Position numbers and translations under genes: made by a program
Shown: positions 1 through 64,000 of the stretch, in pieces
Layout: every line of letters begins with the position of its first letter
Position numbering within the stretch: the first letter of the stretch is position 1
Assembly (NCBI GenBank): GCA_002104945.1
Contig: MCFH01000045.1
Location: 62,001-126,000 of the forward strand
Direction: 5' to 3'
Length of the DNA: 64,000 nt
From: Piromyces finnis finn
Lineage: Eukaryota > Fungi > Neocallimastigomycota
The notes under the pieces: generated by a model
Told to the model about the DNA's origin: nothing
Databases searched by the model: none
The model's input: only the letters and a program-made list of their open reading frames with translations

Positions 1-376
1 TTACATTGATATTTATTGTTGCTGTTCTATAATAACAATTATATATATTATCTCTAAAAAAAAACCTTCATCTATACTTTTACATATACTTTTTTTTTTT
101 TTTTTACAAACTATAGTACTAAATAATACTAAATAAATAGGCTTCATTAGAAATATTATCTAATACAAAGTATTTACCTAAATCTTTAGCACTAAATACA
201 CCCCAAACAGATATAAATAAAATATTAATATGCAATATTTATATTTAATATCGAAATAATAATTATAATTGTTATGTAATTAACAAAAATTCGTTTTAAA
301 AATATAGATTATAATAATTATTTAAATATTATATTAATAATAGTTGTTATAAATAAAAAATTGTTTATAATACTAC

Positions 377-532
377 CTATTTATTTCCAATATTAATATT
401 ACTATTTTTTTGGTGACAACAGCATCAACAACAAATAATAACTATTAAAACACTAAATGATCTTGCTATAATACCTAATACTATAAATACTATACTTAAT
501 TCATCACTGTCAGAAGATGCATGATACATATC
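377..532 (-). pseudogene. Probable decayed exon of a single-pass membrane protein (TM helix plus Cys-rich juxtamembrane run)
   Basis: Minus frame reads DMYHASSDSDELSIVFIVLGIIARSFSVLIVIICC*CCCHQKNSNINIGNK*, with an in-frame TGA at 425-427 inside the Cys run. Further stop-ridden, protein-like text lies upstream at ~860-1130. Confidence 0.35.
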
Positions 533-791
533 AGAATATATTTCACAAATCACAATTTATAAATAAATAATCCGTCTGTAGCCTTTTTACATCTCTCACC
601 GTTCAATCGCAGCATTTATACCTTTCCACTTTTTTTTTTTTTTTTCGTAAAAATATAATGAGTTTTACATCTAAAAAATGATAAATAAGCTTCATCTAGA
701 ATATTAGTTGACCCAGTACAAGTATAACTAAATTGAAAAAGTAATTACAAAATTTATATACTCTTTGGTTCTTATATATTCATTACGAAAA

Positions 792-823
<32 letters not shown>

Positions 824-1356
824 TTTTGTATTTAGAATAGGCATAAAATATTCTAAAATCTAATGAGGAAAAGATGGTTCACCATTTCCGCTATATGGAT
901 AGATATGAAAATAGTCAGGAATAATGGATTACTTTGATACTCCCTGAGTTGTTTATTTCTAGTAATAAGCAACTCAACAACCTCAATACGAATCATTCAA
1001 ATAATTCTTAAATTTAAGTGAACTCTATTGAAATTATTAAATAACAAATGATTTATTTGATAAAAAGTGTATCAGAAGACTTTTCTCCCAGGCTACTATT
1101 TTTCCATTAATGTTCTCTAATACATTCTATAAAGTTTATAAAAAAAACTTCGGATTAAAAATTTTAAAAAATTAGGATTATTTCCATAAAGCATCATTAT
1201 TACTATATAACATTCATTAATAAAAATAATAAAAATAACCATCCCATTTATTTTTTTTTTTTTTTAACAATTATAACTATTAAAAATATTAATAAAATAT
1301 AATCAAAAATTTAAAAGTCTTTTATATATGTTTTTTTTTGTATTGTTTGATTGTAA

Positions 1357-1393
<37 letters not shown>

Positions 1394-1607
1394 TTTAAAA
1401 AAAAAAAAAAAAAGTCATTAACATTGAAATATTTATTGTATATGTAACATATTATGATATATATAAAATTAATATAAATATTTTTTTTTTGTGTATTTTT
1501 TTTTTTTTTAAATTTTTTTTTTATTATTTTAATTTTTGTGCATTAGACATTCACTCTTTAAAAATTCAAAAGATAAAATTACCATCTTATGTTTTATTAT
1601 TATATAT

Positions 1608-2648
1608 TTAATGTTCTATCCATTCAATATGATCTTTAAAACCATTTCTTCTATTAAAAGTATTAAAAGTAGAGTTGTATGGAGTCAAACGTCTATAAAG
1701 TTGTTCAAATAATTTATAACAATATAAATAGTCTGGTTCTTCCATGAAACCTAAATTTCTGGTATAGTCTAAGAACTTGGCAAACTCACTCGGTAAATTA
1801 CCACAAATTTCATACATTGTTGCTTCTCTTTTTCTAATTCTAATTTTTGCCCAACCTTCTCTTGAAGATGATGCTTTAATACCCATCCAAGGCAATGAAG
1901 CTTTGGCTAAGTCTATAAGAACATAAGCTAAAGATTCTAAATCATCTCTACGAGTGTGATCATAACCTTCGTGAACATTTACACTTGCATATCTAGCAGT
2001 TCCAACACGTGAACGACTCTTCATTGGTTTTCTAAATGGAATATGTCTTTTTGTTACTGGATCACGATAAAATGATGAAAGACCAAAATCTACAACATAA
2101 ATAGTTTGATCTTTTGGATTATTTACATTACCAACACAAAACTGATCTGGTTTTACATCACGAAAAACAATACCTTTGGAATGTATAAACTGAAAACGAT
2201 TAATAAGTTCCATTCCACAATATGCAACTGCTCTTAATGAAAGTTTTCCTGTAGGTGAAGAATTTTGAATTTCTCTAAGAGATGGACCTAATTGTTCCAT
2301 CACAAGAATATTCCAATTACCTTCAACACCCATATGAAAAACTTTTGGTATTCCAACTGGTCTTTCCATATTTTGATTCTTTATTTTATCATAGTTTCGA
2401 TGATAATACCTCATATCCATTGAATTATTACTATTACCATATTTAGTAATCATATTATTACATACAGGTTGGAATAAGCAAGAATACATATCTCTTTCGT
2501 GTTCTAACTGTGGATAATCGATTGTTGCTGGTTCACGCTTAACTGCAACTTTAGTATTTGTGCGAATATTTAATGCAGAAAAAACTTGACCGAAAGTACC
2601 TTCGGAAAGTTTTTCAATTACCTCCCACTGACCTGCTAATATTACCAT
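1608..2648 (-). CDS. Casein kinase I family Ser/Thr kinase, intronless, 346 aa
   Basis: Motifs EGTFGQV, VAVK, FRDVKPDQF, DFGLS, GTARYAS, RRDDLESL and LPW; C-lobe EEPDY typical of CK1. Confidence 0.93.
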   Translation of the reverse strand: MVILAGQWEVIEKLSEGTFGQVFSALNIRTNTKVAVKREPATIDYPQLEHERDMYSCLFQPVCNNMITKYGNSNNSMDMRYYHRNYDKIKNQNMERPVGIPKVFHMGVEGNWNILVMEQLGPSLREIQNSSPTGKLSLRAVAYCGMELINRFQFIHSKGIVFRDVKPDQFCVGNVNNPKDQTIYVVDFGLSSFYRDPVTKRHIPFRKPMKSRSRVGTARYASVNVHEGYDHTRRDDLESLAYVLIDLAKASLPWMGIKASSSREGWAKIRIRKREATMYEICGNLPSEFAKFLDYTRNLGFMEEPDYLYCYKLFEQLYRRLTPYNSTFNTFNRRNGFKDHIEWIEH

Positions 2649-5600
2649 ATTGATATTTAACTTTTATATTATGTTATAACTGCTTTTAAAGATTTTTCAA
2701 TAAAATTTATTAAATAATTCAGATATTATAATAGATACTTTTTTTTTTATATTATTTAATTCCTTTATGAAAACTCCTTATACGTATAAAATGTTTTGAA
2801 GAAAAAACGGTTACTTTATTTCTTTTATCAATAGACTTTCGAAATAATAAAATGAATTTGTATTGTATGATATTTTTAAAAAAAAACTTTGAAATTTAAA
2901 CTTTTCGATAATAATGAAAAATTCACTTTCCTTTTTTTATTTTTTTTTAGTTTAATTAAATTATTGCTTTGATTGTATATTTGTAATTTATAATTATAAT
3001 TATTTACTTTGATTTGTTTTTCTCTTTATTTTTTTTTTATATTTTATTTGGAAAAATAAATGAAAACTATTTTTGTATATTAAAAAGTTATATAATTCTT
3101 CTATATTTTAATTTTTGAATGTATTTTTTCTTTTTAATATCTCTGTAAATAAGATTTTATGATACGATCTAATTATTGTACAATAAGCGTCAGTTCTTTA
3201 CTTTTTAATTGATAATTAGTATAGTAGCAATATTTTTGGTATAAAGTAATAATCTTTTATTAATGATTTTTTACTTTAAGATCGTAATTGCTTCCTTTAT
3301 TCGCTTTAATAGTAATTCGTTATGGATATATTTTCTTTCTTACTTTAATTTTAAGTTAAAAAAAATTAATAATAATCTGCTTTGTATAACAATACTATTA
3401 CTAATACTTTTTTTCTTAAAACAGATAAAAAGAATTGCTTATTAATATTCTTTTCGTCTTTTATTATTAAGAAGATAAATACTATTATTTATTGTTTTTT
3501 GTTTTTGTATTTGTTTTTGTTTTATTTATTCATTTAGTACTTTTTTATTCGATAAACCTTTTTTGTTTTTGCTTTTATTTTTTTTTTTTAGATTTTAATA
3601 GAATAGCTTTTAAAGTATTTCTAGAACTTTGAAACTTGTATTTATTCAAGAATTTTTCTTCAATACGAAAATATTATATTTTGGTAACTTTTTAAATGAA
3701 AATATTCATTATAATTATGTCAAAATACGATATTGAAATTCTTAAATTTACTTTTCTTTATTATATTTTGTTACCTTTTTTTTTTTTAAGTTTTTTATTT
3801 TCACTATATTAAAAACAAAATTTTTAAAAAAAAAAAAAGTTTGGATACTTATTAATTAAAATATATATTATAAATATTATAATTCAATAAACTGAAAAGG
3901 TAATATTAATATTTTAATGATAAAAAAAAATAAGAATAAACTATAACTATTTGTAATATATATATTATTTTAAAATTAAACTATTGGTATTTTATGATAA
4001 AATAAATAACTAAATGCTAATAAAGAAAAAATGTTCTATTATTAAAATAAAAAAATATATATTTTAATTAAAATATAAACCTATTGTTTCAGAATTTTCT
4101 TCGTCCTGAAATATATAAAAGATATACTAAAACTAAATAAAAAGTTGACTTTTAATCAATTTTTTATGTATAAATTATATTATACATAAATATAATTGAA
4201 TAAAATATAAAATAAAATTTCTATTACTAAAAAAAAGAAAATTTTATTTTTTATTCTTTTTATAATATTTTAATGCATTTATTTTTTTTTTAATTTATTT
4301 TGTTTTTCTTTTGAAAGGGAATTTTATTATAAATCAAAATGCTATTTTCTTTAAAATTATTTAATCTCAATATTCTTTTAACTTTTAAAGCATTTCATAT
4401 CAATGGGATATCATCTAAACTTTTAATATATTTATTAAACTATAGTGGTAACGTTATTATGAATCTTTAGTTTATGTTTAAATCTATAATGAATGTATTT
4501 TTGAAGAATGTTTTAAAAAAAATTTTTACAAATATTTACAAAACATGTAATAGTTAAAAAATTATTACTATAGTAAAAACAAAAAAAAAAACAAATTCTT
4601 TTTATTTTTTTTTTAACGGAAATAACTTATTTATTTAAATCAAGGGTGAAAGTGGAGTACTATTATATTATGTTTGTGAAATTTTGAATTTTTTATGAAA
4701 ATTAACAATATAAAAAATTAAAATAAAAAAGTCTTTATTTTTAATTCTTTTTTAAGCATTAAATAATGATAGATTTATGAATTAATATACTATTTTTAAA
4801 AAAACGTTTAATATTGAATATTAATATATAATTAATATTAATTTACTATTTTTTTATTAATACTATATTTTTTTTGGTTCTTTTTTTTATTTTGTATATA
4901 AATGAAAGAAAAAAAATGAATTAAAATATGATATTAAAACTGATAATAATATGCTATTTTTTTTTTTTAATTCTTTTTTTTTTTTTTTTGTTATTGCTGT
5001 TTTTATTTTTATTATTGGAATACTATTATTATTTTTTGTTTTATTGTTAATTTTTTATATGGATTAATTTAAAAAAATGGCGTTATTTTCATTTACTACG
5101 TAAAAAATAAAAAAAAATTAAACTAATTTGTTTTTTCTTTTTTACTTTTGTTTTAATTTTTTAAAACGATAACAAAAAGATATTTTTGGAGTTATTTATA
5201 TTAATCTTTAAACAAAATTTTTAATGCTTTTTCCATATTTAATATATGACACCATAATCATTATTTATTTAATTTTAATATATGATAAATAAATAGAGTT
5301 TTAAATTTTAACATTATTATTATATATCATTATATATTATGAATAAATTTATAATATATGAATATTCTTTTGATTTTATTTAATACTGGAATTTAAGTCA
5401 AAATTCTAGTAAATTGAAAAAAAAATAAAAACCAATAATAATATAATTATAATATAAATTCAATTTATTGCATTTGTATTTATAATTGAATAATATATAA
5501 AGTGATTAAACAATATATTGGAATATACTAATAATAAATGTTAAGTATATTTAATTCCAATGATGTGGAATATAATTATATTTCAAAATTTTTAAAAAAA

Positions 5601-6057
5601 TAATCAACAAGGTTTTAATTTTATTACATATAAAAGTATATAGAACATATATTAAAATATACTTTAATTTTATATGTTTATATATTAAAATAGTACTAGC
5701 AATATATTAAGTAAAACTATAAAATAAAATTTATATTGCGTAGTATTAAATCATTTTTTAAAAAAATAGAATTATTATAATATATGATAATTATAAAATT
5801 ATAGTTTATTGTGGTATATTCTTAATATATTTTAATATATATTATATTTAAATTTTAATTTTTTCCATTTTAATTGTAAATGTGTATAATGTGATTTTTT
5901 ACCTGATGATGTAATTTTTAGTATCGCAAAATATAACAAATTAAAATTTAGCAATTATAATATATGATGATAATATATTATTATATATGCAAATTTAATT
6001 TCATAGAAAAAAAAGAAGGAATTAGTTTTAATTATTTTATTAATTATATAAAATTAC

Positions 6058-6177
<120 letters not shown>

Positions 6178-7990
6178 AAAATGAAATTAATTTTTTGTGA
6201 TAATGAATGAATGAACCATTCTCAAGAAAGAAAACTAAAAGGAGTGGAAACTCTTTTTACACAAGGTGCTTGTGACTTTTTATTATTAAAAACGAATTAA
6301 GAAGTTCTACTTTTCCTACCTAATACCTTTGTAAAAAAAAAAAAAAAAGGCTTTATCGAAATTGATAAATTATCATTTGAAATTTAACAATTTAAACTTT
6401 ATAAGATTATTAAATAAATATATATAAAAATGGAAGAGAGATCAGTATGAATTTAATGTACTAATAAATAATAATAATTAATGGCAATGATAATGATAGA
6501 TAGCAACGACAATGAAAAAAAATAAAAGGCTGTATTATAAATTCCAATTCATTCTTTTTTTATTATTTTAAAAAAAAAAAGTCAAACTTTATTATTCAAC
6601 AACAACAACAACAACAATAATAATAATAATAAATAAGGAAATAATGAATTTATTTCTTTTACGCCATTTCATAAACAGATAACTTTATTATTTAATAAAG
6701 CATTAAATCATTAAATGTAATTTGCCTATATTCTTGAGGTGAAATAAAATTAATTATAAAATTAAAAAGTTAACTTTGAAATAAATAAAAATATTTAAAT
6801 TTTAAATAAATTATTTTTTTTATTTTTTCATTCTTATTGCCATCTTTTAAGGTTATTTAAATTATTTCTTACTTTTTTTATAGGTAAGCTTTACTAACTG
6901 GAAAGTAAAAAGACAATTTACAAATGAAAAATTAAACGTCATTCTTTAATGCACGTTTAAAATGATAGTGGTTAGAGATGATTAGAATTATATTTTGGTT
7001 TTATTACAATAAAACAAAATTCAATAACTATAAAATATTAATTGCTTTTATATAGTTAACCTGCTTATCACTATTATTTAGGTATGTCATTTTTGATGTT
7101 ATTGTTGCTTGCTTTAAAAAGAGTGAACATTTTTTTTTTTAAAAGTTCACTTTATTAAAACCTAATCCAAATCATAATGTGACAATATATTAAAATTAAA
7201 TTAAATTATTTCCATATATTAAATATAATATAATTCTTTAACATTTAATTTAAAATGTCTCAAATATACTATTTAATTTATTTCTTTACACTATAATATA
7301 TATTAATTATATACTAAAATATAAATACTTTAATAAATTAAAAAAGGATGAGTTTGAAAAAAAAGAAAAAATACAAAGGTTAATTAAAAAAATAAAAGAA
7401 AATAAAATAGTTATATGAGTATTAAAATAAAGGTTTATTTATTTAAAATATTCTCGATAATAAGATATTTGAAGGTCAAATGAAATCCAATGAAATAATG
7501 AAAATAATTTGTAATTTTTAATAGTATAGTATTCTAATATTATTTATTATTATTAATAATTATTAATATTATTTTCTGCTTTTTTTTTATTTTATTTTCA
7601 TTTTTTCCTTTTTTATCCCTAAAATTTATTTTATTTCACCTGTTCGTATTTTCTTTTCTTTTTTTTACCCTTTTTGGTTAATTTTTTTTTAAATAAATAT
7701 CAGGCTTTTGATAAACGAAAATTTTAAAAAAAATTAATATAATGTGACTTTTTCCTTTTTTTTCCTAATTAAAAAGATAAAATTTTAATTCTTATTAAAA
7801 AAGGAACCTTTCTAAAAAGGAAATTTTATGTACATTACAATAATTAATAATGATTTGAATGTATTTTAGTAAATTTTAATAATAAACCATTTTACTACAT
7901 TACATTACATTGTTGTGTAATTGTAATTAATAAAATGTTGGTTGGCAAAGTTTCATCATTGAAAAAGTATTAATTAAAAACAGTTCATTG

Positions 7991-8215
<225 letters not shown>

Positions 8216-10117
8216 TATTATAGGTTATTAATTATCTCTTTGGAATGAAGATGAATCCATTAAGAATGATAATGATATATAATTAAATACATTTCACATA
8301 TAATATTATTTGACGGCGGTTGGTATTTAATTTTTAGATTTTTTTTATTTGTTTTAAAATAAAACTGGAAATTCATTTGTATTGATAAAATATTATATAA
8401 AAATATTTTACCTTTTTTGTAATTATTATTTTTTTTAAAAAATGAATAAAGCAATTTTACATAAAGGTTTTTTCTTTTTATTTAATAAAGGAGTAAAGCT
8501 ATTTTATGTTTTACTTTTATATTTATATAATTCATTACTATTATAAAAGATTATCTAAAACAGGATAATTCAATCTTATTTCCTTATTTGCATTTTAATC
8601 TAATCTTTTTAATTAACAGCTGGAAAAAACTATTATAAAATTATGAAATTTATAAAATTAACTTATAAATAATTAATAAAATAAGCGAAACTTTTTTTTA
8701 ATAAATTATGATATAGATATAGTTTATAAAAGCATTTTTTTTAAAGAAAAAAATCTTATTGTTTAAAATTTCAATGAACGAACAATATTTATAAAAAAAG
8801 AATAACTATTAAAAAAATATAATTTCATTATTCATTATTAATGATTTTTTAGATAATAATTGATAAGTATAACTTTTTTTATTTTTTTTTAAAAAAATTT
8901 TTTGTATATTAATTATATATAATGAATATTTTGAGATGATATTTAAACCTAAAAAAAAATACAAATATAATAACATATATATATATTTCTAATTTTTTCT
9001 ATTGATACAATAATTCTAAAGTTTTAAAGAAATATTTTTTTAGTATATATATTTTCTATTATTTAATTATACTATATTTTATCATATGTATTATTTAAAT
9101 TCAAATACATAACTTTGTTCATATTAATATTCATAAAAACTTTTTTTTTTTAAAAAAAAAAGTATAAAAGATTTAGTTATGGTGAAAAAATCTTTTAGAG
9201 GGAATTTTTTTTTTCTTATATTAAATGAAACTTTAAAATTTTTTAAATTTAATATTTTCAAAATTAGTTTTATTTATTTATTAATTATAGTGAAATCTAA
9301 CTTTTTATTATTATGAATGAAAAAATGAATAATATAATCTATATTTTTATGATTTTATATTAAAAAAAAAGAAGGTTATCTCTTTTTTTTTTTTTTAATA
9401 ACGTGTAATAATATTAATTCGGTAATGCCAACCATATTATTACTTTATATGTATTTAAAAAAATAATAATTTTATAATAAAATAAGATTTTATATATATT
9501 ATTATTTTTTTTATTATTACTACTTTAACTGACGAAAGATAGAGTTGTATTATTAATATAATTTAGAATTTTATAGATTTTTAATTTATTAGATAATACA
9601 ACAAGAAATGAATCACTGTAATAAAATGGTAAAAAGAATTTTGTTTTTCATATTAAAATATAGAATTTCTTGTTATATAAAGTATTATATTATTCTAGGT
9701 TATTATAATTATTAATTATTAATTTTATTTTTTTTATATGTTAATTATAAATAATATTAATAATGTTTGTATAATAAACTATAAAATTATAATTGGTAAT
9801 TTGTAATATTAGTAATGATAAATAGATTTATCTTTTTTTTTTTCATATGATATTAATGAATTAGATATTATTTGTCTTTTTTTTTTTTTTGTGTGTGTTT
9901 TTTTAATTGTCATTGATTCTATTGATTTAAACTTTGAAAACTTTCTTTTATCAAATAAAAATCTAGACTTTTATAAAAAAAAAATTAAAATTTAATAACC
10001 AAAACAGTTTAAAATTTTTAATTATAAAACTATTTTATTTTAAATTTTATTTATAAATAAATAAAAATAATGTAATAATTGTTATTGAAAAGTTTAATAA
10101 AACGTTCAGTAGTTTAA

Positions 10118-10651
10118 GTCGTTCCAGTTTTTATCCTGGTTGTTAAGGCGTTTCCTTAGCATACATAAGGCTTCTGGTTCGACCCCGCAGATGTCAGTGC
10201 CTGTGGATTTTCCCACTGGGTTTGCCATGGGTTGGGTTATGATATTCAGGTAAGTATAAATGAACTTTCTAATTTACTACTATGATAATAACACTCGTCT
10301 AGCCGGCCTGAGAGGGTCTAGTGTACATGGTACATTCCAAATTAGAACTTAATAAGTGGTGACTTAGGCTATGCCAAAAAAACACATAATATTCCTTAAT
10401 CAATTTAAGTGTAAACATTAGGGGGCGGTTGACACGTGATCAAATTGACTATAAGAGGCTTAGCATTGTAGTTGTGAAATATCGTACAACGACATGCATC
10501 TAATGTACATGGATTAAGTGAGCGTCGAAGCTGAAGAAACAGTATGACAGACCAGGAGGGTCACAACCACCTAGCAATAGGAATGAGCCAACGTTTCTCT
10601 AAGAACCACCATTGGAGCTAACTCTGATCGATGGGAGAAATGCACTCGGAA

Positions 10652-10685
<34 letters not shown>
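10118..10685 (+). mobile_element. tRNA-derived SINE (non-autonomous retroelement), ~565 bp
   Basis: GC-richer island with a tRNA-like head: A-box-like TGGTTGTTAAGGCG, a 5-bp stem/7-nt loop CCTTA-GCATACA-TAAGG and B box GGTTCGACCC. It has a 31-nt poly(A) tail (10655-10685). Flanking direct repeat TTCAGTAGTTTAA occurs at 10105-10117 and 10686-10698 (16/17 bp if one indel is allowed). Confidence 0.82.
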
Positions 10686-10687
<2 letters not shown>

Positions 10688-11061
10688 CAGTAGTTTAAAG
10701 TCTTAGAATACAAAAAAAAAAAAATAAATAAATAAATAAATATTATAAATATATTAAGTTAAAAAGTATTAATTAATTATCCTTTACAAATTATTATTTA
10801 TAATATTTGTAATGATATAGATTTCATATAAATAAAATAAAACTTTAAAACTTTAAATGAAGTTTTATTTGAAATTAAATGATTTTTATTTATAAAAAAT
10901 ATATAAATAACGCCAAATTAATAAATATCTTTAAATGGACATATCACATCATGTAGTTTAGAACAAAAAAAAAATTATAAAATAGATATAAAACGTAACC
11001 CTTATAAAATCTTATTATATTCTAAAGTGGCAAAGTATAAACTAATAATATCATCATTATC

Positions 11062-11312
<251 letters not shown>

Positions 11313-11478
11313 TACAAATTTTATTTGTAGTTATTATAAAATTAAAAAAGAAAACAATCATGGTTAAAATGAAAGGACATATAAAAATAGTAATGTTATT
11401 TTTGTAATACTTGTTCTATAGTACTTTTCAAATTACCATTGAATTATTTTATAAAATTTTATAAAAACGATCTAATAT

Positions 11479-11512
<34 letters not shown>

Positions 11513-13842
11513 TGAACAATCCTTCATTATTTTCTTAAAATTCCGTGATTTTCTAAGGTTCCGAATTATTAATATTTTTTTTTACTATCTTTTATTATTC
11601 ACATCATTTAATTGTATTATTTCAAGATTTATATTCATTATTTTTTAGCATTGTATGATTTTTGATGATTTGGTTGTTAGTTATTAAATACCATCATAAT
11701 AATAATAGTATAAATATCGATGCTAAAAAAGATATATATATATTAGACATAAAATATTATAAAAGCTAAAAAAATATTATTTATTTTTTTCTCTATTAAT
11801 TGGAATATTATATTTTGCTAATCCAGGTTAACAATTAAAAAATAAATATTATTGTTTATAATTTAAATTTTTTTTTAAAGTTTTTTTATAGACAACATTA
11901 TGTTTATTAATGGATAAAGTAGCTCCTATATTATAATAATTAAAAAGTGTCAATATTAGTAATTATATATTTTCATAATTTTTATATTTAATAAAAGATA
12001 TAAAGATACTAGTTAATAATCAATTCATAACTGTTTTTTTTTTAAGATAAGAATTATATTGTGCTCAAAAAAAAAAAAATTATATTATTATGATTTGAAG
12101 TTTTAAAAATAAAAAAAAATTATTTATATATTGAGTGAATGGTTTCCTTTCTTTTCCATTAAAAAAAAAAAGAGATTATTAAAATATCGCCATCATCATC
12201 ATAATATAATAAAATAATAAAAATAAATTTATTATTGTATATTTTTTATTATATTATATCATTGTTGTTATTATGTTTTTTTGGTTTTTTGAAAAAAATA
12301 ATAATGAAATTATAAAATATAATATAATAAAATAGGAATTAATAAAAAATAATAATGTAGTAAAATAATAAGATAGAAAAAATGTGTTAAATTTTATTTG
12401 ATAAAAGTTTGGTTAGATTCATGATTGACTTGAAAATAGTTTAGAAAATTATAAAGATTAAATATTATAGTAATATTCATATTTCTTTTTATTTTATTGT
12501 TATGATTATTATCACACACTATAGTAACTATTATATATAGTAATAATAATTCTTTAGTAGCTAGTTATTTTTTTTTCTAGTTAGCTGTTTATTTTGTTGT
12601 TTTCAAAGGATTAAAATAAATATATAAAGAAAAAAATCAATATCAATTATGCTAACATATATATATTTTTTAAATATTCAAAACTTATCTGTGGACGTTA
12701 TTTGTTTTTAAAAAAAGTTGAAACAAACTAAAAAAGAAACATTAAATATAAATAATTATGTTAGTACTTTACCTACAGATAAATTTATTATAAAAATAAT
12801 ATATCATAAAAAATAGTATAGTTGTATAATGTATAGTCAGATGTATTATTTAAATATATGATTTGATAATTAGACAATTTAAATTTATAGATACAAGTTT
12901 TATTCTTATAATTATATTTTTTTTTTCTTTTAGTAGAAATAAACCAAAAAAAAAAAGAAAAGAAAAGAAAGAAAAGATATAAAGTTAAAAAAAACAATAG
13001 GAATTACTTATAAATATAATAATAGATGTATTACTGGCGCTAGTTAGTGTCTTTGTTAAAAATCATGATAGGATAAACACCTTTGTCTGACCTGTAATTA
13101 ATAAGACTTTTTTTTTTAAGTATAAAAATTAGGATGAATATTTTATATATTTTATTTTAAACATATTAAGGTAATTTACATAACTATTACTAGTACTCTT
13201 TGCTCATTCTATTCAAGTATATTAAAATAATATAAAATGATATATAAATTAAAAATATATTATAAACGGCATTGTTATTTATAATAAAAAATAAACGCTA
13301 TTAAAAAGATATATATATAAATACTTTTCCTACTTTCTATTAGTTTTAAAGCTTTATTATTAAAATTTAATTAAAAAAGTTTTAATTATTTTTTTTTTAT
13401 TACAATAAAAAGAAAAAAAAAAGTAAAAGTAATGTTCTTTGTAATACCAACAACTAATACTACAGAACATTTTAAAAATACATTTTTCATTGATAGAAGA
13501 AATAAGTATCAAAAAAAAAAAAATAAAAAATAAATTAAAATGACTCGATTTCAAACTTTAATAAATAATTTTTGACATTTATAATAAATAAATTAATTTA
13601 ATTAATAGGTGAATATCAATAATAATTTTGTCAAATTTTTACTTTCTAAAATTGGTTTTTATTACCGCAAAACTTTATTATTTATACATGATAAAACCAA
13701 ACGGAATATCTTTATATTAAATAGAATATTAAAAGTAAAAACTTTTTTTTAGAAAATAGAATGAATTATTTTAGCAAAGAATAATAATAATAATAATAAA
13801 AAAATGCTTCAAAAGTTGTTTTTATTAAATCGATCAATAAAT

Positions 13843-13959
<117 letters not shown>

Positions 13960-15828
13960 ATTAAGTTAATTGAATAATTTTATCCCCAACCCTTTAATAT
14001 TGCAAATGGCGTTTAAAAAATTTATATTAACATACAGAAAAAAATTCTACATAATATATCAAGATATGCTAGCCAATATCTTTTACTCTATTCAATGATA
14101 AAAAGATAAAATGGTATATGTTAGTATAAATAACATTTCTTTTCATTTTTATTAATCGTGTAATATGGTATTTCGGAGTTAAACATTTTATTTTAATAGA
14201 TATAAAGAAGTAATAATGAATATTATTTTATTATTACTATTTTTTCTAAACAAGAATATATTCATATATACATTATAAAAATATCAATTTTTTTTTATTT
14301 TTAATAATTAATTAATGTATATTATTATAAGTATTCAAATTATTTTATTTATATTATCATTAATAAATTTATAAATTTTTTGGTATTAAAAAGAATATGA
14401 AAATAAAATTGAAAAATATCTTTTTTTACTCCTCTAATAAATAAATAATAAAATTTTATTAAATTTATTTATTTGTATAACTATTTAATCAACCCTTTTA
14501 ATAAATTTTATAATGTGGTTTATAAGGTAATAAAAAATAAGTCCTCCTCTTCAACAACGACCTTTCTATATAATGAAATGTTTTTTGAATTATATAAATT
14601 ATAAAAATTAATGTTATTGGAAATCGTTAAAATAAAATAAACAAATAATTTGGATTTTAATAATTTTTATATTAAAATATTAAAAAAAACTTTCTCACTT
14701 TTTTAAAAGAGACCACAAAAAAGGAAACTTGTCCTTAATTATTAAATTACTTCAATTATTAAATTTTATAGTTAGAGTTTTATATTTTCCTTTTTTTTCT
14801 TTCTTTCTTAAATTATTAAATAGCAAAAGAACTTTATTTTATATACTTAGGTTATTCTTTTATATAGGCTAAATTTTAGCCTATAAAATTAATTAATACA
14901 GAAAAAAAATGGTTAATTTAATAGTTACAGAAACAATTTTTTTTTAATTTTTTTTCTAATTAAAAATATATTAGAAACTTTTATTATTATTGTTATTTTT
15001 TAATCAATTCAAAAAAGGAAATAAAAATATTATTTTTTAACTATTAAAAACGGTAAGTAAAACATTTAAATTAAATTGTAGATGAAAAATTTATTATATA
15101 ACTTTTAATAATATTAATATATTGATTATATATAATCTAATATCAAATTTTACATTCTACAACTAAATCGGAGACAATTATATGTAATTGCCGTTTTTCT
15201 TAAATCTTTATTCTATTTTTTAATATATTGTAATAAAAAATTTATTATTTTATTTTTATGTCACCATATTTTGTACAACATAATTATAATAAAAATAAAG
15301 GTGTAGAATCATTAATAAATAGAAATCTTTAAATGTTTATATTATTAATATTATATTTAATGAAATTAGAGAATAGGGATATAATATGAATATGATAAAT
15401 ATTTCTTTTATTTTAAAGATATTTATATTTTGTACATATATTTATATTATTAATTTAGTATTTTGTGTTTTTTTTTTTTTTTAGCAATTGAATCATTTAA
15501 GAGATGTAAACTATTAATTAAAAATTTAATCTAAATTTAGAGTATTTTATTCGTTCTAATGATTAATTAAAATAGAAAATAGAATTTTAATAATAATCTC
15601 TATATAATTAATAATATAATATATTTATATTTTAATCTATTCAAATTAAATAATAAAAATCAATTTTCTATTCTATTCATAGTAATATGCACAACGGATA
15701 ATTATAATTTATATATAAATTATTTCATCAATGTAAGAAAGAAAATAGAATATTAAAGTAGAACAAAATTAAATAATAATAAAGTTTGTCATTTCTGAAT
15801 TAATTAAAATAATATAATATATTAGTAT

Positions 15829-15882
15829 ATTGTAGTACACTACAATAACATATTATAATATTACAATAACATATTATAATAT
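15829..15882. repeat. 18-bp near-palindrome overlapping a 21-bp tandem duplication
   Basis: ATTGTAGT-AC-ACTACAAT (15829-15846); TACAATAACATATTATAATAT x2 (15841-15882). Confidence 0.85.
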
Positions 15883-16573
15883 GACGGATAATAAAGAATA
15901 TAATTTATTATTTTGTTAGAATAATAAATTTTTATCATTATTTTTTTAAATGATAATAATAATAATAAAAAAAAAACGGCTCTAATAAAAAAAAATTAAT
16001 CAAATTATTGTTTATAATTATATTAATTAATAAAACTATTAATTAATATAATTAATATTTAATAAAAATATATTTATTATTATTTATATATACATATATA
16101 TTCTAAAATAAAGGTATATAAATCATAAAAATTTCTATTTTTTTTTTTTCATTATTCAACAATCAATTGTATAAAAGATTATTTAAAAAAAAATAAATTT
16201 TTAAAAGTATTTTCTTTTGTATATAAAAACTTATTTATTTTTTTTAAAAAAGAAAGTTAATTTTCTTTTAAATTTTATATAAAATTTTTCAAAAATTACA
16301 AGAAAAAAAAATTTCGCTGTATTATATATTTAAAAATATATAACTTTTTTTCTTCTTATAATTTTTGTGTACAATATATATTTTTATTTATCAATAGTTT
16401 TATAATATATTTTAATTTAATTTAATTCTCTGTAAATACTATAATACCTTACTACAAGGGTTTATAACAAAGTTACGATAAATATAGACAAAAAAATAAT
16501 TCTTTTGAAGAAAAAAAGACAATCAATAAGACTTTATCAATTATTTTAATAGACGTTAAAAAAATAAACAAAA

Positions 16574-17773
16574 ATGAAGTTCTCTACTGTTGCAGGTATT
16601 GTTTCTTTACTTATTGCTAGCACTCAAGCTATGCCAATTCCATGTTTCCCAGGTGAATTCGGTGGCGGTATGCCAGGTGGTGGTTTCGGTGGCGGTATGC
16701 CAAACTGGGGTGATATGGGTATGGGCAGTGGCGGTTGGCCAGGAGCTCCAGGTGGTGGTATGCCAAACTGGGGTGATATGGGCAGTGGCGGTTGGCCAGG
16801 AGCCCCAGGTGGTGGTATGCCAAACTGGGGTGATATGGGTAGTGGCAGCGGTGGTTTCCCAGGCGCTCCAGGAGGTGGTATGCCAAATTGGGGTGATATG
16901 GGTAGTGGCGGTTGGCCAGGAGCCCCAGGTGGTGATATTCCAGGAATTCCAGGAGGTGGTATACCAAACTGGGGTGATATGGGTAGTGGCGGTTGGCCAG
17001 GTGCTCCAGGTGGTGGTATGCCAAACTGGGGTGATATGGGTAGTGGCGGTTGGCCAGGAGCCCCAGGTGGTGATATTCCAAGCATTCCAAATATTCCAAG
17101 CATTCCAAATATTCCAAGCATTCCTAATATTCCAAGTATTCCAAACATTCCAACATCTCCACCAAGTAATGACAATGGTAATGGTAATGGTCATGATGAA
17201 GAATGTGGTCCAACTTCTCCAAATGGTCCATGTGCTCCACCAAGTAACGACAATGGAAATGGTAATGGTCATGATGAAGAATGTGGTCCAACTTCACCAA
17301 ACGGTCCATGTGAACCAGTTACTCCACCATCCCCACCAACTCCACCATCCCCACCAAGTAATGACAATGGTAATGGTAATGGTCATGATGAAGAATGTGG
17401 TCCAACTTCTCCAAATGGTCCATGTGCTCCACCAAGTAACGACAATGGTAATGGTAATGGTGGTGATGAAGAATGTGGTCCAACCTCACCAAACGGTCCA
17501 TGTGAACCAGTTACTCCACCAAGTAATGAAGATTGTGGTCCAACCTCACCAAACGGTCCATGTGAACCAACTGAAGTTGTTCCACCAACTCCAAATGATT
17601 GTGATCCATCTGATCCAGGATGCTGTGATCCATCTGATCCAAACTGTTGTGATCCATCTGACCCATCTAATCCAAATTGTGGTGACCCATCAGATGATGA
17701 AAATTCTGCTCAAGAAGTTGATGAAGATGGAAATGAAGGTGATGCCAATAACTCTTCTGATGTTGAATATTAA
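16574..17773 (+). CDS. Secreted Gly/Pro/Cys-rich modular repeat protein, 399 aa, function unknown
   Basis: Signal peptide MKFSTVAGIVSLLIASTQA; 6x PNWGDMG repeat; (IPSIPN)4; 5x CGPTSPNGPC; 3x CDPSDP; acidic tail. Codon usage is coding-like with synonymous variation between repeat units. Confidence 0.93.
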   Translation: MKFSTVAGIVSLLIASTQAMPIPCFPGEFGGGMPGGGFGGGMPNWGDMGMGSGGWPGAPGGGMPNWGDMGSGGWPGAPGGGMPNWGDMGSGSGGFPGAPGGGMPNWGDMGSGGWPGAPGGDIPGIPGGGIPNWGDMGSGGWPGAPGGGMPNWGDMGSGGWPGAPGGDIPSIPNIPSIPNIPSIPNIPSIPNIPTSPPSNDNGNGNGHDEECGPTSPNGPCAPPSNDNGNGNGHDEECGPTSPNGPCEPVTPPSPPTPPSPPSNDNGNGNGHDEECGPTSPNGPCAPPSNDNGNGNGGDEECGPTSPNGPCEPVTPPSNEDCGPTSPNGPCEPTEVVPPTPNDCDPSDPGCCDPSDPNCCDPSDPSNPNCGDPSDDENSAQEVDEDGNEGDANNSSDVEY

Positions 17774-18264
17774 GCTAAATAAATTTTGAAAAAATTAGAT
17801 TGAAAAACTGAATACTATTTTGTAATAAATGTAAAGAAAAAAATTCTTGATAAAACATTTTTTATTTTTTTAATTTATTAAATTCTTAATTTATAATAAA
17901 ATTATAATAATATATATTTAAAATCATTTTATTTTATATTATCATAAATAATTTTTGATATTAAAATTTTATAGATATTTAAAAATATTTAAATAAATTT
18001 TAATATAAAATTAAAAAATATGATAACTATATATATAAATTTTATAAATTTTATATGCATTAATATCGATTAATTTGTAAATTATAATTTTTTTTTCTTA
18101 TTTCATTCTTTGTAATATTAATAAAGATTAAATCATAAATTAATTAAAAAAAAATTAATATATTTGTGTTTACTTCTGTTTAAATCTATTTATGAAATAA
18201 AATGTCTATTTAAAAAAAGTAATGTGTTTTTATATAATTCTGTTTAATTCTATTCTATTTAGGT

Positions 18265-18489
18265 CTAAATAATGGTTAATGGATTTTCTGAATTAGGAGT
18301 AGAAATAATTTCTAATTTTCCATTTTTAATATTTTGGACAAGCCAAGCTTATCAGGAATCAAAACGGGTAACTAAAGTTATTTTATATATTTGATATTGA
18401 AGTATTTTTTATAATTAGAAACATAAATTACATTGAAAAATTATTATTTGGTAATACTGAAACTCACCCTTGGTAAATTGTTCCATTGC
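18265..18489 (-). pseudogene. Fe/Mn superoxide dismutase pseudogene fragment with a retained intron
   Basis: Reads AMEQFTK, then a GTGAGT donor at 18467, then VTRFDS**AWLVQNIKNGKLEIISTPNSENPLTII*. This matches the SOD C-domain motif FTKAA.TRFGSGWAWLV..GKLEIVSTPNQDNPL. Stops TGA/TAA (18354-18349) replace G-W. Confidence 0.75.
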
Positions 18490-18596
18490 CTAATGCATAA
18501 TATATATATATATATATTATAATTATAATAGAAATAATAACTTTAGGAATATAAAAAACTTAATATCATTTAATTTGTAAATTTATTATAATACAA

Positions 18597-18634
<38 letters not shown>

Positions 18635-19287
18635 CATTTGTGTTAATTTCTTTTTTTTAATACCTATATCAACATTATGATGCTATAGAAAAAAACTTTC
18701 AATAAGCAAAGATTATTATAAATATATATTCAGTAAAATTTATTAATTTTCTAAATAACTAATAGAGGCATAAACAAAGACTTCTTATTACTATTATATT
18801 AAAAGAGAAAAAAGAAAAATTATTCAAAGTTTTCTCTATATAATCTATATCATTCATTGATTTTGTATTTTAATTAATATATATTATTTTATTTATAGGA
18901 CAACTATTAAATTAAAAAGGAGGATATAATAATATTCAATAATTTATCAAATAAAGCCATTAATGCTAATAAAGTGTGAATATTTAATAAAAATATCTTT
19001 ATATTATTTGTTATATTACAATTTAAATTAAGAATGGATGATTCACATAAAGTTCAAGTTTATTATCCTTTTTTTTTTCCTTTTCTTTTTTATATATTAA
19101 ACTATTAATAGCACAATCTAATTATTAACAAATAAAAAATACAATGTAATAAAAATTTTAAAGGCATATTCTATTGCTCATTTTTTCTTTTTCCTTTTTT
19201 TAAATATATATAATATAAATAAAAGATTTAAATATTATTTTAATTTTATTATATGTTTATTTAAAAAAAAATGATACACCAAAGTTC

Positions 19288-19319
<32 letters not shown>

Positions 19320-20495
19320 TAATGATCTCCTTTCTATTATTTTATATTAATTCCAATTTTAGTAATAAATCATGCTATGATTGGGTAGAAATAATGTTAT
19401 TTATGTGGAATAATACCAGGAATTTAAAAAATATATAGAAATTTTAAATTATTTATTTTAAAGTTTTTTAATTATTATAATCCAATTTTTCTTTATAATA
19501 AAAATTGTTTTTGGATAAAAGAAAAACATTAAACCATTTAAAAAAAAATAAAGGATAATAAAATTAAAAACAGTCTTTTAATTTTAATATAATATAACTG
19601 TAAGTGGGTTTTTTTTGAATAGTTAATTAAATATAAATATAAAATATCAATTATTTATTATAAAAAATTAGTTTTAATTTTTGAAGGCAATTTTTATTTT
19701 TTTAAATAGTAATACTAAATTTCATTGATGAAAAAATAATTTAATTTTTATTATTATTATTTTTTTAAAGACGAAGGAATTAGGGTATTTTGCTAGTTAA
19801 TTTTTTTATTTGTATTTTGTAAAGAAAATAAAAATGAAAAGTTTTATATAAATGTAATATATTATATATCTTTTAAAGAATGTATTTGACAGAAACAAAA
19901 CAACATCATAATATATTAGAATAAGAATTACCCTATAATTTTTATTTATTTCAATCAATTTCTTTAAAAAAATGTTAAAACTTTAAAAACGCAATACCAA
20001 AAATAATAATAATGAAGGAGGGGAATAGAGGAATTGGAAAAATTTAATTTCATATATATGGAAGGAATTTCAATATAAATTTTGAATATTAGCCAAACAT
20101 TTAGTATAAAATTCCTAAATTTAAAAGTAATATAAAGCTGCATTCAATATCTCAAAGCAACAAAACATTGACAACATATATATATTTTAAATTTAAATAT
20201 ATTTTTAAATATATATAATTTTTATATTTAATTAAATTCCTATATTAATATTTTTTCTTATTATATATTTTGTATAAACCATTTTTATATTATATAATAA
20301 ACCAATTATGGATAATGATATCTTTATCAATAATATTATTTTTATTATGAAAAACAAAATAAAACAAAATAAAACTGTTCGCTATGAAAAAAAATGCTAA
20401 ATTATTTTATCGAAGTGTAATTTTTTATAGAAAACAATTATATTTTTACATTCATAGATAGATAGATATATTTTTTTCAGTAATAATTAATCAAA

Positions 20496-22304
20496 ATGAC
20501 CACACTTATGATAGATAATTATGATAGTTTTACCTATAATATTTATCAATATCTTGAACAACTTGGTGCTCATGTCGTTGTTTACAGAAATGATAAAATT
20601 ACAATTGAAGAATGTATTGCTTTAAACCCAAGAAATATTGTAATTTCCCCAGGTCCAGGTCATCCTTTAAATTCTTCTGGTATTTCAAGAAAAGTTATTG
20701 AAACTTTTGCTGGTAAAATTCCAATTTTAGGTGTATGTCTTGGTGAACAATGTATGTATTGCACTTATGGTGGTACTGTTACTTATACAGGTGAAATTGT
20801 TCATGGAAAAACTTCATCAATTACCCACGATGGTAAAGGTTTATTTAAAGGTATTCCACAAGGTGTTCAAGTTACTAGATATCACTCTTTATCTGGTGAT
20901 CCTGATACTCTTCCAGATTGTTTAGAAATTACTAGTTGGACTAATAGTAGAAAAGTTATGGGTGTACGCCATAAAGAATATGTTATGGAAGGTGTTCAAT
21001 TCCATCCAGAAAGTATTGCAAGTGAAGCTGGTTATCGTATGATTTCCAATTTCTTAAAATGGGAAGGTGGTAAATGGAGTGAACTTCGTATTCGCGAAGA
21101 TATTGTTAATCCAGTTTATGATAAATTAGGTTACGGAAGTCAAAACGGAATTGTACCAGGTCAAGAATCTTTAATTAAAACTGGTGATGTCAATGATAAT
21201 AAACAATCTAAAATAACTCCAACAGTAAACAAAAATTCAAATATTAAGACTAATCTTGCTCCATTATTACCAAGTACTGATGAAACTATTATTACTTCAC
21301 CAGTAGTTAGTCACTCAGCATTACAAGAAGGAAGTAATATTGAAGTCATATCATCATCCTTTTCTCAATTACCAAATTCAATGTCTTCTGTACAACTTAT
21401 TGTTGAACAACGTAAGATTGATATTGCTAAAGAAAAATGTAAACCAGGATTTTCACCAGCTCATTTAAAGAAAACTATTAATATGGGATTTGTTCCAGAT
21501 GTTATTGATGCTGTAGAATGTTTGAAGAACAGACCATTTAATAAGCATGCAGTTACCGTAAAGAACATGAGTAACATTAAAAACTTACCAAAATCATCAA
21601 ATACTGATTCTGATGAAAATGACTATTTAGATATTGCTGTTATTGCTGAAGTAAAACGTGCTTCTCCAAGTAAGGGTAATATTGATATTAATTTACACGC
21701 AGTAGAAAAAGCATTAGAATATGTTTCTGCAGGTATTAACTGTATTTCAGTTGTTACTGAACCAAGATGGTTTAAAGGTTCCTTAAATGATTTAAGAGAA
21801 ATTCGTAATGCTGTTGATAAGATTCCAAATCGTCCAGTTATTCTTCAAAATGATTTCATATTTGATTCCTATCAAATCCTTCAATCACGTATTTATGGTG
21901 CAGATGCTATTGTTTTATATGCTTCTTTAATTCCAAAAGATCAATTAAAGCAAATGGTAGATCTTGCTCACTCTTTAAAAATGAAGGTTTTAATGATTGT
22001 ATTAAATGAAGCAGAAATGAAACTTGCATTATCCTTAAATATTAAATTAATTGGTGTAAATAATCGTGATTTAAATACTTTTGATATTAACCCAAACAAA
22101 ACCACTAGTTTAACTAAATTAATACCAGATCATGCTATACTTGTAGCACTTAGTGGTATAAAAACTCATGAAGATATTTTAGTTTATTATAAGAATGGAG
22201 CTAAAGCTGTATTAATTGGTGAATCCTTAATTAAAGCTAATGATAAAGCTGAATTCCTTAAGAACTTATTAGCTGTCAATGCTTCAAAGAAAAGAAAGGT
22301 TTAA
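20496..22304 (+). CDS. TRP3: Anthranilate synthase component II (glutamine amidotransferase) fused to an IGPS-like TIM barrel; no PRAI domain
   Basis: GATase motifs IDNYDSFT, SPGPG, GVCLG, RYHSL and QFHPES. IGPS motifs AEVKRASPSKG, GVNNRDL, ALSGI and IGESL. A long low-complexity linker joins the domains. Confidence 0.92.
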   Translation: MTTLMIDNYDSFTYNIYQYLEQLGAHVVVYRNDKITIEECIALNPRNIVISPGPGHPLNSSGISRKVIETFAGKIPILGVCLGEQCMYCTYGGTVTYTGEIVHGKTSSITHDGKGLFKGIPQGVQVTRYHSLSGDPDTLPDCLEITSWTNSRKVMGVRHKEYVMEGVQFHPESIASEAGYRMISNFLKWEGGKWSELRIREDIVNPVYDKLGYGSQNGIVPGQESLIKTGDVNDNKQSKITPTVNKNSNIKTNLAPLLPSTDETIITSPVVSHSALQEGSNIEVISSSFSQLPNSMSSVQLIVEQRKIDIAKEKCKPGFSPAHLKKTINMGFVPDVIDAVECLKNRPFNKHAVTVKNMSNIKNLPKSSNTDSDENDYLDIAVIAEVKRASPSKGNIDINLHAVEKALEYVSAGINCISVVTEPRWFKGSLNDLREIRNAVDKIPNRPVILQNDFIFDSYQILQSRIYGADAIVLYASLIPKDQLKQMVDLAHSLKMKVLMIVLNEAEMKLALSLNIKLIGVNNRDLNTFDINPNKTTSLTKLIPDHAILVALSGIKTHEDILVYYKNGAKAVLIGESLIKANDKAEFLKNLLAVNASKKRKV

Positions 22305-22340
22305 ACTTTATTAAATCAAAAATTTTTTTGAGAAAATGAA

Positions 22341-22376
<36 letters not shown>

Positions 22377-22525
22377 TATTTTAAGTTACACTCAAAAAAT
22401 CATTGTAAAAAAAAAAAAAAGAAAATTATATAATGTATATATTTTTATAAAGGGTTCAAATAATTAATATAAAAATAATAAGAATGATATTTATTTGAAA
22501 TAAATATCATTTATAATAAATATAC

Positions 22526-22527
22526 AA

Positions 22528-22611
<84 letters not shown>

Positions 22612-22657
22612 AATAATAATACTACTACTACTAATAATAATAATAATAATAATAATA
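22526..22657. repeat. Compound microsatellite (AAAT)n-(AAT)n-(ACT)n-(AAT)n
   Basis: Read directly. Confidence 0.93.
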
Positions 22658-22917
22658 AAATTAATCAATAAATATATTTGATGAATTGTTGAATAAGAAC
22701 AACTAAAAATACATATTTTAAATTTTTATAGATTGTTTCACAATAAGTAATTTATTTAATAAATCAAATAATTTTAATTTTTTTTTTTATAAAAAAAGTG
22801 AAGTTATTCAACATTATAATATTAAATAAAATAAAATAAAATAAAAAAAAAAACAAAAAAAAACAAAAAATGAAGGGATAATATTAAACATCAATAAATA
22901 ATTAATAATTATCGAAG

Positions 22918-25900
22918 ATGGATATATTAAATCGAATAATTTCAAGTATTGAGAAAAAAGAAGTATAATTTGCCATTTTCTATTTTATTATTTTTTGAAA
23001 TTTTGTTATTATATTATACTAGTTAGTTAATTAATAATTTAACAATTTATATATCTTTCTTTTTTTTTCTTTTTTTTAACTAATACTTATACTCATATTT
23101 AAATTTAATAAAGGTTGTTGATATAATTTTAGAAGAAATTACTTCAAATGATATAAAAAGAGTTTTTGAATTACTCAATGATAAAATTGAAATAATTAGT
23201 AATGAAGAAATAGAAAATAAAATTGACATTTTAGAATCGTTTTGTTTACTTCGTAAAAATATTATTTCCGTTTTTATTGATAATAAAAATTTTTCTGGTT
23301 TAAAGATTTTAATAAAAAATGGATTACTTTCATTTGCCGAAATTTTATGTAATTTTCGTTTCCTCCCCCTTTTTTTTTTTAATGTAAAATAATATTTAAT
23401 TTTACGAGAATTTAGTAAATATGTATTATATATTAAATTATTTTATTAAACAATAATAATGGTAATAAAACTTTTTATTTTTAAATAATATAGATATTAT
23501 TATCAATTTTAAAAATGATATAAATTTATTACTTAATTCTATTCTATATGAATTCAACTTTGTCCTTTCGTCTTTTCAATATTATTTAAATAAGAAGGAA
23601 GAAGAATTAAACCTTATTGAAGAATCGTTATTATTTAAAGATTTTGTTTTTAATAAAAATCAATTTTTAAATTTCGAAATAAATCCAAATACTAAACCAG
23701 AAATTGTATTATTAAGAAATCTTCAAAGTGAAATTTTTAATCAAATTTTACAAAACCCAAAATATATTTATTTGATATTTTATAATATTGAAGGTACTTT
23801 ATATTATTATAATTACAAAATTAAATTTAATGATTAAAAAGAAAAAAGAAATATTTAAATTAATTGAAATTATTGATAATACTATTTTATTTTTAATATT
23901 TTATTATAAACTTTTTTTTTTTTAAAAAAAAATAGAAGGTAGTGAATTTTTAAAGTCATTGTCATATATTAATGTTTTAGTGCTTTATATGGCTTTTCAA
24001 AAACATTCTCTGTACATAATAAATATGTTCAAGAAAGAAAAATATATTTTAGTAAAAAATAAAGATATATTTATCAAAGAAATAGATGAAATCAATGGTG
24101 AACACAAAAAGAGAAGATTAAACCCATCATTATTTATGGAACGAATTAACCACCAACATTGTTTTAATATCAATGAAGATATTAATCTATTAGATAAAAC
24201 TCTCAATGAAAACACAGATCAAATTTTGTATAATTATTTCAATTGTTTCTTTTTTAATCATATATCAATATGGTCATTAACCGAAATATTAACTTTAAAA
24301 CAAGTTAAATTCTCAAAGGGCTCGTTTTTTTATTTGAAATATTATAATGGTATTCAAAGCAAGACTTTTCAATATGCTGTATCCTCAATAATAGAAGAAG
24401 AGCGATGGATCATAATATTTTATTATGAGTTGTATAAACATTTTATTTGTCTTTTAGATTATCATAAACGTAAGGGAACTCTTTTTATTAAAAATTTATT
24501 TAAAGGCTTTTTTTCATTTAATTATATTTTTCCTGTATCATTTCATCAAGAAAAGGATATTGAAATATTGGATATATATTTTTGTAAATTTGATACTTTC
24601 TTTCAAAATTATGATAAAAATTTATTAAATTTAACTCATATTGAAGGTAATTCTTTAGAATGTGAAAGTTATTTATTTGATCAATCATTACTAATATATC
24701 TGTTATATTCAAACAATTATATTGCGAATCATGGAATAAATTTGTTCATTCATTCATATGAGCTTTTATCGTTTATTAATTATTTGAGAAAAAATTATTT
24801 ATTTTTATACCAGGATTTTCTAAAATTATTACTAATCCATTTAACAAAAGTATTATATCACAATGATTATGATCATTTAGTCACAGAATTTCAAATGAAA
24901 AATAATAAACCAATTGTTAAGGATATTGATAATGATGATGTGATTATAATCGCGAGTTCAAAAGAAAACAACATAAATTCTGTGGAGAAAGATAGTATCA
25001 GTGACAAGGAAAATGGTTTTGATGATGATGTTGAAGATATTATTATTATTGAAGAAAATGAAAAATTTTTAAAAGATGAAAATGAAATAATAGTCATTGA
25101 AGAAGAAGAAGAAGAAGAAGAAGAAAATACTAATGGTATAAATAAATCCTATAGCGAAAATGTCCAATATAATAAAGAAGAATTAATAATAAGTGAAGAT
25201 GAAGTAATAGAAATAAAGGAAACAGATGAAGATGATTTATCCAAAATAATTAATAATATGCTTCTTTTATTAAAAGAAATAAATCAATTTTCTATGACTT
25301 TGGATAATAATAATCAATATCTATACCCTACATTTATAAAAGATTATAGATTTATAAATGTAACTAAAAGAAATGCGATATCATTATTTTTAGATATAGA
25401 TGAAAGTTTTTTTAATGGTATTAAAATTATATAAATATTTATTAATATTATAATAAGATTAATAACCTATTATTCTTGAAGTAATAAGTATAATATTTTT
25501 TTAAGTTATAGTGATATTAATTAATATATTTCTATATATAATATTGTATATATATTTAATTAATAATTTATAGTTGACTGTGAGAATGGTGAATGCCTAA
25601 TTGATTTTTTGTTACGATGGATAAAAAATTCTTTTGGTATATCATTTGAATATCATTATGAAACTTCAAAGCTGGAATATACGATTGATGATCAGTTTTT
25701 AAAAAATGAATATAAAACTATTTTACAATATTTTAAATCAAAGAACAATAATCATGAAAAAAATAATAAAAATGATCTATTTGGTATCGAATTAAAAATT
25801 GATGAAGAACAAAAGCTATTTTTAAATATACATTGTATAGCATTATTTGTTAAAGATATACTGAATGAATCCAAAGAATATCACAAAGATTCAAAAGATA

Positions 25901-28900
25901 TACAGAAAGGTTTTCTTTGTCATCGTCATCGTTACAAAATATATAAAGAAATGGATGATACTATACCATTAAGTAATTCTTTTAATCAAAAAAGTCAAAA
26001 AGATAAGGATCAAATGGAGAATCAAAAACAGTTAATGAATCATAAAGAAAATTTGAATAAATATAAGTCTATCGATGAAATAGTAAAAAAGTTAAAAGAA
26101 ATTGATTCATTAATTGATGTTGATGAACTGAAAACATTTTCATTATCTTCTGAGGTTATTAATTTCATTGAGGAGAATATTTCATCCTTTTTATCTTTAG
26201 AATTAAGAAATAATCATCAGAGTCTTAAGCCCTATCAAGATTTTATTAAAAAGGTAACTATGTTATAAATTAAATTCATTCATTTAAATACGTTTAAATG
26301 CAAATACTATTGTTAAATTTTAACATATAATTAAACCAATGATGCAATAAAACAATCACTGGTATTAATATTATATATATATATAATAAAGTATCCAAAT
26401 TTATTTTTTAGGATTATACATACCTTAAAAACAGTTCTCCATGGATTTTATACAGATAAAGAAAATTTTGATATAGAATCAAACGACTTTGCTTTTCCAA
26501 AAGAATTTATTACTCAAATTATAAATATGTCAAATACATTATGGTTTTATAAATTATTTTATGAGCATTTTATCATGGAAATTGATGACCATTGCAAAGA
26601 ATTACTGAATAGACTTGATGAACTTTTAATTGGTTCCTCTTCCCAAGAATATGTATCTAAAAAATTACTTCATATTTTCCCGTTTTGGTTATTTTGTTTA
26701 ACAAAACTTACAAATAACGAAACCAAATTAATTATGAATGATTTTATAGATCTTATATTAAATTCTAATAAAACTCAAAGCATTATCAGTCAATCTCAAA
26801 TTGAAACTTCGGTATATCTATCTTTATTATTTATCATTTATAAATCATTTATTATAATATTAATTTTTTTTTATTAATTTTTATTTTCATTAACACTTTA
26901 TAATTTTGGTTTGTGACTATTAAATTAGTTATTACTAAAACTATTAATTATTACTTCAGATAACCCAATTCTTAATTCATCTTATATTAACAATGAACAA
27001 ATGAAAACGTATATTGTACGTTCTGTATTATTTTTATTAACAAAGTTTTTACGTTATCAATCAGAGGAATACAATTGTTTATTTGATATATTACAATGGA
27101 AGTATGTTTTATTATTATTATTTGAGCATGTGCTGATTTTTTATAATTATAATATTAATTTATTTTTAAATTTTCATTATAGAATTGAAAGTGACGATAT
27201 TACTTCAGATGAAATATTTTACAATGTTAAAAAAACAAAATTACCTCATATTTTCCAAATTTTTTCAAATTATGAAAGGATAAATATTAATTATAGAATA
27301 CAATTTTTTATGATACCTTTTATTGAAACGTTCTTAGAAATTTTTATAAATTATGTTGATAGTCCAAAGCTAGAAAAGAAATTAATGGAATGGTTCCTAT
27401 TTTCATTTGTAAACCATTATTTATTCAATAAAAAAGGTATTATTATTAGTATTGGTGATGTAGTTGCTACTTTTTTTTTAAAAAATTATATCCACTTTAA
27501 TTCAAGTAATGTATATTAAAGCTTTTAATTATTTAATATAATTAATAATGATTAGAACTTCTTAAACGTATTACAAAGTATCAAAATGATAATAATAATA
27601 TGAAGTCTATTAATAATAGAGTTATTTTTAAGAATGTGATTGAATTATGTATAAAAAATGCAAATAAATACATTAATATTCAACAACCACTGGATGCCGA
27701 TAATAAATATACATTATTTAATGGACTTGTTCGGATTGGTATTGTTCAACTCCTTAATAATATTGATAATGGATCACAATACTTTCATCAGTAAGTATTA
27801 TAAAAAAAATTTTATATATTCTGAAATATATATTATATATTCATTTTGTCCTTTTCTTTCTTTTTTTTTTCTTTCTTTTTTTTTTTTATAAAATATCAAT
27901 TTAAATAAAGAATTGCCACTAAATTTGAAGATGAATCATCTTTTAAGTACTTATTTCAAAAGGTATCATAAAAAATTGTATTATTTGAATGTGAACTTAG
28001 CTTTTTTTTTTCAATATATTAATAATATTTTTAAAATACTTAGATTATACCCGAGAATAAATTATATTTTGAGGAAGATATTGATATTATATTAAAAATA
28101 TTAATGCATAAAAGTAATTCTGTTTTAAACAAAAAGACACTAATTAATTCATTACTACATTTAATATCTTCCTTTTCGTGTTTTAAGTAAGCATAAACTT
28201 TATAATATACAATATAAAGAAACAAAAAGTTTTATATATACTTTTAAGTATTAATATTATCTTCTTTTCTATATAGTTCAATTATTCAAGTACTATCTTT
28301 ATACCCAATACTTAAATCCTTTGATAATATTTTAAAAAATGTTTCATTAATGTCTTTCGAGGACTACCCATATTCCATCCCTCAAAATATATTAATTATA
28401 TGCAGTATGATAATTCAAACTTCAATACATAGAAAATGTAACATTATTTAATATTATATATTAGTTATTTTTATTAAATTGATTAAAAAAAATTATTACT
28501 AAGTAATATTTATAAAATACATTAAATTATTAGCTGAAATCAAAATGAATTTATTAAATCAATTATCAAATTGTACATTAATTGAATCAATTATTGAATG
28601 TGGGATTATTCATTCAATAAAAAATATAACAATTATGGAAAAAAAAATAAGAAGCATAAAATTTATTAATAAACAAAATAATAACGATAGCGAAGATACG
28701 ACTAAAAAAGATAATAATAAAGATGACACCAAAGTGGAAAACTCAAAATCTGTTAAATCAAAAGACTCCATAGAAAATAATGAAAATAGTGAAAAAGATA
28801 ATGATGTTAATAATGATAATGATAAAAATAATATTAATGAAGATAACGTAATGAATCAAGATGTAGATTCTAAAGTCAGAGAAGGTATACCAACAAACTT

Positions 28901-29992
28901 TGAAGTTCTAATAGAAGTTAAAGCGGATAAAATAATAGATAATAGGGATATAAATAATAAAAATGAATCATTAGAAGAAGCAGAAATAAATGATGAAAAG
29001 GATCAATTAGAATCACCAAAAACAATAGAAAATGAAAGTGAAAGTGAAAAAGAACTTATGAATAATATAATGAAATATTTCTCTATTATTGAAAGTTCTT
29101 TAGATACATTATATCTATTTTCAATTCATCTTAATGAAGAAGCTCCAAAAAAAAATAGAAATAGTTCTATATCAAATGTATCAAAAACTAATTTTAACTC
29201 AAAAATTATTAAACTTATTACCAATTATAATTATCAATCCAAAACTATATCTGATAATAATACTACTAAATCATTTTCGAAATTTTCTCAAATTCTTGAA
29301 AATATGTAAGTTTTTAGATTATTTTCTAATTGTATGCTTATGAAAAATAATAAATATAATACCTAGTAATTTTGTATCTTAATATCTTCTTTTATATTTA
29401 ACTTTCTAATTATTTACAATATTATTTAATATTATTATTTATAAAGTATTTCATTAGATAAATTTAATGATTATTTAACTGAAAATCCAAAAATAATGGT
29501 TATTTTCTGTAAAACTCTAAAACTATGTTTTTCAGAGTTCTCATTTATTAAAGTAAGAACAACAAAGATTATGATTATAAAAATATCACTATTAAATATA
29601 TAAGGTTTTATTTTTTATAATATTAATGAATATCTCTCTATTATAGGATTGTGAAAAGACAAATATTTTTTCTAAACTATTTAGAATTATATCCCATTCA
29701 TACAAAAACCATATCTTTAAAAATTATAATTATCTTGTTAATGAAATATGCCACATAGTAGAATTTATTTTAAGGCGGTCATATATTATCTCAAAAAAAT
29801 TAAAAAAGGTAATAATATAATACATATAATATATATTATAAAATATCATTGATTGTATTTTTTATTAAATTAAATCTTTAAATTAATATCTAGGATAACA
29901 TTCATATTATTTTGAATCATTATGAAAGAAATATTGGTGGTAATAAAAGACTAAAAGAAATTATTAATAATTTGGATAAATTAATTAATTAG
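22918..29992 (+). CDS. Large multi-exon gene, uncharacterised mostly helical protein with acidic low-complexity inserts (roughly 1,700 aa)
   Basis: ATG 22918 (MDILNRIISSIEKKE|GT). The first five exons splice in frame via GT-AG introns into ORF blocks 23959, 25609, 26527, 27001, 27600 and 28545. The last exon ends ...ERNIGGNKRLKEIINNLDKLIN* at 29992. Internal exon borders are only partly resolved. Confidence 0.68.
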
Positions 29993-30710
29993 AAATTCCT
30001 TATTTTTTCAATTCTTTCATAATTAAATTATATATAATTAATAAAAAATTAAAAAGGAAATTTTAATTATTTTAAAATATGAGGACAACAAATTTTTTGG
30101 CTTTTTAATTCCAATGTCAATTAATTTTAATTGACATTGATATATACAAAATACAGAAAACTAACAAAATAATGTATATTAATATAAAATATATAAAATT
30201 ATTTTAATAAACTTTTGTATATATCTTTTGTATATATAAAGCAATTAATTTTTTTTTGTTGTTGTTTTTGTATGTAAAATACAGCCAATGTAAGAAAATT
30301 TTTTCGATTATGATTGGCTTATGACTTAATTTTTTTTTTTTTTTTTTAATTATATTTAATAAAATTAAAGTTAATTTTAAATTTTTATAGTAAAATTTAA
30401 AAATGAAAAAGTATAAATAGAGACGCAACTAACCCAAAAAAATTTATAAATATTATTAAAATAAAAAAGGTATACTATACTAAAAAAAAAAAAATAAATA
30501 AAGAAAAAAAATTATAGATATAAAAAAAAAAAAAAAAGAAAAAGAGAAAAAAAAAAGAAGCAAAAGAAAAAATAAATAAAATAAAAAATAAAAAAATAAT
30601 CAGAAAAAAGTAAAAAAGGTTTGCATTTTTATATTGTAATAGTAATAATTTTATTCTTAGATATAAGAAAATGCAAATATAATAAAGCATAGTATAGTAT
30701 ATAAAAGAAC

Positions 30711-30879
30711 GCACATTCCTTAGATCCCTGCACGTGGAAAGTGCTCTTTATCAGTTAATAAAATGTTTATTAATGTTTTATTAAATGGTAAACCATTTTC
30801 CCCTAGCTCGAAAGGCTACGGCATTTTGCAGTGTTGAGTCATTAATGTGCAATAGCAATTTTACTAACGTTAAAGAGCA
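30711..30879. other. Structured GC-richer intergenic island: candidate ncRNA or small non-autonomous element
   Basis: TGCTCTTTA (30742) / TAAAGAGCA (30871) inverted repeat with adjoining pairs. GCACATT (30711) / AATGTGC (30844) interleaves with it. Local hairpins GCAC-GTGGAAA-GTGC, AAATGG-TAAA-CCATTT and TAGC-TC-GAAA-G-GCTA. Confidence 0.35.
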
Positions 30880-32039
30880 GATAAATTAATTATTTTAAAA
30901 TGAAGGTAAATTCTAAAAATTAATGAAAACCATATTATTACTAGCAATAGTGATAAATGACAAAATTTCTTAATTTTTAATAATAAGCTTTATGGGTAAA
31001 ATGACTTTTTTATTAATAAAAGATTATTTATATTTTTTTGGTTTTCAATTAAATATATTACATAGTCTTTTAATTAATAAAATAGTGATTATATTTATAA
31101 TAAATTTTATTAGAAATTAAAAAGTTGTTTTCCTCTTAGTTTTCAAAATGGAATATACTTTCAAAAATTAATTTTGTTGACATTACAAAATAATAAAAAT
31201 AAATTATTTTTTAATAATTAATAATTAAATCATTTACATTCCTTAAAAATATTAAAGAATGAAAAAAATTTAATTATATAAAAAAAAGAAGCTAATAAGA
31301 AAAAAAATAAAGAAATAAAAAAAAAAAGAAAAGAAAAAGAATAAAAAAATAAAAATAAAAAATAAAAGATTTCAAAAGAAAAAAAATGTAATATAAAATA
31401 TAAAAATTAGTATATTTTTTCGTTACATGTTTCATTTGAAATATAAAAAAAGGGATAGAAAAGTATAAAAATAAGAAATTATTAAAAAAAAATACTATTA
31501 AAAAAATATTATTAAAATTATAAATAAAAAAATAGTTGTAAATATTAAAAAATACATATTAGAAAATAATATATTTATAGCAATTTTATTATTTATAATA
31601 CTAGTAAAAAAAAATATAATGTGTTGTTAATATGATAAATATTTGTTATTAGTTACATTAAAAGAAAAATAATTTTATTTAATGTAATTAATAAAGATAT
31701 TATACTAACAACAATTTATAATAAAAAAGAATAAAAAGAATAAAAAAAAAAAAAAAAAGAAAGAAAAAAAAAAAAAAAGAATAAGAAATGTAGAAAAAGA
31801 AAAAGTAGAAACTTAAAAAAAATAGATGATAAAATAAAATTAAAAATATTAAAATTAAATAAAATTAAAATGTGTGCATATTTTTATAATTGTAAAAATA
31901 TTTAGTGTGTGTTAAATTTAATAATTTGTGATATTTATTTGTGTATATTAATTTTAGGTTACATATTACATAGGTAAAAGATATCAGAAAGTATAATATA
32001 ATTTTATGTTTATGTTTTTTTATTTGCTTGTTATTTGTT

Positions 32040-33648
32040 TTATAATTCAACCCAATGTTTTGAGGTTTCTTCAAACGTATTATAATTTAATAAACTACAT
32101 TGATCGTCACTGGAACGAACAGAATTTATTGCCATATCGTAAATATGACTGTGAAAATTTTAATAAATATTAAAAATTTTAATTTTAGTAATATTTAATA
32201 AATAAAACATTAAATTATTCATTACTTATTATATATTATTATAATTAATGAACTTACTGGTAAATTTTTCTCCTTAAAGATGCTGTACGACCATAGGAAG
32301 AGCTTTTTGTTATAATATGATAATCCATTTCACCAAAAAGCCAATGCTCAGCAAATGCTAAACCAAGAGCTTCTTTATTATTTGTTTTTTCTATATGATT
32401 TATTGATTTATCTGTAATAGTAATAACTTTTCCTGGCCATTTTTCTTTTGCTTTTTCTCTTAATATTTTACAATCCGTTAGAAGTAACCAATAGACGTCT
32501 CTTTTCTTTTTATGATTTATTGATGAAATTTTGTTTGAGTATTCTTCGTATGGTTTCTCAAGTATTTCTTTTTCTAATGATTCAGCGCAATCAAAAAATT
32601 GTTTTACTTGATTGAAAAGTAAAACATTTTCAGCACATACAAAAGAACCTGTATCACTAAAGGTATTATCACCAAGTCGAATTTGTAAACCAATTCTGAT
32701 AGGTTCTAATCCATCATCATTAGGAAGATAATTTTTTTCTGTTAATACTTGTGATTTATGACCTAGATAATAACTTCTTTTTATTTTCATATCATCATAG
32801 GCATCTTGAACAATATTTATTATTTCTGGTTTTGGTTTGAAAAGAAATTCAAATGCACAGCCAAAAGCAGTATCTGGTCTTAAACCCATTTCATAAAGTT
32901 GTTGTTTATGAAATACATTTTCAAATATTCTTTGAAGCTTACCATTCTGTATTCTATAAATTAATGCTTCAGTATCCTTTAAATATTATAAAGTGATTTT
33001 TTAATATGTTAATTTAAAATTTGTTACAAATCATTTAAGGGATAAATATATATATATTTTTAAACAAAAAAAAAGTAAAAATATGTTTGATTTATTATTG
33101 ATTTTTAGAAAGAAAATATATATATATATATAATATTAGCTTACTTCATAATTACTGGTAAAATTGGTATATAAAAATCCTTCATTCCATTGTTCTTTAT
33201 CAAATTCAGTATAATATAATTTTTTTACTGAATTTTTGGCTTCGAGTTTTTCTAATTCCTCTTTACTAATGCTCCAATCAATATTTGGTTTTTCAAAAAT
33301 TTCTTCTAAATCAATACCAATAATTTTAAATGAACGTTTTGACAATAATGCAACATAAAATCCTGAAATAATTTGGGTAAGTCGATCACCCCAACCATTT
33401 TTCCAAGCATCTAATATAAGATATTTCTTATTTACTGAATTATCTATTTCTCTTTGTAATAACGTATATTGTTCCTGCCAGCGGCCACAATAGTTGTTAT
33501 CAAATGAACCTTTTACAGAAGATAATGAATTAACAATACTTTTGTTTTTATATATATTATTATCATTTACAATATATAAAATGGTGATAAATGGAATGCA
33601 AATTATTAAAGAAACGATAATTAAACCTAGTATTTTACTTCTTCTCAT
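32040..33648 (-). CDS. Type II membrane fucosyltransferase-like glycosyltransferase (GT-B; GT11/23/37/68 superfamily), 3 exons, 443 aa
   Basis: Exons 33648-33145, 32976-32258 and 32148-32040 splice in frame. N-terminal TM; GWGDRL..IISGFYVALLSKR (GT37-like GLGNR motif); motif I IGLQIRLGD; motif II LLLTD; motif III EHWLFGEMDYHIITKSSSYG. Confidence 0.8.
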
Positions 33649-34444
33649 TATAATTACTTTTATTTTAACTTAGGAATTATTTATAATTAATAGTTTTTTG
33701 TAATGAAATATAAATGATGTTAAAGTGTTTTACAAAGTATTTAAATATAAAGCTCTAATAATTTTAATTAATTTATAATGACATTTTGATTATAAATGCT
33801 CGATTTTTCTTCAATAATATTTCTTTCTTTATATTATTTATATTATTATCATTAATAATGATATTATTTATTTATATATAATACAAAGTATAATTTTTTT
33901 ATATTTTATTCATATTATATAAATTTGTTTTTAATTGTAAAAAAAAAAAAAAACGAAAAAAAAATAAACTATCTTTATAAAAAAACATTAACTATTTTTT
34001 GCCAATCACATAAAAATATTCAATTTTTATTATTATATAAAATATTTTATTTTTTAATTAAAAGAATTAAAAGTAAAAAATCTAAAAAAAAGTGGAAGAA
34101 TATAAATATACAAGCATTGTGTAATGGATGCTTGTTTACTTCCTAAAATTCTGTCATTGAATTCTAGGTATAAATGCACTTTTCTCTTTTCTAATATAGT
34201 CATATTCAACAAACTCGTATAATATTTAGAATAAAAATACACTATTGTTTCTTTAAGAATCCTTTGTTGTTAATTTTAATATTTTTATTGTATTTTCATA
34301 TATCTGTAGCTATGGTTATTATGTACACTGTAGAAGAATGCATCACTCTACATCATGTAAAAGCACTATTCATAATTTATTTGATAATTCAACTTATCAA
34401 TATAACTTTAAATTAAAACTAATTTAAATATTTTATGAGAAATA

Positions 34445-35265
34445 AGGCCAATTAATTACAGAGCAAGTCATTCGAACTTTTAAAAAATTAATTAAAGCAT
34501 GTATTGTAAAACAGTTAAAACCTTTATTGAAAAAATTTCAGAGAATAATCAATTTATACACAATAATATGATAATAATAAATTTATAAAATTTGTAAATT
34601 ATGTTATAAGTACTTAAAGCTATCATAAGGTTACTATTGAAAGCAAGATTTAGATACAAATTGAATGATTAAGTTACTAAAGCAGTTAAACTAGTTGATC
34701 TAGTTTGTACGAATTATTGTTCATGTTTAATCATAATATTCAATATTAATTAACATAACGTTCAATATCAATATTTAATGATATATGATTAAATATTATA
34801 ATTATCCAGTCCAGATGTTTAATCATCTTAATAAATATATATATACCAATCAATAATAATAAAAATTGATGATAATAACAAAAATAATTACAACGATAGT
34901 AATAAAATTAATAATAGAATTATTTAAGATAATAATGTGTAGAATTTTTAACAATAATAATGAAATAGAATGAAAAGAAATTTGTAAATTTTAAATTAAA
35001 CTAGATACTCATGAAGGACAGCCTTTTTTTGATGATACCTACGGAATCTCTAATCAAATTCATGATTTTTGTTATTGGTCAACAATGGTTAATGCTTAAA
35101 ATAAATGACTTAAAATCAAGAACTAATGCTGAAGAAACAATAGGATAGGTTAAAAGGGCCAGAGAAACTAATGGAAACAAAAATATTATCTCTTGATTAA
35201 AACTTATCTTTGAAGCTGAGTCCCTTTAGAAGAGGCCATATGCAATATTATACTTTAGTAGCAGT
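34445..35265 (+). mobile_element. Decayed Ty3/gypsy-like RNase H-integrase relic
   Basis: Stop-ridden frames: RPINY..RTFKK (RNase H-like) and THEGQPFFDDTY...YWSTM...C*RNN (H2C2 integrase zinc-binding-like). Recognised by eye only. Confidence 0.4.
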
Positions 35266-35451
35266 CATTTTTAAATAAAATTATTAAAATACAATATACT
35301 TTTTTTTTTTACTCATTTGTGTTAAAATAATTTTTTTTTATAATAATTTTTATTTTTTTTAGATTTTTAATAAATTTATAATTTAGCTTTTATATTTTCT
35401 TAATATATTTTTATACAATCATTTGTTAAAACGATGTATATATATAATAAA

Positions 35452-38400
35452 TTAAATTGAAAATTTCAATGAATTCTTATTTTTTTTCTGAATATATTTG
35501 AATTTTCCATTGGAAAAAACAATAATAACAGAACAATATTTATAGAAATTAATATATTTTTCAACTTCATCTTCATTATAGTAAACTGCATTATTTCTAT
35601 TACATTCACAAAGATAGGAACAATGAATATTACATAAACTTCGTTTTACATGATAAAAATAATACTTCGGCATATTCCCTTTATTTTTTGATATATAATA
35701 TACTTTGTCCCATGAATATAATATCAGCATTATTAAATAGCATATTTCATTTATTATATTATTAAATAAATTATATGCAAATCCATTCTTATTTAATGAA
35801 ATATAGCTAATTAGCTGCATATATTAGTATTATTATTATTATATAAATTAATAAAAGTTAGTAAATTTGTTTAAATATATTTTTTTATATTTAATGTATA
35901 AATATACATGAACTATAGGTCCTATTGATATCCATAAAATTGTTGAATAGCTCATATATTTAACACATTGAAAGACATATGTGTAATTCCAAATTTTTAT
36001 AACTAATGCTAATAGATATATAATCATAAAAAGTTCAATAAAACTGACTATAAAATCAATTTTATCAAGAGGACACTGGTATCTCCATTTCCCATCATAT
36101 TCTTGAATATATTCATCCTTTGATTTGTTATTTAATAGAATAACAAAAATAAAAATAAAAAATACACATGTATATATTAATGAAAACTCAGTGTATAAGG
36201 AGTGAATGTGAGAAACATCTTTGTTTAATTTCTTTATTTTAGCATGATTATCAACTATTTCAGAATTGCATGATGTTTTTGAAACATTATTTTCTTTTGA
36301 TAAAATATTATTATTTATTTTTTTTTCTATATCTTCAATTATATTTATATCTATTGTTTCAGAATTCGAGTTTGAATTCTTTTGATTATTATTTTCTTTT
36401 ATATTTATAGTTTGAAATAGACTTAACTCCAACCGGTGTAAATCTTTGAATTTCATTCCCAATTTTTCTCCAGTTGATATGTATATCAAAAAAATAATGT
36501 ATACTAATAAGATACCGCAATGTTTTAAGAGAAAATGGAATGAACAGTTTATGTAATTAGAAAATATATTAAAATTCAAACTTATAAAATACAATATCAT
36601 TCCTATTAATATTAATTGGCATTTAAAAAATCCTGGATCACATATTATTCTTTGTTTTCTATTTATAATCATAAATATCATTAAAGCTAGAGTTATTAAT
36701 ATTGCAGGAGAAGACAAAATATTTGTATATATATTGCTATTTGTATAAATGAGGATTATAAGATAAAAATTATAAATAATAATTTTTAAATAGTGTATTC
36801 ATTATATGTAATAGTACTCACCTTATTTCTTTAAAATCTTTTAAATTACATTTATTTCCTTTCCATCCTGGAAGGCATTGACATTCATTATAGTTTTTAT
36901 TATTTAAATTAGTGATGTTACTCTTTATACAAATAGCTGTTTTATTTAATATTGGGCAATCATCATTACAAATCGGGTTTTCACAGTAATAATAATTTTC
37001 TCTTATATTCATTTTAATTTGCTCATCATTACAATCATTTATAATAAATTTATAATTTTTATTTTCTATATTAATATTGTTTGAGTTTATCCCTTCATTT
37101 TCAATCATTATCTCCATATATAAAATTACAGGATATTTTGAATATATACTTAATTGATTTAATTCGCATATTCCTAATTAATATATATATATTATTGATT
37201 AACAACGCAAAATAAATAATATATAATTAAATTAAAAAAATCTACCTTTGGAAAAGCTACATCTATTTCCAATTATTTTTATATCATCTCTACTTATTGA
37301 ATTTAAATTATTATTGTTTTCTCTTTCTACTAAATCTATTTTTAAATTTATATTTTCATAATATTTTAATTCATCATAAATTATTTGATCAAATTCATCC
37401 GCCACCTTAAAAGTTAATTTATAACTTTCTCCACTTTTCATTGTAATTTCATTTCTTGAAGAGCTTACCAAATTTATTTTATTTGGTCTTGTTGCAAAAT
37501 CATTGCCATTTGAGTATGATGTATTGTTAATAAAGGTACTTTTTATTTCTTTAAATTGGTTTATTTTTTCCACATCATTAATGGTTTCAATATAAATTCC
37601 ACCACCTGAATATGCATGATTATTAATAAAACTTGAATTTGAGATAAGTATTGATTTACAACTGGAATAAACAGAACCTCCAAAATAGTCAGCCGTATTA
37701 TGTTGGAATTTTGAATCAAGTAATTCAATTTCACAATCACTTTCTTTTTCAAAATAATCTATATATATTGCACCTCCATTAAACGAATGGTTATTTTCAA
37801 AAATAGATGAGTTTATTCTTATATGTAATTCTTGAAATTTCGAAAAATACCTAAAATGTTATTTTTATATAAATTATTAAACTCGGATTTTGATATTAGA
37901 TCTTTTTAAATTATTATGATTTTTATTACAATGAACCCCCGTTACTTTTTACTTCATTGTTTTTAAATATTGAATTATTAATGGTCATCTTATTATTAAA
38001 ATAACTAGATAATAATCCATTTTTATATTTATTGATATTTTTATTATCAAAAACATTCATATTATTCATTTCAATAATGGACTTTTTCATATTATGGAAT
38101 AATTAATTAATTTTAAAATACATACATAAATTTATATAAAATTATTAAATATTAAACTTCATATAATACCAACATTTTTTGATATATTATTTAATATAGA
38201 GCCGTATGCCGAAACATTAGTAATTGATACATTTGAAAACTCAATTAGTGTGGTATCTCCTTTAATAAGTATTAAGTCACCATTTGATTGACAACTTTTT
38301 ATATCAGTATTTTTCATTATAAATTTTTTCTCAGCATCTCCAGAATTAAATACTATTAATGAAGAACTATCAATTTCACCATTTAATAAAATATTTTTGA

Positions 38401-40149
38401 ATTTGCAATTACTAATTGATAATGGTTTGTATGTTGATTGTATTATAGCATTTGAATTTGATTTAATATTCGAAAAAGTATCGTTCATAAATGAATAGTT
38501 GGTTTCATCATCAAATAAATTACTTCTTAATGAACTATTTAATAAAGTGAATAATTAGAATTCTAATTGATAATAGAAATAATAATATAATATATTATAT
38601 TATTATTGCAAAATTAAATACTAAAATTTTTATATATATAAGTTTAATTACATACGTTATATTATCATATATAGAATTTGAAATATTAATATTTGAGTAT
38701 GGTGAATTTATCAAAATTGGTTTTGAATCTATACTAGAAATATTATAAAACTGGCATTTGTTAATTGAAATATCATTATATGATCCATCTATTAATGTAC
38801 TAATATCTTTAAACAAGAAAAATTAATATTCATAAATAATTATTCTTATATAATATTCATATTAATATTTAACTACCATTAAATATTGAATCTTCAATAT
38901 TAATTTTTATTTTTTTTATAAAAGAAAAAAACGTTATAATATTTCCACTATAAGAATGGCAATTTTTCATAGTCACATTATAAAGGCTTATTATTAAAAT
39001 TTAATATTATTAAAAATAACTTATTAATATTAAAGATATATTTAAGAAAGTATGACAACTATCAATATATATTACTCAAAAAATGTATTTGATAAAAATA
39101 ATAATGGTTTATTATAATAAATATTAATGTCTTCAAACTTCGAATTTATAAATTTAACTTTATTTTCCATTCCTGAAGAACTAAAAATTGAACTAAAATA
39201 TTCATCTTCAATTCCATATACATTATTAAAATTACCTGTTATTTTCAAAAATATGAATTAAAAAATTGTTTTTATAAAATTTTAAAAAATATTATATAAT
39301 ATTATTCATACAATTTTCAAACATTATATTTCCTTGGTAATTATCTCCAATATATTTAATGTCTTTAAATTGACAATTTTTATATTGAACATAAAAACAA
39401 TCTACACAATGTGAAAAATTTAAAACATCATGAAATGTTGATGAAAAAACTTTATTTGAGTTACTATTATGAAATATAATATAATAATTAATTTTTATTA
39501 ATTAATATTAGGTTGTTTATGTTCATATTTTAGTTTTTAGTATTATTAGCATATTCATTAAAATTAAAAAAGAAAACACATACATAAATGTACAGTTTTT
39601 GATTATGACTTGAGGTAAGAAATTTTTTATTTTTATTTTTGTATAAAAAAAATGAAATATTCGACTCTGAATATTATCGAATTTACAATTTTCGAATTCT
39701 ATTTGAAAATTATTATTATCAGTAGAAAAATCGAAAAAAAATAGGCATTGATCAACATAAATAAAATTTTGAAATGTTATATTTCGAAATATAATCTTCT
39801 TTTTATTTGATAATTCTGATCTAAATAAAATACTTATTTGACTCTTACTCGAGTTTTGGAAATCAAAAATTGTTCCATTTTTACTATAAAAAATTAAGTC
39901 TGAACTCACATCAAAAACTAAATTACTACCAAGTGGTATAGTATAAAAATCATCTTCACATAATATTTCTACTTCTTTATTATTATAAGTATCCGTAGAT
40001 AATAAATTTGTAATAGTTGTAGATAATTTCTTTAAATTTTCCTCATTATTTTTTATTTTTACTTCAATAAGATATACATTTCTAATTAAATATAAAAGTA
40101 TAATACAAGTGTAAATTTTTATACTTGATTTTTTATTCTTAAATATCAT
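35452..40149 (-). CDS. Multi-exon receptor-like protein: signal peptide, parallel beta-helix-like repeats, EGF-like domain and class C-like 7TM
   Basis: Recurrent I.I.NC.F.N motifs; EGF C..PIC..DC.....AIC.....N.CQCLPGWKGNKC; multiple hydrophobic helices with DPGFFKC and WRYQCPL; Cys-bearing C-tail; stop at 35452. Exon borders are not all resolved. Confidence 0.8.
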
Positions 40150-40400
40150 TTTTCTTTTAATTTATATACTTATACACCATTTATGTATATGTATAATGTG
40201 TATATATAAGATAAATTGTTTTTATAATAATTATATTATGTAATATAAATAAAAAAAAAAAAATAAAATATTTAAAATATTTTAGCATCTTTAAACTTTA
40301 AATACTAATAATTATTTTATAAAAAAAATTACTTAGAAAAGGGAAAATTTTAAAATGTTAATAATTTTATTAATTATAATACATAATTTATTAAAGGTAT

Positions 40401-40490
40401 TGACTTTTGAGGAGGAATTATTATTTGATAAATTAAGAATGAAAATGACTTTTGAGGAGGAATTATTATTTGATAAATTAAGAATGAAAA
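40401..40490. repeat. Exact 45-bp tandem duplication
   Basis: TGACTTTTGAGGAGGAATTATTATTTGATAAATTAAGAATGAAAA x2 (40401-40445, 40446-40490). Confidence 0.95.
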
Positions 40491-43400
40491 TAAGGATAAA
40501 ATATTTCTAAGGAATGCAAATAGAAAAAAAATTATCTATTTTTTACTAGATTTTTTTTTACCATAATTTCACCAAAAAAAAAAAAAATCAATGGGTAAAA
40601 AATATATAATTATAGAAATTAATTATATATAACATATAAACTTTTAAAATTGTTAATATTAATATAATTGTATAATAATTGGCATAAATTTTATTTAACT
40701 TTAAAATTATTTTTTTGACCATTAGCGTTTTCTTTATTAAGCAAACTATTTAATGATTTCTTTTGTGTTTTATTAATATTATCGTTTTTTTATGTTTTCG
40801 TTCTTATTATTTGATATTGTTTCATCATATAATGATTTTGGATTATTGAAAGTATCTGGTTTATTAATTTTTAAAGTATTTTTTTTTATTAAACATAGTG
40901 TTAGATTCTTTAAGTGTTGAAATTTGAATATTTTCCACACTAATAGATCATTTATGTTTAAAGTCTCACTATTGCTTTTGTTTATGTTCATAAATTTATT
41001 ATCATTGCTTTGAAATAAATTTAATATTTCAAAGTTGCTTATTCCAAATCTATACCCTATTTATATAGATATTATAAATGGAATATATAATAACATTAAA
41101 TCCTTGATATTTGAAAAAAAAAAAAAAAAAAAAATAAATAATCAATCGGAATAATTTGATAAAGAATTAAAATTAAAAAATAATAAAAGAAAATTCCTAA
41201 AAATATTGATTTTTCATATATTCTGTATCTTGAATTATTTTTTCATCTCTCTGAAGATGTACATGTGTCATAATAATATTAATATCAAGATGATTATTAA
41301 AAAACTTATTTAAATTTCAATTATATAAAATTATTATAATCTAATTTTCATATTTTAAAAAGTGACAGAGGTAGTTAAGTATAATTGTTATACAAATAAT
41401 TTTAATTTTAAAGGATTAGAAAATAAAATAAAAATTGAGAAAGACATTTAATTAGAGAATTGTATTGAAATAAAGAGATGAAATAATTATTAAAAATATA
41501 GAATTAAAAAAATAAATGAATAAAATACTTTATATATATTTTTTATAATTAATAATACTTAAAATATATATATATAAAATAATTTTATATTTTTATTTTT
41601 CAATATTTTTCAAAAAAATTGAATATCTACTTTGTTTATTTGAAGTTTTTTTATGAATAAAAATAATTATAATATATTTCAATATCAATTCTTATTATAT
41701 ATATTCAATAACAAGAAATATTTAGTTGAACATAATTAAACTATTGAAATAGTTAATTGATTCTTATACAAATATTTAATTCTTATTAAAAGAATTTATA
41801 AATGAAATAGCATTATCAATTAATTTTTATTAACACAATCTTTAAAACTCTATTATTTTTATTTTAGTTAATGTTAATTTTATATTTTATATCTTCAACT
41901 AATCTTTTAATTTTTTTTCTTTTTTAAAAAGATTTTATTTACTAAAAATTCTAAAAAAAAAGATATCAACAGCATAAATATATTTATATATATTATAAAA
42001 AAGAGCTATTATAATATATTGATAGTTTTTCTAGCATTACTTACAAGATATTTTTGTGTTATAAATAATTTAGGAATTAGTTTATGCATAAATTATATAA
42101 TTTGCACACATTTTCATAATATGCAACAAAAACTAGCACAAAAATATTTATTAAAATATACTTAAATACAAATTTAATAATCAAAAAGTATTTTAGCATT
42201 ATTATTATTACTATTATTATTATTACTATTATTAACAATAAATATTCTTATTTATTATAAAATTTTATATTAATTAAAAAATAAAAGAAGTATAATAATC
42301 TTTTCTTTTTTTATAATATCATCTATCTGGATTTTAGCCTTTTATAAAAATCAATATTATTGCCTCATCCACAATTACCAAACCTCAAGAAAAGAATTAC
42401 TATAACCACACACCTTTCCATTCATAATAAAATTAAATACTTAATATATACACATATTTGGAAAATCACTTTCTTCAGATACTCTTCTGCTTTCCAAAAG
42501 AAAAGCGACATATCCTATTTGAAGATTGATAATAAGGTTTGAATTATAATCACCACTATTTACATAATCCAATAAAAAATTTCACATTTTACATTAATTT
42601 CCACAATAGAAACAATTTTTTTCTATAATAAAAATGAAAAAAAAGAAGGGAAAAAACTTTTTTATTTTGTATAAATAATAAAAATAGGTAATGAATTATT
42701 TAAAATACAATTTTTAATCCAGTAAAGTTCCAAGATCTAGTAAAATGTAAATATTTTATTAATAAAAAATGTTTAATATTTACCTTTTTTTTAAAAAAAA
42801 AAAAAAAGAATATTTAAATTTAAATATTAATATATATTAATAATAAGAATTAATTCTATTAAAAATAATGAATCTTTTTTAAAATATTTATAAAGAATGA
42901 ATACTTTAGTAAAATATAAAAGTAACCAATATATTCTTTTTTTTTAGTACATTTTTATATAATTACATAAATATTAATATAACATTTATATTATATAAAA
43001 AATTTTTATATGAATAATATCACATATTAATTAATTAATTATCATTAATTCATTTATTTTATATTTCATTTAACTTAAACAATTTAAACAATTTTTCTTT
43101 TTTTGTTATTAATTTATGAAATTTGTATATTTTATTAAAAACAATTAATAGATTTGCTGCTGTTATAATAATAAAAGTAAAGAGTAATATTAAATTCCAT
43201 CAATCTAATTCTAATATTGATTATTAATGGAATAAGAACATCAAGTATTCATTTAATTTTGGCTTATAAATTATTAGTTTATAAAACCAAAAGTTTAAAA
43301 TTTTCTAGTTGATCTTATAATAATTAAAGTTTATATTATAATTATTAATAAATAAAATGTTAATATTTAAACATTTTAGTCTCCAACTATATATTAAATA

Positions 43401-44633
43401 TTTATACTTTTAATAAAAAAAATATTACACAACTTTTAAAAGTAGATGAAAAAAAAACCAAATAAAAAAAAAAAAAAAAGAATTACATTTTTATTCTTTT
43501 CAAGTTTAAAAAATAAAGAAAAAAAACTATAATCTCCTACACACATGAAAATATATATTTTTTATTTACTCAAAAAAAATTTTTATTAAACTAATTATTT
43601 TAAAATACTAAAATATGTTTTCAAAAATATCTATTTTTCACCCACTCAAAATAATTATGTATAATACCAAATTAATTTAAATTCTATTATTTATTTTTTA
43701 TTACTTCATCTCTTTTTGTTATAATTAAAAAAAAAAAAATTCTTTTATTTCCATATAAATCATTACTATTTAATAAATTCAATTTAAACCAATACTAATC
43801 ATATTCCTATTTAATATTTTTTTAATTAAAATAATGAGATTAAAATCAAATTTTTATTAAAAATTTTTATAATATCCAATCCATTAAACTACTCATTTTT
43901 CTATTAAATAAGATTATTTATCTTTCAAGAAATAAATTAAATAATATATTAGCTAATAATTTAAAAAGTTTATTTATTTAATAAATTAAAATTGAATTAA
44001 ATAAAAAGAATTTCAATTATTTAATTAATTTTAATTAATATTTGTAACATTTTTTTATAAAAAATAATTAATAAGATTAAGAAAAAAAATAAATTAAATT
44101 ATCTTCAATCATTTGCTTTAGAGAAAATAAGAAATAATAATAATAATTTTTTTTTATGAATAATAATGATAATTTCATTTTAATTAAAATTATTTCATTT
44201 TTACACAAATAATATTAATAGAATAATGAAAAGTATTAAATTATTTATAATCCATAAAAAGAATTTTTGGTAACCTACAACAACTAATTTTGGATGAAAA
44301 GAAATTAAATAGGGACTAATTTAAATTTAAAATAATGGATAAATAAAATGATTTATATAATTAAAAATAATAATTTCTTGATATAAAAGAGGGTTATTAT
44401 CTTTTAATTGAATTAGTATTAATAAAAGATGATATTGACACTATTATAACCCTTATAATGATCTATAGTATGACTATAATATATTATATACATAACAATT
44501 ACAAAAAATATTTGAATACTATAAATGATTATATGATGATAAGAATAGAATAAAAAAAAAAAAGTTTGGTTAAATCTAAATAATCAATAATAAATTTTCT
44601 ACATCTTGATGATTTAATATATTGTAATAATAT

Positions 44634-44882
44634 TATGGTATACCTAATAGATTAATTAATTCAAAACCGCACACTATATCATAAATTAATGATTTTCATA
44701 AATAATTAGGTAGAAAGTATATCATTATTAAAATAGTTAAACTAAGTATACAGGAATTACATTGAATAGTTTAAATGGTAGTAAATATATATAACATACT
44801 TGATTAATTCAGAATTGCATAGTATACTATAAAATAAAATATCACTTTAAACTGTTCAGCTTCATATTCCTTATATTGGAAA
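44634..44882 (+). mobile_element. Possible highly decayed retroelement integrase-core relic
   Basis: One frame reads YGIPNRLINS...LG.K...A*YT...SLYWK, with spacing similar to gypsy YGIP...LGIK...AYNT...LYG. Many stops; weak. Confidence 0.22.
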
Positions 44883-46584
44883 TCACTATTAAATAAACTA
44901 ACAAATTTTCAACAAAAAAAAAAAAACAAAAGAATAAAACTTTTTTTAAATTTTAAACGAACGTAGGACAAACTTTTGATTTTCAATTTTACTTTTTCAA
45001 TATTCATTTAATAAATAAACATTATTCCTCTAATATATATAATATATATGAATTGTATATTAAATTATATTATTTGTATTCATTATTAATTTAACCTATT
45101 GTAAGTATTATATGTAGTGTAACATTTTCTTAATACCAAAAATATCATAAGTTGGGTAACATTTTTCATTTTTATTAATAAATAAAGTTTTGTTTTTTAT
45201 TAATTTTTTATTACTTCAAAATATATTATATTAATATAATTAATATAAAATATGTGATATTAAACTTTTATATATTAAATTATTACGTAACAATAAATAA
45301 TAAACTTTAAATTCTTTAAAGTATTTTTTTTATAAATGCATTGATTTATATATTATTAAAAATTATCTTTTATTCTCTCTATATCATCTACCATCTATAG
45401 TATTTTTTATTATTAAATAGTAGAATAATAAATTACTATAATACTAAATAATATTCCAATATTGTTTAATATTAAAAGATATTTTAGTATTAAATATCTT
45501 TTATTATACTAAAAGGTATTATAATATTAAGTATAATTATTATTAATATATAACCAATGTTTTAAGCCTTCTTTTTTTTAAAACTTATAGATTTAAGAAT
45601 AATATATAAAACATTTATACATTCATTTTAAAACTATAGAAAAATATAAAGTTTAATTAATAAAAAAAAAAAAAAGATCATTAATCCATATTAAAAAAAT
45701 AAAACTTAAAACATTTATATAATTAAGATTTTATTATAGTTTTGTTTTATTTTCTATAATATAAATATAATATATCTTTTATTGGTATTCACCATTATAT
45801 TGTAATATTTTCTAATGTAATATTAATATATTATTTTAAATTTGTTAATATTTTACAATATAAAAAATTAAATTGATATTAAAAAAAAATTAAAAAATGT
45901 AAATCTTTAATTTTTTCATCAATATAAATGTCTAAACTTTTTCTTTAAATTTTTGGTTTTTTTTTTTTTTTGCATTGTTTTAAAAAGTAAAATAAAAAAA
46001 AAAAAAAAGAACAAAAAAAAATATTGAAATGATAATATAATATATTATAAATTAGATATATTATATAATAAAGTCATTTCAATATTTAATAAAAAAAAAT
46101 AAAAATAAAAATAAAATAAATAGAAAAGATGAAATAGTATTATAGCTTTTTAAAAATATATATAATATATTAATTATTTTTATTACAAAAATAATAAACA
46201 AAAATAAACTAAAAATTTTAAAACATTGATAATTATTAATAATAACTTTTAATATATATAAATATTAATATCATCAATATCAATAACAAGAATAAACCGT
46301 TGTAAATAAAATTAAATATTTATTTATTTTATAATTACTTATAAATAAATACTAATCAATAATTAGAAATAAGTAAATTTAAAAATTATATTATTAAATA
46401 AGTATTTGAAATAAAAAAAAAAATAATAAATTAATTTAAGAAAAAAATTTATTTCATATACCACTAATTATTATTTTTAAATTTACTATCTAAATAAATT
46501 TTTTCAAATATTTATAAATTTTATTATTTTTATTTCAACAGTTTTATCTTATTTATTATCCAAAATATATCATAAATATTCCTA

Positions 46585-47997
46585 ATGATGGAACATAAAA
46601 TATTTTTTATTTTATTAAATTTGATTATTCTATTGAATAATTTTGTAAATAGCCAACCAATAAAATGCAATGAAAATAAAACAAATCCTTGTGATGGTGT
46701 AAAAACCTTCGAAGGAAAAGAATACAATGAAGAGTTTATTTGCACTTATTGGGGAAATGACATGGAAACTATCTGTATACCAAAGTCTTTAAAAGATCAT
46801 ATACCTCTCCAAAAAAGAGGAACAGGATATGACAGTGAATATGGAATAATTTTCATATTATGTTTTGTTATCCCAGCTGTATTTGTAGTAATCATTTTTA
46901 CATTGGTTGTTTTTGCAAAGAAAAATGTTGAAAAATCAGAATTAAGACGTGCCCAAAATACTAATGCTTCATCCTTGAGTTCAATGAATTTCAGCTCTAA
47001 AAACCTATTATACAGTCGTGGAACATATAATGGTAGTAACAACCGTTCAGGTAATCGTTCAGGTGTTCATAACGAAAATCCAATGGATTATACCCCAAAA
47101 TCTAATCCCATAGAAATGGGTGGTATAAATAATGTAAATATGAACGGAATAAATTATAACATGGTTATGCCCAATAACTTAGATGGTATCAATAAAATAA
47201 ATAATGGTAACGAAACTCTCGATTTCAATAAACAATTGCTAATAGCAAAAAACTACAGAATTCCAGATTTTGGAACAAATTCTTTATCAAGAACTTCAAA
47301 TTCTCTATCAAGAACTCCAAACTCTTTATCAAGGACACCAAATTCATTACCAAGAACACCAATTCAAGCTAGTCCGATGAATTCACCTTATATTCAAGGA
47401 CAACAGTTCAGATTAGACTCACCAAGACAACTTACAACCGCCATTATAAAAGAAGAAAGTGTTAAAGACTATAATGGACATACCCATGAATTACCAAGCA
47501 TTCCTGTAAATGAAGAGTCCTTAAATAATAAGAAAAGTCAATATAAAAAAGAAAAATATAATAATATGAAAATGACACATCGTCCACAGCAAAATCAATA
47601 TGGATATGATAAAAGTTATAATGATATAAAAAAAGCAGAACAAAGAGTAAGTGTTAGCCCACCATTAAGAGATTGGAATGATTCTTATACTATCGATGAA
47701 TCAAAAAATAAAGATTCCTATAATGCAAAAAATGATTATTATAATAGAAAATTACAAGCAGTGGATTCTTTATCAAGAAATTATAAGCAAAGTCCACATC
47801 TTAAATATCCTAGTGAATATGTAATGGCAATAAGTCCTCCTAAAAATCAATCTATTAGTGAAAAAGAAAAAATAAATATCATTGAACAATATGATAATAG
47901 TGATGGTTACTCCACTAATTCATCACATTCCTACAATTCGGAAAAATACAAGAAAGGCTTGCCATATAAAAATTATGCTAAAAAATATAGAGAATAA
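46585..47997 (+). CDS. Type I single-pass membrane protein with a small 4-Cys ectodomain and a long disordered cytoplasmic tail, 470 aa
   Basis: Hydrophobic N-terminus; 4 Cys; LQKR; TM YGIIFILCFVIPAVFVVIIFTLVVFA followed by KK; 4x SL(S/P)RT(S/P) repeats. Confidence 0.88.
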   Translation: MMEHKIFFILLNLIILLNNFVNSQPIKCNENKTNPCDGVKTFEGKEYNEEFICTYWGNDMETICIPKSLKDHIPLQKRGTGYDSEYGIIFILCFVIPAVFVVIIFTLVVFAKKNVEKSELRRAQNTNASSLSSMNFSSKNLLYSRGTYNGSNNRSGNRSGVHNENPMDYTPKSNPIEMGGINNVNMNGINYNMVMPNNLDGINKINNGNETLDFNKQLLIAKNYRIPDFGTNSLSRTSNSLSRTPNSLSRTPNSLPRTPIQASPMNSPYIQGQQFRLDSPRQLTTAIIKEESVKDYNGHTHELPSIPVNEESLNNKKSQYKKEKYNNMKMTHRPQQNQYGYDKSYNDIKKAEQRVSVSPPLRDWNDSYTIDESKNKDSYNAKNDYYNRKLQAVDSLSRNYKQSPHLKYPSEYVMAISPPKNQSISEKEKINIIEQYDNSDGYSTNSSHSYNSEKYKKGLPYKNYAKKYRE

Positions 47998-50927
47998 ATA
48001 AATTTATAGATAGTAAAATTAAAGTTATTATAAAAGAAAGGGAAGAAAAATAAGAAATATATATAGTTTTTATTTTTTTTTTTTACTCTTTTTTTTTCCA
48101 TTCATTAAATAATTAAATTTGATTTTTTTTTAAAAAAAAAAAAAAAAAAAAGATATATAGTAAAAAAAAATAAAAAAAAATATAGAATAAAAAAAAAGTT
48201 TTTTTTTTTTATTATTCTAATTAATAGTGATATTAAATTATTGTTATTAAAATTGAATATTTTTTTTTTTTGTAATATCATTATTAAAATATAAAATTAC
48301 TTTTTTTTTTTTATAACATTCACTTTGTTAAGAAGTGTTATAAAAATAATAAAAAGTAAAACTATAGTATTTAAATTAAAATTAAAATATGAATTTACTT
48401 ATTATAAAATATATACAAAATATATAATATAATAAAGAATTCATTGTTAATTAGTTAATAGTTTTAATTAATAATAAAAATATAAATAAAACCTCAATAA
48501 TTTTTTATTTAAAAAAGAAAAAAAAATTATTCCTTTATTTTTAAACTTTTAATCCATGAAAAAAGCAATAAGTAAACCTTTATGGAGGAAGAAGAAAAAG
48601 AGTTAAAGAAAAAAAAAATCTATTTTTATTATTTACCACAGAAATAGATAAATTTGGAATATATATTTATTTATATTTCTTTTATTTTGATTATTTAATT
48701 ACTTTTATTCTTTAATTCTTTAAATATATATTTTCATTACTCTTGTCGATCTAAAGGGAAAAAAAATAAATAAAATAAACAAAATTTATTGCTAAATAAT
48801 AAAATTTTTAGTGTAACTCTAATAACTAAAAAAAAAAAATGTGTCATGGATGTTTGTTTTAAACTTTATATTTTAAATGCATTTTATATTATATTTTTTG
48901 TATATAATAAACATAAATATATATATAATATATAAAGTTTCTAGTTATTATTATCATTATTTATTATTTAATATTATTATTTAGTATATATTATTATTTT
49001 CAAGGCTTTTAAAAAATTATGTAAAATGAAGCATATTTAAAAAAAAAAAAAAATAAAACATTTAATGTTTATATATGTATAATTGATCTACCCAAATTAT
49101 TATTATCTTTATTAAATCTTAATTCCAATATATTTATGGTAATTTTTATTATTCCATTATTAAAATTTGAAACAAATTTAAATTAAAAAATGTTGTTGTT
49201 TTTTTTTTTTAATTGAAATATAATATTAATAAAAATAAAAATAGAAAATGGAACATAGAATAATAAAATATGTAACATGAAACATGTAATATGGAACAGA
49301 AAATAAAATGTAGAAAAGTGCCATGACAAAAATATAAATTAAAAGTAATTATAAATAATATATGAATATGATAATAAATATTCAGTTATTCTCATTTTGC
49401 TAATACTTCAATCATGCCTAACATCTATCACCAAAAAAGAAAGGATATTCTATAAAAAATAATTATTGGAAAAATTGTATAAAAAAAAAAAAAACTTATG
49501 AAAAGATTGTAACCATAAATTTATTTTATGGGAATTTTTTTTTTTTTTGTGACATATAACAACAAATGAAACAAAAACAAAAGAAATTTTAAATATAAAG
49601 AAATAAAATACTTTACAAAAAAAAAAAAGTTATTTAATGATATAGTATGTAATATTTTATGTATTCTAAATTACATAATTGAGAAGAAAAAAAAATTCAA
49701 TAACTATTTAGAAAATATATATATATATTTTTCAAATTCTTATTTCTTTAAAAAAAAAAAAGAGTTTTTTATATCTCTAAAATATTATTTAAATTATAAT
49801 AATGTTTTATTAATCACATCACTATTTTAGCAATCAATCAATACATGATACATGGATACATCATACATCAACATCATTGGATATTTAAAATACATTGTTT
49901 TTTCTATTTAAATTATATATTTTAAATTTTTTACAAAAAAACTTTGTAATATTCACATTTCTACCAATTCAACAGGTTTTATAATAGTTATTAACACCCT
50001 TTATTGTTATAATCAGCATTTTAACTATTAAAAAAACCTTTAAATTAGTTATTGTACAAGTAAAATTTATATTTAGAGCTATGATATAAAAATCTAAAAA
50101 AATTATATATGCAAATCTTCTTTCAGTATACACTTTCCTAACTAATACTCATTATTTTATGTTTTTTTAATTATTTATCTTTTGCATCTTTTGCATTTTT
50201 TGTACTATATAATTAAAATGTTTTTTTTATTATTGTTGTTGTTATTTATTTATTGAAATTTCTTTTGTTTTACTATTACATTTACAATTTAATCATATAT
50301 TAATAGTAGGAATAAGCCAATTATATAAAATATAAAGACCCTTTATTTTTTACTTTTATTTTTGTTATTAACATTAAAAATACTTTGTAATTATAAATAA
50401 CATTTTATTATTATTAAACCTATTTCAATAAATTTTTAATATAAACATTAATATGTATTTATTATCTTTATTTATAATGTTTAAATGTTACTTTATTAAT
50501 TAAATAATAATAATAATAATTAAAAGGCAAAGCTATAGGACATTCGACGAATTATAATTCATATTTACAATGATATTATATTTAACCTCTTAATTTTTTT
50601 TTATTTGTTTTGTTTTGTTTCCGTAGTTTTTTTTTTTTTTTTTTTTTTTTTTTGAATGCATGCATGTTTGTTTGCTTAATTAATATGATTTTCTTTTTTT
50701 TCAACAAATTTTTGAAATGAATAAATACAACTATTAAATTCACTATTAATGTTCATTTATTAATAGAAATTAGTATGCAAAATAGAAAACTAAAAATAAA
50801 TAAAAAGTAATATTATATATAAATATATAAATATGGATAATTAATGGTTTAATTTTGATTTTAATATAATTTCTTATTTAAATATGAATTTTTTACTTGA
50901 TTCAATTTAAAAAAAAAAAAAAAAAAC

Positions 50928-51257
50928 CTAATATGAAGAATATTGTTGTCTTCTTTGAGCTCTTAAAGCTTCCTTAGCAGCTTTCTTTTGCTTTTCTCTT
51001 TGTCTAATTTTTCTATGATCTCTTAAAATTTGGAATGTACGGAATAAATAAAGAGAAGCAAGCTTTGAAGTAAAACCTTGAAGGAATGGAAGTACCATGT
51101 TATTAACAACAAAAGGTTTAACATTTTTCTTTACAATGACCATCATTCCTTCTTCACTTTTTGGAATAGCAGAAACATTATTGTATTCATTTTCAAGTTT
51201 TTCTTGTTGAGATTGTATTATTTTATTGGTTTCACTAATAATTCCTTTAATTTCCAT
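50928..51257 (-). CDS. Small uncharacterised protein, 109 aa (coiled N-terminus, central hydrophobic stretch, basic C-terminus)
   Basis: Coding-like composition against an AT-rich background; AAAAATGG start context. Confidence 0.65.
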   Translation of the reverse strand: MEIKGIISETNKIIQSQQEKLENEYNNVSAIPKSEEGMMVIVKKNVKPFVVNNMVLPFLQGFTSKLASLYLFRTFQILRDHRKIRQREKQKKAAKEALRAQRRQQYSSY

Positions 51258-52616
51258 TTTGATTAAAAATTATTTAATGATTATTGTCGTTTTATTTTGT
51301 TTATTTATTTTCTTCCTTTTTTTTATTTTACTATACTCGACTTTTAAATTACAATTGATGTGTGTACAAAGTATATATATATTTAAATCCATATAGTTTA
51401 TAATTTTTGTTTTTTCAATTAATCCAAAAAAAAAAGACAGAATTATTTTATTTATTTTCAAAAAAATAATAATTTAATAAAAAAAATTAAGAGGAAAATA
51501 ATTGATTAGTAAAAACCATTTTAAATATCAATTTATAAAATTTTCTTTCTTTTTTTTTTAATATTATAATATTAATAGATTTTTAAAGATGTATTGCACC
51601 ATTTTGAATTAACTGTATTATGCTTATAGATTGTTCGCATATTATGTTATCAAAATTTTACTTTACAATCTTAGCATATTATTTTTTCTATATTTTTTTT
51701 TCAGAAATATTTAAAATTTAGCTATATATTGATAATTATTACTTCATATTTACCTCTTTTTTTTTTTAATTTTACTATAACTCCTAATACAGTTTCATTA
51801 AAAAAATATATTAACAAAACTTTTAAAAAAAAAAAAACAATATTTCATATAATATTATTATTTATTAAAATAAAACATAAATATTTAGAAATTAATGAGT
51901 ATCATATGATATATAAAGCTTTATTAATTAATAAAGTTTTAAGTAAATATTAATTTATTAAATATAACTTGTACTACATAAAAACTGTCATTCTTCTTTA
52001 TAATAATAATAAATATTCATTGATAATAAAACAAAACAAAAAAAACACACTTTTATTGTCTAATAATATTACTTATATAATCATTTATATATTTAAAAGA
52101 TAATAAAGTAGTAAACAGTTATTTTTCATTTTGTTAATAATTCATTCATTTAATAGTACTTTTTTAATCACAATTTTTTTTTTTTTGTTTTTATTAATTA
52201 CAATAAATATCGTAAAACAAATTAAAATTTTTTTAATAAAAATTTTAAATTATTTCCAATAATAAATACTATAAATAATAAAAATAAATACAAATTAAAA
52301 AAAAAAAAAAGGGTTTAAACAATAACATAACAACTTTAAAAAAAATAATAATAATAATAAATATTTAAAAAGAGAAGCATAAATATATAAAAAAAAAAAG
52401 TACACAAAATAATAATATCTTGAAAAATAAATACTTTAAATTATTAATACTATATTCTAAAGTATATTATTTTATATTTATTTGTTTACTCTTTGTAGTA
52501 AAGCCAAAGGTTAAATATTACAATATACAATATAATCTTTCAAATCAATTGCATAATAATAAAAGGGAGAATTAAAATATATATTTAAAAAGAAAAAAAT
52601 AAAATAAAATTTCAAA

Positions 52617-53172
52617 ATGGGTCAATGTTTAGGAAAACCAAAAAATGTTAAAACTCATGATTCATACAAATTAGAAAAAGTATCAGAAAAAAACACCACA
52701 GAAGAAAGTGTTGAAGAAAAAAGACGTAAAGCTGCTGAAGCTGCTGAAAAAAGGATAGAAAAAGTAAATCTATAAAATATTATAATTTATTTTTTTAAAA
52801 AATATATATATATATATAAATATAATATTTTTTTCTCCAAATTTGTAATGCTTATTTTTATTATTTTTTTATTCCATTATATTTCCTATAAAATTTTATA
52901 AAATCAAAATCGTTTATTTAATTACCTAAAAGCAAACTAATAAAGGTGTTATTGGCAATGGTGGAAAATTAAGTAAAAATATTGAAAAACAAAAATCTGT
53001 TTCTAAAACAGAATATCACCCAGAAAATAAAGCTTTAGACCCAGCAATAGTAAATATTTTAAATTTAATGTTCTTCATTTATAAAAAATTTGATAAAATA
53101 TCTAATCATTCTTTTTTTGAAAAAAATAATAATAATGTTTTAATTCAATACTCTTTTTAAAAGTGGAATTAA
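52617..53172 (+). CDS. SVIP: SVIP-like small VCP/p97(Cdc48)-interacting protein, 3 exons, 90 aa (absent from the ORF track)
   Basis: Exons 52617-52763, 52933-53049 and 53164-53172 splice in frame. MGQC myristoylation/palmitoylation start; VIM motif RRKAAEAAEKR (RX5AAX2R); near-terminal Trp. Confidence 0.8.
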
Positions 53173-55368
53173 ATAATTACTTAATATTAAAGCAAAACAA
53201 GGTAATAATTTGAAATAAATGAAAATATTAAAATACACTTAATTATTAAAACTATCATTTAATATTTTATCTAAATATGCATTATGCTATTCATAATCCA
53301 TATTCATTGATTTATAATGAAAATGATAATAGTTAAAATAACTATTAATTAATTGTTACTATTATCTATTATCTATTTCTTATCCAAATCATTTCAATAA
53401 TAATATATAATGTTATATTTATCATTATAATAGATAAATATATATTTTTTTTTTCTATCCTGATATACTTTATTAATAATAATAATGTAAAAATAATTAA
53501 TAAAAAGTATATATATTAATAAAAAATTAACTAATTTCAAATAAGAATTATACTTACTCCACTTTATAAAAGATCTTTGTTTAATTTTTAAAATAATTAT
53601 CTAGATAATAACAGATATTTAATATTAAAGAATATATAATTGTTTTTATAATAAGCATATTCCGTTTTTGTATAACCTATCTTATTACCTTATTACTAAC
53701 ACAATTTTTTAAAAAGCAATAAAGATATTTCAAAAAATATATTTAGCATATTTATTTAATACTATATTGATATATCTATTTAATTTATTATTTTTTATAT
53801 TTTTCTTTTTTTTATATTATGTTTTTAGTATAATAATCACATATTATATCATATATATCATATATATTATTTTATTATTAATATTTAATAATTATTATAA
53901 TAAAAATTTAGTTTTATAAATGTGGTAAGAGTACTTTTATGTATATTCATATATAGTTAAGCGTATTGTTATTAATTATTAAAACTAATAGTAAAAATTT
54001 GTGGATTATTTTCCTTTATCTTTTCTATTTGTCAATCTTATATAAAAAAATAATAAAATAAAATAAAATAAAATAAAGTATTATAACAAACTATAATTAA
54101 TAAGTAATATTAATAAAATATAAATTTAAATTAAAATTAGTACTTTATTATAATTTATTATAAAAAAAAAAAAACAATATAGGTAGTATAAAATTGAAAA
54201 TATTTCATTTCATTTACTTTTTATAGTAGTACAAAAAGTTATTCATATTTTTAGAGACAAACTGATTTACTATGGATTATCCATTTTCATGAAGAATAAA
54301 TGAAATTAATGTTTTATATAATTATACCTTTTTATACATACTTATTTTATTCATACCTTTCTTTTATTACTTATAAAAAATGCTCTATTGAAATTCCTTA
54401 TTCTATTTTTCTTTTTTTCATTTATGGTATTTTCTAGTTGTGGCTATAAAAATGATTTAAAGTCACATTATCATGTATATCATGTATAGACAAATAAAAA
54501 GCTTCTTTTATTATAACAAATGGTTTTATTCAATGCATTCCTATCTATTCAAATAATTGTTTAAATAATTGGATTTAGTAGTTTATTATTATAAATAGTT
54601 CATTATCGTATTTTCTAATTATTCTATTACCAAAAAAAAAAAGTAAAATCATTCTTTATATTTTCTATCTATTTACTTTTTTAAATTTGAAAATTTTATT
54701 TAATAATAAAAGAAAGTACATTAATTCTTTTGAAAAATTTTTAATATATGTAATAAAATCTAGTAAATATAATCTAATATATAATGATAATATATTTGAT
54801 GGATTGATTTTTTAATAATTAAAAATTTTAAAATAAAATTAAATATTTAATTTTATGTATATTTTTACACATAAAAAAAAAAGATATAAATACTAACAGT
54901 AACACTTTTACACTCTTCTTTTACTAAATAGCATTTTATTATAGAATAACTAGAAAATAAAAATAATAATAAGGTATACAATTTACAAATATGATAGTAT
55001 AGTATAAAAAATAAATATATTATTTTATAATAAGAAGTTCTTTTAAAAAAAAAAAACTTTTATATGAAATGTAAAATGTCAATATTTACTTCTTAAACAT
55101 TCATAATTTTATTTTGTTATGTATTTTTCTACATTACCTAATTTAAAAAAAAAAAAAAAAAAGTTCAATTTGAGAAATTTATATAAACATTATTTTTTAT
55201 TATTATTATTTATTAATTTATTTGAATAATTAACAAATTAACAATTAAATTTCAAAAAAATTCTTACAACTAATAGTGTATTTATTTTCAACAATATGAA
55301 ATTAGAATTGAAAATACTGTCTTAGTATAAACCTTGAAAAAAGTAATAAAAAAAAAACATAAAACATA

Positions 55369-57933
55369 ATGTCTGTTGAATTATTTCGAAACCAACCTGA
55401 TTCAAGTTCTTCTTCATTAATACCATTAAAATGGATAGGCGCAAGAGTTGAAAATCGAAATATTCCTGAATGGTTATCTGGTGTATACTTACAAATTGGA
55501 CCAGGGTAATTAATATAATAGTAATAACAATAAGAATAACTGAAATAAAATGAAATGTTATTTAAAATTTCAGTTTTTTTTAAAATGAAAATGAAAATTA
55601 ATAATAATAATTAATATATTTATTGTATCATTTTCAATATTTATTATAATTGAATTTATGTAAAGTTTTTTTGATATTAATGCCAAGGGGGAAACTACAA
55701 CAAAACAATTTTCTCAATCTCTTGTACAATTGAAAATTGTTCACTTTAAGCATTGGTTTGATGGTAATAATAAATAAAATGTTTTTTTAACACTGTAACT
55801 TTGAAATCACTTAAAATCTTATATATTGATATATAATTTTAAAAATACTAAGAATAAATTATTTATTAAATAATTTAATATTTCAATTAATATATAATCT
55901 AATATTTTTATCCAATTTTATTATATATATATCAATTTGAAAAATAAAAAAAAAAAAAAAGGTTTATCACATATTCATAAATTAGAATTACAAGGTGGAA
56001 CAAACGAAGCTTTATGGAGTCATAAAAGTATTTCTAAATCATATGAAAAGAAAATTAGTGAAACAGCTATAATTGATCATACTACTTTTGGACAAATAGC
56101 AATCGAAAATCATGAAGTTTCAACTACTGTGATAGATGCTTTCAAATTCCAAAATGATCAAAATAATGTTAAATATCAAGAAGAAACTTATAATAATAAT
56201 TTAGGTATTCAAACTGTTCATTATAACGATAAAGATCATATTGTTGTTACAGGTTATTCCCCTATTATCGAAGAAATTGATTTAAAAGATTACACCTCAA
56301 CTAAGATTGGAAATTTAATTCATTCGTCTTTCTACCCATCTTCTCATTATATTATTACACCACATAAATGTTATGATACAAAAACAAATGAGCTCTTTTC
56401 CATGGTTTTAGAAGTAGGTAAAGTTTCTTCATCTTTTTATATTCTTCGTACTGGATTCCCAAGTTCATATTTACCAGGAAAAAGTCAACCTGAAACTATC
56501 TTATTCTCAACTATTCCAAATGTAAGAGTTGGATATAATCATACTTTTGCAATTACTCCACACTTTATTAGTAAGTATTTAATTAATTTATATCAATTTA
56601 AATATAGAATTATTTTCTAGAAACAAAGTACTAATGAAAAAATTTAAATATAATTAAATCAATAATAATAAAAATATATATATATAATAAAAATATTATT
56701 TTTTTTTTAGTTATCATAAATTGCCCATATCATGCTGGTACTATTGGTAGTGGGTTAAAGTTAGCCTTAAATCAAGGATCTATTCAAAAAACGATGAAAT
56801 TCTCAGAAGATAAAGATGAAAGTACTCTTTGTTATATTATTTCAAGAGAAAATGGAAACTTAATTAAAACTTTTGAAAGTGCTGGTTTCTTCTTCTTAAA
56901 TATAGTCAATTCATTTGAAGGAAGTGAATATGAAGAAGTAGATCCAGATGGTAAACCAGAAAAGAAATATGATATTTATATTGATGTTATTGCTTATTCT
57001 GATGCTAAAATATTAAGTGTCTTTGAAATAGACCAATTACGTTCTTCAAACAATAAACAAAATACCATCAATAGAGATGTTTGGTCAAATACTATAAGAA
57101 GATATTGCTTACCAGGTGTTTGCCCAAGTCAAGGAGTACCACTCAATTCATCATCTGGTGTTCCTTATTGGGAACAAGTTAAAGAAAAAGTAGAAAATCC
57201 AAAATGGTTTGTCAACTCACTTGTACAACCATTCAAAAAGTTATACTACACTGCTTCTGGTAATCCAATGCCAGAAGATAATAATAATAATAATTCCAAT
57301 AATAGTCTTAAGCCAAGTTCTGATAATAGTTCAAAAAGAGCTAGTACTAGCTCATTAGATATTAATAGTTTAAATAGTAAGCTTAATGAAAGTGATTTGA
57401 ATATTCGTTTTGAATATCCAGCTTCCTTCCAACATCTAAGTAACACTACTATAGAATTTCCATGTATTAATAAGGAATATAACTATAGAGATTACCGATA
57501 TGTCTATGGTTTATTCCATCCAAAAAAAGATAAATCTTCTTTCACTCATTTAATTAAAATTGATATTCAAACCATGAGAGTTATTAAATTTAATCCAACA
57601 GATATAACAGCTAATCCATATAATGATGAAGGTGATATTACTATTCCAATGACAAATGAAAAAGTAATGATTATACCAGCAGGTACTCCAACTTTCATAC
57701 CAAGACCTTCTAATTCTACTGAGGATAATGTTGAAAAAGATTCAGATATTGATATTAAGGAAGACGATGGAGCCCTTATTGCACCATTCTTTGATTTATA
57801 TAATAAGAGAAGTCTTATTATTGTTATTGATGCTAAGACCTTTACAGAGATTGGTCGAATAAACTTACCAAACAATGAATTTATGCCATTTGGAAGTCAA
57901 AGTACTTTCTGTCATGCATCAAGTGAAAATTAA
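55369..57933 (+). CDS. Carotenoid cleavage oxygenase (RPE65 family) fold protein, 4 exons, 688 aa; probably non-catalytic
   Basis: Exons 55369-55505, 55666-55763, 55962-56570 and 56711-57933 splice in frame. Motifs IPEWLSG..IGPG, HWFDG, TPHKCYD, YNHTFAIT, IEFPCIN, YRYVYG, EDDGALI, DAKTFTEIGR and PFG. Confidence 0.88.
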
Positions 57934-58275
57934 ATGGGATAAATAATAATAAAAGCCATATGTATTATTATGTATTCTTAATTATCATCATCATAAATAA
58001 TAATTTTTTTTTTTTATCTTTCTTTAGTATCTTTCAAATTTATAATATTATTTTAATAGAAAATAAAAAGTATAAATAATATTTATAATTATGTTGTATT
58101 TCTTTTTTACTATTATCTTTTTTTTTTTTTTAATAGCATAATCATTATTTTTATATTTTAATTATATCATACCAAATAAATTTTATTTTATTAAAACTTT
58201 CCAAGACTTTGCCATTTCAATTTAAAAATATTAAATAAAAACATTTAAAAATCTAACCCAGTTATTTTTATATAA

Positions 58276-58510
58276 TGTCAGATAAATTTAGTTTACACTT
58301 AAATTTATTTATAAAACTATTTGGGTTTTTATAATCTTTTATTTATTTATATTTATTTTATAATATAAATATTGTAACTTTCTTAAAATCTTTTTATTAA
58401 AAAATAACCAAAGAATAAAAATGTAGTACAATATTAATTTATAATTTTATAAAATACAAATACATAAAAAATACATAAAATATTATTTTGGAATGTATTT
58501 TATTTTCACA
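58276..58510 (-). repeat. Putative 3' LTR of the copia element (distal boundary uncertain)
   Basis: On the minus strand it begins TGTGAAAA directly after the polypurine tract. A TGT...ACA end is possible at 58276, but other candidate ends exist. The 5' LTR needed for confirmation lies outside the window. Confidence 0.4.
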
Positions 58511-58517
58511 CTCCCCC
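58511..58517 (-). promoter_or_regulatory. Polypurine tract (PPT)
   Basis: Minus-strand GGGGGAG immediately followed by TG, just downstream of the pol stop. Confidence 0.8.
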
Positions 58518-58532
58518 AAAGTTATAAATTCA

Positions 58533-61500
58533 TTATTTGTATTTATATAATAAACTATCTCTAAATATTTTCATTTTATTTTTATTCAAGTATTTAGTAA
58601 AACCATCTGCTAAATTTTCTTCTGATTTTATATATTCTAGACTGATTTTATTTTCTTTAATTAATTCTCTTACTTTATGGTACTTAATATCAATATGTTT
58701 TGACTTTGGATTAATCGTTTCATTATTTGCGTTGTAAATAGTTGCTTGATTATCAATATTGATTTTTAAGCATTCTTCCTTTATTTTTAATTCACTAAAA
58801 ATATTTCTATACCACAGAGCTTGCTTTGAGCATTCACAAAGTCCATAATATTCTGCTTCGGCGGTTGAAGTTGATACACATTTTTGCAGTTTTGAGTACC
58901 AGCTTGTTGGTCCATTTCCCAATAAAAATACAAATCCAGTGGTAGATTTTCTTGTTTCTTCATCTCCCCCATAGTCTGAATCTACAAAAATCTTCAAATT
59001 TAAGTTTCTTTCAAAACGGATTCCATAATGAGGATTTTCTTTCAGATATTTGAATATTTGTAATACATTCTTCCAATTTTGGATAGTAGGATTTTGTGAG
59101 AACCTAGATGCTTTGGTTACTGAAAATAAGATATCTGGACGAGTACCTATGGCTAAATATAAAAGACTTCCTATTGCAGCTCTATAAGTAGTAGGGTCAA
59201 AAGGCTGATTGAGTTGTTCATCATTCTTGATTGGTGTAGTTGTCTTTGATCCTCTGCAGTTTTCTAAACCAAATTTGTGTAATATATCCTTTAAATACCT
59301 TTCTTGATGTAACAAATACCCATCTTTTAACGTTTCTACTTTGATTCCTATGATGAAATTTGCATCACCAACATCCGTGATAACATATTTCTCTTTAATT
59401 AATTTAATAGTTTTATCTATTTCTTCCTTTTTACCAGTTATTAGGATGTCATCAACATATATTCCAACTAAACATACTAATTTATTGTTTTTGGTCTTTA
59501 TAAATATGCATGGTTCGCTAACTAATTTCTGAAATCCTAGTTCAATGAGAGTATTGCTGATGTTGTTATTCCATTCTCTTGCTGCTTGTTTTAAGCCATA
59601 TAATGCTTTATTTAATTTCCATAATCCTTTTTTATACATTTTATCTCCTTCAGGTGCTTTCATATATATATCTTCCTTTAAATCTGCATACAAATATGCG
59701 GCCTTAACATCTAATTGATGGATTTTATAGTTATTAATTGCAGCTATTCCTATTAGGATTCTTAATGAGTCTTGTTTTAGAGTAGGAGAAAAGGTCTCAT
59801 TGTAGTCTTCTCCATATTCTTGTGTAAAACCTCTGGCTACAAGTCTAGCTTTGTATTTTTCTATCTCACCAGTGCTATTCCTTTTTATCTTAAATACCCA
59901 TCTTGAATCAATAATATTGGCGTCTTCTGGAACTTCATCTATTCTTTTGAACACTTTTCTTTCTTTCATATTTAGCAATTCGGCTTCTATTGCTTTTATC
60001 CACTTATCCTTATCTTTTCTTTTAAATATATCATTATAGGAATTTGGCTCCTTGATTTGTGCTATAGTTAGCGCCACTTCCTTAATTTTCTTCTTTTCTG
60101 GTTCATGTTCATGTGGCTTACTAAATTTTTCTTTTATGACATCTTCACTTGGAACAAGTTTCCGCTTTCTTGGGAATTTTTCTTCCTTTGGTGGATGATT
60201 TTCATTTAATTTAAAATTTTTATTGGATTTTAATTTTCTATTTAGATTTCTCTTATTCAAAAAATTTTGTTTTGATAATAACTTTTTCTTATCAAAAAAT
60301 TTTTTCTTAGATTTATCTTTATTGATTGGATCTTTAATTTCATTTTTATTTTTTAAATTTCTCAAATTATATTCCTTTTTATTTTGATTATTTAAATTAC
60401 TTTCTTTTTCATCAGAAATATTTTTAAATTTGGACTTTTCTTCAGGAATATTGATATTTTCTTTATTCAAATTTCTTCTTATTTCATTCTCATTAATAGG
60501 TATGTAATTTTTCTTATAATATTCTTCATTCTTATAATTTACTTTTACATTTGAATAATTATTTTCTATTTCTTTTCTATTATTTTTATTTATATTATTT
60601 TTGACACTCTCAATATTTTCAAAATCAATTTTCTTTCTTGTTCCTAAATCAATGTCAGGACTCAGGATATTTAAAAAATCATTATTGTCAATTTCTCCAG
60701 TTAAATCATTTATCTCCATTTCTGATGGTGTTTTTAATACTTCTTCAATTAATTCATTTTTATTTACAATGTCTGAATTTTCTTCTATAAAATAAACATT
60801 TCCTTTTGCATTCAGGTATTTATTATTCCTTTTATTATCCTTTGATATATTTGAATTGTCTTTACTGTTTATATTTTTATTTTTCTTGTCGTCATTTCTC
60901 TTTATATTCACTTCTTTAATTTCACAAATTTCAGTTTCGTCAGCACTATTATATTTTAAATTATTATATTTTAAATTATTTTCTTCCAAGGTAAAGTTAT
61001 TTATATTGCCGTCGTTACTTCCTGAAATGTCATTATTGTTTTCTTTTTCTTTATTGGTTTCACTTACAGATTCCATTGAAGTACTTATTTTAATTTCTTT
61101 ATTTTCTTCCATTTCTTCAATTTTCTGGTAATTATTTTTGTTCAAACGTTCTTTTTTCTTTTCTTTTAGTTTAATATAGTCTAAGAGATTTAAGTCTTCT
61201 TCTTCTGAGTCTTCTATATTCATATTACTATCATTAGTGTCCTCGCAGACTTGCATAAAACTTTCAGAACTATTATTTTTTTCTTTATTTAATAGTGACG
61301 TGAGCTTATCCAGCTTTTCTTCTATATTTCTAAATTTTTCTTCATAATTTACTTCTTTTAAGTCTTCTTTATTACTAGTTTTATCATTGAGTGTTTCTAG
61401 GTTTTCATTCATTAATTTATCATTTTCATTTGAAATGTCCTTTTCTTTTTTGTCTTTATTGTTATTGTTTTCATTTTCTTTATCATACATATAATTAAAG

Positions 61501-63986
61501 TTCCTTACTTGAAAAGTTTCTGTATCTTGACTATATGTTTCATTATTATTTTCTTTTTCTAAATTATAATTGTAGTCACCAGGTTCTTCTTCTAAAAAAC
61601 CTACGACTCTTTTCACTTTAATTTTCCTTGATTTTATGTCGAATATTCTGTATCCTACTGAAGATTCATCATATCCGATAAAGATTCCCTCCTTAGTTTT
61701 GTCTTGAAATTTTGGAATGTTACTGTCATCTAAATAATACACTTTACATCCAAATACTCTTAAATTTTTATAATCAACTTTTCTGTTGTACATTAATTCA
61801 AATGGTATTTCACCATTAATTCCACTGTGCGGAACTCGATTATGAACATAGTTCGCTGTTTTCACAGCATCTTCCCAAAAGCGACGACATAACCTTGCGT
61901 CCATTAACATTGCAGTAGCAGTTTTTATTAACTTTCCATTGAATCTTTCTGCTCTTCCATTCTGCTCCGGATTTCCAGGGACGGTGAATTGTTGAGTTAT
62001 TCCATATTCGTTACATAACTCCTTGAAGTTATTAGAAGTGAATTCAGTTCCATTATCGCTTCTAAGATATTTTACTTTGGATGATAATTCATTAGTAGTT
62101 TTATTCAGCCAATTTCCAAATTCTTTGAAAACATCACTTTTATTCTTGACAAATATTACCCATCCATATCGACTGTAATCATCTAAGATACTTAAAAAGT
62201 ATACGTTGTCATGAATTGATGGTGTGATTGGACCTACCAAATCGATGTGTACTAGTTCCAAAACACTTGATGCTCTACTATCTGACCTTTTATGAGGGAT
62301 TTCTTTCATTTTGCTTCTCATGCATATTGTACAATTGTGAATATTGTTCTTTTCATCATTATTGTTGAAATTCAGATGCCCTATTCTTCTATGCCAGTAT
62401 TCACCATTGTTTCGTACATTATCGCACATTGAGTAATTATTAACTACATTACCTTCTTTGATGTACAAATTGAATACATCATATTCATTTGCTTTAACTT
62501 CGTATACATTATCTGTTTTCTTATCTTTTATATATGCAAATACATTATTGTTCTTCTCATCAAAGATTATTTGGTAGCCACTTTTAACTAACTTGGCAAC
62601 AGAAATTAAATTTCGTTTTACATCTGGGATGTACATTACATCTTCTAATTTTATTGGTTCTTCATTAATAGATCCATTTACTTCACCCATATGTGTTGAC
62701 TTTGTAGTCGCTCCATTTGCATAATTGATTGGTTCTACATGTTCAAAAACATTTTTGAGAATTCCTATATCTTTGGTAATATGATTAGAAGCACCAGAAT
62801 CTAAAGTCCATGTAGTAAAACTTGTAGGTACATTTTCACAAGATACGTAATTGCATGATTTATTATTACATTCATCATTGTTATTGTCAAATAATGTATT
62901 GTAATCAACTGTAAACAAATCTTGATATCCAACTTCTGGTTCAAAGTCTTCAGTGGTTTGTTTATTTACTATTTCACCTGTTGCTAAAAATGCTTCCTTG
63001 CCTTTATTTTTCTCTTTTCTTAGCCTTCTTGTAACTTCTTCTGAAAGTTCTTTTTGAATACGACATTGTTTTACAGTATGTCCTTTTTGATGACAAAAAT
63101 AACATGTAATGTTTTGTTTATTTTTGTTATTCCAATTTCTTTCTTCATTGGACTTTTCTTTTCCTTTATTTGTATTTTTATTATGATTATTACTTTGTTT
63201 GTTGCGGTAGTATTTAGTACTTTCCTTTCTTTTATCACCTTTGTAACTACCTTCAACACTAAAGATATGTCTAATTCCGAAGGTTTCAGATTTCTCTTTC
63301 GGATCAAATTTGTTCATCTTATCTATCATTCTTGCTGTGTCCTTTTTGCATTCTTCCCAGTCTTCATGCTTAAGGACTGTGACTTTCCTATATTTTTCTG
63401 GTAAGGCTTGATACAGTAAACCAATTTTTTCTTCATCATCTATTTTCACATTTAGTTGTTCTAACTTATTAAAGTTGGAATTTAACTTATTTACAAATCT
63501 TGAGAAACTTTCTTTCGGGTCGTATTTTAAGGAGTTTGTTTCCTTAATAAGCCTATTCTTTCTTTCTATTTTATCCCCTAAATAAATGTCTTCTAATAGT
63601 TTCCACATTTCGTAGCTTGTTAAAGACCTATCTTGGATATCTTGTTGGCAGTTTGGGCCTAAAGTATACCTAATTAAAAATTGGATATTCCTATCTGTTT
63701 TTAAGTCATCTTCGGTTACGTTCTTATCATAGTAGGTATTGATTTCAAAAGGTGCCTTTAGATATTCTTCTCCGTCGATATCCATTCCTTCGTCACTTTT
63801 GATCTTTGGGGTTTTGTTTTCATCAACCCAATCTTCAAGACCATAATAATTTAAAATATTCCTCATAAACATTTGCCACGTTATGAAATTTTTATTGTTC
63901 AATTCATAAGTGACCTTTCCTAGCATAACGGTAGGATCGAATATAGGAATTGATCCAGTATCTCCGTTAGATTTTCTTTTTGACAT
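58533..63986 (-). CDS. Copia gag-pol polyprotein, intact, 1817 aa
   Basis: Zinc knuckle CYFCHQKGHTVKQC; protease LDSGASNH; WHRRIGH..CTIC; integrase HIDLVGP / LRSDNGTEF / NGRAER; RT ARLVARGFTQ, QLDVKAAYL, LYGLKQA, YVDD; RNase H DSD, AEAEY, IDNQA, ADGFTK. Confidence 0.97.
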   Translation of the reverse strand: MSKRKSNGDTGSIPIFDPTVMLGKVTYELNNKNFITWQMFMRNILNYYGLEDWVDENKTPKIKSDEGMDIDGEEYLKAPFEINTYYDKNVTEDDLKTDRNIQFLIRYTLGPNCQQDIQDRSLTSYEMWKLLEDIYLGDKIERKNRLIKETNSLKYDPKESFSRFVNKLNSNFNKLEQLNVKIDDEEKIGLLYQALPEKYRKVTVLKHEDWEECKKDTARMIDKMNKFDPKEKSETFGIRHIFSVEGSYKGDKRKESTKYYRNKQSNNHNKNTNKGKEKSNEERNWNNKNKQNITCYFCHQKGHTVKQCRIQKELSEEVTRRLRKEKNKGKEAFLATGEIVNKQTTEDFEPEVGYQDLFTVDYNTLFDNNNDECNNKSCNYVSCENVPTSFTTWTLDSGASNHITKDIGILKNVFEHVEPINYANGATTKSTHMGEVNGSINEEPIKLEDVMYIPDVKRNLISVAKLVKSGYQIIFDEKNNNVFAYIKDKKTDNVYEVKANEYDVFNLYIKEGNVVNNYSMCDNVRNNGEYWHRRIGHLNFNNNDEKNNIHNCTICMRSKMKEIPHKRSDSRASSVLELVHIDLVGPITPSIHDNVYFLSILDDYSRYGWVIFVKNKSDVFKEFGNWLNKTTNELSSKVKYLRSDNGTEFTSNNFKELCNEYGITQQFTVPGNPEQNGRAERFNGKLIKTATAMLMDARLCRRFWEDAVKTANYVHNRVPHSGINGEIPFELMYNRKVDYKNLRVFGCKVYYLDDSNIPKFQDKTKEGIFIGYDESSVGYRIFDIKSRKIKVKRVVGFLEEEPGDYNYNLEKENNNETYSQDTETFQVRNFNYMYDKENENNNNKDKKEKDISNENDKLMNENLETLNDKTSNKEDLKEVNYEEKFRNIEEKLDKLTSLLNKEKNNSSESFMQVCEDTNDSNMNIEDSEEEDLNLLDYIKLKEKKKERLNKNNYQKIEEMEENKEIKISTSMESVSETNKEKENNNDISGSNDGNINNFTLEENNLKYNNLKYNSADETEICEIKEVNIKRNDDKKNKNINSKDNSNISKDNKRNNKYLNAKGNVYFIEENSDIVNKNELIEEVLKTPSEMEINDLTGEIDNNDFLNILSPDIDLGTRKKIDFENIESVKNNINKNNRKEIENNYSNVKVNYKNEEYYKKNYIPINENEIRRNLNKENINIPEEKSKFKNISDEKESNLNNQNKKEYNLRNLKNKNEIKDPINKDKSKKKFFDKKKLLSKQNFLNKRNLNRKLKSNKNFKLNENHPPKEEKFPRKRKLVPSEDVIKEKFSKPHEHEPEKKKIKEVALTIAQIKEPNSYNDIFKRKDKDKWIKAIEAELLNMKERKVFKRIDEVPEDANIIDSRWVFKIKRNSTGEIEKYKARLVARGFTQEYGEDYNETFSPTLKQDSLRILIGIAAINNYKIHQLDVKAAYLYADLKEDIYMKAPEGDKMYKKGLWKLNKALYGLKQAAREWNNNISNTLIELGFQKLVSEPCIFIKTKNNKLVCLVGIYVDDILITGKKEEIDKTIKLIKEKYVITDVGDANFIIGIKVETLKDGYLLHQERYLKDILHKFGLENCRGSKTTTPIKNDEQLNQPFDPTTYRAAIGSLLYLAIGTRPDILFSVTKASRFSQNPTIQNWKNVLQIFKYLKENPHYGIRFERNLNLKIFVDSDYGGDEETRKSTTGFVFLLGNGPTSWYSKLQKCVSTSTAEAEYYGLCECSKQALWYRNIFSELKIKEECLKINIDNQATIYNANNETINPKSKHIDIKYHKVRELIKENKISLEYIKSEENLADGFTKYLNKNKMKIFRDSLLYKYK

Positions 63987-64000
63987 ATTAAAAAAAAAAC

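Follow-up and report, generated by a model that had tools for sequence, protein, structure and literature searches.

The carotenoid oxygenases, RPE65 among them, hold their iron with four histidine ligands, and three second-shell glutamates fix three of these histidines. To our knowledge, this four-histidine centre is taken to characterise the carotenoid cleavage oxygenases without exception. A four-exon gene in the window (the whole 64,000-nucleotide stretch of Piromyces finnis DNA analysed here, to which all coordinates refer) was described in a first-pass annotation as a member of this fold in which two of the four histidines are replaced, by Asn and Gln. The locus raises the question of whether the iron site is really lost and, if so, what an oxygenase scaffold without it is maintained for.

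Gene structure and transcripts

The gene lies on the + strand in extremely AT-rich DNA, with a GC content of 11–20% in intergenic and 25–32% in exonic sequence. Its product comprises 688 aa, and all three introns have GT..AG borders. Exon 1 (55369..55505) begins with Met1 and ends after the second base of the Gly46 codon, as defined by the sequence and by the joint 55504/55665 (GT..AG, cut +1) in four RNA runs. Intron 1 (55506..55665, 160 nt) and intron 2 (55764..55961, 198 nt, with an A-run ahead of the acceptor) are each absent from one contig in each of these four runs. The intervening exon 2 (55666..55763), delimited by the sequence and the spliced contigs, ends in the family motif HWFDG. 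Exon 3 (55962..56570), identified by its PF03055 match, the alignments and its codons, carries Tyr177, His213, and His272. For intron 3 (56571..56710, 140 nt), splice sites are present in the sequence, and the contig pieces stop at 56570 and restart at 56712 with adjacent record coordinates. Exon 4 (56711..57933, including the stop codon), supported by its PF03055 match and by the alignment to the archaeal enzyme NdCCD, carries Asn345, Glu530, Thr607, and Gln678. The 5' UTR covers at least 55300..55368, spliced contigs of three runs starting at or before 55300, and the 3' UTR covers at least 57934..57990, contigs of two runs reaching 57990.

Four public runs, drawn from three studies, contain spliced RNA, with one contig of 2.1–2.3 kb per run covering approximately 55300–57990, and all three introns are cut in these contigs exactly at the predicted sites. 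One run shows two base differences, a synonymous change at E222 and Y238H, the latter in agreement with the orthologue consensus. The first-pass annotation had read the frame as fully intact and the gene as maintained; both statements hold, and its codon coordinates proved exact. A word-index search matched exon 4 over its full length, at 100% identity, to the P. finnis protein BCR36DRAFT_414984, which has the same total length of 688 aa and is labelled 'Carotenoid oxygenase' in UniRef. Whole-protein steps were run on this public protein, and the window sequence was analysed exon by exon.

Family assignment and overall fold

The whole protein matches PF03055 (RPE65) with 188 bits, the cut-off being 27. 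Exon 4 alone matches at 5.6e-31 (108.6 bits) and exon 3 alone at 6.4e-5. The best solved relative by sequence is NdCCD from Nitrosotalea devanaterra (6vcf), with E-values of 3.3e-18 for exon 4 and 9.4e-73 for the orthologue profile. The remaining solved matches are NinaB, BCMO-1/2, RPE65, BCOLg, ACO, and carotenoid 9,10-dioxygenase, and the 17 solved sequences that reach E <= 1e-5 include no lignostilbene or stilbene oxygenase. A connection to lignin or stilbenes, which had been suggested earlier, thus finds no support: at this threshold, all solved relatives are carotenoid, apocarotenoid, or retinoid enzymes.

An AlphaFold2 model became usable with an alignment of 149 sequences (pLDDT 81.9, pTM 0.84); 11 sequences gave a pLDDT of 43.8. 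The predicted fold is a seven-bladed β-propeller that matches solved family members, and the sole disordered part (pLDDT < 50) is an Asn/Ser-rich insert at about residues 444–514. In a Foldseek search with this model, the best 50 matches are all structures of the carotenoid/retinoid oxygenase family, headed by NdCCD (6vcg; E 2.7e-30, target-normalised TM 0.84). The P. finnis protein shares its propeller and motif order with NdCCD (6VCF/6VCG/6VCH). The archaeal enzyme, at 472 aa and ~20% identity, is devoid of the fungal inserts at about residues 52–70, 434–517, and 577–600. The model also shares its fold with the retinoid isomerohydrolase RPE65 (3FSN and others), with TM values of 0.78–0.80. 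The gene is thus clearly a genuine member of the PF03055 superfamily by descent, with affinities of the carotenoid/retinoid type and not of the stilbene type, and the fold proposed in the first-pass annotation is confirmed.

Residues typical of the scaffold are retained throughout the chain, namely P33, W35, G38, HWFDG (present here as in > 88% of canonical members), N156, D217, Y270, N348, D373, and R412, and, in the C-terminal part, E530, P532, K564, E632, D633, G635, and R664. Most family-conserved scaffold positions have been kept while the iron centre was dismantled.

The iron site

The four ligand positions of the P. finnis protein are occupied by His213 (His1; CAT, 56363–65), His272 (His2; CAT, 56540–42), Asn345 (His3; AAT, 56899–901), and Gln678 (His4; CAA, 57898–900), all on the + strand. 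In the alignments to 6vcf, the NdCCD segment FFAFHHVNAFE pairs with FFFLNIVNSFE, and PFGFHG pairs with PFGSQS. In contrast to the P. finnis protein with its set HHNQ, NdCCD, which binds Fe or Co, has a complete four-histidine centre (FHHVN, GFHG). In a MAFFT alignment of the nearest full-length relatives, 124 of 142 carry HHHH at the four ligand columns. The second shell is likewise reduced: two of the three glutamates are gone, Glu1 being replaced by Tyr177 (56255–57) and Glu3, the glutamate of the PSEP motif, by Thr607 (ACT, 57685–87), and the middle one, Glu2, is kept as Glu530 (57454–56). The loss of the PSEP glutamate had been suspected from the sequence and is borne out; the change of Glu1 to Tyr177 is an additional second-shell substitution absent from that description.

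An alignment artefact, with four histidines that in three dimensions would still come to lie at the metal position, is barely credible. One HMMER profile alignment offsets the His1 region by two residues and so reveals a local ambiguity. His213 is assigned as the ligand equivalent on the MAFFT alignment and an ungapped H-x-x-x-D register. On the other hand, phmmer, the profile hmmsearch, and two MAFFT alignments concur in aligning Asn with His3 and Gln with His4, as the first-pass annotation had them, and both residues sit in the unmistakable motifs FxLNIVNSFE and PFGSQS. Moreover, most orthologues have only one histidine among the four positions, and the nearby His683 is unconserved. The conclusion that the iron site has been lost, as far as alignments can carry it, is independent of the His1 register, and the His1 position is unconserved anyway.

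Conservation and selection among anaerobic fungi

Named orthologues were found in Piromyces finnis, Piromyces sp. E2, Anaeromyces robustus, Neocallimastix lanati, and N. californiae. The full-length orthologues, from these three genera and several further lineages, share 58–82% identity. Eight of them are intronless JGI contigs of 2.0–2.5 kb, each with a complete uninterrupted reading frame, which we infer to be transcripts. A very AT-coded hit (P0085), considered as a second paralogue, was rejected because it sits on a compact prokaryote-like contig.

All 10 full-length anaerobic-fungus orthologues have Asn at His3, Gln at His4, and His at His2, and Piromyces, Anaeromyces, and Neocallimastix all carry this Asn and Gln version. 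N345 and Q678 also occur in the orthologue fragments spanning those positions. The His1 position is His in four of the 10 (P. finnis and an Anaeromyces-like group) and Phe in the other six, the codons CAT and TTC/TTT differing by a two-base change. The earlier view that His1 and His2 remain is accordingly correct for P. finnis and, for the invariant His2, across the orthologues, but it fails for His1 in most of them. The Glu1 position is Tyr or Asn, and the Glu3 position is Thr, Ala, or Cys. The histidine of the downstream STFCH segment (His683) alternates with Thr, Asn, and Ser among orthologues and is therefore not a conserved replacement ligand, as had been surmised.

Searched exhaustively with a profile, a set of 1.84 billion representatives yielded 2361 family members. 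Only three representatives scored above 300 bits, all of the anaerobic-fungus clade, and the next best reached 207 bits. By this sequence survey, the version lacking the iron site and carrying N345/Q678 is confined to Neocallimastigomycota.

Selection on the gene was estimated by the Nei–Gojobori method, with the P. finnis exons entered as two separate rows. The dN/dS ratios range from 0.16 to 0.40 across all 44 pairs; they are approximate because dS is high (0.3–1.0 between genera) in a very AT-biased genome with strong codon bias, and all are far below 1. This result bears on the reading of the gene as a decaying relic, an orphan without present function that drifts towards a pseudogene after loss of the carotenoid/retinal pathway. 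In its favour, the catalytic residues are gone, some of the positions are variable, and the pathway partners are missing in Neocallimastigales (PMC9616733). Nevertheless, the 688-aa frame is intact, the introns are spliced correctly in RNA, full-length orthologues persist in three named genera and further lineages, the ratios indicate purifying selection, and the scaffold motifs are kept. A relic is thus highly improbable, and this reading is already largely refuted. Neutral decay without expression was not found; since the frame is intact, transcribed, correctly spliced, and under purifying selection, we consider the gene to be maintained and not decaying.

Whether purifying selection also acts on the former metal site was assessed by comparison with the rest of the protein. 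Four of the seven first- and second-shell positions (H272, N345, Q678, and E530) are invariant among the 10 orthologues, against a background of 42% invariant columns; therefore, the old site is under no special constraint.

Phylogeny and parallel losses

A phylogeny of 50 sequences was inferred with a site-heterogeneous model in IQ-TREE. The P. finnis protein falls inside a clade with support 99/97, in which every named member is a fungus or an aphelid. Within it, the anaerobic fungi form a clade of their own, with support 100/100 and a very long stem of 1.69 changes per site. Horizontal transfer was considered since the best solved relative is archaeal, and it was rejected because the protein nests within this 99/97 clade of named fungi and aphelids. 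The tree thus indicates that the P. finnis gene was vertically inherited in fungi. A placement of Cladochytrium as sister of the anaerobic-fungus clade, obtained with FastTree (support 94), was dropped as probably a long-branch artefact; the IQ-TREE analysis did not resolve it and flagged long-branch attraction.

The same 99/97 clade contains canonical oxygenases from Allomyces (KNE59794.1), Blastocladiella (KAI9179838.1), Synchytrium (TPX34660.1), and Amoeboaphelidium (KAI3655890.1). Unlike the P. finnis protein, these have HHHH and D/E-E-E second shells. Given their common clade, the P. finnis gene and these zoosporic-fungus and aphelid enzymes probably share ancestry. Carotenoid- or retinal-based light sensing is present in the lineages of these canonical oxygenases (PMC9616733). 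The complete set HHHH is also found in Sorochytrium, Syncephalis, Dimargaris, Tieghemiomyces, and Ambispora.

Substitutions at the histidine positions occur in 18 of the 142 nearest relatives, and the nearest of these, where names were checked, are early-diverging fungi. Written in the order His1–4, the sets are KLAV in Cladochytrium replicatum (KAI8808129.1), VHHH in Blyttiomyces helicus, RHKH in Rhizophlyctis rosea (KAJ3032836.1), RHNY in Phlyctochytrium (KAI9095566.1), IHSH in Geranomyces variabilis (KAJ3182953.1), HHHN in Mortierella, HHHS in Bifiguratus, NNHH in Radiomyces (KAI8379059.1), and NHHR in Umbelopsis (GAB5592338.1). Pairwise alignments identify these patterns as true in-motif substitutions, as in the FALNMVNSFE of Phlyctochytrium. 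Cladochytrium, Phlyctochytrium, Geranomyces, Rhizophlyctis, Radiomyces, and Umbelopsis belong to the same clade as P. finnis and have lost one to four histidine ligands. Phlyctochytrium has the LN(M/I)VNS motif at His3 in common with P. finnis, and both the Gly-Tyr at Glu1 and a long insert recur in Cladochytrium. Nonetheless, the aerobic degenerate homologues are only 23–24% identical to the P. finnis protein and follow other substitution patterns, and their losses fall on the tree as separate events. The IQ-TREE tree, in which the deeper branching order is not fixed, requires a minimum of four changes between full and degenerate histidine sets.

Cause of the loss

The first-pass annotation had connected the lost metal site of this O2-dependent scaffold with a probably anaerobic life. 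This connection does not stand as stated, since aerobic fungi of the same clade show KLAV, RHNY, IHSH, RHKH, NNHH, and NHHR. Because aerobic chytrids and Mucoromycota lost ligands independently, anaerobiosis is not the specific cause.

The state of the retinal pathway offers another correlate. According to Galindo et al. 2022 (PMC9616733), Neocallimastigales have no fungal photoreceptor gene, CyclOp included, and lack phytoene synthase and phytoene dehydrogenase while keeping the carotenoid oxygenase. In Neocallimastigales, Spizellomycetales, and G. prolifera, the carotenoid oxygenase is the sole one retained of the three retinal-pathway enzymes (PMC9616733). Since Neocallimastigales and Spizellomycetales keep only this enzyme and are without photoreceptors, loss of the retinal pathway is the better correlate, and loss of the carotenoid/retinal pathway fits the ligand losses better than anaerobiosis does. 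Degenerate sites were observed here in two of the three groups, Neocallimastigales and Spizellomycetales, and the cited study is silent on the active site. In the sequence of events that we propose, the carotenoid oxygenase would have been freed from catalytic constraint when light sensing based on carotenoids or retinal disappeared, and not by the lack of oxygen as such.

Possible function

Since only His2 and Glu2 persist in every orthologue, Fe(II) binding in the manner of the family is very unlikely, and O2-dependent double-bond cleavage, as predicted from the sequences, is very unlikely as well. The importance of such residues is indicated by the titles of two papers cited in PMC13734108 (its references 47 and 48), according to which conserved histidines are key to BCO1 activity and mutation of key residues abolishes RPE65 activity. 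A full-text literature search turned up no report of a carotenoid oxygenase family member that lacks the iron or is a pseudoenzyme.

The protein might still be an enzyme. It would then use either a remodelled centre, composed of His272, Asn345, Gln678, Glu530, and perhaps His213, or a newly formed cluster of Cys and His residues, holding another metal or none, and would catalyse the O2-independent isomerisation, hydrolysis, or hydration of a lipophilic substrate. Several observations are compatible with this idea. His272, Asn345, Gln678, and Glu530 are invariant in the orthologues, and in principle other metals can be bound by Asn, Gln, His, and Glu. Several Cys and His residues (C286, C414, C533, C682, H279, and H289) are clade-specific and near-invariant. 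The gene is under purifying selection, and the long stem branch suggests a functional shift more than mere loss. RPE65 provides a scaffold precedent for chemistry that consumes no O2, with the iron serving as a Lewis acid in the same fold. RPE65, however, keeps four histidines, three glutamates, and an iron essential for its activity, a set that the P. finnis protein does not have. In addition, the old site shows no more invariance than the background, His and Phe alternate at the His1 position, and variation is free at two positions of the second shell (T/A/C and Y/N). The literature search also found no member of the family that works without the four-histidine iron. A remodelled enzyme is thus an unlikely, though not a far-fetched, explanation, and the strongest of the competing ones.

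In our assessment, the gene is probably a maintained pseudoenzyme, which has kept the propeller, has lost the four-His/three-Glu iron centre, and was released after the loss of the light-sensing pathway. Its role would be a non-oxygenase and probably non-catalytic one. By analogy, the retained propeller and its putative substrate tunnel could serve an O2-independent role, most plausibly the binding of a hydrophobic isoprenoid or lipid, or could act as a scaffold; these two functions are the most likely. A wider interpretation is put forward only tentatively, and we regard it as less probable than its negation. Early-diverging fungi may repeatedly have turned a retinal-forming oxygenase into an iron-free propeller after the loss of light sensing, and the gut fungi may have fixed one such protein with a new O2-independent job, for example as a sensor, carrier, or sequestering agent of an isoprenoid or lipid such as plant-derived carotenoids.

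These findings affect how the gene is to be read in genome surveys. It has been counted as the sole retained retinal-pathway enzyme of Neocallimastigales and Spizellomycetales (PMC9616733). Because the sites are degenerate, finding the gene in a genome does not imply an ability to produce retinal or apocarotenoids; in databases, these genes bear the name 'carotenoid oxygenase'. A conserved, expressed clade without the four-histidine centre, together with the parallel losses, would show a second, non-oxygenase use of the propeller, and would offer a natural system for asking what role the scaffold plays without its metal. If the reading of repeated conversion is true, this would be the first non-catalytic lineage to be described in the carotenoid oxygenase superfamily.

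Results

The first of the four iron-ligand columns of the carotenoid-oxygenase fold varies among the anaerobic fungi. Comparison of the corresponding codon (56363–56365 in the P. finnis gene) across the orthologue loci L001, L003, and L005–L010 revealed either CAT, encoding His, or TTC/TTT, encoding Phe. The residue is His in P. finnis and Phe in its closest relative. The exchange between CAT and TTC/TTT is a two-base change, and the orthologue tree requires it to have occurred at least twice. Other Cys and His residues are near-invariant within the anaerobic-fungus clade, namely the cysteines at positions 286, 414, 533, and 682 and the histidines at positions 279 and 289 of P0001 (BCR36DRAFT_414984, the P. 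finnis product). Cys and His are rare at these six columns in the canonical enzymes, which carry His at all four ligand positions.

The spliced mRNA contig from one of the four public runs, X3, differs from the genomic sequence at two bases. The G-to-A difference at 56392 is synonymous (E222), while the T-to-C difference at 56438 replaces Tyr238 with His, the residue found in most orthologues at this position. The two differences look like strain polymorphism. The end of intron 2 (55945–55961) consists of a long A-run immediately preceding the AG acceptor, with no pyrimidine tract in this segment, and the intron is precisely spliced in all four runs.

Directly downstream, the gene is followed by a Ty1/copia-type retrotransposon polyprotein encoded on the minus strand (58533–63986). 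Its reading frame is uninterrupted over 1817 amino acids and comprises copia gag, Pol beta-barrel, integrase core, SH3-like, and RVT_2 domains.

Discussion

Degenerate ligand sets also occur in a separate clade of carotenoid-oxygenase family members, comprising P0100, P0115, P0127, P0120, and P0151. In these proteins, the four iron-ligand columns read QRHH, QRNK, YRHR, or HHNH, and the N-termini bear hydrophobic segments resembling membrane anchors. The loss of iron ligands in the carotenoid-oxygenase superfamily may be spread beyond fungi.
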